A stretch of DNA of 64,000 nucleotides from Schizochytrium sp. TIO01 (taxonomy: Eukaryota > Protista > Bigyra: Labyrinthulomycetes): positions 2,475,648 through 2,539,647 of the forward strand of contig SMSO01000014.1 of assembly GCA_004764695.1 (NCBI GenBank). The letters are read 5' to 3'. Under the pieces are notes generated by a model. It was not told where the DNA came from. It searched no databases and worked only from the letters and a program-made list of their open reading frames with translations. Position numbers and translations under genes: made by a program. This document shows positions 1 to 64,000 of the stretch, piece by piece. The number at the start of each line of letters is the position of its first letter. Position 1 is the first letter of the stretch.

Positions 1-578
1 ACCTCTGCATGCGATTTTGCAAAGCTAAGACCGTTCTGCGCATAGGCCTTCTGCCATCCATCAGGAAGGCAACCTTCTTGAGTTTCATAAAATTCAATAA
101 CTTTTTTGTGGTCCTCGATATCTTCTGAGTGCATCAATGGCATATACCAAAATGTTCGGACAGTAAAAGGAAGGTCAATGTCCATTCCATTATCAAGAGC
201 TTTTTTGACAATGCCTCGAACTTTTCCATCCTGTGCAAACGCCTCAGATTTTCCGCGATAGATGTTACGTGACATTTGGTCTCCAAGAATGCATGAAGCA
301 GTTACACCTTTGGCAGTCTCAGGCCACTCATCATATTTGCCTTCTTTGAACTTCTGCAGATCTTCTCCAAACTTATTGCGAATATCTTCGTCAATGGCGT
401 GCTTTTCCTCAGCTGATAAAGGTTTTCCATCTTCTACGCCAAACCATAGGCGGCCCGCTTTTTTCAAGCCATCTTGGCCGAACCCTGTTTCCTCCAGAGC
501 CTTAAACCAATACTCATACACAGCTTTCTGCCGTTCGAGGCTCTCGCCTTTGGCGCCACGGCTTTCGGTTTGACCCAT
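1..578 (-). CDS. DUF924-family protein, 3' end runs off the window; not in the ORF track
   Basis: Manual translation from ATG at 578: MGQTESRGAKGESLERQKAVYEYWF...ILGDQMSRNIYRGKSEAFAQD...FWYMPLMHSEDIEDH. Matches the DUF924 hallmarks DQxxRNxxRG and YMPxMHSE. MGxxxS start is a possible N-myristoylation site. Confidence 0.85.
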   Translation of the reverse strand, partial: MGQTESRGAKGESLERQKAVYEYWFKALEETGFGQDGLKKAGRLWFGVEDGKPLSAEEKHAIDEDIRNKFGEDLQKFKEGKYDEWPETAKGVTASCILGDQMSRNIYRGKSEAFAQDGKVRGIVKKALDNGMDIDLPFTVRTFWYMPLMHSEDIEDHKKVIEFYETQEGCLPDGWQKAYAQNGLSFAKSHAE

Positions 579-3497
579 CGCAGCAGAATATCCACGAGTG
601 CCTTTAATGAGTTGCAAACCTACAGAACGAGAGGTGGTTCGGAACAGCTTCAAGTTATTCTGCGCACACGAAAGCATCCAGGCGATTGGGGTATGGAGCA
701 GGGTTCAGGTTGCTTGATGCAGATCCAGACTTTCGAGTTCCGTAATTTCCCCTAGATTAATTTTTACGATTCTGTCTGTGCTTCAGGTAAATGAGCGTTT
801 ACAACCCTGAAGTTGTTTCACTGAGGCTCTTAGAGCTCTGCTAGTGCATTTATACAACTTCATAGTAGTAAATATGGTATAGCAGGTAGCTAGAAGATGC
901 TACCTACCTCCTTTTCAAAAGGAGGGTTCTCTTGTTCTTTCTAAGGCAATATCAACTCGTTCCTTGTTCTTCAGGTGCAGATAATAATACTAGGTAGTTT
1001 CTAGTTCGAGTGAACGATATTGAACATTAGTGAACAATGTCAGAATGAAAAGAAGTCACTTTGTGGAGAAATCCATGTAAAAACATCTTTCTGATTGATG
1101 CACAAAATGAAGCCATCCTCAGTGTTCCTCAGAGAAAAGCCACAGCTAAAACAAGCTAAATCAAACATTTTCTTTCTTGCACATTGATTGGATATCTAAA
1201 GCTTATTAGAAGACCAGCCAAATTATTATGTGCTTGTGAGCAAAAACCACATCCAAAACACTCGTTCAGGAAATCCCATTGATGATAAAGGTCAGGGAGT
1301 TCAACTGATTTATTTTTACAGGTCTAAAGTATGAATCTCAAAAGATATAAAACTACAATTGTTTTTGGATTCCTCAAATTTTCTACAATCTTATCTTTAC
1401 GATGCTATTAGATAAACTCCTGACAAAGTATTGCACTTCAATTCGTTACGGTCGATTGAGCTCTGCAAGATTTCTTGCCAAACGCCGATGATAAGCAAGG
1501 ATTGAGCGGTGGCTCGCTCAAGTAGATCTTACTGAGCTCCACGTTGAAAGAACAAATTGGTAATTTACCTCAGAAGCTTTCCAGCGAATCCACCATTGCT
1601 CTCATCTCTCTGGGTAAAGTAACATTTGTTGTGTTTTTATGTTCTCAAAGCAGCATGCACTGCATAGTAGAATGCAGGAACTGAAATGAAATCTCCATCT
1701 GAGCACCTAATACCTCGATTGATTCTTTGACTTCGTTTCGAGAGATTTCAAGTTGTATTGGAATTCTCACTCAATATATAACCACTACATTTATCTGAGT
1801 TTTGATCTGATGAACAAACAGATTGTCTAAACTCTATCGACCATATTTGAGAGATCCCAATCTCAGCAAAATAAAATATGAATACAACACTAAATAGTTT
1901 CGCCATTAAGTCTTACTTATCTGTCCCACACTAAAATCACCTTTATGTTCGCAAACTGAAGTTTCTTTACTACTGCCTCCCATGAACTCCGGTCTTCGTA
2001 AGCGAGAGGTAGTATCTGGTTCCTCTCTTGCCTCGCTCTGCGTCTTTGTCGCATGCGCTGGGATGGCTCAAGGCTTAATCTGGATACTGGCGAGCTCTTT
2101 CATGAATAGACAGGCATATTTCTGGTCATCCTGGCACACATACAACTCGCAAATGTGTAGTAGTAGCCTCGAATGTATCGCATCATAATCATGGTCGACT
2201 CAGCCGAAGATGTGATCATCATCGACTCGGCCGAAGATACATTCTATTGTAGTCTGCGCCGGTCCTGTGCAAGGCGTCCGATGGTCCGAGCACCGTCCCT
2301 CATGACCCTCCAGGAGTATCTCTGTCGTCCCTGGTGATCGTACCTAGGAGGTACTACGTAGAGTAAGTAGAGAGAGGAGAAGAGGCCACACACAGGCTTT
2401 AAAGAAAAAAAGAAAAATCTTTTCTGGGCTTCCTACGTACCGGCCTACCTAACACTTGACGCGATCGAAAAGCGGAGAGAACTTGAGGAAATGTGATTTC
2501 CATAGCCCACAAGTTTATAATTCGAGACGACAACTTGCGAACTGATTCTTTATCAAGTTTGATTCACTTTGCTTCGCGTAAAAGGTCTCAAAAAAATTGA
2601 GTCGAGTTGGGGAACAGGATTGTTTGTGATTGTTTGTGATTGTTTGTGATTGTTTGTTTGTCTATATTTATGATTAAATTCCAAAGACAAGAGACCGAAA
2701 TGAAGTTGACGTTGGGACTGATTTGTAAAGATCGTCGCAGATACCGAAGGGCCCATAGCCAGCCTCGCTGGTTGGTGCTGCGATGGAGGTTCTAAGTCAT
2801 CACCATTCGGTTTGTTTTCGCTCTTTTCAGGCTGACGCCTAGCTCAACTTGAGACACAGGCTGTCCCAGAGTCCTGCCAACTAACTCTCTAGAGAGGTAC
2901 TTGTGGCCGGAGAGATCAATTTCATTTCATGGTGGCTTCGATGTTTCGAGTTGCAGAGGCTGCTTGGTCGACTCGGAGGCCGCCTTTCTTTGGCCTCCAG
3001 CTAGCTAGCTAGAGCTAGCTAGCTGGGTCCACGCATCAGCCAAACTCCCGAGTCCTTCGCACACGTACTCACACGAAGATGAGCATTGAGTCGGTGTTCC
3101 ACCGGCCTTCCGAGTATGCGAAATCTTCGCCCCAGGCTGGCTGGCCTCTGGTTCGCAGTGGAGGTCGACGCAGATGGAGTAAGCCGGCCCTGCGCTAGGC
3201 GTCGACTCTCAGCGTCTCCTCTTGCTGACAACCTCAACTCGGACGGCTGAGAACAGCAGCAGCACGAAGAACTGAAAGACTCGGTTAGAATGTGGACGAT
3301 TGTCGGGAATACGCAGAAACATTCCCAGCGCGAAGTCAATGATTCGAGAGCTTGTTGAAAGGCGAACTCCATTCCTCTTTTCTGTATCGAACACCCACTC
3401 CCACTCTAGGCAGAGGCCGCAGAGAATGAGGTGAAATCTTATCGCTTGAGTAAAATTCAAGCCAAAGAGGGCCACTCGATGACAGTTCAACTAGCGA

Positions 3498-3548
3498 TAC
3501 CTACCTACCTACCTACCTACCTACCTACCTACCTACCTACCTACCTAC
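3498..3548. repeat. (TACC)n microsatellite, ~12-13 units
   Basis: Direct read. Confidence 0.95.
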
Positions 3549-3938
3549 TCATCCAGCATCGTTTCCATCCATAGGCTGCGGTTCAAAAAGAATGAGGCAC
3601 TATTAGACGTCTTCTTGTTTCGAAAAAAATAATAATAGATTGGAATACTATGGTAAGTGATAGGCAAGCCTTAGTATTGCAGGAAGGTGAGCTTCGCGAT
3701 CCACTTCGACTCCGGTAGATAGGTCTTGATTTACTCGTGTTACTCAGCATAGTACCTAAACAGTACTAGTTTTTTTTCTTTGTAAATTAAAAAGGAGAGG
3801 TTTTTTCAAAGATGATGTACCACAAACAGACTAGGTCAGATCTTCAGCAGAACCGTAACTTGATTGATGAGGAAAGAACAAAGTCCAAGTTAGACAATCT
3901 TGCAACAGGTCGCTACAAATTAAGAGTGGGAAAATACA

Positions 3939-4898
3939 ATGTTTGGCCGTGCCAGTACCCACTTAGCCATGCCGAAGTCCTTGACTCGGCCTAATTTCTT
4001 TTGCTCTCGTGACGTGCTTCTGCGCATCAGAGGAACTGCCAATTCCATTCGTGAAGCGCATGGCGCATCCACAACAGAATGCTATAACGCCAAGAGGGTT
4101 GTTGAGGGTGGTAATGTGCATGATCTTCCAGAGACAGGAAGTCTCGCTCGTGGAGTCGTCATGAGCGCAGAAATGATTTCACCTACGACTAGAGCCTTGA
4201 AATTTCTCATTCAGACAGAACCGCAGCATCTCAAAGCGCAACAGTTCGGGAGTGACTCAGAAAGAACTCCTCAGCCTGCGGATGCAGGCGGGTTTGCATT
4301 CCGCCCTGGACAATGGGCTGATTGCCTGATCCCTCACTGTGAAGAAATCGGGGGATTCTCTATGACCAGTTCCCCACTCGAACTGCCGCATCTGTCATTT
4401 GCAGTAAAAGATAGCGACCATGCTGCTGCCAAAGCTGCTGTGCATAGTGCTCAAGTTGGCGATGAGTGGCTTTTCCGGGTGGGGGGTCATTTATGTTTGC
4501 CAAGTGAGATTGACCCGGATTCAACTCTCGTTTTCATTGCAGGGGGGATCGGCATCACCCCGCTATACTCGATGGCGCACCATTTAGCTCTGAATCGCAC
4601 GCTACCTCGCAAGACAATTTTCATCCATACTTCGAAGTCTGCAGATGAACTTTTGTTTAAGAAAGAACTCACGAAAATCGCAGGTCAATACCCCAAGAAA
4701 TTCTCGTACCTACCGTGGGTTTCTGATGATCAAGGGCTTCTTCAAGATGAAAATATTGCAGAGGTTCTTAGTGGGGTTGATGTAGAGAATGCATTTTGCT
4801 ATCTATGCGGTCCAACACACTTTGCACCCGACTTAAAGAGCATCATCTCTTCATTGGGCGTGCCAAAGGCTCACATATATGGTGAGAAGTGGTGGTAA
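3939..4898 (+). CDS. OXNAD1: FAD/NAD(P)-binding oxidoreductase, OXNAD1-like (FNR family), probable mitochondrial presequence
   Basis: FRPGQWAD, GGFSMTSSP, IAGGIGITP, YLCGP and terminal EKWW motifs; Arg/Ser-rich N-terminus. Confidence 0.85.
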   Translation: MFGRASTHLAMPKSLTRPNFFCSRDVLLRIRGTANSIREAHGASTTECYNAKRVVEGGNVHDLPETGSLARGVVMSAEMISPTTRALKFLIQTEPQHLKAQQFGSDSERTPQPADAGGFAFRPGQWADCLIPHCEEIGGFSMTSSPLELPHLSFAVKDSDHAAAKAAVHSAQVGDEWLFRVGGHLCLPSEIDPDSTLVFIAGGIGITPLYSMAHHLALNRTLPRKTIFIHTSKSADELLFKKELTKIAGQYPKKFSYLPWVSDDQGLLQDENIAEVLSGVDVENAFCYLCGPTHFAPDLKSIISSLGVPKAHIYGEKWW

Positions 4899-5550
4899 AT
4901 CATGCTTCGAGCCCTTGCTGCTGCCACTCTCGAAGCCTCGCCAAGCAATCGTTCCTTGGGGGTGTATATTGGATTCCCCGAAAAGTTCGTTTTCTCATTT
5001 TTTCTCTGTTGTATATAGTTCAAAGTCAAAAGCATCAGTAGAGTATGCGTCCTCCTTCTCTGTCTTCTTTTGTTGAGAACTAACTTGAAACAACAATATT
5101 GATAATATAAGAATCTCAAATTTTTGCGCTCGAAGTCTTCATGCGAAATAGTTTAAATGTATCATGCAGCCGAGTGCAGCGTACCTCAGAAGTTATTTTA
5201 TCTGAGTAGCTCAATATTGAAGTAACCTGCTTCACGAAAAGTTTGAACATGCAGAGGCAACTTGCTGCTTTTTGCAAATGTATCATTGAGTCTCATTGGC
5301 TATCTTCTTCGTTCTATTATACCGCCTACCTGTTTTCGTAGGTACCTGCTAAGTAGCATTTTAAAATGTAAAAAAAAAAACATAGAAAGGAAGGATGCTA
5401 CTAAGCTAAGATAACCATTCTTAACCGAAGTTATCTTGTACGTAAACATAATACTCTCCGTCAAATCTGGAGTTGACAACCAAAAGACAAAACCCATAAA
5501 GTCTTCACGCACCGTACCTACGTGGAAGGCAAACTAGCATTATTGCAAGG

Positions 5551-6219
5551 ATGTGCTCTGTACTTGCGAGAGAGATCTTAAAACATCAACTCGCTTGGCA
5601 AAAGAGGAGCGTCAAGACCTCCTCCTGGACGCTCTTAGCTCCTATGACACGGCAAGGATTGACAAATAATGTGCGCGGCTTTGCAACAAAGGACCGTGGA
5701 GATGCCGTAAGCAAGTCAAACACCTGGGGCCGCGTCACATTAACATTACACCAGAACGACATGAGCTCCACCGAGGAAAACTATCTTCGCGAACGTGCCT
5801 CATCAGTCGACCCTGCTGAGTCGGTTCTGAGTCTTCAACAGGAGGTTCAAGAGGAGATCGCTGCAGCATTAGGTCGAACTGGTTCTAAATTGACTACCGC
5901 CATGAAGGAAATGCATATTGCGCGAGAATTATTTGAGGCCCAGGAAGACTCCTTCCTGGCGGCACGGAGTAAAGGACAAACAATTTCCTTTGATGCAAAA
6001 CGGGACTTGCTTATAGCCGCGCGCAAATTCAATGATAAGCTTCAGATTGCTGAGGATGCTCGAACAGCTCTTATAGTTCACCGACAAGCAGTTGGTTTTG
6101 TATACCAAAATCATAAGATTGTCAAACGTGCATATCCCTTGCCTGACTTGATCACAAGATATCAATTTAGAAATCGATACTTTGATACAAATGAAATTGA
6201 TGATGAAAGCAAGCAGTGA
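5551..6219 (+). CDS. Hypothetical protein with DUF6665-like domain and probable mitochondrial presequence
   Basis: 222-aa ORF. QEEIAAALGRTGSKL...ARTALIVHRQAVGF...YPLP resembles the bacterial 'EI..E.A.ALGR.G..L...QREA.G' family (recalled, not searched). N-terminus ends in ..VRGFAT.. Confidence 0.6.
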   Translation: MCSVLAREILKHQLAWQKRSVKTSSWTLLAPMTRQGLTNNVRGFATKDRGDAVSKSNTWGRVTLTLHQNDMSSTEENYLRERASSVDPAESVLSLQQEVQEEIAAALGRTGSKLTTAMKEMHIARELFEAQEDSFLAARSKGQTISFDAKRDLLIAARKFNDKLQIAEDARTALIVHRQAVGFVYQNHKIVKRAYPLPDLITRYQFRNRYFDTNEIDDESKQ

Positions 6220-6783
6220 ACAATTCTGTCTGCGCTGGCCCATTAAAAATTTGAATTCTCTTCAAATTAGGTATAAGTTTATTGACGCAGAACTAAGATA
6301 TAATGTTTTTACTTCATCGAGCAGCCATGGTAAATGAGGTGGAGGATTGCCTCAAGATAGAATCCTAAGCTAAAAGAAAGAGTTTGTGTAAATGGACATC
6401 CATCTGCTGGATGATTTTTGTCCGCTCAATAATTTGTTTTGTACACGCTAAGCTCGATAGGAATAAATAGTCCAGGGTTCAAAATGCACATCTTGAAATA
6501 TATCAAGTTGTGACCACTCAGAATTTTTGAACGCCAAAAAAAGTAAAGAATGAATTGTTTGATTGTTTTTTTGTTTTTTTGTTTTATTTTTAACACAAGA
6601 AGAAGAGAAACAAACTCATCCTGAGCAGCAGGAGTACTTTTAAAATAAAAATGCAACTCCAACTCTTACAAACCAAAGTGGCATGAGTGTCGTCCCATGA
6701 TATACGTATTCGAATACAATCTGAGATAGCTGCAAAAACGCTGAGAAAATGGAGTGTTCTGAGGCTAATGATGAAGGAAGTAA

Positions 6784-8610
6784 TTACTTGAAATAGGCAA
6801 CGATGATGGTTGTGTCATCAATGACAGGCTCTTCTCTTTGCCATCGTTTGTTTGACTCACGAATGAGCTCTGAGATGGCCGTCCTCGGGTCAGCGTCAAC
6901 AACATAGCGTGCTACAATATCACACACATCTTGCGTGCTCATGAACTCCCACAATCCATCCGTCGCCAGAACAATAAACTTGTCTCGTCCCGGGACAAGC
7001 TCGTGCTCATAAAGCTCCGCATTAGATACCACACCTGCTTCCTTACCAATGGTATCGCATAGAGATCTTGACATGGCCAAGCCAGGCATATCAGCATAAG
7101 ACAGCCATACACGAGCTGGGCCATCAATACCATCATCGTACTTCATTGCAAAAACTCGTCCACCCATGCTTACAATCCGTTTCTGCTCACGTTCCAAGTC
7201 CGGCTTATGGTCTTCGGACAAATCAATGCCGGAGATGCGAGCACGACCAGCTTCAGGGAACACACCATTTTTATCTGCCTTCACAACGCCTTTGGCAATT
7301 CTGGAGTCTCCAACATTGGCAACAAAAAGAGTCGAACCTCTGAGGATTGAAACGACCGCAGTGGTCCCTGAGAGCGTTGTATCAATTTTACGATCTTGAA
7401 TGAGTTCATTTTCGATCGTAATCAGTGCGTCTGCTAGGACGCTGCCAGTGTATTCATCTTGCGCGAACTTGGGAGATGACGAAAGGATCGTGGAGAGACG
7501 TGCAGCAAAGTGACGTGACACGTGGTGCCCGTTCTCGCCATGGCCATCAAACACACAGAGAAGCAGCTCACCGTTGCAGTAACTATTGTATGGGAGTTGT
7601 TGCATTACGATAGAGTCCTGGTTCTGCTTATCTGGATTGTATGGCGCAAGACCTTTTCGAGAAACGCCAGAATATGCGACAACCTCTACCTTTTCACTAC
7701 TCGTTTCAGACGATAGATTCCATGTACCAACCTCCCCGGCCCGGAGAGTTTTAGGAGAGCTTGGGCGGGGCGAGTTTTTATCAAGGTGTGCCCCTGCTTG
7801 GTGCCCATCTAGGTGCGGGTGACTTCCTGCAACTGTAAGTCTTCGACGCATGACACGAGTTGAGCTATCTGAGGAATCTTCAATCTTATCTGAACGCTTC
7901 TTCTTGCTATTGTCACCAAATTCGTCTAGCATGCTAGTGCGTCTATCTAGGAAAGCTTCGACAAACTCTGAAGCGATTGTCACAGTAGTGAATTGAAGGC
8001 ACAGCACATCCTTCGTGGTTTGATCAAGCTGTCTAGCTGCCCGGAAAACCCAGCTTTGTTGAGACACAATACTGGGGGTGTCCATCTTTGTGTGTAGGTC
8101 TACAAGATGACTTATACATTTGCGGCTGTGATCTTGATCAACAAGGCGAATTCCAACCTTGCGAGCAGCTGTGTGCCAGCAAAACGCTGCCATTCCGGAA
8201 CCAAGTTCAATCCATTGTTGATTGCTTTTATTGAAAATGAAAGCACGCGCCTCAACCTCAAACCAGTGATCACCCATGCTACCGGGACTTCCATCACCAG
8301 ACTTATGTTCCTCGTCCTCGATGGTCATGTCGTTCATAGACAACTTTTCTGTATGCTTTTGCAAGGCCTCTGTCTCAGTCATAAGCATGCTGGGACGTAC
8401 AAACAGTCCATGGCCCTCTTTGCATTTAAAGTACTTAATCCCATCGACTGCGCCGTCATTCTTGCCTGTTGCTCGTTCGAGCTCGAGACCGACCCAGTTT
8501 CCAGGTTTAAACGAGGTGGTGCCAAAAAACTTGACGACTGCCTTGGTTGGGTTCTCCTTGGTTTGTTGTACAAACACGATGTCTCCTACACGAGGAATGA
8601 ACGACGCCAT
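6784..8610 (-). CDS. PP2C/PPM Ser/Thr phosphatase with N-terminal CAP-Gly and PH-like (EVH1/RanBD-like) domains
   Basis: CAP-Gly WVGLEL..GKNDG..YFKC..GLFVRP; PP2C motifs NQD, VFDGHG, GTTA, ANVGDSR, DHKP, GLAMSRS, LATDGLWE, DDTTIIV. Confidence 0.92.
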   Translation of the reverse strand: MASFIPRVGDIVFVQQTKENPTKAVVKFFGTTSFKPGNWVGLELERATGKNDGAVDGIKYFKCKEGHGLFVRPSMLMTETEALQKHTEKLSMNDMTIEDEEHKSGDGSPGSMGDHWFEVEARAFIFNKSNQQWIELGSGMAAFCWHTAARKVGIRLVDQDHSRKCISHLVDLHTKMDTPSIVSQQSWVFRAARQLDQTTKDVLCLQFTTVTIASEFVEAFLDRRTSMLDEFGDNSKKKRSDKIEDSSDSSTRVMRRRLTVAGSHPHLDGHQAGAHLDKNSPRPSSPKTLRAGEVGTWNLSSETSSEKVEVVAYSGVSRKGLAPYNPDKQNQDSIVMQQLPYNSYCNGELLLCVFDGHGENGHHVSRHFAARLSTILSSSPKFAQDEYTGSVLADALITIENELIQDRKIDTTLSGTTAVVSILRGSTLFVANVGDSRIAKGVVKADKNGVFPEAGRARISGIDLSEDHKPDLEREQKRIVSMGGRVFAMKYDDGIDGPARVWLSYADMPGLAMSRSLCDTIGKEAGVVSNAELYEHELVPGRDKFIVLATDGLWEFMSTQDVCDIVARYVVDADPRTAISELIRESNKRWQREEPVIDDTTIIVAYFK

Positions 8611-11102
8611 GGCGACGTTTCTTTTAGAGTTTGCAGGAACTAGCTCCTCAAGAATGCTTTTTACTCCACCGCGCCTTGCTCGACTATCAGTTGTCTTTGC
8701 TCTGCTTAGCTTGCAGAGCGTCTGTCACCAAGCCAGGCTTTTCAACTAGAGCAAACAGGACTGCTCTGCTTCTAGTCAAATTAACGCTATGGAGGAGGCA
8801 GGTCTTTCGGTGTCTCAACGAGTCCTGTTCCCTTCGTACACACTATCTCTCAAAATAAAAACTGCACCTAACAAAGAAATAAACAATCAAACAAAGAAAC
8901 AATCAAACAAGAATTCTCCACCAAAACTCAACAAAAAGAACACAGCAAGCAGAGAACTATCAAAGAGGAAGCAGCTGCTGAAGAAAATATATGCAAAGAA
9001 AAGAAAAGGAAAACAGAGAAGGGAAGAACGAACTGTGCTTCAATCAGCACTTCTTCGCGCGTCAACGAGCAGGAACCTACTCAAAAGCAACCTTTTCATT
9101 CACAGCAACAACGGAAGGCCTAGAGACTTGCTGAGGACTTAAACCTGAAGGAGCTTTGCTATTATTGCTACCTTTACGCAGAAATCTGCCTGCGGACAGG
9201 ATAAGCTAGCCGGCTATCTTGCTAGCTGGTTATCAGTTAATTTGTTTGCCTGTTTGCTATTCTTTGTATCGTACTTTGACTGCCCGCCTCCTGCCTGTCT
9301 TTCAGTTTCTTTCCTTTTTCTTCCTTTTTCACTGTTTCCTTTTACAACTAAACAAGCTTAATAAATCCTTGGGTACCAGCTATTCTCTGTGTGTTTTTGT
9401 ATTATTGTTATTGTTGATGTTGCTCTTGTTAATACTTTTATGATTGTACCTTTCGTAAACTTTAAAAGTACGGTCCGCGTTAGTGGAGATAATAGCTAGC
9501 TACCTACTACCCCCATTGTCTTTCTTTTCATGTACCGTGTCCTCTTGAGTAGAAAAGAAAACAGGATCGAGCGTGAAAAATATTGTATGTCAAATACCGC
9601 ATACAGTAGCATAGAGAATGGAAAAGCACCAGACGATGATAGTTTGCGAACGAAATGATAGTCTGCAGCGGTGAAGGATTGCAGTGCAGTGCTCTTTATC
9701 TCCTTGTTTTCCTGGAAAGGCACGTACGCATTTGTGTACTGTTCTGCTTTCCCCATTTTTTAATTATCCACCCTTCACACTTAAACTTTTATTATTATAT
9801 CTGCTAGCTAGCTTTCAAAACTCTTTCTATTTCCTAAATATCGGACCGGGCACATAAAAAACCACATCATAAGGCGCACCTGTGCTCTGAAAAGATTTAG
9901 ATTATCTTCCCTCTGCTTGCTTGCCCATTTCCTTGCATGGTTGAGCGAGTGTAGTATTTAGTGTATAAACAGCTAAGAATGTCTGATGGCCTTTTGTTTG
10001 CCGAGTCCGAGTGCGCTGTAGTCCACCCTTATCAACATATTTGTTCATTATTGATATTTTGTCAAACATTTTATTTCTTCTATAAATTTTGTTGTTGAAG
10101 TCCCTTTAAAAATCAAACAAAGAAACGTTTCAAGCACTATGATGTAGGTAGATTTAAGTTCTATGTCATGGTGCTGTCTCCAAACTTACGAAACAATAGA
10201 AAAAGATTTACTTTCAATTGCATCAGTTACATTTAAAAACAAATAATAATAATAATCAAATATGGAGCGCAACGCATGTGGTGTGAAGATTCATGCTTGC
10301 TCTAGCAAACAGATGGGTGCTTCGCTTACTCGTGGTATTGAAACTTGGAGTGCCACCAAGTGCTCTCTCTTGTCGAGCGCCCTGTCATTACAAACCTTAT
10401 GGTTCTCCACATAACTTTCACGGTCCCTGGTCATTTCTCATGTCAATCAATCATGAGATAGGTTGGAAATACAGTTTGGGTGACCAAAACGAAATTATGA
10501 GCAATCTTACCAATACTAATCGAAGATGCAAAGTAGTGAGCCACGACAGTTTGACAGCTCGATCGTTCTTAAATATGGGGGGGATACATAAAAGTTTCTA
10601 TGATTTACATTTGTAAATCAAGTGCGAGGGATAATTGTTTTATATTTAGTATAACTGTCACGTGTCAGAGACTATTCTAAGCAATCAACATCATAACTGA
10701 TTTTAAGAAAACTCAAACCGAGAGTTGAATCCAGGAGAGAATGAATATTTGCCCCTCAAGCATGGAAGAGTAGAAGCACGGAAACCAGTCGCTGTGATTG
10801 GTTACACCCCCCCTATTCCTGTTCACCCATCTCAGTTTTATTCGCGTCGAGTTATTTTGCAAAAGTGCTTAAAATCCAATCCACGCACAGGACTATCTTT
10901 CCCATATGCTTTATGTAGTTTGTCTTAAGGTCTGCAGAAGGTTTACTGCACCTACAATAATTGTGCAGCCTTGAGCTGATGGGAAGCAAGTCGAGTCACC
11001 ATGCAGTTTATCAGGCTTAGCAATTAGCAAAATGCAGGTCTCTTCCACTGATCTAGAATTTGAAGCGTTATTTCTTATTTGCTTTAGTATATGACTTTTT
11101 AC

Positions 11103-11223
<121 letters not shown>

Positions 11224-11612
11224 ATTTTTTATGGTAATAATTAAATTAAAACAAGTGACCAATTCAAGGGTATTGCAGTTTGTGAACGGAAGAGCTAGCA
11301 TCGTCCAGCCCTAGGGCTTCTCAAGGGAAAGGGCTGGTCACTATGGAGGAGTCACGACTTCTCTGTCAAGAAAATTTACCATTGTGCCTTTCCCGATTTC
11401 TAAAGATGTTTTGCACATAGCTTTGAATTCGAAAGTGTGCACAAACCACACATCCATTCCTAGACGTTCTGTTGACTTATAAACCTATCCAAATGCCTCT
11501 TGAACCAAGTGGAATTCTTGACACCGTGTGACATCGAATGATGCTTGTTTGGGTCAGATTGGTTGGTATCTTCACCATCCATTCAAGTCTGTCAGGAACC
11601 CATTTAGCGTTG

Positions 11613-11645
<33 letters not shown>

Positions 11646-13767
11646 TTTTTGTGATGATCATGATGATGACAAACAAGGATAAATTTCTAATGGTGATGAT
11701 ATGTTTGATCGATGCTCAAGGCCGCCTGGCAAATTCCTCGGCAAGCAGGAACAGGCCGGCTGCAGAACGTTTCCCTTTCCTACTAGAGATGCAATTTTGT
11801 GTGTGTTTGGTTAAATATATTTACTCTACCGTACCATTCTCATCGCCTTTTAAAAGTGAACTTAGTAGAAAAATAATATGCAACTATTTTTTGTTTTTGT
11901 AAAAAAGTTTAAAAAGGTTCTTATAGAGATGAATCATAATAGCAATAGAAATAATTGCTATTCTATTTTAAAAAGAAAAGAAGTTAAATTAGAATGCACA
12001 GTCCAGTTTTAAGGAAGCCATAGAGAGAGGGATAATTGTCGCATGTAGCGCTAAAGTGATAGTTGCCAGAGTCGACAGTGCGTCCAAGCTGTTGCCGAGA
12101 TGAAAATAGTAGTGCTAGAAATCCTAGGAACCGATCAATCCATCTAATCAAATACTTGAAAACATTCATTTTGACAAAGGGAGCCTTTTTGCTGCGCCTG
12201 CGAAATCATTTGGAGGTTTAGACTTTAAAAAAAAAAAACCGAAAAAAAATGTAACGCATACATCACATTAACGAGGGTCAATATGGATTGTGTACTAACC
12301 CCCGATAGGAAAGGTTGTTAATTAATATCAAGATGAAGCGAGATCTACAATAGGGCATAATAAACTTTATGTATTCGTTTGGATTGTACAGGTATAGGCT
12401 CTCTATAAGTCTTATGCATCGTGAAAGTGCTTCTTAGACATGCAATAATAACATTAGTACTTGGATTTCCCGTGATACAAAGCATCGCGATATCAATTCA
12501 TTGTAGATGGTGACATGCAATACTTTTCGCGATCAGATCAGATAGCTTCTTTCCAAACAAGGATATAGTCTCGCACTATATTTTCTTAAAATTATTCTTT
12601 CTTTTTCTTGTCCTTTCTATTTGACGTTTCCTTCGTTATTCCTGGATAATTTTAGTCGCGCCATCAAAAGCTGTGCGTGCATAAGTATATTTCTTCAAAA
12701 AGTACTATCGAAAGTCTTTTCTTTCAAGTTTGCAGAAATAATATGTCATCCCTCTTCAATCATCATACACCCACTAAGGCTGCGGACTAGAAGCAGGAGA
12801 TAGAAACAAAAAATTCGTAGTGGTTCATGCGAAGGTCCACTTGAGTCTTCAACAGAAACTAGAGGTGATGACTACCAAGATTAACAGCTTCGCTCTCTTG
12901 TTAAGAATAACTGACCGCATTGTTAACATGACTTTGTTTCTGAAGTATCATTCTTGTTTCGGATGTATTGTTGAAAATAATACACTTGGGGTATTAGAAG
13001 TTGTCAAGTTTAAAGTATATTTCTAATCTAAAAATCTGATCAACGAAAAAGTCTGATCGTTTACAACAATTCAAGGGCTTTAAAAAGTTCTCATTCATTC
13101 ATTGTAATATTTACAATCTAGAAGTGCGTTTTTGCTGGATCCGGTGTGGAGGAGGCGTTGAATATTATATTGAAGGCACCCAACAATGGAGTATTAGGGT
13201 CCTGGCGAGTTAAAGGTAAAAGAGCTTACAACAAATGCGCCTCGCTCTGTCAACTTCGCAACATGAACGAAAGAACTGTTCATTGAATGTACGCTTATGA
13301 TCTATGCGCTGTACCTATCGTCCTGTCAAGAAAAGCACGAGACACCTTTTCAAAATATAATCAAACGTAAATTCCTAACAAGACACGGGGGGTTGTGTTG
13401 AACAGATACAAACTAGACACACGAAGTTTAGTGCACTTCATCCAAATTGGAATTGCCTCAACAAATTATAGCATAATCAATAATTATTTCCACAGTGGAG
13501 TTAACATTTGTAGGCTCTGACTCTATCTAGCACTTACACATATTTGTGCGTAAGTATGTTTTTTTTTTTTTAAACTTGAATCGCTACAACTTCATAATAT
13601 TTCCCAATGAAGAGTTTATCTTGTTGAGGTTACGTCAGTGATGATAAATCATTGTAAGCTCAGACCATCAAGCGAAAGGGCAGAAACATAGAATTCCAAT
13701 TACCCCCTCAAAGAGTCCAGGTTGTGACTGTGAGACGTTGTCTGGCTGATAATTAAAATCTGTTCTG

Positions 13768-14436
13768 TCATTTAGAAACCCATGATTCAGGGACCATTCT
13801 AAGTTGCTTGTGAGGTCCTAATTTTGACAGATTTTGCCATGTAGGCTCTAGCCATTCCCCAGTTTTTTCGCAATAACCAGCTCGCACCCTACGCTCACCA
13901 ACTGGAGGTTTAGCATCGAACCTCTCGGGATTATCAGAAAATAATGTGGACATGCCGACGTAAAGGATTGCCCAAATTGGCAGGAGCCCAACGATCGCCC
14001 AGCGCAAATTTTTACTGAGATATACCTCAGCTGCATTGAAAAATCGCCCTCCGAAATACCGATGGTCGCTACGAAAGGGTTTCCGTGCTTCGTGTGTGCC
14101 CTTTAATCCAGTTGCATGTCGATAGTTAAATCTAGCATCAAACGCACTGCGTTTCGCAGGATTAGACAGTACCTCATAAGCAGTACGCACTCGTTTAAAC
14201 GTGTCAGAGGCATGGGGGCTCTGATTAACATCAGGATGGCACTCTTTGCATCGCATTCGGTATGCCTGCTTGATTTTCTGTACATCTGAATCTGGTTCCA
14301 CCCCAAGGACTCTGTACCAGTCTACTTCGTCATCTTCTTCCATCCCAAACCATCTTGACGATGTTGCAAAACTGCGACGGTTGATTTGTTCTTGTCTTCC
14401 CTTTGTGGCCAGCTGTGTGACCCCCAAACGCAACAT
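13768..14436 (-). CDS. J-domain (DnaJ type C) protein, probably mitochondrial, one transmembrane segment
   Basis: DWYRVLGV..IKQAYR..CHPD..AYEVLSNP.KR..FD; presequence-like MLRLG..RRSFATS; hydrophobic WAIVGLLPIWAILYVGM. Confidence 0.9.
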   Translation of the reverse strand: MLRLGVTQLATKGRQEQINRRSFATSSRWFGMEEDDEVDWYRVLGVEPDSDVQKIKQAYRMRCKECHPDVNQSPHASDTFKRVRTAYEVLSNPAKRSAFDARFNYRHATGLKGTHEARKPFRSDHRYFGGRFFNAAEVYLSKNLRWAIVGLLPIWAILYVGMSTLFSDNPERFDAKPPVGERRVRAGYCEKTGEWLEPTWQNLSKLGPHKQLRMVPESWVSK

Positions 14437-14564
14437 GGCTGGCGCTACTAGTAAGACTGGGCAAGGCTGCTACTTGCGTGGCGGATAGCTTCTTTGCATC
14501 GCTCTCGTCACTTTCTAGGTAGGTCTTGATTTTATTTTGGCCCAATAACATCTAAATAGGGTAA

Positions 14565-14720
14565 CTAGCACTTACAGTAATTAACCTATAAAGTTTGCAA
14601 AACTTGCAATTCCTACGGTGCTAAGGCCCATTCGCAGGTAAAAAATCAAAGAGACAATACAACTTTTAAATCATGTTCTTCGACAGGGAACGCAAAAGAA
14701 TGTCTCTGGTGACGCGGATA
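14565..14720 (-). ncRNA. Candidate omega-RNA (right-end RNA) remnant of the Fanzor2 element
   Basis: Mostly positional: overlaps and follows the Fanzor stop codon. Contains a short hairpin TTGCAA-GTT-TTGCAA before a GG. No covariance test possible. Confidence 0.35.
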
Positions 14721-16486
14721 TCACAATCGGTTACATGTTGGCAATTGGAGCATTTGAAAACCTTGGATGTTTCGAGCTTGTTATGAATGGTACCACATTC
14801 ATGTCTTTGAAGTTAATCCTCTCGGCAAATAACAAATTTACACCAAGAAAAAATCTTGTCTCTGTGAATGAACGCTGGACGGAAGCCAAAGGGACCTTAA
14901 CGACATGACATTCGAACTGTCTTACTTTTGATCCATCCTTTTTAATTTGTTGACCATCTGAGGTTTCAAAAGTAGGCAAAAGGATGACACGGTAGTTTTC
15001 ACAGAGTCAGAATGCAAGTTTGCGGTGAATCTCGGTAGTCTTGCTCTTGCTCTTGCGGAGCGCGCGTAGGTATGCTCGTCTTAAGGCAGTTTTGCTTTTT
15101 TTGTTTGAACCAATTTGCTCTGGATTTTGTCGGCGCGGTGACAAAGAAAGGATATTGTTGTTTTGTCTTCTTCTGTTGCTGAAAGACGATTCTGGCCAGA
15201 TTGAGGTTGACTGTAAAGATGGAGGCAACGGGCTTGACGAAGGCTTAAGAATGTTGATTTAATAGTTAACGAACTGCTGTCCTGGAGAATGAATTCCAGG
15301 ACAGATGGATTCATGTAATAATTAAGGAGGTTAAGGCATTTTTGAAAGGGGTTAGAGATAATCGATGGGGTTAGGTTAATTCAACTTCTTCAACCATCGA
15401 TTCATGTTACACCATACTTGGTTGTAGGTAATGTGTAGTCACACTTTGAACTTTTGGCTCTGGTAGCCACAAGGATCTGGCCGCCTATCTTGCTCTATTG
15501 TAATTTGCTATGCCAGTGAGGGCGTCACAAAGAGACACCAAGAACTCGAGCAATGCCTTGTCCACTAGTTCCTTCGATTGGAGAACTCAGCATTTGTGTC
15601 GCGCTTAATTGCTTGACCATCAGCGCCCTATATAATCTGGAGTGAACATACTCCTGGGTCCAAGGCAATTGTGCTATGGTGCGCACTAGTTGCATGATGC
15701 TTTTGAGTGTACGTTTTCTTTATGAAAAAAATAGAAGTAAGCATGACCATGACGGTTCAATTTCAAACGTACGGCATTGGTTACTTGGCAGGCGAACGTT
15801 TCTTTGTGGGTACGAAATGTCTTGAGAAAGAGTGTCGTTTCACACTTCATTTTGCTCCAGTCGCAACATCCAACCTCGAAAATCTGGGTTTGATCAAGAT
15901 TTGTAAGAAGAGCGAACGCCAAATTCCTTCTTGGAGACTCACTCCTCGATTTTGGCCAAACCAATATTGAGGACTTTGAAGGCATCGACGATTCATAAAT
16001 CGCACACAACTTTCGTTACTTCGAAGATCCATTCAAGCGCACCCACACTTTCTCTAAGGCTCACTGCTCTTTTTTTTCTATAGCTATCGCCGAACATTTA
16101 AGGATTGCCTTCTTTTTCTTTCTGAGGACTTGCTTCCTTTTAGGATCCTTCCTGGCGCATCCATCTGAATCAGGACCACAGCTTCGTCTTTACGTTTGGG
16201 AAAATTATATTGAAAGTCAACACCTATGTTGCAAGCTCTTCTGGTAAACCATTTCTTAACTTGAATGCGTTGATCTTTCAATGGATTGATACGAATTCTC
16301 CTAACACGAACTAAATCATACCCCTTCTTGGTCATCTTGTGTGCCTTCACGCGCGATCTCGCCCTCCTCACTGTGTCGTCGCGGTTTATTTTTGCGCTGC
16401 TCGTTTTCCGTGATGCGACGCCACGAAGACGGCGATGGTGTCAAGTTGATCTTTTGTGAAGGTGTCAGAGTCTCCACCATGCGCAT
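14666..16486 (-). pseudogene. Fanzor2 (IS607 TnpB-like RNA-guided RuvC nuclease) pseudogene
   Basis: N-terminal VRVRRIRINPLKDQRIQVKKWF. RuvC-I TIALDPGV (D at 15658-60). Then LCHRADKIQS and EIHRKLAF*LCENYRVILLPTFETS. RuvC-II VICRED-TSKT (E at 14819-21). Zn finger ECGTIHNKLETSKVFKCSNC. RuvC-III TDCDI..RDILLR (D at 14720-22). Stop at 14666-68. Many stops and frameshifts; start uncertain (ATG at 16486, 16480 or 16335). Confidence 0.9.
15177..15592. mobile_element. 416-bp nested insertion, solo-LTR-like (TG...CA)
   Basis: Termini TGCTGA...TCAGCA (6-bp inverted). Flanks TCTGT (15172-76) and TTTGT (15593-97) form a 4/5 target-site duplication. Excision restores the Fanzor frame DGQAIKRDT|EEDKTTISFLCHRADKIQS. 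Confidence 0.7.
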
Positions 16487-16970
16487 CTTGGCTTTCCACT
16501 GCGACTTTGGCAGCTTTCCTTTCGAGAAGGTGCTCAAAGAGGTCCACAGAGATTCCACAGAGATTCACGCAAGTCGGCCGCGGTGCGTTATCACAACCTG
16601 GCCGCTGCCTCAGGCGTCCAGTAGGGCGCGCAAGCCCTATCTTTTGAAGTTACCCCGCTATCGATGTCTTTATTGACGTTGGAGGCGTCTGGATAGGCAC
16701 GTTGGAGATCACCAAGTTGGCATTTGAAGTTTTCGTTTTGCTTGGCGGATGACATTCTGGTGTAGATAATGAAACAGTCAGTGCTGAGTTGCGAGCAGCC
16801 GCGGAGCCACAGCCATAGATATGGGTTCCACCTCGTCACTCATGTATGCGCGATTGCCTTCGGGGAAGCATCCGAAAGGTACTTGCTAAGACACCAAACT
16901 TCTGGTTGAAGTACTTTGCTGGCTTGTATTGTATGTTTGATTCACTTGGTGGTTCCTTGGACCATGCCAT
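16316..16970 (-). pseudogene. tnpA: IS607 TnpA (MerR-like HTH + serine recombinase) pseudogene
   Basis: ATG at 16970: MAWSKE..YKPAKYFNQKFGVLASTFRM (HTH). Catalytic IIYTRMSSAKQ (Y.R.SS..Q). Then KDIDSGV-NFKR*GLRALL, VVITHRGRLA*ISVDLFEHLL and TIAVFVASHHGKRAAQ. Lesions include an 11-bp tandem duplication (16544-16565) and an extra A in the run near 16390. Confidence 0.9.
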
Positions 16971-17962
16971 TTTCTTACCTAGCCTCCAGTTCTTGAATAA
17001 TGATATCATTAGTATGGAATAGACACTTCCATATGGAGATTATTCAAGTTCTAGTGTTTGCATAGGCGCAGTCACAGTTCTCTAGCTAGGCACCTTGCAC
17101 TGATAGAGCTGTGCTCGGCGGCGACTCCATCTCCATCAAAGAGTGCTTTTCTGTTGCAACCAGTGTATGCTGTTTTTTTTGTTTGTTTTGTTTTTGCAAA
17201 TCATCTGTGTCAAGAGACGTTTGGAGTAGATCATAAACACTGGATAGATAGATACCTACCTCGCTATGTAGTCGAATTCCACTCTTTCATAAGCCGTGAT
17301 TAGTTCTTTGTAACAACCATTTCACTTTTTGCAATTTCAAGTTGAAGCAAATCACCCAGGTGCTCTCAGTAGAGAAAGTTCTTACTGGAGCTCAGCTTAG
17401 CAAACAATAGTTCCTAGCTTGAGAGAAGTCGACGGTGCATGATGAACCAACAGACTATCTTTTTTTTATTTTTAATACTAGCTAGCTACGTAGATGCAAA
17501 AACAGAACAAGCAGATCATGAGACCCCAATGTTTCATGGAGTGATACAGAATGAGACAAAATAAATTTGCTGAACCTGCTCTCCTGATGGAGACTATCTA
17601 GTAGACGGTTTCCCCAAGACTTCAATGTTATGTAAAAGCAAAAATAGAATAGAGTAATCCTGCCAAATCACAGTATCTACGGTCCTGTTCGCCATGGCCT
17701 TTAGAAGGCAGAAAGTGTATATCGTAGTTAGGAGCTTTGCTTGATAGCAAAACTAATAATAACTACGTTCAAATCCTAGCGGAAAAGAAAATGTTGACCA
17801 GTCCGACGGATACGGCAGCAGGACTGCAAATCTTCTGCCACACCCAAAACTGATTCAAGCACTCCTTTCTTAAGCACGTGACTTTCAACAAATTTCGTAC
17901 TGCTTCCAGTGGAAAACACACGACGCGACACGAAGGCTGTCGAAAGAAGAGTTGCAGGCACG

Positions 17963-19150
17963 ATGAAGGTGCAGAAGATGCAGCTTCGCATTGATGAAGA
18001 GGAACTAACAGACCTGCGCAGACGTTTAGAGACCTTTCGAGAGCCTGACCCCGGCCCTGGAGCGGATAGTTGGGATTATGGCCTTCCAATTGGGTTCGCC
18101 CACAAAATGCATCATTATTGGTTACATGAATTTGATTGGCGAGCAGCTGAGAAGAAGATTAACTCTTTTCGGCATTACCGTGTGAACCTTGGTGACAACT
18201 ACAATAAAATAGGCATTCACTTCGTTTTTGCTGCACCTGAAAAGGGTGCAAATAAATTACCTATTCTGCTACTACATGGGTGGCCCGGAAGCTTTTGGGA
18301 ATTTCACAAGGTTATCCCTCAACTGGTCGAAGCCGGATTTGCAGTTGTTGTGCCATCTTTACCTGGCTATGGCTTTAGCGACGCTCCACAAGAGCAAGGA
18401 TGGTCGATATTGAGGGTGGCAGATGCCCTTGACTCTTTAATGAGGGGTCTCGGGTATCCTCATTATTATGCTCAAGGTGGTGATTGGGGTGCAGTAATCT
18501 GCAGAGTGCTTGGTTCTTTTCCAGACAAATACGGCTGCAAAGCCCTTCATTTCAACTTTTTTCCATGTCCAAAGCCACTTCAAGTTGATCTAAGCTCTCT
18601 TTCAGAAGATGACAAAGCCAAAATAGATCGTGCTCGAGGATTCTCGCATGCCGAAACCGGGTACCAGGCTATACAACGTACGCGTCCTCAGACGTTGGCC
18701 TATGGATTGACGGATAGTCCAATGGGGCTCGCTTGTTGGATTAGTGAAAAGTTTAGCGCGTGGTCTGATACACAGGGAAGTCATGATCCGACAGTTGCTA
18801 TCAGTATGGATGATATGCTCACGAATATTTGCATTTATTGGTTTACTCGTTCGATTGCTTCGTCTGTTCGATTGTACTATGAAACAATGGGCCTAGGGAA
18901 ATTCGCTCCTGTTCGGATTGCGAACGTCATTGTTCCATGCGCAATTGCAGAATTCCCCAAAGAAATAAGCACTATGCCAATGGCTTGGGTAAAGGAGTGG
19001 TATAATGTAAAGCAATATAGTCAATTTCAACAAGGAGGCCATTTCGCTGCGCTGGAAATGCCCAATGAGCTGAGCAATGATATTACTTCATTTTTCAATC
19101 AACGCGAGGCTGAAAGCTCAAATGAGTATGAAGTCCATTCCAAAATGTAA
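17963..19150 (+). CDS. Epoxide hydrolase (microsomal EPHX1/EHN-type alpha/beta hydrolase), possibly peroxisomal
   Basis: EHN N-domain (FDWR..E..IN.F), HGWP oxyanion motif, SLPGYGFS, nucleophile QGGDWGA, RLYYE, FPKE, GGHFAALE; C-terminal SKM is PTS1-like. First ATG at 17963 (track start is GTG). Confidence 0.92.
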   Translation: MKVQKMQLRIDEEELTDLRRRLETFREPDPGPGADSWDYGLPIGFAHKMHHYWLHEFDWRAAEKKINSFRHYRVNLGDNYNKIGIHFVFAAPEKGANKLPILLLHGWPGSFWEFHKVIPQLVEAGFAVVVPSLPGYGFSDAPQEQGWSILRVADALDSLMRGLGYPHYYAQGGDWGAVICRVLGSFPDKYGCKALHFNFFPCPKPLQVDLSSLSEDDKAKIDRARGFSHAETGYQAIQRTRPQTLAYGLTDSPMGLACWISEKFSAWSDTQGSHDPTVAISMDDMLTNICIYWFTRSIASSVRLYYETMGLGKFAPVRIANVIVPCAIAEFPKEISTMPMAWVKEWYNVKQYSQFQQGGHFAALEMPNELSNDITSFFNQREAESSNEYEVHSKM

Positions 19151-19753
19151 TTTACTCTGCATCTAGAATATATCTTAACCTACGCATGGCATGGCCATGG
19201 CCAATTTCTATACAAATTAAGACAAAACAACATGTGAACTCTTGTCAACTAACTATTCCAACAATTATTTTGCTACCATGTTTGTTATTGTTAATGGTCC
19301 AAGGGGAGACTTGATTTGGTCAGAATAATTGATCTTTCCTCAACAAGGCGCTATATTCTTTAGACTAAGCGAATACAAAATTCAGCTTTGTTCGAAATGA
19401 TCTTCTTGCTGAATTGTTCGATATCCTCACCCGTAAAATGAGAGGAGCGGAAGCAGATTTGACTTTATATGTTTGAAGTATCGATAGGCAGGTACTTGAG
19501 TTTGTATGAAAAGAAAACATGACAGACAATTCAAACTTTTTTTCATTGCTCAGATTAATATACATTGAATGTAGTTAAGGCAATGTTTTTCCGTGGAATG
19601 TGATTTGTCACATTATCGTGAAAGAGGTCAGGGAAAAACTATACAGCAGAGCCTCGGCAAGAAAGGAAATTCATATGCTCTTCTTCACGAAGATGGTTTG
19701 GTCCTTCGTGAGAGCGGAAAGAGAGGTGCGACGAATACCAAAGTTGAACCAGT

Positions 19754-20989
19754 TCACTTTTTCACTTTGTGGAGTTCAGCAAGGTAGTTGGAGGGCATCA
19801 ATCCATGCCAGTAGAGCCAACCCACGCCGCCGACAGCACCGACGGCATTACCAGCGAGAACAGGGACAAGGTTGTCAACAAAGAATGCCGTGGCGGAAAT
19901 ATCTGCACCGCACAAGGCTCCGAGGGGGACTAAGAACATGTTTGCGACACTGTGCTCCAGTCCAAGCGCGACGAACGCAGTGACAGGCATCCAGAGAGCA
20001 GCCATTTTGCCGGGGGATGTTTTTGCAGTAGCGGCCTGAAAGGTAGCGACGTTAACGAGCCAGTTGGCGGCTACTCCCTTGCTGAAGGCCACCATGAATG
20101 TGCCGGTTGTCTTCTTGATAGCTAGTGCTTTCGCGAACGCAGCGACCTGAGGGGTAGCAATGACCAGGGGAGCGACAAGAGCCGCCATAGCAACTGAGCT
20201 TACAAAGTTGCCAGATAGACTTACAGACCAGAGCTTTGCCATAGAGGCAATCTTCTCCTTCGTACTGCGACGGGGGTCTCCTGAGATTAAGGGAAGAGAT
20301 CCGTAAAGCATGTTAGAAGTTAGCAAGTCACTTCCGGAAAGCGTAATGGCAGTGAGGCCCATGGGGAAGACAGCTGCGGCCATGACTTTGTGAAGACCAG
20401 GAGCACTGGAGAGCACATCTGCACTTCCACCAGCCAGAAGAACATATAGCGTAGCACCCCACGAAAGCAAGCTACCAGCAAGAACACTGGAAACAAGAAT
20501 CTGCTTAGTTGAACGATCGCCACGCTTCAGGCCCGTCTCATTCAGATCCACAAGGGTGGCTTGGCCCATACTCAGAACAGGAGTTCCTTCTTCATCTTTA
20601 GATGGTGTAAGACTAGATGATGAAAGTTTTGCAGCTTCGATGAGCTTGCGGGAATCTACGAGACTCAAGCCAGCGCGTTGGAGCTCGGCATCAGAGAGAA
20701 CACTAAGATCGGCGAAATGTTTAACACCTAACACCGCAAGGGCCTGTCTGGAAGAAGGATTGATGCGCACATTAAGCTTGCCCTCGTCCATCCCGACAAG
20801 AGTTGAAGCCGTGGTACTCTGGGCGCGCGTAAAGCCAACAAGACCAACACTAGCATTCTCCAGAGATTGTTTACTCTGGAGAGGGGAAATCAACGCAGTC
20901 ATAGGTGCCAGTGACAAACCATTGCGGCGAGTTGCAGTGGTCTGACCTTGAAGCACATGCTGTTTAGCAGCTCGCAAGTAAAGCGACAT
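19754..20989 (-). CDS. Formate/nitrite transporter (FNT) with N-terminal presequence and SAM-like segment
   Basis: FPMGL..GSDLLTSN, GNFV, KGVAANWLVN, FVALGLEHSVANMF, NLVPVLAGNAVG; first ATG at 20989. Confidence 0.92.
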   Translation of the reverse strand: MSLYLRAAKQHVLQGQTTATRRNGLSLAPMTALISPLQSKQSLENASVGLVGFTRAQSTTASTLVGMDEGKLNVRINPSSRQALAVLGVKHFADLSVLSDAELQRAGLSLVDSRKLIEAAKLSSSSLTPSKDEEGTPVLSMGQATLVDLNETGLKRGDRSTKQILVSSVLAGSLLSWGATLYVLLAGGSADVLSSAPGLHKVMAAAVFPMGLTAITLSGSDLLTSNMLYGSLPLISGDPRRSTKEKIASMAKLWSVSLSGNFVSSVAMAALVAPLVIATPQVAAFAKALAIKKTTGTFMVAFSKGVAANWLVNVATFQAATAKTSPGKMAALWMPVTAFVALGLEHSVANMFLVPLGALCGADISATAFFVDNLVPVLAGNAVGAVGGVGWLYWHGLMPSNYLAELHKVKK

Positions 20990-23002
20990 TCTAACACGCA
21001 CGAGAACTTGGTGTTTTAGTTTTGCTTGAGCAACCGTACCGGGCTTGTGAACGCACGAAGGAATGTAAACGCAGCGATCGAATAACCGTGCAATCCAGAT
21101 GACCAATGCTCGTTTAGGTGTATCACTCCTGTCAGACAAGAGTTGCGGGTTTGCTGAGTTCTGCCATGCCTATATTCCTTTGTGATAGCTGTACAGGAAG
21201 AAATAGAATTCTCTTCTCTCTGTGGTTGACAACCTTTTCAAAGCCATTTACTAGCCCTACATCAACTCTCTAACTAGTGCTAGTGCTATCCACCAACTTC
21301 TTTTCCTTTTTTGAAAAATTCCACATCGAAGCGTCGAAAAATAGCTCCACGTGACGCCTTCTATCGTTTGGTAGAACTACACTATATACTACTATTAGAC
21401 TATTTGAAAAGCCGGGTGCCCCTCAGTTGAAAGGAGATATTATGATGTACGCTTTTTTTTTTCATTTTACATCTTTTCCCTTTCAAATCGTTTTGACTCT
21501 TTAAATTCTGTAGGGTTGCTTTTCTATGGAGACGAACTCATACAACGTATTAGATGGCAGAAAACATTGATACTTCTTGTGATGGATTTAAAAAAGTTAA
21601 ACTTGAATTTCTTAAAAAACAAACGAAGAAACCAATCTACGTCTTTCAATTTCATTTATATAAAAAAAAAAAACTCCAGTCATGAAGTGCAAAAGTACCC
21701 ATATAACAAAATAATAGTAAGCATAGCCAAGAAAGAAAGAGGGAAGTGCAGTGCTAGTTGACGGTGCTATACCCCGCGACGAGAATTGTTCGACAACTGA
21801 ATCAACTAAAGCAAGCAAGGCAAGCAAGCAAGCAAGACACTAGGTATATCTCATTATCCGCCTACCTACGAGCAGGTGTAGTCCCTTGGAATCCAAGAAG
21901 TACTTTGATGTGAAATGATTGCTCGGAATGCAATTTCCATGCCTAGAGTACCAAGCAATGGTGTCGAAACAACGTATGATAGGCCGGTGATTTGCGTTAT
22001 TGAGCCTCAGACTTTAGGCATCATGATTCGTACTAAGGTCGCAGCGATTCTCTGCCAGGCTGAGGTTGCTTCACTTCCTGTGCTTCTTCTTCTCCTTTCT
22101 CCTCTACTAGCGAGAGATCAAACGCAGCAAACGCAGCAAAACAAGCAAAAGCAGGCAAAGCAGACTAATTCCCAAGGCAGGTAGGTAGTGGGTGGGTAGG
22201 TAGGTAGATAGGTGAGGCAGATAGCTGCGGTTCGCCGGACAAGAATCTTCAACCTGAATCACATTCTCAAGATGCCGCTTCTTGTGCCTGAGATCCAGAC
22301 GTAGCGATAGGAGTTCTCTAGCCTCTTGCTAGCCGTAATACAAAAACCTCAAACTGGAAGACCTACAATCAATCATTAAGAGAAGAAGTCAACAAATCAA
22401 ACGTGAACAGGTGCGAACTATATAAAAAAGAAAGTTTTCTTTTCTTTTCTTTTTTCTCTTTTTCTCCTTTTCTTTTCTTTTGTTTTCTTTTGTTTTCTTT
22501 TCTTTTTAAATGTCACCTAGCATAGCGTATTTCCATTATTACCAAAAGATGCTACTGCCAAACAGTAGGCACATACTACCACTAACTAACTACCTTTCTC
22601 CTGCTACTTGTCAAGATCAAGACAACTTTCAGACATCACTGATAACCAATGTTTGTGTATGCACAGTATACCCAGCTACACTTCTTCGCTGGCTGGTTGA
22701 CTGCACTGCACTGCACTGCTTGCCTGCCTGCCTGCCTGCCTCACTCCTTTCCTCAAGTTAGCACCTCAAGTGCATCGTGGCTTTCGCTGTCGTTGTCACC
22801 GTCGCCGTCGTCACATTGGGCTACATAGGTTAGCTTCTTCTCCTCCCTCTTCTTCCATCATCGACGCCGCACGCGAGCACAGTTTTGCGGCTCTCCAACT
22901 TACGATACCTTTAAGAATTACTTGCCAAGAAGACTCACGCACTCACTCACTCGCTCATTAACTGATTAAATACTTGCTTACTTTCTTGCTTACTTTCTTG
23001 CA

Positions 23003-23003
<1 letters not shown>

Positions 23004-23038
<35 letters not shown>
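23004..23038. repeat. (GATT)n microsatellite
   Basis: Direct read. Confidence 0.9.
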
Positions 23039-26000
23039 CTATCCGGGAGGTAATTTCATAGGTTGGGGCCAAAGCTCCGCGCTTGAAACGATCCCAGAGG
23101 CGAGTTTGGCGAATCATATGGCTCCAATCATGAAGAGGTACTAGTAGTAGGTAGGTAGCTAGCTAGCTAGCTAGCTGAAAGTAAGTAGGGAGATACTATA
23201 TTTAATAGATAGGGTTGGGAACCGAAGAAAAGAAAAAAACGTCACCAGTGGACAGCACTAAGCCCTGCTAGGTAGACCTAGAGGCGCTTTCTTTCCCTTC
23301 GGTCTGGGTCCATGGGCATCACAGGGAGGGAGTGTGCTCTGGGACTGCAGTTCGTCTGTCTAAATGGATGGATGGATGAACGAACGAATGAATGGATGGG
23401 TGGATGGGTTAATCAGTCGATCGTCAATCAGTCAATCAGTCAATCTAGTGAAGGATGGGTGAAGGATGGCAAGATTTACTGGAGTGAGTGATGGGAATGA
23501 AAGTCGAACGCAAGGGAGATTGAAAATTGCTGGAGATGGTATTTTTATGAAAGGTAGGTCTATAAATAATTTTAAATCTGGTTGTTGGCGCTCCTTTTTT
23601 CCATCATTATTTATTGAAAAAAAGAAGGAAAAAAAAGTTCATCTATTTTTTAAATGTATAATTAACTCTTCTGTGGTCTCTCTAGAGGTGAAGTTTATCA
23701 ATCGAGAACTCTTCCTTCATTTCCAGAGCCATGGCTTTCTTCTCTTCCGGCTCTGCCAATATAAAACCTCAAGGCAAACTACCCACGACTAGCGTTATTA
23801 GTTTCATAGACTTCCACTGCTATCTACTTTCACATCTACTTTCACATCGGAAATATACGAGTAGCTAGCTCCCTGGCAAGTTTATTTTCAAAAGTAAAGA
23901 AATTATATAAACTGCAATAACGATTGCTTCCACTGCCTGCCAGACCTCGTTGCCAGCACCTGCGATCTACCAGTCATGCGCCAACTGCACTTGGAGCTGC
24001 TTGCTTGCGTGCTTGCTTAATTAAGTACTTGCGAAGTGGCAAATTGCATTATCCTATAGAATTACTATTCTTTTCACATTATTTTTATGTCCTCCCATCA
24101 CGACAGGTTTGTTACGTACTAAATAGTCAACCAACTTCACCTCGACAATCAATAGTACGATCTATTAATCTCGGCTCCTTCTACAGCGTATCAGGGGATC
24201 GGGCAGGCACTACCACCCCCACTTTCTTCTTCAAAGCCGCCACAACTGACTTTTTTCTTTTTCTCGACACTGCAAAAGTGGAGAATGGCATTCGCATCTT
24301 TTAGAAATTGATGACCCGGCAATTGAATTTGATTTCACACGTTGCCATACCTAGCGACCATTAATGCAGATACTAGAGCACAACTCTAAGCAACGAGCAC
24401 CAATCAGACTCGGAGGAGGAGACAACTGAAGGGACCCGGAATGCAGTAATAAATAATAAATAGCACCGCAGGAATGGGTACACCTACCTAGCTAGCTCTC
24501 GAGGTATCTGGGGAATGGGGGAATGGGCACCAGCTTTCAGAGTAGTTCTTCTGGCTTGGATTTATAAAATCCCCAAGCTAGAAGATCTTAACTCATTCCC
24601 TCTGCTGTCTAGGCAGTGAGAGTGCGTCAACCTTGGCGTATCCTGAGGCCTATAATTGCTCTCATAACCCAGCAGTCGTATACGCAGGTATCGATTAGCT
24701 AGTTGGAGGCCTTCGCCGAGAATATGCTTTGCGAAATGAAAGGTTGGCTACCAAGCTTGCAAGGTTCTATAAAATTCAGCCAAGTCGCAGAATAACATCT
24801 ATTGCGGGTGTCTTCCCCAACCAAAGCTTGTTTAATCCTTAAAAAATCTCCACGAACAGAGCAGAGTCTCGACACGCCGCCGCAGAATCAATCACCTTGG
24901 AGCAGGCATTGCCAAGCATTGCCAAGCCTCACCAGCCTCCAGCATTTCGACGCCGAGGTCTTCGCGGGCTTTTGTGAGTGAATTTGTAAGAAAGTAAGCA
25001 AGTAATATAGAGAAGTGAGTAGTCTATAACAGATTGCAGAGCTCAAAGAGGGGATTATTTAATTCATGGATGAGGATTAAATTTACAAAGTATTGGATGG
25101 AAGCGCTCCACCGACAATGTTTATTTATTAATTTACTTGCTTGCCTTTTTAAGGGTTTTGAAAAAGAAATAGTCACGGTTGAGAACTTGTTTTGAAGATG
25201 GCCTACCTACAAGCAGAGACTGAGAACGACTGAGACTTCCTTGAGGGCACTGGGTAGATAGATCGATCGAGAGAAGAGGCGTTTCTGTTTTCTTGTTCGT
25301 CACTGATTTCGTCTGTTTGGCTGCCAGCGCAAGCGGGGCCTCAGGGCAGCCAGTCAATCCATTTCGAAAGAGCTGGAATGAGCATGAGAAGTATGATATT
25401 ACAATGGCAATGAATTTTCTTTTGATCTCCAGCTAGAGAATTCGAAATGTCTCATCACTCCAACAACCATAAATTCATGCTAAATATAGAGAGGGAACTC
25501 AACAAAGATAACATAATAAATACTCCGTGTCCTAACTCCGCGCTAAACGGCATAAGAGCAAGCCGAGTTCGAATAACCGTGTCGTGACCTCGGCTGCATC
25601 TTCTTCTTTTGAGATGTACTTTGATGCAACTTCATACACAGCTTCGAGGTGCATGCATGTGCCTGTTTCTTCATTCAGCTGCGAGTGATGGCCAAACATC
25701 CTATTGGAATAACACCATGCTTATTTATTTGCTGACTGGGTTTTTTATTTTTTAACATCGACCAACTGACTCACTGAGTGGACATTCAATATCGCTGAGA
25801 GTCTTGTGAGTCGTGCGAAGTAGCGAACAACCGCGAAGGCTCTCTTCGGTCTCTACTCTTATTTTGTTAGAAGTAGAGACTTCGGCTGTGCTCGTTCCCC
25901 AAACTTGCTCGTAAGTTTACTTCTTGGTTTTATTTACTATGATGCTGCTGCTGCTGCTATTTCTGGAGACAAAAAGTAGAAATTACAATCTTGCTTCAGG

Positions 26001-26253
26001 TTTGCCTTATTAGGTCATCATGATTAGTAAGTGCCGTTGCCTCAAAACCTCTGCTATGCTTATCACTCCCACTGCTCGTTTTCTGCTGATTGTCTGTCTG
26101 CCTGTCAGTAGCAACGCTGCCATTCCTTTGGCTCAGCATGGATGCCATGTCATGTGGAGGTCTTCTTCTTTCCTCTCCTTTCCTTTTCTCTTCTTGTGAT
26201 CGCCTCTCCTGCCTCTTACCTCCTTACCTCCTCACTTCCTTGCTTACTTCGCC

Positions 26254-26316
26254 AGTCAGACAAGTCAGACAAGTCAGACAAGTCAGACAAGTCAGCCAAG
26301 TCAGACAAGTCAGCCA
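26254..26316. repeat. 9-bp minisatellite (AGTCAGMCA)x7
   Basis: Direct read. Confidence 0.9.
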
Positions 26317-26488
26317 AGCAGACAGGCAGGCAGGCAGTCTCTCTCCCTTCTGCAGTCAGTCTGTTTTCTCGGGCGCAGAAAGCCGCACGCCAAAGGCAGG
26401 GCTTGCACAAAGGAAACAAGCCGAGGCGCTGGTTGACTCGCAGCCGACTGACTGACCGACCGACGACTGACTGGCTGGCTGGCTGATA

Positions 26489-26569
26489 AGCAGGCAGGCA
26501 GGCAGGCAGGCAGGCTCTTGAAGAAGGCAGGCTCTTGAAGAAGGCAAGAAGGCAGGCAGGCAGGCAAGA

Positions 26570-26600
<31 letters not shown>
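26489..26600. repeat. Interrupted (GCAG)n microsatellite
   Basis: Direct read; includes a duplicated GCAGGCTCTTGAAGAAG. Confidence 0.85.
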
Positions 26601-26601
<1 letters not shown>

Positions 26602-28829
26602 AAGGAGGTCGGCGTCTCCACCCTTCTTTCTACCTCCACAGTGATGACGCACATGAAAAGGTGCACACGCTGCAGTAAGGTAGTACGTAGTGTCAGACCA
26701 CGGCGGGCGTTGCTTGCGGCGCAGACGAGCACACGGCGAAACGCGCAGAGGCGTTCTGCCCCGTTCGCGCCGTTTCTGCAATGTGCTCGCAGACGACGCA
26801 GACTCTGGGCAGACTAGGCGGCCAAGCAACCCACTCTTAGAGCCCGCCTGCCGCCTAGCTAGCTCTAGCCTCCAGCTAGCGAGTAGCTAGCCAGACAGAG
26901 AAGGAGCAGCGGGCTCGCTTTGGAAGGGAAGACAAGACCCTCGCGCCTGAACGAAGAGACTGACAGACAGGGCTGGGGAGTCGCGAGGCATGGGAAGCTA
27001 GCTAGCTCGCTCGCTCAAGACTGCCGCGGTCCGCAGAAACGGCTCGCACCGGCCTCCGCGTAGCACGGCAAGCGGACAGGAAGGCGGTGAGATGCAGCAG
27101 AGCGAGCTTGGACCAAGTTGCAGTTCGTAGCACAAGAAACGTCACATGTCCCACGATGGGGAATGAGAAGAAAAAAGTTGCAAAAAGAAAAGTCTTCGGT
27201 ATTAGAATGCAACGCAAAGGAGTGTAAAGCAGCTCCGTAACACCTGAGGAATCCAGCTCATAGACACCCGAAGGGAGGCTCCCGCTCGGGATAGCGGCGA
27301 ACCCATGGAACAAAGAGGTTGACGTGTAGAGCACACTCCGAGTGTATGTAAATCGATGCGGCAAACATGGGCGGAAAATCAAACCGGCGGGCTACGGAGT
27401 ACTTTGTATGGATGTGATATTGCTTTCGAAAGCCTCGATGGCACATGGAAGGAGTGTCTTTCCGTCTGGTTCCGTTTTAACCTTTTAAAAAGGATATTTA
27501 TTGTGAAAATCGTTTTGCATAAATGCCGGATCATAGGACACCACGAGAGCATTTGATGGGAACTGAATTTCTGAAACTCGGTTGATGGACGGGCATTATC
27601 CTCAGGCTAGAAGCTGGAAGTAGATCCTTTCTCAGCATGCTACTGAATGCCCCGAAGAAGCTCTAGGTACTGGTTTGTACCTTTCAGCCAAATAAAGCGG
27701 ACACGGCGCAGGTAATAGTACAATTTGATGTGGTTCTTCTATTTGGCAGGGAAAATATGTGCGACAGAGAGAGAAAATGGAACAAATTTGCGGTCTCTAA
27801 AAAAAACTAAAGACACATCAGAGCACCTTCATTTTCGCAAGAGGGCACATTTTTTGAAACCGAAAATTGAGAAAAGGAAACTGGCTTGAGAGATACTATT
27901 TAATATTTCAATGTGTATTAAAGGAAAAAAAACAATCTTGACTCGGAATAGTTTTGGTCAGATTTTATCCCCTACTTGGCGTGATGTATCCTGAGTAATA
28001 GGTAGTCATCCCCAATTTAGCCTGCACTTGCTACTGAAGCTGGCGTTAGAAGTATGGTTTTTTATTTCCAGAAAGAGAAAGTAAAGATCTCTTTTCCAGA
28101 AGTCTAGGGCCAAGATGAATAAAAAGTTGTGCGAAATATTCATTATATATCCCATTCACAAAGAATTTTGAGTATGTTTATCTAAAGGCACAGTTATTAG
28201 TTACTTTGACAGCATTCTAATGATCAAGAGATCATGAGCAATTTTATTGCTACAGTAGCTTGACTGACAATATTTTCTGTAGAGGGATCTTTTGCTCGAA
28301 TCACGTCTTCCTGCGTATATATATGTATATATATTGCATTTTACACTATAAATGTTCTCTCTTGGCATCAAAGCAGTTATGTGTGACTTCAACCCTAACT
28401 CCTCGCTCTCTTCAAACAGTTTAATGGAGAAGCGAGATGCTGATAACGGAAATGGACACAAAGTTAAGATATAGAAACGCCATTCCCTTCTTAAATGCCG
28501 CATTCGGCCTTGTGCCACAATCTAATGCACTATAGTGATCATGATAAGCTGGTTATTCAATGCAGAACTAAACTGAGAGTGATATGTTATCTTTTTTTCC
28601 TTTCTTGCGTACAGTATCAAGATTCTATCATTTTAAAATGACGTATGGACACCTGGGACATCATGACGAGACTGGGATTGTTTGCGTGCACAATAATGGT
28701 AACCTCAAATGAAAGAAAACACAAAATAACACAATTTATAAATTAATAGGCACTAAATCGAAGAACAGAATCAGCGAAAATACATTCCGTGAGCCTTTCC
28801 TATTATTGACTGGAAATCGTAGTGACGTT

Positions 28830-29867
28830 TTAAAGACTTGGGATGTCATCAGAGTCACCTTCACCCTGCTGTCCAGACGAAGGGGCAGTTTTTAGAGAAG
28901 ATTTAACTCGTTCGCCCTGATCCATCGCATTTGCTTGCTTGTCTTTGCGCGCAGTTGAAGGGGGAGAGTGAGCATGCGTTGCAAGGATCTCTCCAGATTC
29001 TAGGTCATTTCCATCAGCACCGGGTGCTACAATAGCAGTTTTGGTTGGTGCCTCCGACAGCTGACTAGCTGTCTTTTTGAAGAGTGGCAGATTATCCCGA
29101 AGGTCAAGAATTGCTTCGCGAACACGAGCATTTAGTTCTGTAGCAGTTTCACCTTCCATTGGGTAAATGGCTTGTCCAATACCGATCTCAATATTTGCGG
29201 GTCGCGCAAACCACTTTCGTGCTGGCCAAGCATGCAAGTTACCCCACATAGCCAGCGGCATAATAGGTACATCATTCTTAATTGCAGCATCGAAAAATCC
29301 ATGCTTGAATGGCTTTAGCTCTCCTGTGGGCGAGAGGGTACCTTCAGGGAAAACGCAAATCCCGATGCCGTTTTCGAGGTAGCGACTTACTGTTTCCATC
29401 ATAAGCGCAACAGTTCCATGTTTAACCCCACCCCTGCCATCGGCTGACTTTGTGAAATGCACTGGCAAGTCACCTGCCATTCGGATGCTCCAGCCAGCCA
29501 AAGGATAATTAAAGACCGCTGCCTTTGCAATAAAGTTAACTGCCGTACGCGGCATGAAGACTTTGCACAAGATGAACGGGTCGGCAAATGACAGATGGTT
29601 GGACATATAAATCGCTCGCCGAGGCAACTTTCCCTTCCACTGATGCCTGCGTCGGATTGTCACAGACCAAAACGGGTTGAGATGGATGCAAAAGAAAAGG
29701 CAAGCTGTTCGAAAGATGCGACCCATCAGGCGCATTCGTTTGTATTTTGGCATCATCCATGCAAACAAAACCCAACAAAGGATTTGCAAAATGAACGCTG
29801 AGATAAATGCCATCACAACAGCCCAAAGAAAGTAAAGAGTCGTCACGGTAGAACTCAGGCGACCCAT
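28830..29867 (-). CDS. 1-acyl-sn-glycerol-3-phosphate acyltransferase (LPAAT, PlsC family)
   Basis: NHLSFAD (HxxxxD), FIAK, FPEGT, PFKHGFF, PIMP; N-terminal transmembrane helix. First ATG at 29867. Possible 5'-UTR intron at 29962-30044 (GTAAGT...TGTAG). Confidence 0.92.
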   Translation of the reverse strand: MGRLSSTVTTLYFLWAVVMAFISAFILQILCWVLFAWMMPKYKRMRLMGRIFRTACLFFCIHLNPFWSVTIRRRHQWKGKLPRRAIYMSNHLSFADPFILCKVFMPRTAVNFIAKAAVFNYPLAGWSIRMAGDLPVHFTKSADGRGGVKHGTVALMMETVSRYLENGIGICVFPEGTLSPTGELKPFKHGFFDAAIKNDVPIMPLAMWGNLHAWPARKWFARPANIEIGIGQAIYPMEGETATELNARVREAILDLRDNLPLFKKTASQLSEAPTKTAIVAPGADGNDLESGEILATHAHSPPSTARKDKQANAMDQGERVKSSLKTAPSSGQQGEGDSDDIPSL

Positions 29868-31400
29868 TGCTGCTGCTCCAGAATCTGCTCTTGCTTCGCC
29901 CTGAGTAGAATCGCGATCTCTCAATCTCTACGCTCCGATGGAGGATCCTTGAAGACGAGCTCTACAGACCGTGGATGGTGAACGGGTTTACCAAATGGGG
30001 CGAGCCGGGCCCAAGCTCTATTGTAGAATAGTACTCGTACTTACCTTGGCAGCAAAGTAAGTAGTAAGTACCACCAATGCACACCTGAAGTAGCTGGGTA
30101 GCTCGCGCGCAACAAAGAAAGTTTGAACAAACTCCCTTCCAAAGGTACTACGTAGGTGGAAGATGAAAGCTGCCCTTGACTTATATATGATCGCTGCAGG
30201 GTGTGTCACCTTTGGACTGCCCGTGGTCAACCAGCTTTGCCTTGAACTTGAGTAGAGAGGAATCGGATCGCGATTTCTTCACTAGACTTTTAGCACAAGC
30301 TAGTGAAGGAGTTCAACTCTTTGACAAATATAATAAGCTTATGGCAAAAGACAGAGGTTACCTGCTTATACTTCACTCTCCCTGATGATTACGCGACCAT
30401 ATACCATGCTACTTTGTACATCCAGCATTTCGCCAAGTAAGGATGTGCTGGGCCTACTAGTAAAGTTTCCTGATAGGTGTAGAATTAGAAAATACACACG
30501 TCGTGCCTACTTAACTAATTTATGCATGCGCTGGATATACCCTATATATTTTGTCTAATTAAATTTAAGGTAATGTTAGAATATTGATGACTAACTAACT
30601 ATTCGTTGTGTTTTGTTCCTTATAATATTCAAGTTAACCATAATTAATTTTGAAAATATTCAAAGTAATATAATAGCTTTTCTATTGTTTGGCGGACAAG
30701 TGCATTACTTAGTTCCAATGCCCCATACTCCACAGTCCAAATCTTGACCTATTGCGGCCCGTGCATGTATATGTGTAGCAACATGTGTAGACTTGTTAAT
30801 TCCTTAGATTGATAGGAATAGACTCTCTATTGGGGAGGGCGATTCATAAGAAGGTTGACCTGAGTGATGAAGCTAAAAACAAATCAATTGCACTATGAGC
30901 CAGCTCACCAGATTTACACAACATCAAGTGTCACCCATTTCGCAACTGCCTCATAAACATTAACTTTGACTTGTATTATCGGACAAGCAAATCTCATTAT
31001 TATTCTTCCCCTCGAAGGAATACCTGTTAACCTACGAATAGCAATGGTTAGTACCTACCTAAACTTTCAACCTCCGTCACTTCGGCGCCTAAATGCCCCG
31101 AATAAACTCTGCTGAAGCGAGTGATTTTGAGCGGACTTGCTTGCTGTCTTCCCAATCCTTCAACTTCGATGGGCAGAGGCTAGTGGGGTGAATAGAGCTG
31201 CGAAACGTTCGGTGAGCTTCCTGCTGGTGTATGCTGGATTCCACATCTAAACAGTGCTCATAGTCCTGTTGTTGTGTAAGCGAGAGTAGAACAACTTTCC
31301 CCGTTTGATCTCTTCACGTTCGTGAAGGATCTATAAACTTTGACGAAAAAGAGACTTGTTAACTCAGTGTAATCCTGGCTATCTCTCAAAATAATATACA

Positions 31401-32342
31401 ATGGGTGACCGAAAAGAAATCAATAAGTACTACAACCCAGACTTTGATATCAGACGACTTCCGAGACAAAAGGTTGATCGCGATGCTGCCACAGATATCC
31501 GATTGATGCTTCCGTTTGGGTTGACTTGCATCGAATGCGGAAACACCATGGCCAAACAACTCAAGGTAAATGCCACAAAGGAGACTGCAAAGGGTATGGA
31601 ATATTTAGGTGTAAGGCGTTTCCGGTTTCGTTTCAAATGTACGCGTTGTAAAGCCCGCATTACATTTTTGACTGATCCCCAAAATGCAGATTATGAGCTT
31701 GAATCTGGTGGCAAACGCGGCTACGATTTTACTTTCGAACGCAAGAAAGAGGAACAAGCCGCAGATAAAGCCAAGCAAGAAGAGGCTCAAGAAGATGAGA
31801 CTGCAGACTCATCGATGCGGAAACTTGAAGATCGCACTCTAAATTCCAAAGTTGAAATGGAAACCATGGAAGCCCTGGAAGACTTGCAAGCACAGAACCG
31901 CAAGCGCGAAAGACTTGCGGACTCCTCCAAGGTGATACTTGAAGACAGTGAAGATAAACCTACACCTGAAGAAGTAGCTGCTCAAGAAGCTGAAGATGCA
32001 GCCGCTGCTGCTCATGCATTTGCTTCTAAACGGGCAAAGGTTCGTCGATTGGACGAGGAAGAGGATGATAAGTCTTTTTCCATCGAAAAGATACCCTCGA
32101 CTAACTCTATCAAATTAGATCATCCATCATCAAACGCCACGGTTTCGCCGGCTATCAAGCACGCAACTGGAGATTCCGTTCTACCTTTAGCTACAACTTT
32201 GGAAGCGCCTTTGGTGAAAATCAAAGCACGCAAAAGAAAAGGCAAAAAGTCAAAGAAGTCAAAGAAAAGTACGGACAAAAAGCTTGCGGTGGTCATTGCG
32301 TATGCTTCATCTTCTGATGACGATGACGATGACAGTGTATAA
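31401..32342 (+). CDS. YJU2: Spliceosomal factor YJU2/CCDC94 (Cwc16)
   Basis: MGDRKEINKYYNPDFD, IRLMLPF..C..C, YLG.R.FRF.FKC..C...ITF.TDPQNADY, M..LE.RT..SK.EM. Confidence 0.93.
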   Translation: MGDRKEINKYYNPDFDIRRLPRQKVDRDAATDIRLMLPFGLTCIECGNTMAKQLKVNATKETAKGMEYLGVRRFRFRFKCTRCKARITFLTDPQNADYELESGGKRGYDFTFERKKEEQAADKAKQEEAQEDETADSSMRKLEDRTLNSKVEMETMEALEDLQAQNRKRERLADSSKVILEDSEDKPTPEEVAAQEAEDAAAAAHAFASKRAKVRRLDEEEDDKSFSIEKIPSTNSIKLDHPSSNATVSPAIKHATGDSVLPLATTLEAPLVKIKARKRKGKKSKKSKKSTDKKLAVVIAYASSSDDDDDDSV

Positions 32343-32808
32343 AAATCTAATGAGAGGTTGTACTATATAAAAGTGTAGAATGTCGTAGATTTTACAGAAT
32401 GTTTTTCTGCGTTATCATGACAGCCATAATTCAAAGCAAGTGATATTCTAATTAAGATCCACATACTGTATACGTTATTTATGTCTTTGTTCTTTTGCTT
32501 TGTTGTTGTTGTTGTTTTAAAATAAACAACTAAAGGAAAAAACGCAACCAAAGTAGAGAATGACTTAACTGCACTGAAAGATATGAATGACAAATTTGAA
32601 TAGATTAAAATGAATGACATCAAATACAGGGCTTTATTTGGTGCTGCAACTTTCCCATCAGTTTTAAATTCGCGTATTCTATCTAATAGAGAGCCCAGGT
32701 CTTAATGTAGGTGATACCTACAGTTATACTATTATGATAAACCTAGCTAGGTAGTACAAGGTACTTTCTTTCCTTTAAAAAGAAGGGAAAAAAGCGACAT
32801 TTAAATTT

Positions 32809-32815
32809 AAAAAAA
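32809..32815 (-). terminator. RNA polymerase III T-tract terminator of the tRNA
   Basis: T7 on the minus strand a few nt after the tRNA 3' end. Confidence 0.7.
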
Positions 32816-32819
32816 GAAA

Positions 32820-32891
32820 TTCCCAATGAGGGGATCGAACCCTCGACCATTTGATTAAGAGTCAAACGCTCTGCCGCTGAGCTAACCGGGA
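32820..32891 (-). tRNA. tRNA-Lys(CTT)
   Basis: Reverse complement TCCCGGTTAGCTCAGCGGCAGAGCGTTTGACTCTTAATCAAATGGTCGAGGGTTCGATCCCCTCATTGGGAA folds as a cloverleaf; anticodon CTT; A- and B-box present. Confidence 0.95.
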
Positions 32892-34140
32892 TTCCTATAG
32901 GAGGAGTTTGGTGAATCGAATCACCAGTTTCCCTTCGGTTGGGAGAAGATTGTCTGATGGAGTATATATCATTATGGCATTATATTTTTACTACGAAAAT
33001 GTCTTTTCATCTGTGGTTTTCTTAGATGCCAATGAGCAATCTACTTCGAAATGAAGAATTAAAAACCACAATATAAAACTATAAAATCATCTTATTCCTG
33101 TGTCTTTCAATATCAAACTATGGTTCGGGCTTATTCGATGGTGATTGGATTTAAATCCAGTTCCTGAGTCAAGAATGATCACAATACAGACGTTTTCTTA
33201 TTTGCCTTTTCCTTTGTTAATTATCTTTAAATAGTATTACAAAACTGTCTCGGCGGTGATCCTTAGTTCTTGTTTTATGATCATATGGTGTGTTTCTCGG
33301 TACCTATGAAAATAAACCTTTACATCAAATTCAGAGTCGTCCCAGATGCATTTGTGCCTGAGATTATGAAGACCCGAACTTGCCCGATATTAACAAAATA
33401 ACCACTTCATACGACCACCTGCTTGTAAATTAGCACTACTGGAACGCTATCTAGTTGAAGGAAGGTCAATGACTATATTCTAGATATTTTGTATTTCATT
33501 GTATTTCCTTCCTTATTTTAAACTTCGCCAATCTCAACACAACTTGAGAATACCATTAGGTAGAAAACAGAGGTTTTAAAACCCAAACGTTATACTTTTC
33601 GGTAGGACACTATAAGTTTTTAGGCGCATAGAATGCCTGACTCCATTCCTTGCCTGTTTGTCCTCTGTAGTATTAGAATATAACTCATCAGAATAATTAT
33701 GAATCCGGTGAAGCACTTAGTGCCGTAAACAGAAGTACCAAGGGATACACTGCAGAGTCTATTAAAAGAGCTTAGAAAGGTTCGGCACTTTCACATAGCA
33801 AAAAAAATACACCCTTTCAGTAATCCACAACATAACTCGACAATTTGCTCTTCGTTGACTTGAACCCTCCAACTTAACGCTTTACTATTTGAAGCACCCA
33901 CATGCCTAAAACTTAACGCGAATATTGTCTTGTGTAGTTAGAGGAATCGCTGTCAGTACCGCTGTGCAAAGATCATCAGCACTAAAGCAGCTTCGTTATT
34001 GTTATTAGACAAATATCTCAAGCTACGACCAATATAATGTATAAAGCTGGTAGACTGATGGCAGGGTTCAAAATTGATTTTTTTTCACCGCAAAACCCAG
34101 CAGAAATAATGTGAGCAAAAGAAAATAATGCATTATTCTA

Positions 34141-37100
34141 TTAAGTTGTGAGTTCATCTGGAAGTTTAGTTTTCGCTCCGAGGATACGTGAATGAGGGAA
34201 ATCGGGAAAGTGAACGAGATTTTCCAAGGTAGTCACTTTACCAGTGTCGTGGTCAACCTTGTATGGATATGTCATCAAATGTCCAGGGACATTTTCGTTG
34301 TGCTCATCATCAACGTAGTACTGCCAGTTCTTATAAGCCCGTGTCTGAATCAGACGGACGCACTCGACGGATGAGGGACGCTGTAGAATCGAAGGATCAA
34401 AGTCCTCGTCATCAGTAATAGAGCCTCCAAGATGCTCTGCCCAAAGGGACATCCGAAACCCATAAATGAGGCCACGCGGCGTAGATTTTTCCGTCGCGAC
34501 TCGAGCCATCTCGTACATCGAAACTCCAATTTCTGTATCTCTCGAACCATCAAAAGACCGTTGGTTAATGTTTGCACTGCCAATAACGGCAACGGCATCA
34601 TCAACAATGAGGAGCTTGGAGTGTACGTAAATTTGGAAGCGACGACGTTTTTGTGCGGCATGAGCAACCTGCTCATAATCCTCTTCGCAAAATTCCCGCC
34701 CTTCTTCATTGTCAGCTTGTTGTGCAGTAAGCGGTTGAGGAGCTGCTACATTTGGGGCTTCTTCTTGGTTTCCTTTAGAGCTATCATCTGAGGATGATGC
34801 TTGAGGGATGGTCTCAGAGGGGAAGTCCTTTTCTTCTTTGCTAAGCTGTGCCTTACGCTCGGCTTCCAGTCGGGTGGTCTCTTCAGCTTCACGGTTACCC
34901 AAGAAAAAGACCGAAAAGTAGTCAGTCACGGAGCGATCCTTTAGCTTGTGTTTTTTAAGTGCTTCATGAATACGACGGTATACCATCGCGACTGTGAAAT
35001 ACTGATACCGAAGAATTTGCATCACTGCCTTGTCTGCTGGCAGACCTTCGCAGAAGAGAGGGATTACTAGGTAAACGTGGAAGGCTTCGTTGGCAGCAAT
35101 CTTACTGCACACCTTGGAAGCTAGTTCAATCGGAATCAGATTGCTTGCTCCACTCCTTTTGGATTTGCTCCACATATGGCATCCACCAATAAAATACTGC
35201 GATTCGATGTAGATGAAGTGTTTAGCAGACCGGATGTGGTGCACATAGGCCTTATGAATACTGTTATCTACTTTGATACCCTTGTCAGCAAACGCGTTAG
35301 GGGCATGGATAGACTTTTCTAAACGTGCGGAGTCTTCATTAATGGACCGTACCACCTGCACTACCCTATCGTTATTGGATTGAGCAAACACTCCCTCATT
35401 CCAGGAACCCGCCCTCTCACGAGTTTCTGACTCCAGCTCGGCAACCTCTTTTTGCAACTCCTCAAGATCATCATCTGAAAGATCTGAAAGGTCGTCCTCT
35501 GCAGCGTTTTCAATGTCATCGGTGGCCTTGTTTTGGCGACCAAATGCAGCAGAGTCTGTGTGAGAACCCACGTGAAGGAGGGATTCAGTTCTGCCGATAA
35601 TTTCTTCGCGCTTCTCGTTAAGGAAAGACGCTGGGAGAGCCGCCTCTCCAGGACTATCCTTGAGAAGGTCCATGAGGTTCTTCATACGCATACCACGGGC
35701 AATCCACTTAGCCCGGCTTCCCGTGCATCCACTTAATGGATGCCGATGGTTGCCTGCTTGCATGTGCCAGCGCTCAATGAAGTTTTTGAGTACATCCACT
35801 GCCGCTCGCCCAGTAACGCGGGTGTGAATATCTTGCCATGGCTGGCGCGGACCTTTCTCTGGATCAGCAACCTCTGCAGGTAGACAATTTTGATAGTAAT
35901 CATCTCTGTGAGTGCGGTGTAGAGAAGCAAATAAAGGTTTATCTGAATCATCGTATCGACCTGAAGTTACATCAATACCTCCTAAGAAAGCGGTAATAGC
36001 TTGAACTTTGGCATTGCGGTGGCGGCGATGCTTCACACGAAGGCGAGCTGCGTTCTCAGGTTTAACATCCATGATAATAGACTTCTGATGATGAGTATAT
36101 GCAAACGAGAGGTTTGCCAAACTACTGATAAGACCGCGTTGGTCTACACGAGGTGTTTTGACTGCAACAACAGGTGAGTCCTCGAAGAATTTGACACATT
36201 CTTCGTCCATGGTTCCCATCAAACCGGAGGTCATGGATGTACTAGAAAGGTCATCCCATACCATGATAAGGACGATAACACCTTCCTTGGCCTTCTTCTT
36301 CAAAAGATTTCCAAGGGTCAATTTGTTCTTGTGATCAGGGCCTGTCCGCACCAAACGAATGAAAGGGTTTACAGACCATCCACAAATACAAATGAAGTTT
36401 TCTGCGGCATCGATCGCATTATAGAGATCCTTCCAGCAAGGACGGGCGCGAAAGGGTTCAAGATCTTCGCCCTCCTCACCTAGCTCAATTTGAGGCAACA
36501 CATTACCAATACCAGGTTGGTGAGCACTTTGGTAGAGCACAAAATGATCACCACGGCGAGGTGGAAAATACGTGTTCGGTACAGAATATGGATGAATGTT
36601 GGTGAGACGATGAGGGTTCATGTTGGTGCTGTGCATCTTTGAATGGAAAGCCTTTTCGCGTTTTTCGATAATGGTCTTTACCGGGGTGTAGCGCATCTTA
36701 ATTGTGAGCCAACCATACTTACTGCCCTTCTTGCGCCGGCGTTTCTTCGCTTTAGAGTTTTCAGTAGCCCAGTTGGATCCTTCATCCGCATCAAGGTCAT
36801 AGATTTCGTGCTTACTGCGCGAGATCGGAAATTCGCCCTCCAGCGTTTTGCCATTTTGAAGAATCTGGGTCCAGGAGAAGGCAACCTGGCCAAGGTACTG
36901 ATCGCCAAGACTATCTTCATCCATAACCCGGAAGACAATAGTCTTTGCATCGTGAGCAACATCCATGCTCAGATACTCATTCCAATTAGGACGTAAGGTA
37001 TTGTTGCACACAGTCGATCGGCAAATCTTCGCATTGTCAAGCTTTACTTTGACAAATGGATCCGAAAGACCAAAGAGTCCACACTTGCAGCAGTTCGGTA

Positions 37101-37503
37101 AACATTGCATAGGCAAGCATTGTGCAAGACCATCTTTATTTACCAGACGGCGCGCCTTTTCAAAGTACACATCAATGCGGCCGTGGATAAAGTGAGTTTC
37201 TCCTGACGAGATGTAACCAGGTCCGCCTGCATCCTTTTCATCTGCAGAGTTCTCACCGTCGTCGTCTTCATCCCCTGTGTCCTCGTCGTCGTCGTCTTCA
37301 GGGAAGTGGGGCTTGTTTTGGTCCATGTCGAAATCTTCTTTCTTCGAGTCTGCTAGCTCCACCTCTTCCGGCGATGTAACATGTTCTACAGCTGGGTCTA
37401 CATCCTCCCCTTTGTGTGGATCTTGGCCTTGCGTTTCACTCACCACTTGCTTAGGAGTTTCACTCTTGGCATCATCGTTCGAATCTTTAGCCTGTTCTGA
37501 CAT
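34141..37503 (-). CDS. Phospholipase D, plant-type C2-PLD
   Basis: C2 domain (SDPFVKV..P.WNE..VMDED). Two HKD motifs: THHQKSIIMD and YVHSKLLIVDD..GSANINQRS. Also PRQPWQDIH, IYIESQYF, FRMSLWAEH and a terminal LPDELTT. Confidence 0.95.
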   Translation of the reverse strand: MSEQAKDSNDDAKSETPKQVVSETQGQDPHKGEDVDPAVEHVTSPEEVELADSKKEDFDMDQNKPHFPEDDDDEDTGDEDDDGENSADEKDAGGPGYISSGETHFIHGRIDVYFEKARRLVNKDGLAQCLPMQCLPNCCKCGLFGLSDPFVKVKLDNAKICRSTVCNNTLRPNWNEYLSMDVAHDAKTIVFRVMDEDSLGDQYLGQVAFSWTQILQNGKTLEGEFPISRSKHEIYDLDADEGSNWATENSKAKKRRRKKGSKYGWLTIKMRYTPVKTIIEKREKAFHSKMHSTNMNPHRLTNIHPYSVPNTYFPPRRGDHFVLYQSAHQPGIGNVLPQIELGEEGEDLEPFRARPCWKDLYNAIDAAENFICICGWSVNPFIRLVRTGPDHKNKLTLGNLLKKKAKEGVIVLIMVWDDLSSTSMTSGLMGTMDEECVKFFEDSPVVAVKTPRVDQRGLISSLANLSFAYTHHQKSIIMDVKPENAARLRVKHRRHRNAKVQAITAFLGGIDVTSGRYDDSDKPLFASLHRTHRDDYYQNCLPAEVADPEKGPRQPWQDIHTRVTGRAAVDVLKNFIERWHMQAGNHRHPLSGCTGSRAKWIARGMRMKNLMDLLKDSPGEAALPASFLNEKREEIIGRTESLLHVGSHTDSAAFGRQNKATDDIENAAEDDLSDLSDDDLEELQKEVAELESETRERAGSWNEGVFAQSNNDRVVQVVRSINEDSARLEKSIHAPNAFADKGIKVDNSIHKAYVHHIRSAKHFIYIESQYFIGGCHMWSKSKRSGASNLIPIELASKVCSKIAANEAFHVYLVIPLFCEGLPADKAVMQILRYQYFTVAMVYRRIHEALKKHKLKDRSVTDYFSVFFLGNREAEETTRLEAERKAQLSKEEKDFPSETIPQASSSDDSSKGNQEEAPNVAAPQPLTAQQADNEEGREFCEEDYEQVAHAAQKRRRFQIYVHSKLLIVDDAVAVIGSANINQRSFDGSRDTEIGVSMYEMARVATEKSTPRGLIYGFRMSLWAEHLGGSITDDEDFDPSILQRPSSVECVRLIQTRAYKNWQYYVDDEHNENVPGHLMTYPYKVDHDTGKVTTLENLVHFPDFPHSRILGAKTKLPDELTT

Positions 37504-40149
37504 GGTCTTTTCACGGGTTGGATGGAGCGATGTTTGCCAGATTCCAAACTTCTACGAGAGATCTTCAATGAGCTCGGCTCGAACTGCTGCTATTGAACAC
37601 AGTTTTTATCGATGATCGGTATCCTGCGCTATAATCGTCAAAGAAGGAGTCACTTTCCGATTGATTGAGTGTAGGTAGTAGTGATGAGATGATAAAGATA
37701 TATAATTGTCAAACCTGCTCCTTTATGACTTTCACCGGCCGCACAGTCCAAAGGGATCTGTCGCTGCTTGAGCGGTGTTGGCGAGAATTGGCGTCGTTCC
37801 AAACAGTACGTAGGCACCTACTAGCAATGGGTGTAGTCTCCCACCCAACTAGGTTGCCCTGGCTTTGTTCTTACCAGAGACTGCTTTGGCTGTCAAAGAA
37901 GGGGCCGAAACACTCCAAGAGAAGCTCAGCCTTTGAGGCGAACGCCAGACAAAAAGGATCGGCCGAATAGGCAATCAGCAAAGATAGTCTGCGTGCTTGC
38001 TTTTAGGCAAGCTGAGGACTCGCGATAAAGGCCAGGGTTCTCGCCTCAAAGTAGAAAACTTGAATCGCTTGCAGCAGAGCAATTGGCTTTGCCGTGAGTG
38101 TTGCTTGCTAACTCTGCTACTCTGTTTTTGGTGTCTCGAAAGTATAGTTTGGTAGTCTTTCTCTAATAGCCTATTCTTACCAATAACTAACAGGTTGTAG
38201 TTCTTTCTTCGAGTCCCTTTGTACGCGCTTACTTCTTCCTCATTCTCTGTTTCCTTTTGAAGTTATACGTAGTTACTTATGGGGACCTGAAACGGGTTTT
38301 TGGACATTCCTTAGCATAATATCATGTACATACCGGTTTCTTTTATCTTTTGCTGACTTAGTAAAAAAAGAAGCATATATATATATATTTATATATAATT
38401 TATTTTGCAATTAATCTTAGTGTTTTTAGTTATAAAAAGAAGAAAAAGAAAAAGAGTTATTTATTTTTCAATGAATGAATGAAATGTTGAAAATACTAGC
38501 TACCAGGTACCTGACTGTCTTTTAATGAATGCTTAATGTTCAAAGTGGGAAGGAACCTAATACTCCAGAGGTATTTTTGGTGTGTGGTTATGTCGATCAA
38601 AGCGTAACAGCCAATCCATATTTCTTAGGCGCCATACGCGCTCAAGATCTGTCTCCATCATCTCTCACGAAGCTGATTTTGTTTTTTCGTGTTTCAAAAG
38701 AATGCGGCGGCCTTCATTTCCACCCATTTCTTCGAACGAGGAAAGCAATAGAAACAAAAGAAGATGGATGATACGCATCGATCGACTTGGCTCGATAATT
38801 ATGAGATTGCGGAACTTGAGGAGAAAGGCTACAAAAGTAGTCAGTGGTGCTATTCAGCGGCACAGAATCCTCCGCAGGGTAGGCCTCACGGCCCTGAGAG
38901 GAGGAGAAGACCTCTTATTTAGAAGGAAACCCATTCCCTCCCATGCGAGGCACATGGGCCCACCCCTGCACGGCCTAGCAGCGAGCTTTTCACCGCTCGT
39001 TGTATGCATGCATGCATGCATGCTTGCATGTGTGGAGTGCAGTGCAGTGCAGTGAAGACCGCACTTGGTGCGCGATTATCCTACTTCATTTCAATCGATT
39101 GCAGCATACACTGTGGCAAAGAACTGTTTATTAGTTGAAGCCGCGCCATCAGAACATTTACATACATACATACATGCATGCATATGCATATTTGTTGATT
39201 GTAATTTACAACTCATCACGCAGAAAGTATGGATGATACCTCTGGGGCTAAGTAAGTAACTCTGGAGGTGAGTGAGGTGCGTTGCGTGGCGTCGATAGAT
39301 AGATAGAAAGATTGATGGATAGCTATGACTGACTATTCTGAAAGTGAGTGAGTGAGAGAGAGAGAGAAGTAGTCGATCTTGATCTTTCGAGATTCAATCG
39401 TTCAAAGTCGTTCGCACGATTGCGCAAGTCATTAGACGAGATGAGATGAGATGAGGTCAAAGAGTTAGTTTCAAAGCTACGCGCCGTCGAAGTAATCAGC
39501 GTCCGCAGCCATGAACGCACCGCAGTTGGAGCAAGCAAGCCCATGATTGATCCACACAGGCGCCCTAAAACCCGGCGGAAAGAAAGGCTTTCCTCCTTTG
39601 GAAATGTGTGCAGAAGCAAGCTCTAGACTAGCTCACCTGCTGCCAGCAAAGGAAACCAAATGGTCGCGGCTTTGACGACGAGGATGGTTGCCCAAGGCGG
39701 TTGGTTTCTTCATTGGCTCTCTCCATCTTATTACTTCAGCCGAGTCAGTCAGTCAGTACAAACGATGCAAGGAGACACAAGTTCGGTGAGATGAAGACAG
39801 CGGCGGTGAGCTTCGCTCCATCTTGATTAAATACCTTTTCAGAGCTCTCTTCTTATATTTTAATCTTTGAGTTATAAGTTATTTATTTTAAGAAGAATAA
39901 AAAACCAAAAACCTTTTAAGTACGAAAACGTTCGGAAGACCGTCACTTAGGTCTTATCATGTGTTTAGTATTTTCTCCAAAATGTAGAATTCATAACAAT
40001 AATAACACAATAATAGTAGTAGAAAAGAGAAGGAGAAGGGAATAGGGAATAGGAAGGCTTTCTGTGTGTTCCTTTCCTGTTCTTATCATGATGTTGAGAA
40101 CTGTAAAAGCTTTTCGACAGTTTTGCTGCGACTGTTGGTGATAAGCTTT

Positions 40150-41390
40150 GACTCGAGGTACCTTCTTTTACCCAAGGAAAGGGATGATACGCACCTTCGA
40201 AGTTGGAAATCCTTCCTCATGAAGATCAATCGTTTATACAGCTTGAAGAACAACATTTGCCAACTTAGTTTGAGAGGTTTCGCTTGGTAAGTTTCCCTGA
40301 ATCTGGGGAATGAATACCTTGATACCTAGCTGGAGAGGCCTGGCTGACGTGTGTGCTCTCATCAGAGTCAGATCTAATGAATGCTGTGTATTATCAAAAC
40401 TTGAACGTCGATGAATTGTTGCTGTCGCTGAGCGCACCTCACAAATAAGGAAGCATATGAAAGAGATCTCTGGACATGGAGTGGATGTCATGTCGCATCT
40501 ACCATGAGCCCGCTGCTGGTAACAGTCACGAGCTTCAAGTTATATTCGCATTTTGCTTTGACTTTGTTTGTCTAGTTTAGCAGGCAACATTGAGGATTTT
40601 GTGAAGTCTAAGGTTTACTTTGGGCAGAATCTTTATCAACTGGGGATCCGATAGTGAGAGTTGATTGCTTTCGCGTAGTAGCCTAGTTTCTGTTTGCCCC
40701 GAGCCGACTTGATCTCGGGGAACCCAATATTGCATGTTAAGGTGGTGGAGAAGGGCGAACGCGACTAGTTCTTCGACATTCGCCTCAACTTGAAGAAACT
40801 CCATTCAGCAAACGCTCTGTCGCATTCTCCACCTTCTTTATTGCGTCCCCCTCAGCGTCCTTGATCTTCTTCGCGAGGGCTAGTGAGGCTCTGGTGACCA
40901 TGGTGGCTCAGAACTATTTTGTCGGCCCGTCCAAATCTTCGAGGCAACTTGAAGCGTGGGCGACGAGTAGGACTGCTGTGCGACACGTAGATGGCTATCA
41001 GTTTAACACGACTCTGGTTGCTGCACGAACATAGTACTCGCACCACGTTCGCAAAAGCGTGTAAACTTGAAGATCTTAGTTGGGTACGCTGTCCGGTCCG
41101 AGTGGTCGCACAAATTGCAGGTCCAAATTAAGAGAACGATGCACTGCACTTCGAGCTCTGCTGGGCCACTCCCACCCCCTGCCTACCTACATCCTGCGAG
41201 GCGTGATATGCCAAAAGAGAAACCGGCCGAACTTGGAGTACTGCGAACCAAACGAACTGTCTTAAAGTCTGATCTTACGGGCATTGATTGCGTAAACCCA
41301 TCGCGCTTATCGCCGGGGTTCTTCGCGGCGACAGTTGACAAGTTCGCGACCTGAACCCACGCGCTTTTAGGCCAAGCCGGTTCTCGCATT
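40150..41390 (-). mobile_element. Probable highly eroded non-LTR retrotransposon (APE endonuclease / pre-RT) fragment
   Basis: Ordered motif remnants across frames: VANLSTV, FAVLQVR, QGVGVA, KLIAIYVSH, GGECD, NVEELVAFALLHHL, LSDPQLI, later VRIIPFLG. No intact catalytic motif. Confidence 0.4.
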
Positions 41391-42388
41391 TTAAAGAGTT
41401 TGCAACCACAGAAGCAAAATTACACTAGATTCAGGTAGTACCTGTGATACGTGTTGGCGGCGTTGGCGCTTTTACCTTGTCAAGGGGATAGATAGATATA
41501 TGGGAGGGAAAGACCAGCATGGGATCAAGAGGAGGAATTCTTGCTTTCTCTAAATGAAGGATATTTGACAAGTGCGATTGAGTTCTTTTGGGTGATATTT
41601 GCGGTCTCTGCTTGAGGCTTTATCTGCTTTGGTGAGGCTCACAGCAAGCTTTGCGTTACCCAGATTCGATCAAAAGTTTAGTTTGAGCGAGAACATACAT
41701 GGTCTGAAGCTTCACAATATTAAGAAGTGTACATAGGGGGGCACGCTTTCTGTTTCGTTTATGCCCACGTCGGAACGTCTGCTTCATTGAAAGAAAGCTC
41801 AAAACGATCGGAAATCTTTTCCATGGTGCGGCCAGAGGGAAATGCGAATGCGCCCCCTTGTCAAGCATTGTCGCCTTGCTATAAGGTTTGCATAGTGGGC
41901 CTTGCCGACAGATGCAGGCTTATGCCATCACTGTATGGCAGCCGAGGCGACCTCGTACAAATTCATTCGTCTTAATGATTGATTCTTGATCAGGGTCGCA
42001 TAGCTTGGTTTCTAACAGAATATTGACTTTTAAGATATCCGCGTTTGGTAACTAGTGAAATAGCAGCACCTAGTTAGTAGCCTATTCTAGTTACATTTTG
42101 GATGCAAGTTTCATATAGGGATAGCCTTTAAAAGGAGGATGAATATGGCATAGTGAAAATATTTTTTGTTTGGTGTCAGAAAAAATGCTGTAGGTACTAT
42201 ACGACCAAGACGCACGCAGGATTGGCCGCCCATATGTACCTGACTGGTTTACCTTGCAGAGTCGGATATCCCCTTGCAATATATGGGGATGTCAATATCT
42301 ATGAGAGGGAACGGGCTCTACTTTCACTGGCATCTATAAATGCATACAACGGCATATCACTTCAACTTGATTAGTCACAGCAAGAGAG

Positions 42389-43516
42389 TTAGACATCAAG
42401 TTCTACACTAGTAGATTTGCGACGGGCGGGCCATTGGCCACAAACTCGACAAAAATCAGAGGTTGGACGAGAGAGCTGAAAGTGACAGGCAATACAACAG
42501 CCTTCATCCCCGCGGCTGCCTCGACGGGGAAGTCGTGAATTGTCATCTGAGAGAGATGGGAACGCCTTTCTAAAAACGCGATAGTAATAAAGATGCTCTG
42601 GATTCCGAATAATAAGGTGGTCTTCATGAAGGATCCGTTCTTTCTCTTTAAGCAACTCATCTGCCGAGATAAGACTCGAAAAGTACTTTCCTTCATTCGC
42701 GCCAAGGATAGTGGCGCCAGAGCCAACCTCGATTGGATCTTTGCGACGCCATGCAGAAAAGGCGTCAGGAAATGCATCACGCAAAGGGAGTTTACCCGTG
42801 CGATGGAGAATGCGTTGTTCGCCAGGTTTGGTTTCCAATTCGCGCTCTCCAATACATAAAGCTTTGTCCAGAGAGCTTAAAGCCCAGTCCTTAAAGATTG
42901 CTTCAGTGTACGGGCTCTTAACATCTAGTCCAAGGGATTCTCCAAGCGAGGTCGCTGAAAAAAACCAATCTGAGCACATTTCATAGCGCTTTTGCGACCA
43001 CACGGGGTCCTCCGTGTTCCATGAAAACGAATATCCTCCCATGAGCTCGTCAGACCCATCCCCTGTAAGCACATATCGCACCCCACGAGACTTAGCTTCC
43101 ATGAGAGCACGAGCAACCACCATGCTATTCCGAATCTGCATAGGGTCAAACGAAGTTAAGGACTCCACACAGAGACGCAGGGGGTCGGCCAAGAGCTCTT
43201 CCTTGGAGCATTCAATCTCAATGTGCTCAACTCCCCATTCTTTGGCAATTGCAGGGGCATACGGTCGGTCTGTTGCAGTTGGGTCGCAATAAACTGTCAG
43301 CGCCAAATCAACTTGGAACCCACACTCGCGCAGAGCGCTTACAACAGCACAGGTATCTACGCCACCGCTAAGGACTAACGCAACACGGTCTGAAGAGCGA
43401 GCCTCTTGCTCGTTACCGAGTTTCCAGTCGTTTTGCCAGATCTTCCTGACACTTTCGACGAGCTTCTCATGACAAATTTTGCCAGCCTCCTCCGAGCTCT
43501 TATGGAGCGAAGACAT
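42389..43516 (-). CDS. Stand-alone asparagine-synthetase-like ATP-pyrophosphatase domain protein with C-terminal zinc ribbon
   Basis: PP-loop LSGGVDT, LTGDGSDELMGGY, GKLPLRDAF, WRRKDPIEVGSG, CIAC..CRVC. No N-terminal Ntn glutaminase domain. First ATG at 43516. Confidence 0.85.
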   Translation of the reverse strand: MSSLHKSSEEAGKICHEKLVESVRKIWQNDWKLGNEQEARSSDRVALVLSGGVDTCAVVSALRECGFQVDLALTVYCDPTATDRPYAPAIAKEWGVEHIEIECSKEELLADPLRLCVESLTSFDPMQIRNSMVVARALMEAKSRGVRYVLTGDGSDELMGGYSFSWNTEDPVWSQKRYEMCSDWFFSATSLGESLGLDVKSPYTEAIFKDWALSSLDKALCIGERELETKPGEQRILHRTGKLPLRDAFPDAFSAWRRKDPIEVGSGATILGANEGKYFSSLISADELLKEKERILHEDHLIIRNPEHLYYYRVFRKAFPSLSDDNSRLPRRGSRGDEGCCIACHFQLSRPTSDFCRVCGQWPARRKSTSVELDV

Positions 43517-44649
43517 CTTTCGTAAACCTACAGCTTCGCCGCTTGGTCTCAAGAAGGATACGTGGACTGCTTGAAGATCTACCTGGCTGATAAAACCTCG
43601 CCGTCTCTGGTAGATCTTCGTCGACGCTTTCCAGACTGTGAAAATCGTGTGAGCAAGCACAACAGGCGATTGCACACGCTCCCTCTGCAATCTATTTGTG
43701 CTCGACGCCTGATAACCTGCACGTGGGCCTCCACACCGAGAAGATTGCAGTTTGTCTGCGTAATTTGCAACCTCTTCAGAGAAGATCTGAGCTTTAAAAT
43801 AACAAGCTCCCCTAGCAACAATAGACCTACCTAGGTACCTAATCTAAGAGCAATCGTAGGAGTAGTCCCGTAAGACTTTTCAATAGCCGGACTAGTATAG
43901 CAATCGTAGGTAGTAGATACCTACATACATATGCACAAGGTTGATAATCCAATCCAAATCTGCAAATATAATTCGCTGTGATGGTATTTTGCAGCCACGA
44001 CATCTGGGGAAGCTTGTATGTACTGCTTTGAATGATGCTTTCACGCTGGAATAGATGGGAAACGCAGTCTTACTACGAGCCGATGTCTCTAGGTTGTTGA
44101 AAAGTATTTGGCTCAAAGGAGAGCGAACTTAAAGACCGTCACTGAGAAAAGTTATTGTAAATTCACGAGACTAAAACAAAAAGGAACATGTGAACTGACG
44201 AAATAGTTCCATCGTTATTTGCCAACTTTAAAATCTTGAAACTTCGTGCATTGGCTGCTTTTGCGACATTGCAGCTAGAGCCGGTAGTCTTCTTTATGTT
44301 GATTCATTTGGTGCTGGCAAAGCCCAATAAATCACGATAATATAAGAATCCAGTCTGAGCGAGGTTGTTTTGCAGGTCCCACCACTGTTTCAAAAAACGA
44401 AGTAAAAAGAGGATGAAAAGAGGAGGAACGTGAAAAAGGAAGAGAGAAAATGTTCTATCTATCATTCAGTTCTATTGGTTCCTATGTACTGGCTAGCAGT
44501 GCCTACTGTCTAATTTACTGTTCTTTTCAGTTTTGTTTTAATAGTGCACTAATACTACCCATTGTGTGATTACCCTTCTGCCTCCATCAACGCAAGAGGG
44601 TGAAGCAAAATCGAACTGGAGTCCGGCCACAGGGTAATAGACCCCAGGG

Positions 44650-47600
44650 ATGGCGTCTCCAGGGAGTAAGGAGACCCTTGGCCTGTCCAGTGAAGAAGGG
44701 CAACCCAAAGAGATTTCTCGCACTAAGAAAACTAAGAAAGATGACGACGCATCTTCGCAGGACACAGTTCTTGAACGTTCAATATTGCACTCCTCCACGC
44801 CAACCTCGATTATTGACGGAACAAAACCGAGTGCGGACCAGGCGAAGTTGTCTGAGAGGAGTTACTCAGGTCATGCTATTTCAACTCCTGTACTACAAGA
44901 AAGTGATATCCAGCGGAAAACACAAGATGAGCTAAATATACAGAGAAATGAAGCCAAAATATCAGAACCACAAGGTGACCAATGTGATACGGAGGATGAT
45001 AGTGCCCAACTCATCTCACCGAGGCAAGCAGCTATGGAAAGAACACCACAAACACAACACGAGATAACAGGGCCTGGCAACTTTGATGTTGCCCAAGAGC
45101 CAGATACAGCAACTCTGAATGGATCTCCCCATTCATATTCTCCGACAATCACGAATAGATCAAATGAGCTGACGAATCGTAGTTTAATAGATCATAAAAG
45201 GAACTCACATTCCGATGCCCCATCCAAAGAGTCATGCAGTGGCAACAAGTATTGGGTAGGGTCTCCAAAACATGCAAATGGTAACGATAGAGACCACAAT
45301 TCGGAGCACCAACAGGGAACTTCATTCTCAGGGGAGGAAAGAAATACTCTCAATGATTCTGACCGCTATTGCCTGGATTCCGCCTCATATATGCAACGCT
45401 CATCTTCAACAATTACAAGTGCTGATGCTGATGCGGATGCTGATGCTGATGCGGATGCTGATGCTGATGCTGATGCTGATGGTGCGGTAGCTGAAGAAAG
45501 TATACCAGAATCCTCTGGTGATCTTCAGGATTGCTCTAGGAACCAAAGTGAAAATTTGTTGGACTCACGCAATTTATGGGAATTGGCCTCACGTAAGTCG
45601 TCTCCGAAGGCAACATCTACAAAGTTTAGGTTTCCAAAGATGCGGCAAGATGATCTTGATGCACTTCAACCAAGGTTAAACTCATCAACTTCAACATTGC
45701 GATCAACAGAACAATATGCACAGGATCACAAAGAATTGTCAGCTCGCACACCAAACCCTCCATCCTCAACTACATTACATAATTCGCCCGAAACATTATT
45801 GAAGAGCGAGAGTTTCCGTCACCCAAATCAAATGCACCGTGGAAACCCAGATACGAATGAATCTATTGACGATCAAGATGATCCTCTTGACAATTTTGTG
45901 AATTTAGATGTCAATGAGGGAGATTTGAATGGTACCAAAGAAAACACAAACAAAGATGAATCTCACGCAGCACATTGCGAAGACCGTGCATTTATTGCTG
46001 ATTCGGCCATGCCATTGACTAAGCTTGAGGTACTCAGTAAACAAGGTGCCCACTTTATAATTTACTCCCTACTTACGACATCCGTCTTCAGCATAGGAGT
46101 ATCTTTATATATAATTATTGCCAGTGACTTGGCAACTACGTCTACTACAGTTCCAGCATTGATTGTACTTGAAGGCCTCGAACTTCTAGTAAGTGCCACG
46201 ATTTTGTTTTTTCTCCTAATTAGCTTTCCGCAACGTATTATTGTACGTGGGTGTCGTGGACTTCGCGTGCTCCCGCAGCAAGTTTTGATTGTTATTCTTA
46301 TTGTTTATCTCGCGTTGGTCCCGGATTTTGGCGTTATCACTGCAATTTACTACTGGATCGACTACCTTGACGCGCTAGACCGAGTAAGTAATGTCAACCT
46401 AAATGGAGAGGACATTTATCTCTACCTTTTGACAGAAAATAGTACGACAGCCAATTCAGCCTCGCAAATCTCCATCTCACTTTTGTTCTTTTTTTGGGCC
46501 AGTTTATTGCGCATTGCTGGTTATTACAGTCTTAGCATAGAGGTCCGACTGCAAAAACTTAACCTCCGCGAGACGAAAAGAAAAAAACGCCGACAACCTC
46601 ACATTGTAATTGAGACCGCGAGTGATAGTAAAGCATCGAGCGCTGATAGAACAGCCTTTCATCTCATCAAAGACTCCACGAAGAATGGGTCATCTACTCT
46701 TACACATCAGCCATCTGATGGAATATCAGATGACGAGGAAGAAAGTTTTGCCGATATAGCCACTGATTTGGGTTCTGAACTTGAAACTGATACGGATAGC
46801 AACGAGAGCTTTGACAATGAAAGTGGGTTCCCCCCTGATGACGATCTCATGTTTCGTCGTGCTAGGGATGACAATAACCGCGGATCGACTCTTAAAGAGA
46901 TGGACACATTTATAAGACAGAGAAATCATAAACAACGCATGAGTGAAGATTTGGAACCTGAAGTCCGTGCTGTAGCTCATGCGCATAAAAGACGTTATTT
47001 CCTCAGTGAGGCTCGACGAAAAACTAAATCTTGCGTACACCATATTCAAAAAGCCTCGAATGAAATGGGGATCTTTAGTTGCTATTACTGTTGCTGTTGC
47101 TTCATATGTTGTAGCTATGAGAGATGCGCGAGCCGAACGTCAATTCGCGGTGTCCTGCGTCGTGGTATGGCCTGGAATGTTTTTATTATTATTGTTGTTT
47201 ACACAATATTATTTGCTGTCGTGAACTCAGCTTATAATTTCAGCAGTAGCATTGTTCCATTGGTTGGAATGATTACTGTTTTGCGGGTATGTGGTAATGT
47301 TGATGACCAGCAGCACTCCTATTGCTCGCTAGCGCATTATCCACTTGCTTTCAGAAGAGCATTTTCCAGCGTTGCACTATTCGCTGTAGAAGTCTTTATA
47401 TTTTTTTATATTGGCCGAATTTCACGGCAAGTTTACGAACGCATGGCAGGTGTTCCATATGCTCTCAATCGACCTAATTATCTAGGTTTCGCTTTTACTC
47501 AGACTAGCATCGGTGTTTTCTGGAGTGTCGTTTTCTTTATTTCTATCCTTGAACTCACTATTCCAGATGTTTCAAGCTTTATTTTGCGGCCAGTAGATAA

Positions 47601-49659
47601 CAGCACCACTCTCTCGTCTAATAATTTCACGATGGTCAGTGCTACCACCAGCAATGGAACAGTAGTTGTTTATTACGTGGACCCCCTCTACTCTGTTGGA
47701 ATATCGAATTCTGCCGCCAGCTTTTCTGCTCTTGGCGTACTCTTCACAACATGGGTCTATTTGGTCTCATATGCGTGGCTTCCTGCAGATTCAAGCAAGC
47801 TGAAGGGATGGTTCGTAGGCTCCCGTGACCATAGCAACAAATCAGCCAAGGGTCCAAAACGGAAAGCTGAAGAAATGAATCCGATTGGCGAGCTTATGAA
47901 AACCGAATCGATGGAAACGATTCTCAAGCGGTATTTCGATGAGAATCCTGTACTCATTTCTACAGAGCGTCGCTTTCGAAAAGTTTTTCTTCAACAGCAC
48001 ATGGAATTTGCCCAAAATACCAGGCCCAAACACCAATCAAGGTACCTTTTGCTGAAAGCTACTGGGATATCTGGCCGATTCGATGATGATGAAGTGCACA
48101 ACACAGAGGCGGGTGAAACCACCGCTTGGCAGAAAAACTCTGATTTTGTTACGTTGCAGCAGTCAAAACCTCCAGAACCCGCTTCCAACAGTGAAGATTA
48201 CAATCCATCTGATGCAGTGCATACAGGCTTACAACATGGAGGAGCGTTTTTACATCAAAGCCTGGTTAGGGCACAGTCGAGTAGGGCCTCACGGCTTAGC
48301 GCTGCAAGTAATAAACTGCGCATGATACAACGGCAGCTACTAAGCCATGTTTTAGTAATCGAAACAGAAATCCTTCTTTTCAATTTTGCAGCATTGACGT
48401 ACAAACTAGGTATTGAAGCATGGCGTGTACCACCTGTGGAAGAACTTGCGAAAGTAGGTACATCTGAATTTCGACTGCTAGAGCATATTGTAGACGAAGC
48501 ATTCGATACGCACATTATTGTTGCTCGCAGTGCAGATCGCGTAATAATCTCTTTTCGTGGTACGGTTTCCTCATTGAATGTTGACACCGATCTTGACCTG
48601 CAGATGGCACCATTTCCTCAAGCGCAAAATATAGATCCCCTCCCGAGCACATCAACTATCGAACGTTTGGCCAGCGAAAAAATCCCAAAGATCCATCGAG
48701 GCTTTTTTAAAGCATATGAAAGCATCAAAGAAAGATTGCATGAACTTGTTGATCCTCTTATTCAGCCTTCAGCAAGTTTAGGTCCACCTAGGCAAAAAAG
48801 AGCTGTTTTGTGTACGGGGCACTCTCTTGGTGGTGCCTTGGCTGTTGTTTGTGCCTTTGATTTTGCCTGCTACCTGAAATCTCTTCTCAATGAAAATGAC
48901 CACCCAGCTATTGGTTGCACAACCTTTGGTTGTCCACGTATTGGGACGTATTCTTTCCTGAAACGCTATCGACGCATGGTTCCCTCAACAAAGCGATTTG
49001 TTATTGCAAGTGATATCATCCCTAAAACCCCACCTCGGATGTTTAAAACTATGTACTCAGGTTACCACCATGTTGGCACTGAGTTGTTGCTGGATCTTAA
49101 TGGCAATCTACTCATCTCTCCCCACAGTGTAGAACGTGCGATGCTCCATGGCTTCCGCCGCGTTAACACTCGCATGCATTTTTGCTCGAGATATTGCCTT
49201 GGGCTCACGTTTTGGTGCACGCGAATGAAGATCGATCCTGACATGTGGCCCATTCATATCAATGACATGCTTACATACGCCAAGTCGGATATCTTAAAGC
49301 GTGATAAGAAACTCCTTCAAAGCGCGTATGGTGTTTTCATGAAAGAAGGTGTTATCTCAAATCTTGACGCAGTAGAAAAACGCAACATAGGTACTCAAGT
49401 AGACTTAGAAGCTGGAGAGCTTTTGTTGCCGCGTGAGCAAGTTTTATCAAAGCAAGAACTCATGGAGTTAGACGATGCTGTCTGCCAATACCTCAATTTC
49501 GAAAAAGTGAAGAGCAAGGTGTCAGACGCATCTACTAATTCATCATGTACCCAGATTGACGAGCTATCCGACTCAACGAGTGTACACGTGTTTTCCGTCC
49601 ATCAGCTTGAAGCCCTGCATCGTTTATTACAAACACAGATTTCTAGCGCCAATCAATGA
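44650..49659 (+). CDS. Multi-pass membrane class-3 lipase (DAG-lipase-like architecture)
   Basis: Disordered N-terminus with (AD)10, several transmembrane helices, ISFRGT, IHRGFF..Y, TGHSLGGALA (48817-31), TFGCPRIG, DIIPKTP, YHHVG. Confidence 0.9.
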   Translation: MASPGSKETLGLSSEEGQPKEISRTKKTKKDDDASSQDTVLERSILHSSTPTSIIDGTKPSADQAKLSERSYSGHAISTPVLQESDIQRKTQDELNIQRNEAKISEPQGDQCDTEDDSAQLISPRQAAMERTPQTQHEITGPGNFDVAQEPDTATLNGSPHSYSPTITNRSNELTNRSLIDHKRNSHSDAPSKESCSGNKYWVGSPKHANGNDRDHNSEHQQGTSFSGEERNTLNDSDRYCLDSASYMQRSSSTITSADADADADADADADADADADGAVAEESIPESSGDLQDCSRNQSENLLDSRNLWELASRKSSPKATSTKFRFPKMRQDDLDALQPRLNSSTSTLRSTEQYAQDHKELSARTPNPPSSTTLHNSPETLLKSESFRHPNQMHRGNPDTNESIDDQDDPLDNFVNLDVNEGDLNGTKENTNKDESHAAHCEDRAFIADSAMPLTKLEVLSKQGAHFIIYSLLTTSVFSIGVSLYIIIASDLATTSTTVPALIVLEGLELLVSATILFFLLISFPQRIIVRGCRGLRVLPQQVLIVILIVYLALVPDFGVITAIYYWIDYLDALDRVSNVNLNGEDIYLYLLTENSTTANSASQISISLLFFFWASLLRIAGYYSLSIEVRLQKLNLRETKRKKRRQPHIVIETASDSKASSADRTAFHLIKDSTKNGSSTLTHQPSDGISDDEEESFADIATDLGSELETDTDSNESFDNESGFPPDDDLMFRRARDDNNRGSTLKEMDTFIRQRNHKQRMSEDLEPEVRAVAHAHKRRYFLSEARRKTKSCVHHIQKASNEMGIFSCYYCCCCFICCSYERCASRTSIRGVLRRGMAWNVFIIIVVYTILFAVVNSAYNFSSSIVPLVGMITVLRVCGNVDDQQHSYCSLAHYPLAFRRAFSSVALFAVEVFIFFYIGRISRQVYERMAGVPYALNRPNYLGFAFTQTSIGVFWSVVFFISILELTIPDVSSFILRPVDNSTTLSSNNFTMVSATTSNGTVVVYYVDPLYSVGISNSAASFSALGVLFTTWVYLVSYAWLPADSSKLKGWFVGSRDHSNKSAKGPKRKAEEMNPIGELMKTESMETILKRYFDENPVLISTERRFRKVFLQQHMEFAQNTRPKHQSRYLLLKATGISGRFDDDEVHNTEAGETTAWQKNSDFVTLQQSKPPEPASNSEDYNPSDAVHTGLQHGGAFLHQSLVRAQSSRASRLSAASNKLRMIQRQLLSHVLVIETEILLFNFAALTYKLGIEAWRVPPVEELAKVGTSEFRLLEHIVDEAFDTHIIVARSADRVIISFRGTVSSLNVDTDLDLQMAPFPQAQNIDPLPSTSTIERLASEKIPKIHRGFFKAYESIKERLHELVDPLIQPSASLGPPRQKRAVLCTGHSLGGALAVVCAFDFACYLKSLLNENDHPAIGCTTFGCPRIGTYSFLKRYRRMVPSTKRFVIASDIIPKTPPRMFKTMYSGYHHVGTELLLDLNGNLLISPHSVERAMLHGFRRVNTRMHFCSRYCLGLTFWCTRMKIDPDMWPIHINDMLTYAKSDILKRDKKLLQSAYGVFMKEGVISNLDAVEKRNIGTQVDLEAGELLLPREQVLSKQELMELDDAVCQYLNFEKVKSKVSDASTNSSCTQIDELSDSTSVHVFSVHQLEALHRLLQTQISSANQ

Positions 49660-50353
49660 TTGATTTATTTCTGTAGAACAGTGCACCATCCGTACTCCTC
49701 TGGCTAATTCTCTTCATTGTATTGTTGTTTCAGGTGAACAAGTGAACAACACAATATTTCCTAGAATTTTTTTCGAAGTTGTTGTTAGAATTTGATTTTA
49801 AAATAGGCCAGCAGGACGTAATGTAATGGAATGTTAATAATTTTCTCTAAAATTTATAATATGTTTCCTAACTTTTACTAGACCAGTCAACTCTTTTTTA
49901 AACAACACATTATTATGTAGCAGAATCTGTAATTTGGCATATTATTTTTTGAAGTTATTGCCCTCGTTGGATTTTATTTCCTTTAGATAGATTGGTAGTT
50001 GTCTGTTTACTCTTTACAGGAAAAAAAAAAAAAAAAAAAAAGCAAGCTTGGCGTCAGGCGAAAACCTTGTATTCATCTTTTAAGTGAAACACTCTAGTCA
50101 ATTTGTTTTTCTATAGAATTTTGTTAATTAAAATTTAAAGTATATAAATAAATAGAAAATCTATAAAAGTCAGTGTTCAACGGCTCGTACTAGTAATTAC
50201 TTCTATCCACGGCTCATACTGTAGGTATTAATTTAAAGAATATACAAGTGATTTTTGGGAGGGACTGATCTGATATAACTCAGCTGTTGTGATAGTCGTC
50301 TTTCTTGGTAATCACGTCCATCCCAGAATGACCTGCCCAGGATTCTAATAGCC

Positions 50354-53300
50354 ATGGGTCACGACATCTCGCGCATACATGTGTGTAGTTTACAAGCTCA
50401 GCCCGCCGCAACAGAGTTCGAGAGATGGCCGATCTCGCGTGTTCGTAACGTGCTTCACCGTTGGCGCCGTGAAGGGGAATCTCAAACTTTGCGAACCAAT
50501 GCTCTAACCGAAGAGGATGTATTCGCCCTTCTTGCGGATGATCATGGCGAAAACAAAGATGTTCTTGGCCTTCAATGCAATGAAAGTGTCGCAGGCGGAA
50601 TAGGTAAGGTTAATCATACATCGCTTAGTCTTCACAGGGACAACCTCTCATACAGCGATAGTGAAGAATCATATCGTAGCAAAGCTAAGAAGCAACGAGA
50701 AAATAGTTTTTGCCGGTTTCAAGCGCACATACGTGGGCAGCAAACTAGAAAACGCATCTTGACCTGGAGGAAACTACGGGAAGAGTTGTACTTTGAGGGA
50801 CCGTCAGGGCCAAGTCGGGTGTCTGAGTTTTTTCATCTTTTCTGCTCAATGCATGATACCGCAAACCCATTTGACGGTAGAGAAACGATCGATGCTTTAA
50901 GATTCTTTACAGGCCTTCTGCTTTTATGCCAAGGTAAAAGCTTGTCAAAAGCAGAACTTCTTTTCGAAGTTTTTGAAGCGCTAGGAGACCTCAATCATGA
51001 GATGGAGCTCACTGTAATGCTCATCATCGTCACTCACTCAATTGCACATGTCTACGACGACTGTACAATGGACAAAGAGCTCTTCAAGGCGGCTCATGAA
51101 GAAACGCTCGAGCGGGTGGCGCATCAGATGGTGTCTGAAATTGACCTTTCCCCTCACCACAAGGTTTTGTCATTTAGAAATTGGGCTCTCTCATCTCGAC
51201 CTTTCTCTGATTGGATAAGCCGGGTTTGTCAAGATGTTACCCTCTTAGAGTTTGCTATTGGCGCAGAACGGTGGGGTGTATGTGTCATTTCTCAGACGGA
51301 TTGGCCATTAACTGTACAAACGGTTCAAGGAATCGGACTTTTTGGTGCAAACTCTTCTAGCGCTCCGTTGTCACACATGTCTACTCTTGATCCCAAGCGT
51401 TGTCTTGTAGTCTCCGAGGACAAGCTTTGTGATGCAGAGTATATATATGTATCTATTATTGATGATCTCGGGAGAATCCTTGTTCAAAGCGATTGGGTTA
51501 AGGGCATAAACCAGGAGGTGCAGTTTGGTGCGATTGAAAGAGAATTTCCTCGTGGCGTTGGGCGAGCATTTTCATTCAATATAAGCCAGGAAGATTGGTC
51601 GTCTTCAGACATAATCGGTGTATTCGATAAGGGTTGCCCATCTGGGTCTTGCGGGGCGTATGTTGAACAAAAATTGCACCGAGCAATTTTCCAGCAACGA
51701 TGTGTGACATTTGCAGAGTTTCCTCGTCCTGGGTATAAACTGGTATGGTTCGATGACCAGGAAAAGGCAAAGGCATCCTATTTGCAGTTTGGACTTGAGA
51801 ACTCTCAAGCAAAATTTGCACGTTTGATCAACGCACCTTTTTCCTTCGAAAAAGGGGAAAGGGTTGTTGCTCGTGCTAATGTTCAACGGCAAGCATCTTG
51901 CAATTGTAAAGGGAATTGCACGGAAAATTGCCATTGGGTCCAAGGAGAAGTGTTAGAAATTGTATCAAATGGAATTAAAGTTCGGTTTGTTCGGGATGAG
52001 AATCCAGAAATGAATGTCGGAGAGTTTGATTTTTCTGCAATAATCAGTCCGGGTCACTTGTTCAACCTCGCTTTACCTCATGAAATACCAAGCAACGGTG
52101 ATCGACTTCTATGCCAACGACCTAGCGCGTCCTGGGAGTTCCTGCCATGTGTTGTGATCGATAGTGGATGGCTAGAGCTGAGATACATGCAGCTAAGTAA
52201 AGGAAGAAGTCCACGCCCACTCTACATTGCTCGTAGTGAGCAATTCAGGCTGGTTCTTGCGCCATTCGAGCTCGGTAAATTACGAGGAACCCATATCGGT
52301 GCGCATATATATTGTGATCTTTTGTATGTGCAAGATAGGTATTTGCAGCAAAACAACGACGAATCTCTGCAAGGTGATTATGTGGGTCTTTTTCATAAAA
52401 TTGATCCACATTCTCAGCTAATGCCAGATAACCGTGATCTCATAGTAAGAGTGAGCAAGTCAAATATTGAGAAAAGGCAAATATGTTTCGATGCGTATTA
52501 TTTTAAGTCACCTTATGGGGGGTTTTTTGAGGCACGTTACATTCACAAAGGAGAAATTACATCAATTTCACAACCTTTGATTCTTCGTCCAATTGTAATT
52601 TTGCGAGATGTCTACCAAGAGAAGCGGGGTTTTATTATCGGACAAGCCCAACGCATGGTTTGTCAACTCGAAATCCTAGATAATGCGGCATGGACATGTT
52701 GGGATCGTGTAGAACTTATTTTGGAAGAGAATTCCGAAGCCATCATAGCCTGGGGCTACGTCAGCCTCCAGCGTCGTGACTCGCAAAAAGTTTCTGTTAG
52801 GGTTCCTGACGATTTGCAGCCAGGAAAATATCGTTGGCGTTATACAGGATTCTATTCAGAAGCTTGCGAGGTTGGCAAGGTTTTCCATGTCAGCCGCCTA
52901 ACACGGGAGGATATACTTGCCGACATGGATCCTTTGGAGAGACAAGAAGCAATTGCAATCGAAGCAGCCAAAAGGTTAGATTCATCTAGGCATCAAGCTG
53001 CGGTTAAAGTTCAGTGTTGGGCCAGGTGTGTATCGGCTCGCTATAAAGTCAATGTTCAGCTCGATTCAAAACGAGAAATTAAAAATAAGCTTGAGGGAGA
53101 GCTGGCTGTGGCACAAGCAGAATATAAAGATGTGTGTAAATCCAATGCACGGAGAAGCTCCCATCTTATCAGTCGGCGCGATCGTCAACGTCAGGAAAAT
53201 GCCAGAGAGGCTATAGAACAGCTTCAAGAGCAACTTGCTCAATTAACTGCTGGTGTTTCTGCAGAGCAACTAGAAATAGAAAGGCATCGTATTTGCGCTT

Positions 53301-55806
53301 TACAAGAACAAGCTGCAGAGGAGCGAACAGAACGAGAGAAAATGGAAGCATTTCAACTTGAGAGCAAACGCCGTTCTAAGATCCGTACATCCAAAGAGGT
53401 TAGGCGAAGCCCGTTAATCTTCCCTAGAAAGGATGGCCTTTGTTTAGATAAATCAGATACACTAGCCGCCGATGAGCTCGCAGAATGGGTAACTAGCTCA
53501 GGAATTGAGGCTTTTGAAGATGAGGACTTTCCTACTACTACGGCGAGCCTATACTGCAGTAAGGAGGCTTGGATGAGTCATATTTTAGGTAGCCCAGGGC
53601 GTGTTGACTTTGAAAATGACATGCAGAAAATAGTTTGGCTACGTCCAAAGGAGCTTTTTTTCGATCCCAAAGACAAAAACGCTCTGATTCCTCTTGTGCC
53701 TGAAGAACTTTTCTGGCGAAAGATTCCGGAACCTCAGCGACCTCAAGCACCTGAAATCCTCGCCAAACTTGAAGCTTTCCACTTTGCTCTTATGACTCTT
53801 GCAGATCGCTCAGAGCATGTATTAAGTCATATTTTGGATGCAAGTCATGCAGAATTAGGAATGTACAGTGTGAAATTGTTCTGGAAAGGTCAATGGGTAC
53901 GTGTAACTATTGACGATCGATTTCCTGCAATTCAAATTAACGGCCGCCACTCACCTTTGCTGACAACTTCGGATCCAAAACTTGTTGGTCTGTGGGTGTA
54001 CATTATTGAAAAGGCTGTGGCTAAGTTATTCCAGAGCTATGAGGCTGCTTTTGCTGCTTTAGATTCTGTCGAGTCGGCTTTAGCACTTTTGTCCGGAGGA
54101 GTTGCGATGAAATTTGACATCGTAGCTGATCAGATTCCGGGGCCCGAATATGAAGCTTGGGACGATCCAAGCCCCATTATACACTATTCACGGCCACAAG
54201 GAGTCACGATGCCATTGCATGCCCCTCCGAACCGACAAGATTTACTCTCGTTCAATATGCAAGAACAATTTCCTGATATGGACACCTTTTTTTCGCGAAG
54301 TCTCAGGGTGAGGATTCATTTTCAGTAGAAATAGTCGACATCAAGTATAGTAAGGACTATGAGGCAGAAATTGCCTCAGGGTTACCCAACTTTATTGTTG
54401 TTCGCAAGCTACTGGGTCAAGATGAGGAACCACTCGGAAGAAGATGGCGATGGAATGGCGAATGGGCAAATGATAATGAAGAGCTCTGGTCTGATGAGCT
54501 ACGGGAGGTTTTTCCTGACTTTGACTACATTGGGGATGGCACAATTTGGATGCCTTTTGAAGATTTTTCTATGTGTTTTAAGAGCTGGAGTGTGTGCGCA
54601 ATTGTAAAACCAGGTGTTCCGTGTGCTAGTTCAGTCCAACAAATTCACTGGAAAGGGGACTTACGGACCTGCGGGGGTCCAAGATTTCCTCGTGCATATG
54701 AGAATCCAATCGTTGATATTGAAACGAATGGAAGCACTGTTTTAATCCAAGTTTTTCCAGACATACAATTACCAGAAGTTAGATTGGTGCAAATGCAGCT
54801 TGCCAATCAAGAGGAAGGTCGCCCTCGTATCGACGTTTTGTGCACTGAGAATATAGGATCGGCGACCCAGCTTATCGCTAATAATACTGACCCTGAGTCG
54901 TACCAGGTTCAACTCCTGTTGTGGGCGCCAGGACTTGAAGCAAGTGCCACTGTGAGAATTTTAAGTGTAAATACGAATACACGCGTATTTTCAGCTGTAA
55001 ATCAAGAGCACCTCAAGCTTTGTAAGCAGACGGAAGATACATTATTGCAAACTCCCCATACACTTACACTCAACGGGATCCCAGAACCCAGTGTAGGAAA
55101 TGAGTTGTGCCCTACCTGCAGCGGTTATGTGGGACATGGAGCATCTGCAGACACTATTCAACTCAAGGGAGGAGCAACATGGCACTCTTCATGTGCAATA
55201 AAATGTAGTTGGTGCGGAAATCGAGTAGCAGAAGTCATGGCGCTAGATCGAGGCTCTCTCGTGTTAGAACCTTCATGCGGTTTTTGTTGGGAAGAGCGTT
55301 TTGCAGATGAATGCAAGATATGTGCTGAAGTTGGACCTCCTGCTTTGGTCAATGCCGAAGTTCTGAAAAATCCTGACCATAAGGCCTTGAAGCCTCTAGA
55401 GATTTTGATGGATCATGTTGAAATTCCGCCATCTGTTCAGGGCTACGATGGGCGTTGTAGAGCGTGCATGCTGCGTGAACGACTTGAGTCAAGTGTCAAA
55501 TGTCGTTATTGTGGGATCGCCCTCCTCGGAGATTGCATGGATCTGGTCCTCAAGGATGACGCTAATTTACACTTAGTGTGCCAACAACTGTATATTCAGT
55601 CGCAGTCTCCTACATGCGCTTATTGCAATGACCCTATATGTGAAGTTGAAGGTAGATTTTCTGGTAAAGCCCGTAAATGTCGCCTTGGTGTCGTGCACGA
55701 GGAGTGTCACGCTCCTGCGATTCAAGCTGCAGGCCGACAGACGCAGAAAGGTTCTCGTGCGTCAACAATGAGCGTTATTACTGGGCTTGATACTCATGCT
55801 CAGTGA
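50354..55806 (+). CDS. Large calpain-like (catalytically degenerate) multidomain protein; one gene with a frameshift at ~54290 joining track ORFs 50354-54328 and 54550-55806
   Basis: CysPc motifs FEDEDFP, WLRPKE, GQWVRVTIDDRFP, LWVYIIEKAVAKL..SYE and LSGG lie in ORF1. The domain continues as WNGEWAND..W..DGTIWMPFEDF in the frame of ORF2, which is open from 54277. A T7 run sits at 54287-93. IQ motifs and C-terminal LIM-like Zn fingers are present. Confidence 0.8.
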
Positions 55807-57121
55807 AAAGTTACATGGTCATAAACAAAGAAATTTACAAATAACATCTTTCAGTGCGCAAATCCAATTATTAAGAAAGGCAATTAATCTCCATGACTGC
55901 TATAACTCAGTCAAAAAGCTTTCCCGTTATAAAAACCTTCTATCTATTTTATGTAACAACAAATATCCAGTAGTTCAAGATCATAATTCCTTATCGATAA
56001 AACTAGTGTGTTTAATGCTAGTGAACTAGGCTGGTTCTGTCAGAAGAAGAAGGGAAGGAACGAACAAGGATAACATCAACAGAGCGCAAATGGCGCAGAG
56101 TTGCTTAAAGTCTAATTCTAATTAAGCAAAATTTAAAGGATGGAGCATTAAAAAAATATAATCTTTAATCATTTTAGTAAAATAGAAAATAATGAGTTTC
56201 ATAAGCTAGCTTGCCTGTGTGGTAAAGGAAACTTTCGCACTTACATTCGTTGCTCCATTTTGGGTCTAGATTCTGAAATATCATCTACCACTACCGCATC
56301 TTTTATCTTTCAAAAATGTAGAATATTGAAATATCTTACACTCACAAATTAAGGTAAAGTTAAACATCCGTTACATTTAGAGCCATCTTGAGTCAAGATC
56401 GAGTAGTTTTGCTTGGCCATACAAATTATTCTACGAGTAGTTTGCGGCCATAACAAATGGAAAAGACAGCATGGAATAACACAAAGGAGAACATCTCACC
56501 TCTTAGTATTCTCAGTAAGCAAAAAGAATGTAACAAGTGAGAATAAAAGGGTTCCGTTATAAAGGTGTGTACTTTGGAGTCACATTGATCCGGTGAGGTG
56601 CAAACGTTTGTGCCGGCACGTGTCCGCCTAAGATTGTAGGTACTGTATCCAAAATAGCCCTGGAAAAAGCCTTTTAAATATCACCCAATAAAACAGAAGT
56701 AGAGAAGCGGAATTCTCTGATCATACATCAAGTCAAGAAGATCAAGATTATTGCAAAAGACGTTGGTTGCCACGACTGGTGTGTACTTGGTGAGTACGAG
56801 ACAAAAGTCAGAATCCTACTCTTTAGAAAACTACAAGGACAGAACAGAGATAAAAAGGTAGAGCATATATTTGAGAAACCAAGAATAGCGTTTAAACATT
56901 CTTCATAACGCTCGCCTACGTTGCAAGGTGTGTGCTTCTATTGTCTAGAGCAAACTTCAAAGTAGAGCCAAAGAGGCGGGCAGGCCAGAGCACAAGCGAG
57001 CTCGCGGTGGTGCTCGCGGTGGTGTTTCGTTCCTTACCCACGTCTTCGCAAGAGGGAATAAGGATATAGCTCCCTGGTCAACACGTCCTTCGAGAAACCT
57101 TGAGCCAAACTTTTGGCGACT

Positions 57122-59509
57122 ATGTCTTCGATGCCATTACCGAAGCGTCAGGGTGACAAAGTTCCTGCGCTCACCCGGGCAGCTGTGCCTCTTCTTCCCG
57201 GCTTTCGAACTCACCATGATGTTGATAGATTAAAGCCTTATCATGGAAAGTCTACGATTGGCTGCACCGAACGCAGGGAGCGAGATAACCTGCCGGAGCC
57301 GGACCTCGTAGCTCATGTGCATGGCAAATATTACGCTTCACCCCCTAACAAGGTCTCTAACAATCAGACCATTGACGGTGAGCATTTTACAACGACAACT
57401 CAAAAAATGACTCATATGCGTCCGACCACTCCAAAGGTAAACAAGCGAACCCCAAGTGGAGCTCGCACGAAGTGGCTCGTGTATGATCGTGAGGTGCTTC
57501 GATTTTTTATGTACTTCCAGGAACAGCTTTCTGAGACTACAGAGGCATATCGCCTTCGAAAAGTTACAATGCATTACCATCGCTCGAGCGATTCCATCGA
57601 AATGTTTGAGCCCAAGATTGAAAATTCTGGACTTCTCCAAGGAGCCTTCTTGGCAAAGACTCCAGTCAATAAACTTGCAGGGCTGAACGGCAAGCCGCAC
57701 CTTATCCTTGATGATTTTGTGGTGGGTCACACAATTGACTTATTTGGCCGTGAGTTTGTAATTGTTGACTGTGATGCTAAAACGAGGCGCTTTTTCAGTA
57801 ACGAGCTGAAACGGGAGCAACCCCCTGCGCTGTCTTATCCGGAAGATCCTCGAGCAGTCAAAACGCAGCTTCTAGCCGTAAAAGCCGCTGATGCAGCAGC
57901 TCAAGCGACCGCTGCGAGACTCAAGACACAAACAAAGGATTTGCGGCAATTTCTGCGTTGGGGAAACAAAGCTTTAGTATTTGATGCGTTGTGGGACGAC
58001 AGCGATCACGAGGGAGGCGACAAGCGAACGTTTCGCGTTGCAGTATTTCTCGCGGATCTTACCATTGAAATCAAGGAAACTTTTAAGCCAAACAGTGGAC
58101 GAGAAGGCTTCCCGAAGTTTCTCTCGCGCGCTAAAGTTTTTAATCCTGTTACACAGATGCCTTTTGCCCTGGAGGAGTTCCAATGCGGTAAAGTCCTTCA
58201 TATCAATGGACGAGATCTATTGATCGTATCATGTGACCCGTATACTACTAAGTTTTACGAAAAGAATCTTGGAATTAGCCAAGTGCCTGTAGAAATTAAA
58301 GAGGAAGTTCGTGTTCTCCCAAGGATGCCAATTCCTCCTTATAATGGCTACGGGACGGAAGAAGACTCATTGCAGTCCTTTTATCATCTTGTACCACGTC
58401 AAATAAGCAAGAACATGGATCGTATTCACAAGTTTGGAAATGCAGGATTTCATATTCGTTGTTGCTTGGTCACAAACATTCCTCAAGAGCTGGGTCGCAT
58501 TTTCGATCTATCCTTCCAGCTTGCAGATCGAACTTTTAGTCTCTATGAACCTGTGCAACGTAACTCCGGTATCATTGGAGGAAAGTTTCTTGAGCGTGGA
58601 ATTTACACCAACAAAATGACAAACAAGCCCTTCCACGAGGACGACCTTGGTGCTGCTCTGAATATTGCCATGATGAAGCGCAAAGGTGACCTTCCTGAGT
58701 CTGACAGAGGAGACATCATTGAGATTTTGTCACGTGAGTATAAAGTGCTTAGTGCAGATGACTTTACGCATCAATTCTTCGGTATTCCTTCAATGGCTCC
58801 CCCCAAACCTGTTTCTGTAGATCCAGCAGAGCACATCTTCCGCATGATCGTCCATCAGCTCCTTAGTCGTAAGCTAAATATCCGAGCCATGTTCGAGCGT
58901 GCAGACAAGGACGGTTCCAAAAGTATTGCAGCTCATGAATTCAAGGACATGCTTGAAGAAGCTGGCGTTCAAATTAATCCTGGAGACCTTGCTGTAGTCA
59001 TGTCGAAATTTTCATCAGGCGCAGTCATTTTCTACCAGGATTGGTGTGATGCACTATCTACCCATTGGCAGCCTCCACCTCGCGAAACTCGTTCCAGGGT
59101 TGAAGAACTTCAAGCACGACTTTTGGAGAAATTCCGGCACTCCAAAACCAACTTGCGCTCGCTCTTTCGCCAGTGTGATCGGGATTCGAACGGTACACTC
59201 TCGTTCGATGAGTTCAAGCGTCTAGTAAATAATTTTTTGCTTATGGATGTGTCTGACACTGAGCTTGCTGCAATCATGCGTCTTTATGATCCAGAGCAGA
59301 CTGGTGTGATTGATTACCACAGCTTTTGCAATACTGTCTATGAGCTCGACTTCAGCGGCGACCTTGATCGAGATAAGCACGTCGTAGACACAACAAATCA
59401 AGAGCTGTCCAACGACGATTATTTGGCAATCGCACAGCAACGTGCACGGCAAGATGAGCAGCAGCAGCAGCTGCTGCAGCAACCGCAACCTGAAGATATC
59501 AACAACTAG
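57122..59509 (+). CDS. EFHC1/EFHC2 (Rib72) flagellar microtubule inner protein: three DM10 domains + EF-hands
   Basis: LPLLPG-like start, DM10 repeats (EPKIENSGLLQGAFL, NSGREGFPKFL, EPVQRNSGIIGGKFLE), PPYNGYGTEEDSL, EF-hands DKDGSKSI and DRDSNGTLSFDEF. Confidence 0.92.
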   Translation: MSSMPLPKRQGDKVPALTRAAVPLLPGFRTHHDVDRLKPYHGKSTIGCTERRERDNLPEPDLVAHVHGKYYASPPNKVSNNQTIDGEHFTTTTQKMTHMRPTTPKVNKRTPSGARTKWLVYDREVLRFFMYFQEQLSETTEAYRLRKVTMHYHRSSDSIEMFEPKIENSGLLQGAFLAKTPVNKLAGLNGKPHLILDDFVVGHTIDLFGREFVIVDCDAKTRRFFSNELKREQPPALSYPEDPRAVKTQLLAVKAADAAAQATAARLKTQTKDLRQFLRWGNKALVFDALWDDSDHEGGDKRTFRVAVFLADLTIEIKETFKPNSGREGFPKFLSRAKVFNPVTQMPFALEEFQCGKVLHINGRDLLIVSCDPYTTKFYEKNLGISQVPVEIKEEVRVLPRMPIPPYNGYGTEEDSLQSFYHLVPRQISKNMDRIHKFGNAGFHIRCCLVTNIPQELGRIFDLSFQLADRTFSLYEPVQRNSGIIGGKFLERGIYTNKMTNKPFHEDDLGAALNIAMMKRKGDLPESDRGDIIEILSREYKVLSADDFTHQFFGIPSMAPPKPVSVDPAEHIFRMIVHQLLSRKLNIRAMFERADKDGSKSIAAHEFKDMLEEAGVQINPGDLAVVMSKFSSGAVIFYQDWCDALSTHWQPPPRETRSRVEELQARLLEKFRHSKTNLRSLFRQCDRDSNGTLSFDEFKRLVNNFLLMDVSDTELAAIMRLYDPEQTGVIDYHSFCNTVYELDFSGDLDRDKHVVDTTNQELSNDDYLAIAQQRARQDEQQQQLLQQPQPEDINN

Positions 59510-60140
59510 ATGTGATTATCTTTTCAATAGCAAAGCAGAGAGTTCAGGCTGCTCGTTTATGAAGTAGCTGATGCTCAATTTCTACTAGCCTATGAATAAT
59601 CTTTTTCGACATATAGTAAGGGATAACCGAATTTTCAATGACAGCAATTCATGTATTTTTTTAATCATGAGCGTTTTTATTGCTACCCATTTCTTTTTTT
59701 TCCTTCAGGATCTGAAGCTTTAAACTTTACTTACTTTTTGCGTCTACTTTCCTTGTTAAAAGTTAAAAAAAGAATATCTATCTGTCTCAGTGAAATTGAA
59801 ATGGAAGAAGAAATGCTAGAACTTCTTCAGACATGTATGCTGTATTAAAGTCTTTCTGCTATGGAAAAGTGAAATGATGCTCTGTTTTGCATGTTGGAAT
59901 TAAAACTGTCAGAGGTATAAGAAAGATTTCTTTGTGATTCTAAAATCCAATATGCTTCCTTACACTAGGATGCGTTTCTTAAATCCAAGGCTTTATATAA
60001 ATATAACAAAATTATTTATTGAGAGAATTTAGATTGTCTTTTCTCGTTTGGGGATTAAACAAGACATGCGAATCTGCTCGCTATATTGTCACATTAGAAT
60101 ATATACAACACAACTTCTGTTGTGTTCGTTTGCATAATTA

Positions 60141-63100
60141 TTAGATCGTGCGTTGTTGAATGTGACACAAGAGAGTGAGCTGAACATCAACTTCGCCCTC
60201 GTTTCTCCATTCCAATTCGTACCACCCTGGACTAGGGAGCGCAACAGTTTCCAAAACTACATCCTCGGCATTTCGCATCGTCTCAGAGAATAAAATTGGG
60301 CCTTGCTGCTCCTTTTCTGATGGCTTGGTGTTTTCTAAGAATAGTGTTGCATTATCTGCGGGTACTGGTCCGACTACACGAAAATCAATCTGGATATTTT
60401 TCTTGGTTTCAGCTTGTTGCTCTCCTGCTTCATTGTGATTTAGAGTAATCGCAGTAAAGTTGATGTTGAGCCAGGCAAGCTCGTCTGAGCATACATACTG
60501 CATATGAGTTGAATGTTCAGTCAATGTGATGCCCTCGGAGACAAAATTTGGGGCGTAGTCTCCAGAATTGTCCAATGATTCTGACCAGTTTCTCGGCGCG
60601 CCATCACTCGGAGCCGAACTCGCATCGGAATCTGCTCTTCGAGGAACAATAGTTGGGAGACTGTAATTATCGTCACTGTTCATTGAATTCTTACAGGAGT
60701 CTTCACTCTCGGAGAGCTTCTCTGTGGTGTCTGTTTCTTCATCTTTGCTTGTCGACGATACAGAGAACGGGCGAAGTAATTTTTGTGTTTCGACAGCACA
60801 AGTTAACTCACTTCCCTTCGCTTCTGAGATATCGGGTTGCTGACCATCTACTTCTAAAATTTTTGTTTTGGGGTTTGTGACACCGCCAGCATAATCTGCA
60901 CTGTTTGTAGAACTCAAGTGGGGTGCGGGTTCACTAGTTCGCTTTGAATTCGCTCGAGATAAGTCTTCGAGAACTCCAGCTGCATTGAACTCTTTCATAC
61001 GAATTGGTTGATCATGCAGTCGAATAGATGACTCTTTTCGTACAGAGGGTTTTGGGTTGCTACCTTCTTGTCGTAAGCGCTCCAAAACCATGAATTTACT
61101 AAATTCTTTTTGTGAGGAGCCTTCTTTTGAGCCCGTGCTTATGCTTGGAGCATTTTGCGAGTATGACTTAGGATTGAGGAGTTCAGAATTTCCGTTTGAA
61201 TCTAGAGGAGTTGACTTCTCAGAGCCAAGACGGACAATTCTTTTAACTCCTGGAAGCAAGCCTAAGCCAGTCGAATGCGCAAGAGTACGTGGACTTGTCG
61301 ATGCCGAGAGTGTGCTATTTAGTTCTGAATCATCTGTCAAGGATGATATGGATGTTTCTAGGAGTTTGCGCTCGATTGCATCGGTATCGACGTGATGCTC
61401 CATGCTCCCCAACGCAGGAGACAAAAGGAGAGATGGTGCGGAGAGAAGAGAATCGACGGGTTGGAGTAGATCTGGTGACGAACGAGGAGAGGAAAAGTGA
61501 GATGAAGGAGAAGAGAGTAAGTCAGCAGGTGGTGGTGAAGGAGACTTAACACGCATATCACCTGTATTTAGAATTTTTTCAATTGAGAGAGAGGCACCAT
61601 GAACAAGTTTTACAGCCCGGGCCTGATTCTCATTCTTAGAAGCAAAGTCACCAGGAATATAAGCATTACTGGGTCGTTGGTGCGGGCGCTCCAAAAGACC
61701 CATGCGATTGTATGCAGCAGCAACGAGCTCGGAGCAAAACACAGAAGACAAATCCTCCTCCTGGTTGTGACCAAACCAATTTGCGGCACGAATGAGTTGG
61801 AAGATATTCTGTTCATATGGTCGTCCTTGCATCTCGGTGACAAATGAATTCAGAGTTTGTGACATTTCCCTAAGTCTTTCAGGGGGAAAATCTTCTTTGT
61901 CAAGGTGTAAATGACGAATTGCAACGATGCCTTTGTACGCACCCAAACAATGGGGTGTGAAACGAAATAGTGACACCCCTGATGAATCTGCTTCCAAAGT
62001 GTGCCACGGCGGGACCCCTGCTGCAGCACGAGCTTGCTTCAGTTCTGGAGAACAGCAGTTGTCATCATCACAAGTGTTACAAAGCACAACAATACCGAGA
62101 TGGTCAAATCCTCCAGATCGAACAACAGCGCGCTGAATGCGACTTGTAATACGACGCGTACGAAACAGAACTAAATCTCCTTCAGCAAGTTGCCCAAGCA
62201 CGTCAAAGAAACCTACATGCTCATATTTCGACGGATCAAAAGATCTTAGAAATCGAAAGAACTTTGTGCTTCGGATTCCTTCAGAACTCGAACTCGCATG
62301 TGATGAGGCGATGTTCTTACTAAATCCTCTTTTTCTTCTGCTCAAATCCTCATGTTTCCTATGTTCACCCACACTACCTTCAGAAAAGGAGTGGGAGCTG
62401 GAGTGTGATCGCTGTTCTGCTGGGTCGTCGTCCCCCATCTGTGTGTTTGTCTTCGGTAGGATTAAGACTCTAGAACCTACAGTTGATCTTTTTGCCTTCA
62501 GTAGCTTTTTGGGACGACCGTCACCATCAACTCCCTCTTTATCTTCTGGATGTGCATTTGGTTGAGTATCATTAGATAGTTCTCGTTCAGAAGCAGAGCC
62601 ATCTGCCTCTTCTTCCTCATCGAGGTCATTTTCCTCCTCGTCTTCTCCTTCGCCACTACGTTGCAACGGATGATAATATACCTCCCTGGTTGAAGAATTC
62701 CCTGAATAGGATCTGGTATCTTTACGCCCTGGTCTTTTGAGATCGCTCTTTCCCTTCTCGTCATAAGGCATATCTAAACTCGAAAGCAGATTTTCCGCGA
62801 GATCTTTATCAAATGTCTTGATATCACAAAGTTCTTTGCTTGTACCGTCTTGCCCACCAAGATGCAACTGTTGTTCCTGCCCACTTGATGATTGACGTTG
62901 TTGTTGATTCCGGTTTTCTGTGAGGCGCGTCTCGTGTCGACCGTGAAGTACGTGCCGGCCTTCGTGAAGCTGGTGCTGTTGCAGCTGCTCTTGTTTAAGT
63001 TGCTGCCGAGCCTGGTGTCCATATTGAAGACCATGTTGGTGATCCTGTTGATGCTGTTCTTGCGTGTGCGGACTGGCCGAGGTGCCACTTTCTGGGTGTT

Positions 63101-63170
63101 TCTTGTCCTGGTCACTTGAGCTGTGTGGCGGACCTCGTAGACACCGAGGAATCAACCGAAGCCGAGGCAT
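60141..63170 (-). CDS. Permuted papain-like (NlpC/P60 superfamily, YiiX/C92-like) protein with C-terminal GOLD-like domain
   Basis: GDLVLFR..FDHLGIVV..EAD..GV..IRHL..GRPYE..FCSELVAAAY..GLL..PGDF, with His before Cys. C-terminal IDFRV..PSPGWYELEWRN. First ATG at 63170. Confidence 0.82.
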   Translation of the reverse strand: MPRLRLIPRCLRGPPHSSSDQDKKHPESGTSASPHTQEQHQQDHQHGLQYGHQARQQLKQEQLQQHQLHEGRHVLHGRHETRLTENRNQQQRQSSSGQEQQLHLGGQDGTSKELCDIKTFDKDLAENLLSSLDMPYDEKGKSDLKRPGRKDTRSYSGNSSTREVYYHPLQRSGEGEDEEENDLDEEEEADGSASERELSNDTQPNAHPEDKEGVDGDGRPKKLLKAKRSTVGSRVLILPKTNTQMGDDDPAEQRSHSSSHSFSEGSVGEHRKHEDLSRRKRGFSKNIASSHASSSSEGIRSTKFFRFLRSFDPSKYEHVGFFDVLGQLAEGDLVLFRTRRITSRIQRAVVRSGGFDHLGIVVLCNTCDDDNCCSPELKQARAAAGVPPWHTLEADSSGVSLFRFTPHCLGAYKGIVAIRHLHLDKEDFPPERLREMSQTLNSFVTEMQGRPYEQNIFQLIRAANWFGHNQEEDLSSVFCSELVAAAYNRMGLLERPHQRPSNAYIPGDFASKNENQARAVKLVHGASLSIEKILNTGDMRVKSPSPPPADLLSSPSSHFSSPRSSPDLLQPVDSLLSAPSLLLSPALGSMEHHVDTDAIERKLLETSISSLTDDSELNSTLSASTSPRTLAHSTGLGLLPGVKRIVRLGSEKSTPLDSNGNSELLNPKSYSQNAPSISTGSKEGSSQKEFSKFMVLERLRQEGSNPKPSVRKESSIRLHDQPIRMKEFNAAGVLEDLSRANSKRTSEPAPHLSSTNSADYAGGVTNPKTKILEVDGQQPDISEAKGSELTCAVETQKLLRPFSVSSTSKDEETDTTEKLSESEDSCKNSMNSDDNYSLPTIVPRRADSDASSAPSDGAPRNWSESLDNSGDYAPNFVSEGITLTEHSTHMQYVCSDELAWLNINFTAITLNHNEAGEQQAETKKNIQIDFRVVGPVPADNATLFLENTKPSEKEQQGPILFSETMRNAEDVVLETVALPSPGWYELEWRNEGEVDVQLTLLCHIQQRTI

Positions 63171-63319
63171 ATCGGCCCGCGGCTGTCCCAAACCCACCAA
63201 GACCGATGCCACTCGGGTCTGATGAAAGTAGTAGTACTAGTGTTACCATTCACAACTTCAACACTTGAAGAACATAATTTTACCAAAGTCTTCGTTGAAA
63301 GGAAGTAAAAAGAATACTT

Positions 63320-63501
63320 AACAAACAAATAAACAAACAACCAAACAAACAAACAAACAAACAAACAAACAAACAAACAAACAAACAAACAACCAAACAA
63401 ACAAACAAACAAACAAACAAACAAACAAACAAACAAACAAACAAACAAACAAACAAACAAACAAACAAACAAACAAACAAACAAACAAACAAACAAACAA
63501 A
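63320..63501. repeat. (AAAC)n microsatellite, ~45 units
   Basis: Direct read; source of the spurious FVCL-repeat ORFs. Confidence 0.97.
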
Positions 63502-64000
63502 GAATGAACAGGACTCATAATGAAAGCTAAAATCGCCTTTTCCTCTGGCTACCCTTTCCGCCTCAAGACGTGGCTTGAGTTCAAGTTTACCTGTACAATA
63601 GTCTCCAGGGACACCAAAGAACACGATGCAATCGCCACCAAATACAAAGCCTTAGGCTGGCAGAGCCAAAGGATGGTCACGGCGCAGGCAGCAGCTTGAA
63701 GCGACACGCACACGTTCTGCTCGACGAAAGAAAGGACTTTCACAAATAACAAAAACAAAAACACCCGAAACAAGCAACCAACAAAAGACAGCGCAGTAGA
63801 ACCCTCTACGCCTCAGATAGAGCCGCGACGGGAATACAATTATTTGCAATTCTTCCATCGCCATTCATAATTCATCTTTCTTTCCCTCATAAGTGCGTTA
63901 GTTAGTTCTTCATGAGCACCTCATTATATCTTCATAATCTATTGAAAGGAGGAGGTAAGGTAAGAACTGCCTACCGCGCACTGCCTTCTTCTATCTACGA

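Follow-up and report, generated by a model that had tools for sequence, protein, structure and literature searches.

A probable fossil IS607-Fanzor2 transposon in the nuclear genome of a Schizochytrium protist

Does a run of broken reading frames on the minus strand of a Schizochytrium sp. TIO01 chromosome descend from a transposon that once carried an RNA-guided nuclease? The question is raised by the window analysed here, a stretch of 64,000 nucleotides, in which the original prediction had placed an IS607-Fanzor2 element, scattered over frameshifted fragments, at 14585–17050. We found that 14569–17068 (minus strand) is very probably a dead copy of an IS607-family DNA transposon with Fanzor2, residing in the nuclear genome of a protist; the element stood where predicted, with true limits slightly wider. 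Its features are the following.

14569–17068, minus strand: probable fossil IS607-Fanzor2 element, whole (end-to-end DNA alignment with positions 114–2319 of the intact copy L022 and with 10 old fossils)
16971–17068, minus strand: left end with the 5′ leader, reaching to the tnpA start codon, which is retained (alignment with L022 114–227)
16320–16970, minus strand: tnpA pseudogene, MerR-like HTH plus serine recombinase (tblastn with intact TnpA, fragment profile matches)
15593–16945, minus strand: 5′ part of the Fanzor2 pseudogene, amino acids 1–469 of the intact 646-aa frame (collinear tblastn, summed E 3.6e-66)
15177–15592, unstranded: dispersed host repeat of 416 bp inside the nuclease gene (termini and target-site duplications compared in 19 copies)
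14669–15176, minus strand: 3′ part of the Fanzor2 pseudogene, amino acids 464–646 (tblastn, summed E 7e-39; fragments match PF07282 and NF038280)
14569–14668, minus strand: right-end remnant, the expected site of the omega-RNA scaffold (right-end alignment, folding)

Identity, limits and authenticity of the element

The identification leans on intact paralogues, because the profile matches of the fossil's own fragments (Resolvase, E 0.013; Cas12f1-like_TNB, E 0.0039; IS607 transposase, E 0.0094; IS607_TnpB, E 0.0051) all fall below curated cut-offs, and are concordant hints rather than proof. Such scores for single fragments (E 0.004–0.013) could be taken to mean that the frames were stitched together by chance and that there is no true transposon relic. 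This reading is, however, hardly credible: tblastn with the intact L022 proteins matched the fossil collinearly and in the correct order, with E 9e-26 for TnpA (amino acids 14–230) and summed E values of 3.6e-66 and 7e-39 for the Fanzor2-like frame, far beyond chance, and about 35 other copies match it at 65–70% DNA identity over 2 kb. The tblastn matches and the DNA alignment with L022 (65–68% identity across the entire 2.2-kb element) also bear out the proposed arrangement, in which the gene of a TnpB/Fanzor2-type nuclease comes after that of an IS607 serine-recombinase TnpA, both on one strand.

The element spans 2,500 bp, made up of 2,084 bp of its own sequence and the 416 bp of the inserted repeat. 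It is bounded by TG at 17069–17070, in the flank, and by TG at 14569–14570, the final two bases of the right end, and 10 further old fossils, with unrelated flanks, have exactly these two limits. Within these defined ends tnpA comes first, with the tnpB-type gene downstream. As had been proposed, the neighbours are ordinary host genes: the element lies within the 3.5 kb that separate two divergent genes, one encoding a DnaJ-domain protein and the other an epoxide hydrolase (EHN/abhydrolase domains). The copy was also rightly called dead, since 23 frameshifting (non-3n) indels have accumulated in it, the nuclease frame is broken by at least 10 stops, 32 bp are missing from the transposase HTH, and both the first zinc-finger Cys and the main right-end hairpin are gone. 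Judged from its sequence, it is now without any transposon function.

IS607 elements with TnpB are typically bacterial or viral, and relatives of this one occur in cyanobacteria and on giant-virus contigs, which might suggest that the stretch is foreign DNA, from bacteria or a giant virus, that entered the assembly as a contaminant or in a chimera. We consider this very unlikely. Contigs of four independent runs, from four studies, bridge both element/host junctions as well as the element/repeat junctions, and the stretch is present in 20 runs of 12 studies. In addition, the element is interrupted by a repeat that the host genome carries in more than 40 copies, dozens of paralogous copies of the element lie on many assembly contigs, and the GC content of the element is like that of its surroundings. 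The locus is therefore genuine and not an assembly artefact, and the Fanzor2 gene resides, together with an IS607 TnpA, in a eukaryotic chromosome. Low-depth contigs of one probable RNA run over parts of the element are indistinguishable from DNA carry-over and are not taken as a sign of transcription.

The two pseudogenes, the right end and the inserted repeat

The left end aligns with L022 at 67% identity with a 16-bp deletion, and its boundary is common to the old fossils L052, L055, L061, L062 and L063. The tnpA pseudogene that follows retains its ATG at 16968–16970, is 77% identical to the intact gene in DNA, and has fragments that match Resolvase and NF033518. It has the N-terminal HTH and the YxRxSS motif by which serine recombinases are recognized: the fossil keeps IIYTRMSS, including the catalytic-Ser motif YTRMSS with its Ser codon at 16750–16752 (codon check). 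All three peptides read by the original prediction are encoded on the minus strand, IIYTRMSSAKQ and KDIDSGV in 16594–16839 and VFVASHHGKR in 16389–16649. Besides the HTH deletion, eight of the frameshifting indels and two stops fall in this gene. The TnpA of an intact paralogue scores 145 bits against NF033518 (cut-off 110) and 72.5 bits against Resolvase.

The 5′ part of the nuclease pseudogene holds a +1-frame overlap with tnpA, the HTH_OrfB-type start of the TnpB core, and RuvC-I. A codon check located the three acidic RuvC codons exactly where they had been predicted. The RuvC-I Asp, in ALDPGV, is GAC at 15658–15660, within HSTIALDPGVCSL, and its DPG motif is invariant across relatives. 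The RuvC-II Glu, in FVICRED, is GAG at 14819–14821, with a stop and a frameshift directly after it; this is the C-terminally shifted Glu of Fanzor and not the canonical TnpB position, at which the fossil also keeps a Glu (14965–14967, in LPTFETS). The RuvC-III Asp, in TDCDIRVTRD, is GAT at 14720–14722, and the stop codon lies at 14666–14668. At the shifted RuvC-II position intact copies read CQESYTSKTCNEC, with the Glu six residues before the zinc finger; Fanzors are defined by DPG together with a RuvC-II Glu that is shifted C-terminally, to about six residues ahead of the zinc finger (Yoon et al., 10.1101/2023.08.09.552727).

The zinc finger, predicted to be partial, reads RHEC...CSNC, without the first Cys, and DCD stands in place of DRD, leaving the fossil with neither a complete C4 finger nor the RD motif. 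The sister fossil L021 (PF07282, E 1e-10) and intact copies (50.3 bits) retain both; their lack here reflects decay and not membership of another family. The intact nuclease passes PF07282 and PF12323, and IS607_TnpB is the top NCBIfam model for the family. Its closest solved structure is 9b0l_P, the mimivirus L79 TnpB-like protein (E 2.7e-18), in a PDB search that returned no chain named Fanzor1 at E values up to 1. On these matches, the nuclease appears closer to Fanzor2 and IS607 TnpB than to Fanzor1.

At the right end, the terminal ~35 nt are well kept (2 changes) and retain a small UGCAA...UUGCA hairpin, whereas the 13-bp main hairpin is destroyed and ~12 nt are deleted. The folding z-score is +0.29 for the fossil, versus −4.29 and −5.99 for intact copies. 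In silico, the right ends of intact copies fold significantly and may encode a structured guide RNA such as the proposed omega-RNA, whereas the fossil is predicted to have no usable one. Compensatory changes between young subfamilies were seen only by eye, in right-end alignments with the fold. RNAalifold, applied to right ends with decayed fossils included, gave almost no consensus structure, because pairs are disrupted in the fossils and the register of pairing differs between the young subfamilies; single-sequence folds were used instead.

In the same orientation, the DnaJ start codon (ATG at 14436) follows the remnant after 133 bp, and the right-end block ranks among the best-conserved stretches in all the old fossils (mean pairwise identity 0.82 versus 0.60 overall). 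One could therefore imagine that 14569–14668 has been co-opted as a promoter or 5′ region of the DnaJ gene, or as a small RNA, and that its last ~35 nt are conserved for this role. Such co-option is improbable, however, since fossils inserted at unrelated sites show the same degree of conservation in this block, and its conservation thus belongs to the transposon lineage rather than to this locus; moreover, the scaffold hairpins are gone, and in the probable RNA run the DnaJ contig stops at 14486, short of the element.

The repeat that splits the nuclease gene had been missed in the original prediction. It runs from TG to CA with terminal inverted repeats of 6 bp (TGCTGA/TCAGCA), is flanked by a target-site duplication of 5 bp (TCTGT at 15172–15176, TTTGT at 15593–15597), and is found in the genome in more than 40 copies of 82–86% identity; the nuclease genes of L021 and of the intact copies lack it. 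These features suggest either a solo-LTR-like sequence or a MITE. A pair 1.26 kb apart on one contig was considered as the LTRs of a full element and rejected: with 84% identity between the two and a target-site duplication around the first alone, they are separate solo copies.

Old and living subfamilies of the element

The intact relatives that were expected in this genome exist. One clade, old and extinct, comprises at least 11 full-length fossils, this copy among them; a young clade has 19 copies, at least 9 of which have both frames open. The subfamilies differ at their ends, TG/...CTAAGTG/ in the old and (C)AG/...CTAAGAG/ in the living one (slashes mark the element boundaries). TG stands at both junctions in the fossil and in most old copies, and AG in young ones, so that the crossover dinucleotide seems to be TG in the old and AG in the living subfamily, judging by a few decayed junctions. 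The old fossils are unevenly conserved, which indicates that the 35% divergence from living copies was in part acquired during the active life of the lineage. Because this part predates death, the age of the copy is not readable from its divergence, and dating it from its terminal branch (0.19) was rejected.

In a live element, TnpA, with its N-terminal HTH and resolvase catalytic domain, would excise the element as double-stranded DNA and re-insert it through crossover at a matching dinucleotide. The downstream Fanzor2, TnpB-like and bearing a RuvC with DPG, the shifted Glu, a zinc finger and DRD, would be loaded with the structured right-end RNA, whose 3′ extension would read into the flank; the loaded nuclease would then cut empty or target sites, promoting retention or spread. 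We infer recombination at TG, RNA guidance and homing from the literature and from the anatomy of the element. As for this copy, an element of the old subfamily would have landed between the DnaJ-domain and epoxide-hydrolase genes and then lost both reading frames and the guide-RNA hairpin, with the host repeat striking later.

The locus itself is one of dozens of dead transposon copies, and its value is that of a marker. An extinct clade beside a living one shows long residence of IS607-Fanzor2 in this protist lineage and, since intact copies persist, the host could serve to study the role of Fanzor2 for its own transposon in a natural eukaryotic setting. A comparison of the old and young subfamilies can draw on variants that arose naturally, in the ends, in the target dinucleotide and in the hairpins of the right-end RNA.

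Relation to known Fanzor2 and IS607 systems

Comparison was made with known Fanzor2 systems (Bao & Jurka 2013, PMC3627910; Jiang et al. 2023, PMC10530073; ApmFz2/mimivirus L79, PDB 9B0L). As in eukaryotic and giant-virus IS607 Fanzor2 elements, the gene of the TnpB-like nuclease follows that of a serine-recombinase TnpA on the same strand; the protist family shares with known Fanzor2 the DPG of RuvC-I, the shifted RuvC-II Glu, the CxxC...CxxC finger and (D)RD, and its elements have the same structured 3′ end and multi-copy presence in a eukaryotic genome. Unlike them, the copy at 14569–17068 is a pseudogene. The family had been called possibly uncharacterised, which is apt for this host but not for the kind of element, which is well known, Fanzor2 having already been listed in stramenopiles, Phytophthora included (Bao & Jurka 2013, PMC3627910). 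A literature search for Fanzor with thraustochytrid gave no match, and the host group is not named in the Fanzor papers searched. Giant-virus relatives, also anticipated, were found on giant-virus contigs, but their identity to the protist family is only 24–38%. The protist family keeps a Glu at the canonical RuvC-II position (LPKFETS), where ApmFz2 has Asn.

The cyanobacterial pro-Fanzor IS607 TnpBs (10.1101/2023.08.09.552727) likewise combine DPG and the shifted Glu with a TnpA(Ser) partner, and in them, for example at the Lyngbya locus L150, the nuclease frame overlaps tnpA near-completely, as in the protist family. Identity between the two is ~28–31%, and the protist family differs in its eukaryotic host and in a basic, NLS-like stretch, KKRARTKARK, ahead of the nuclease core of intact copies. 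In the tree it stands apart from cyanobacterial pro-Fanzor, in a clade with metagenome and large-virus sequences (support 96–99). Taken together, the sequence comparisons show a family relationship that links the fossil with the intact copies, with the Fanzor2 of mimivirus, and with IS607 elements of giant viruses and cyanobacteria.

Bacterial IS607 and ISXfa1 use a serine-recombinase TnpA, insert at a GG dinucleotide, and carry a TnpB with a GGG TAM. Judging by the few decayed junctions, the protist elements may resemble them in inserting at a matching dinucleotide, present at both junctions, without terminal inverted repeats or long target-site duplications. As in bacterial IS607, the base preceding the dinucleotide would differ between the empty target and the right end, a logic that spares occupied sites. 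In contrast to the bacterial GG, the protist core dinucleotide seems to be TG or AG, depending on the subfamily.

Two features of the family were not found in the literature searched, and we hold them, with confidence slightly above even, to be real: nearly the whole of tnpA would be dual-coding, with the nuclease in the +1 frame, from cyanobacteria through giant viruses to the protist, and an extinct subfamily using TG and a living one using AG would occur within one genome. Dual coding would mean that the N-terminal ~200 residues of these Fanzor2/TnpB proteins are encoded over tnpA. The TG/AG split, if true, would suggest that the target choice of the transposase and the TAM of the nuclease co-evolved.

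A decayed element between two host genes

The minus strand of the window between 14.5 and 17.1 kb is without a long open frame. The original prediction had read an IS607-Fanzor2 element from peptides scattered over this region, and we found these peptides across three minus-strand frames. In profile searches of single pieces, the stop-free piece 16594-16839 matched Resolvase (E 0.013) and IS607 transposase (E 0.0094), and the stop-free piece 14669-14812 matched Cas12f1-like TNB (E 0.0039) and IS607_TnpB (E 0.0051). These matches are weak though concordant, and the decisive evidence is that of the paralogues. We used as tblastn queries the TnpA (232 aa) and the 646-aa nuclease frame of L022, an intact copy in the same genome. 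TnpA residues 14-230 matched window 16946-16325 (E 9e-26), nuclease residues 1-469 matched 16945-15583 (summed E 3.6e-66) and residues 464-646 matched 15179-14669 (summed E 7e-39), the pieces lying in order. The DNA also aligns with L022 end to end at 65-68% identity (77% in tnpA, 64% in the remainder), which bears out the proposed element. That this copy is dead, as had been stated, is seen from 23 frameshifting (non-3n) indels relative to the intact frames, two stops in tnpA and at least 10 in the nuclease frame, and an internal 32-bp deletion in the transposase HTH. The observation is confirmed, its interpretation is supported, and the element, now dead, is of an already known kind.

An assembly artefact was rejected, since the stretch is present in 20 public runs from 12 studies, and in four runs, each from a different study, contigs span the junctions with both flanking genes (13700-15002 on the DnaJ side, 16389-18200 on the epoxide-hydrolase side). 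Apart from single-base changes and small indels here and there, these contigs agree with the window. Ordinary host genes flank the element, as predicted, with a DnaJ domain (75.9 bits) on one side and EHN (100.4 bits) and abhydrolase (69.2 bits) domains on the other.

The middle of the region is an inserted repeat.

15177-15592: dispersed repeat, 416 bp, starts TGCTGA and ends TCAGCA; absent from the intact copies and from the sister fossil

Both repeat junctions are bridged in the same four runs. A DNA search found more than 40 copies in the assembly at 82-86% identity. The repeat has TG...CA ends with a 6-bp terminal inverted repeat and is flanked by a 5-bp target-site duplication (TCTGT, 15172-76; TTTGT, 15593-97); 18 other copies, at unrelated sites, likewise have 5-bp duplications that are perfect or nearly so. 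We found no full-length element bounded by two such ends, which leaves a solo LTR or a MITE as the identity of the repeat. The presence of a host repeat inside the fossil shows that the latter has long since been ordinary chromosomal DNA of the host.

Intact copies and the frame over tnpA

When the window's DNA was searched against its own assembly (64 Mb in 37 contigs), a second decayed copy turned up on the contig of the window. The predicted intact relatives were recovered there by family searches: many copies have a complete IS607 transposase (145 bits; curated cut-off 110) adjoining an open TnpB-like frame of ~660 codons. The L022 element was delimited to positions 114-2319, because likeness among 18 copies (89-99% identity) ends there. 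Its TnpA scores 72.5 bits for Resolvase, and its Fanzor-like frame scores 50.3 bits for Cas12f1-like_TNB and 37.2 bits for HTH_OrfB_IS605, both above cut-off.

A DNA tree of 32 near-full-length copies splits them into two groups. The old group consists of 11 fossils, including the window copy, all with many stops; the other, joined by a branch of 0.17, comprises 19 young copies and two intermediates, and both frames are open in at least nine of the young copies. The nearest neighbour of the window copy is L021 (76% identity). The old group looks star-like, yet its conservation is uneven: mean pairwise identity, 0.60 overall, rises to 0.89 near the start of tnpA and to 0.82 at the tip of the right end. 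Much of the divergence must accordingly have accumulated while selection acted on living lineages, and the fossil is not datable from its branch. Two blocks, both on the minus strand, stand out among the 11 fossils as far better conserved than the remainder: window 16936-16970 (the tnpA start and first 11 codons) and 14571-14605 (the right-end tip with the UGCAA hairpin). The former is nearly identical in the old and young subfamilies and may serve in starting translation or in binding the recombinase.

The sister fossil of the old subfamily (L021:3046-5014; G000:C13:1239045-1241013) lies 1.25 Mb away on the window's contig and is also broken, but its zinc finger and DRD are intact. Just upstream (L021:2937-3001), a 66-nt piece of a right end of the young type lies in inverted orientation, at 85% identity.

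The nuclease frame of intact copies begins within tnpA and passes through it in the +1 frame. Examples of this nuclease/tnpA overlap, each over almost the whole tnpA, are:

L022:228-2208, protist
L150:2718-4479, cyanobacterium (Lyngbya)
L069:2577-4536, giant-virus contig

Among loci having a resolvase-motif frame, the overlap was found in 100 of 105 (50 of 52 bacterial and 50 of 53 viral). The offset is the same in every case, and the median length is 554-602 nt. In young copies, changes in the overlap by tnpA codon position number 28/24/28, without third-position excess, and those in the nuclease-only part 85/62/127, with the usual excess. The conservation of the N-terminal nuclease motifs STPE and LWSCTxTDL is the shadow of tnpA YARVS and VVxxxDRL, so that it is not independent evidence; that role falls to the open frame and the codon-position pattern. 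We found no description of a TnpB or Fanzor2 frame overlapping tnpA in +1 in the literature searched.

Catalytic residues and relatives

A codon check located all three RuvC acidic residues where they had been predicted:

15658-60, minus strand: D, in ALDPGV
14819-21, minus strand: E, in FVICRED
14720-22, minus strand: D, in TDCDI

The RuvC-II glutamate of TnpB lies ~50 residues before the zinc finger, and the fossil has a glutamate at this canonical position too (LPTFETS, 14965-67). Misassignment of the glutamate at 14819-21 was nevertheless rejected: Fanzors and their bacterial 'pro-Fanzor' kin are defined by a RuvC-I DPG and a glutamate displaced to a position six residues ahead of the finger (Yoon et al., 10.1101/2023.08.09.552727). 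At the shifted glutamate the intact copies read CQESYTSKTCNEC, where E, T, S, K, T and C are invariant in the alignment with relatives. The definition and the invariant motif together identify the predicted residue as the Fanzor glutamate. The zinc finger, described beforehand as partial, lacks its first cysteine, and the DRD motif now reads DCD. Besides the shifted glutamate, the intact family has a second one at the canonical RuvC-II position (LPKFETS, L022 protein 540-548), where mimivirus Fanzor2, in contrast, has asparagine; most relatives in the alignment have Glu or Gln there.

The intact nuclease retrieved 973 cluster representatives at E <=1e-30 (best identity 46%), and all ten that were looked up come from metagenome or run assemblies. 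Among solved structures, mimivirus L79 is the closest (9b0l_P, Fanzor2; E 2.7e-18). Giant-virus relatives, which had been anticipated, occur on large viral contigs at 24-38% identity. Bacterial relatives (about 28-31%) are mostly cyanobacterial, a bias also described for pro-Fanzors by Yoon et al. (10.1101/2023.08.09.552727). In a protein tree (FastTree) the protist family groups with sequences from metagenomes and large viruses and is separated from the cyanobacterial clade (support 96-99). The best 'bacterial' relatives (35-38% identity), L146 (NZ_JAHCKK010000207.1, 2116 bp) and L147 (PIVJ01000273.1, 1994 bp), are element-sized contigs (~2 kb) in MAGs labelled Hydrogenophaga and Bacteroidetes; since they group with the eukaryote/virus-type clade, mis-binning of eukaryotic or viral DNA is the probable explanation. 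Fanzor2 in stramenopiles (Phytophthora) was already listed by Bao & Jurka (PMC3627910), and our literature search found no paper naming thraustochytrids.

Element ends and right-end RNA

The window copy aligns over its entire length with ten further old fossils that lie in unrelated flanking DNA. Direct comparison of ends placed the left end at 17068 and the right end, reading ...CTGTAAGTG, at 14569; the predicted span (14585-17050) located the element correctly, with limits slightly inside the true ones. Young copies terminate in ...CTAAGAG, and CAG usually stands just ahead of the element; old copies terminate in ...CTAAGTG, and TG stands ahead of them. According to the literature, crossover by an IS607 serine recombinase leaves a dinucleotide repeated at both junctions. 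The base ahead of the dinucleotide is C in the target versus G at the right end, which parallels the GGG/CGG logic of ISXfa1, where occupied sites are spared by TnpB (literature). By analogy, the nuclease of the protist family would spare occupied sites.

For intact right ends, folding predicts three hairpins, one of 13 bp, a short one and a terminal one (z -4.3 and -6.0); the first two show compensatory changes between subfamilies, as judged by eye. In the window copy the main hairpin lacks its 5' arm, ~12 nt are deleted, and the fold does not surpass those of shuffled sequences (z +0.29), so that, on the predicted structure, this copy would be unable to yield a working guide RNA.
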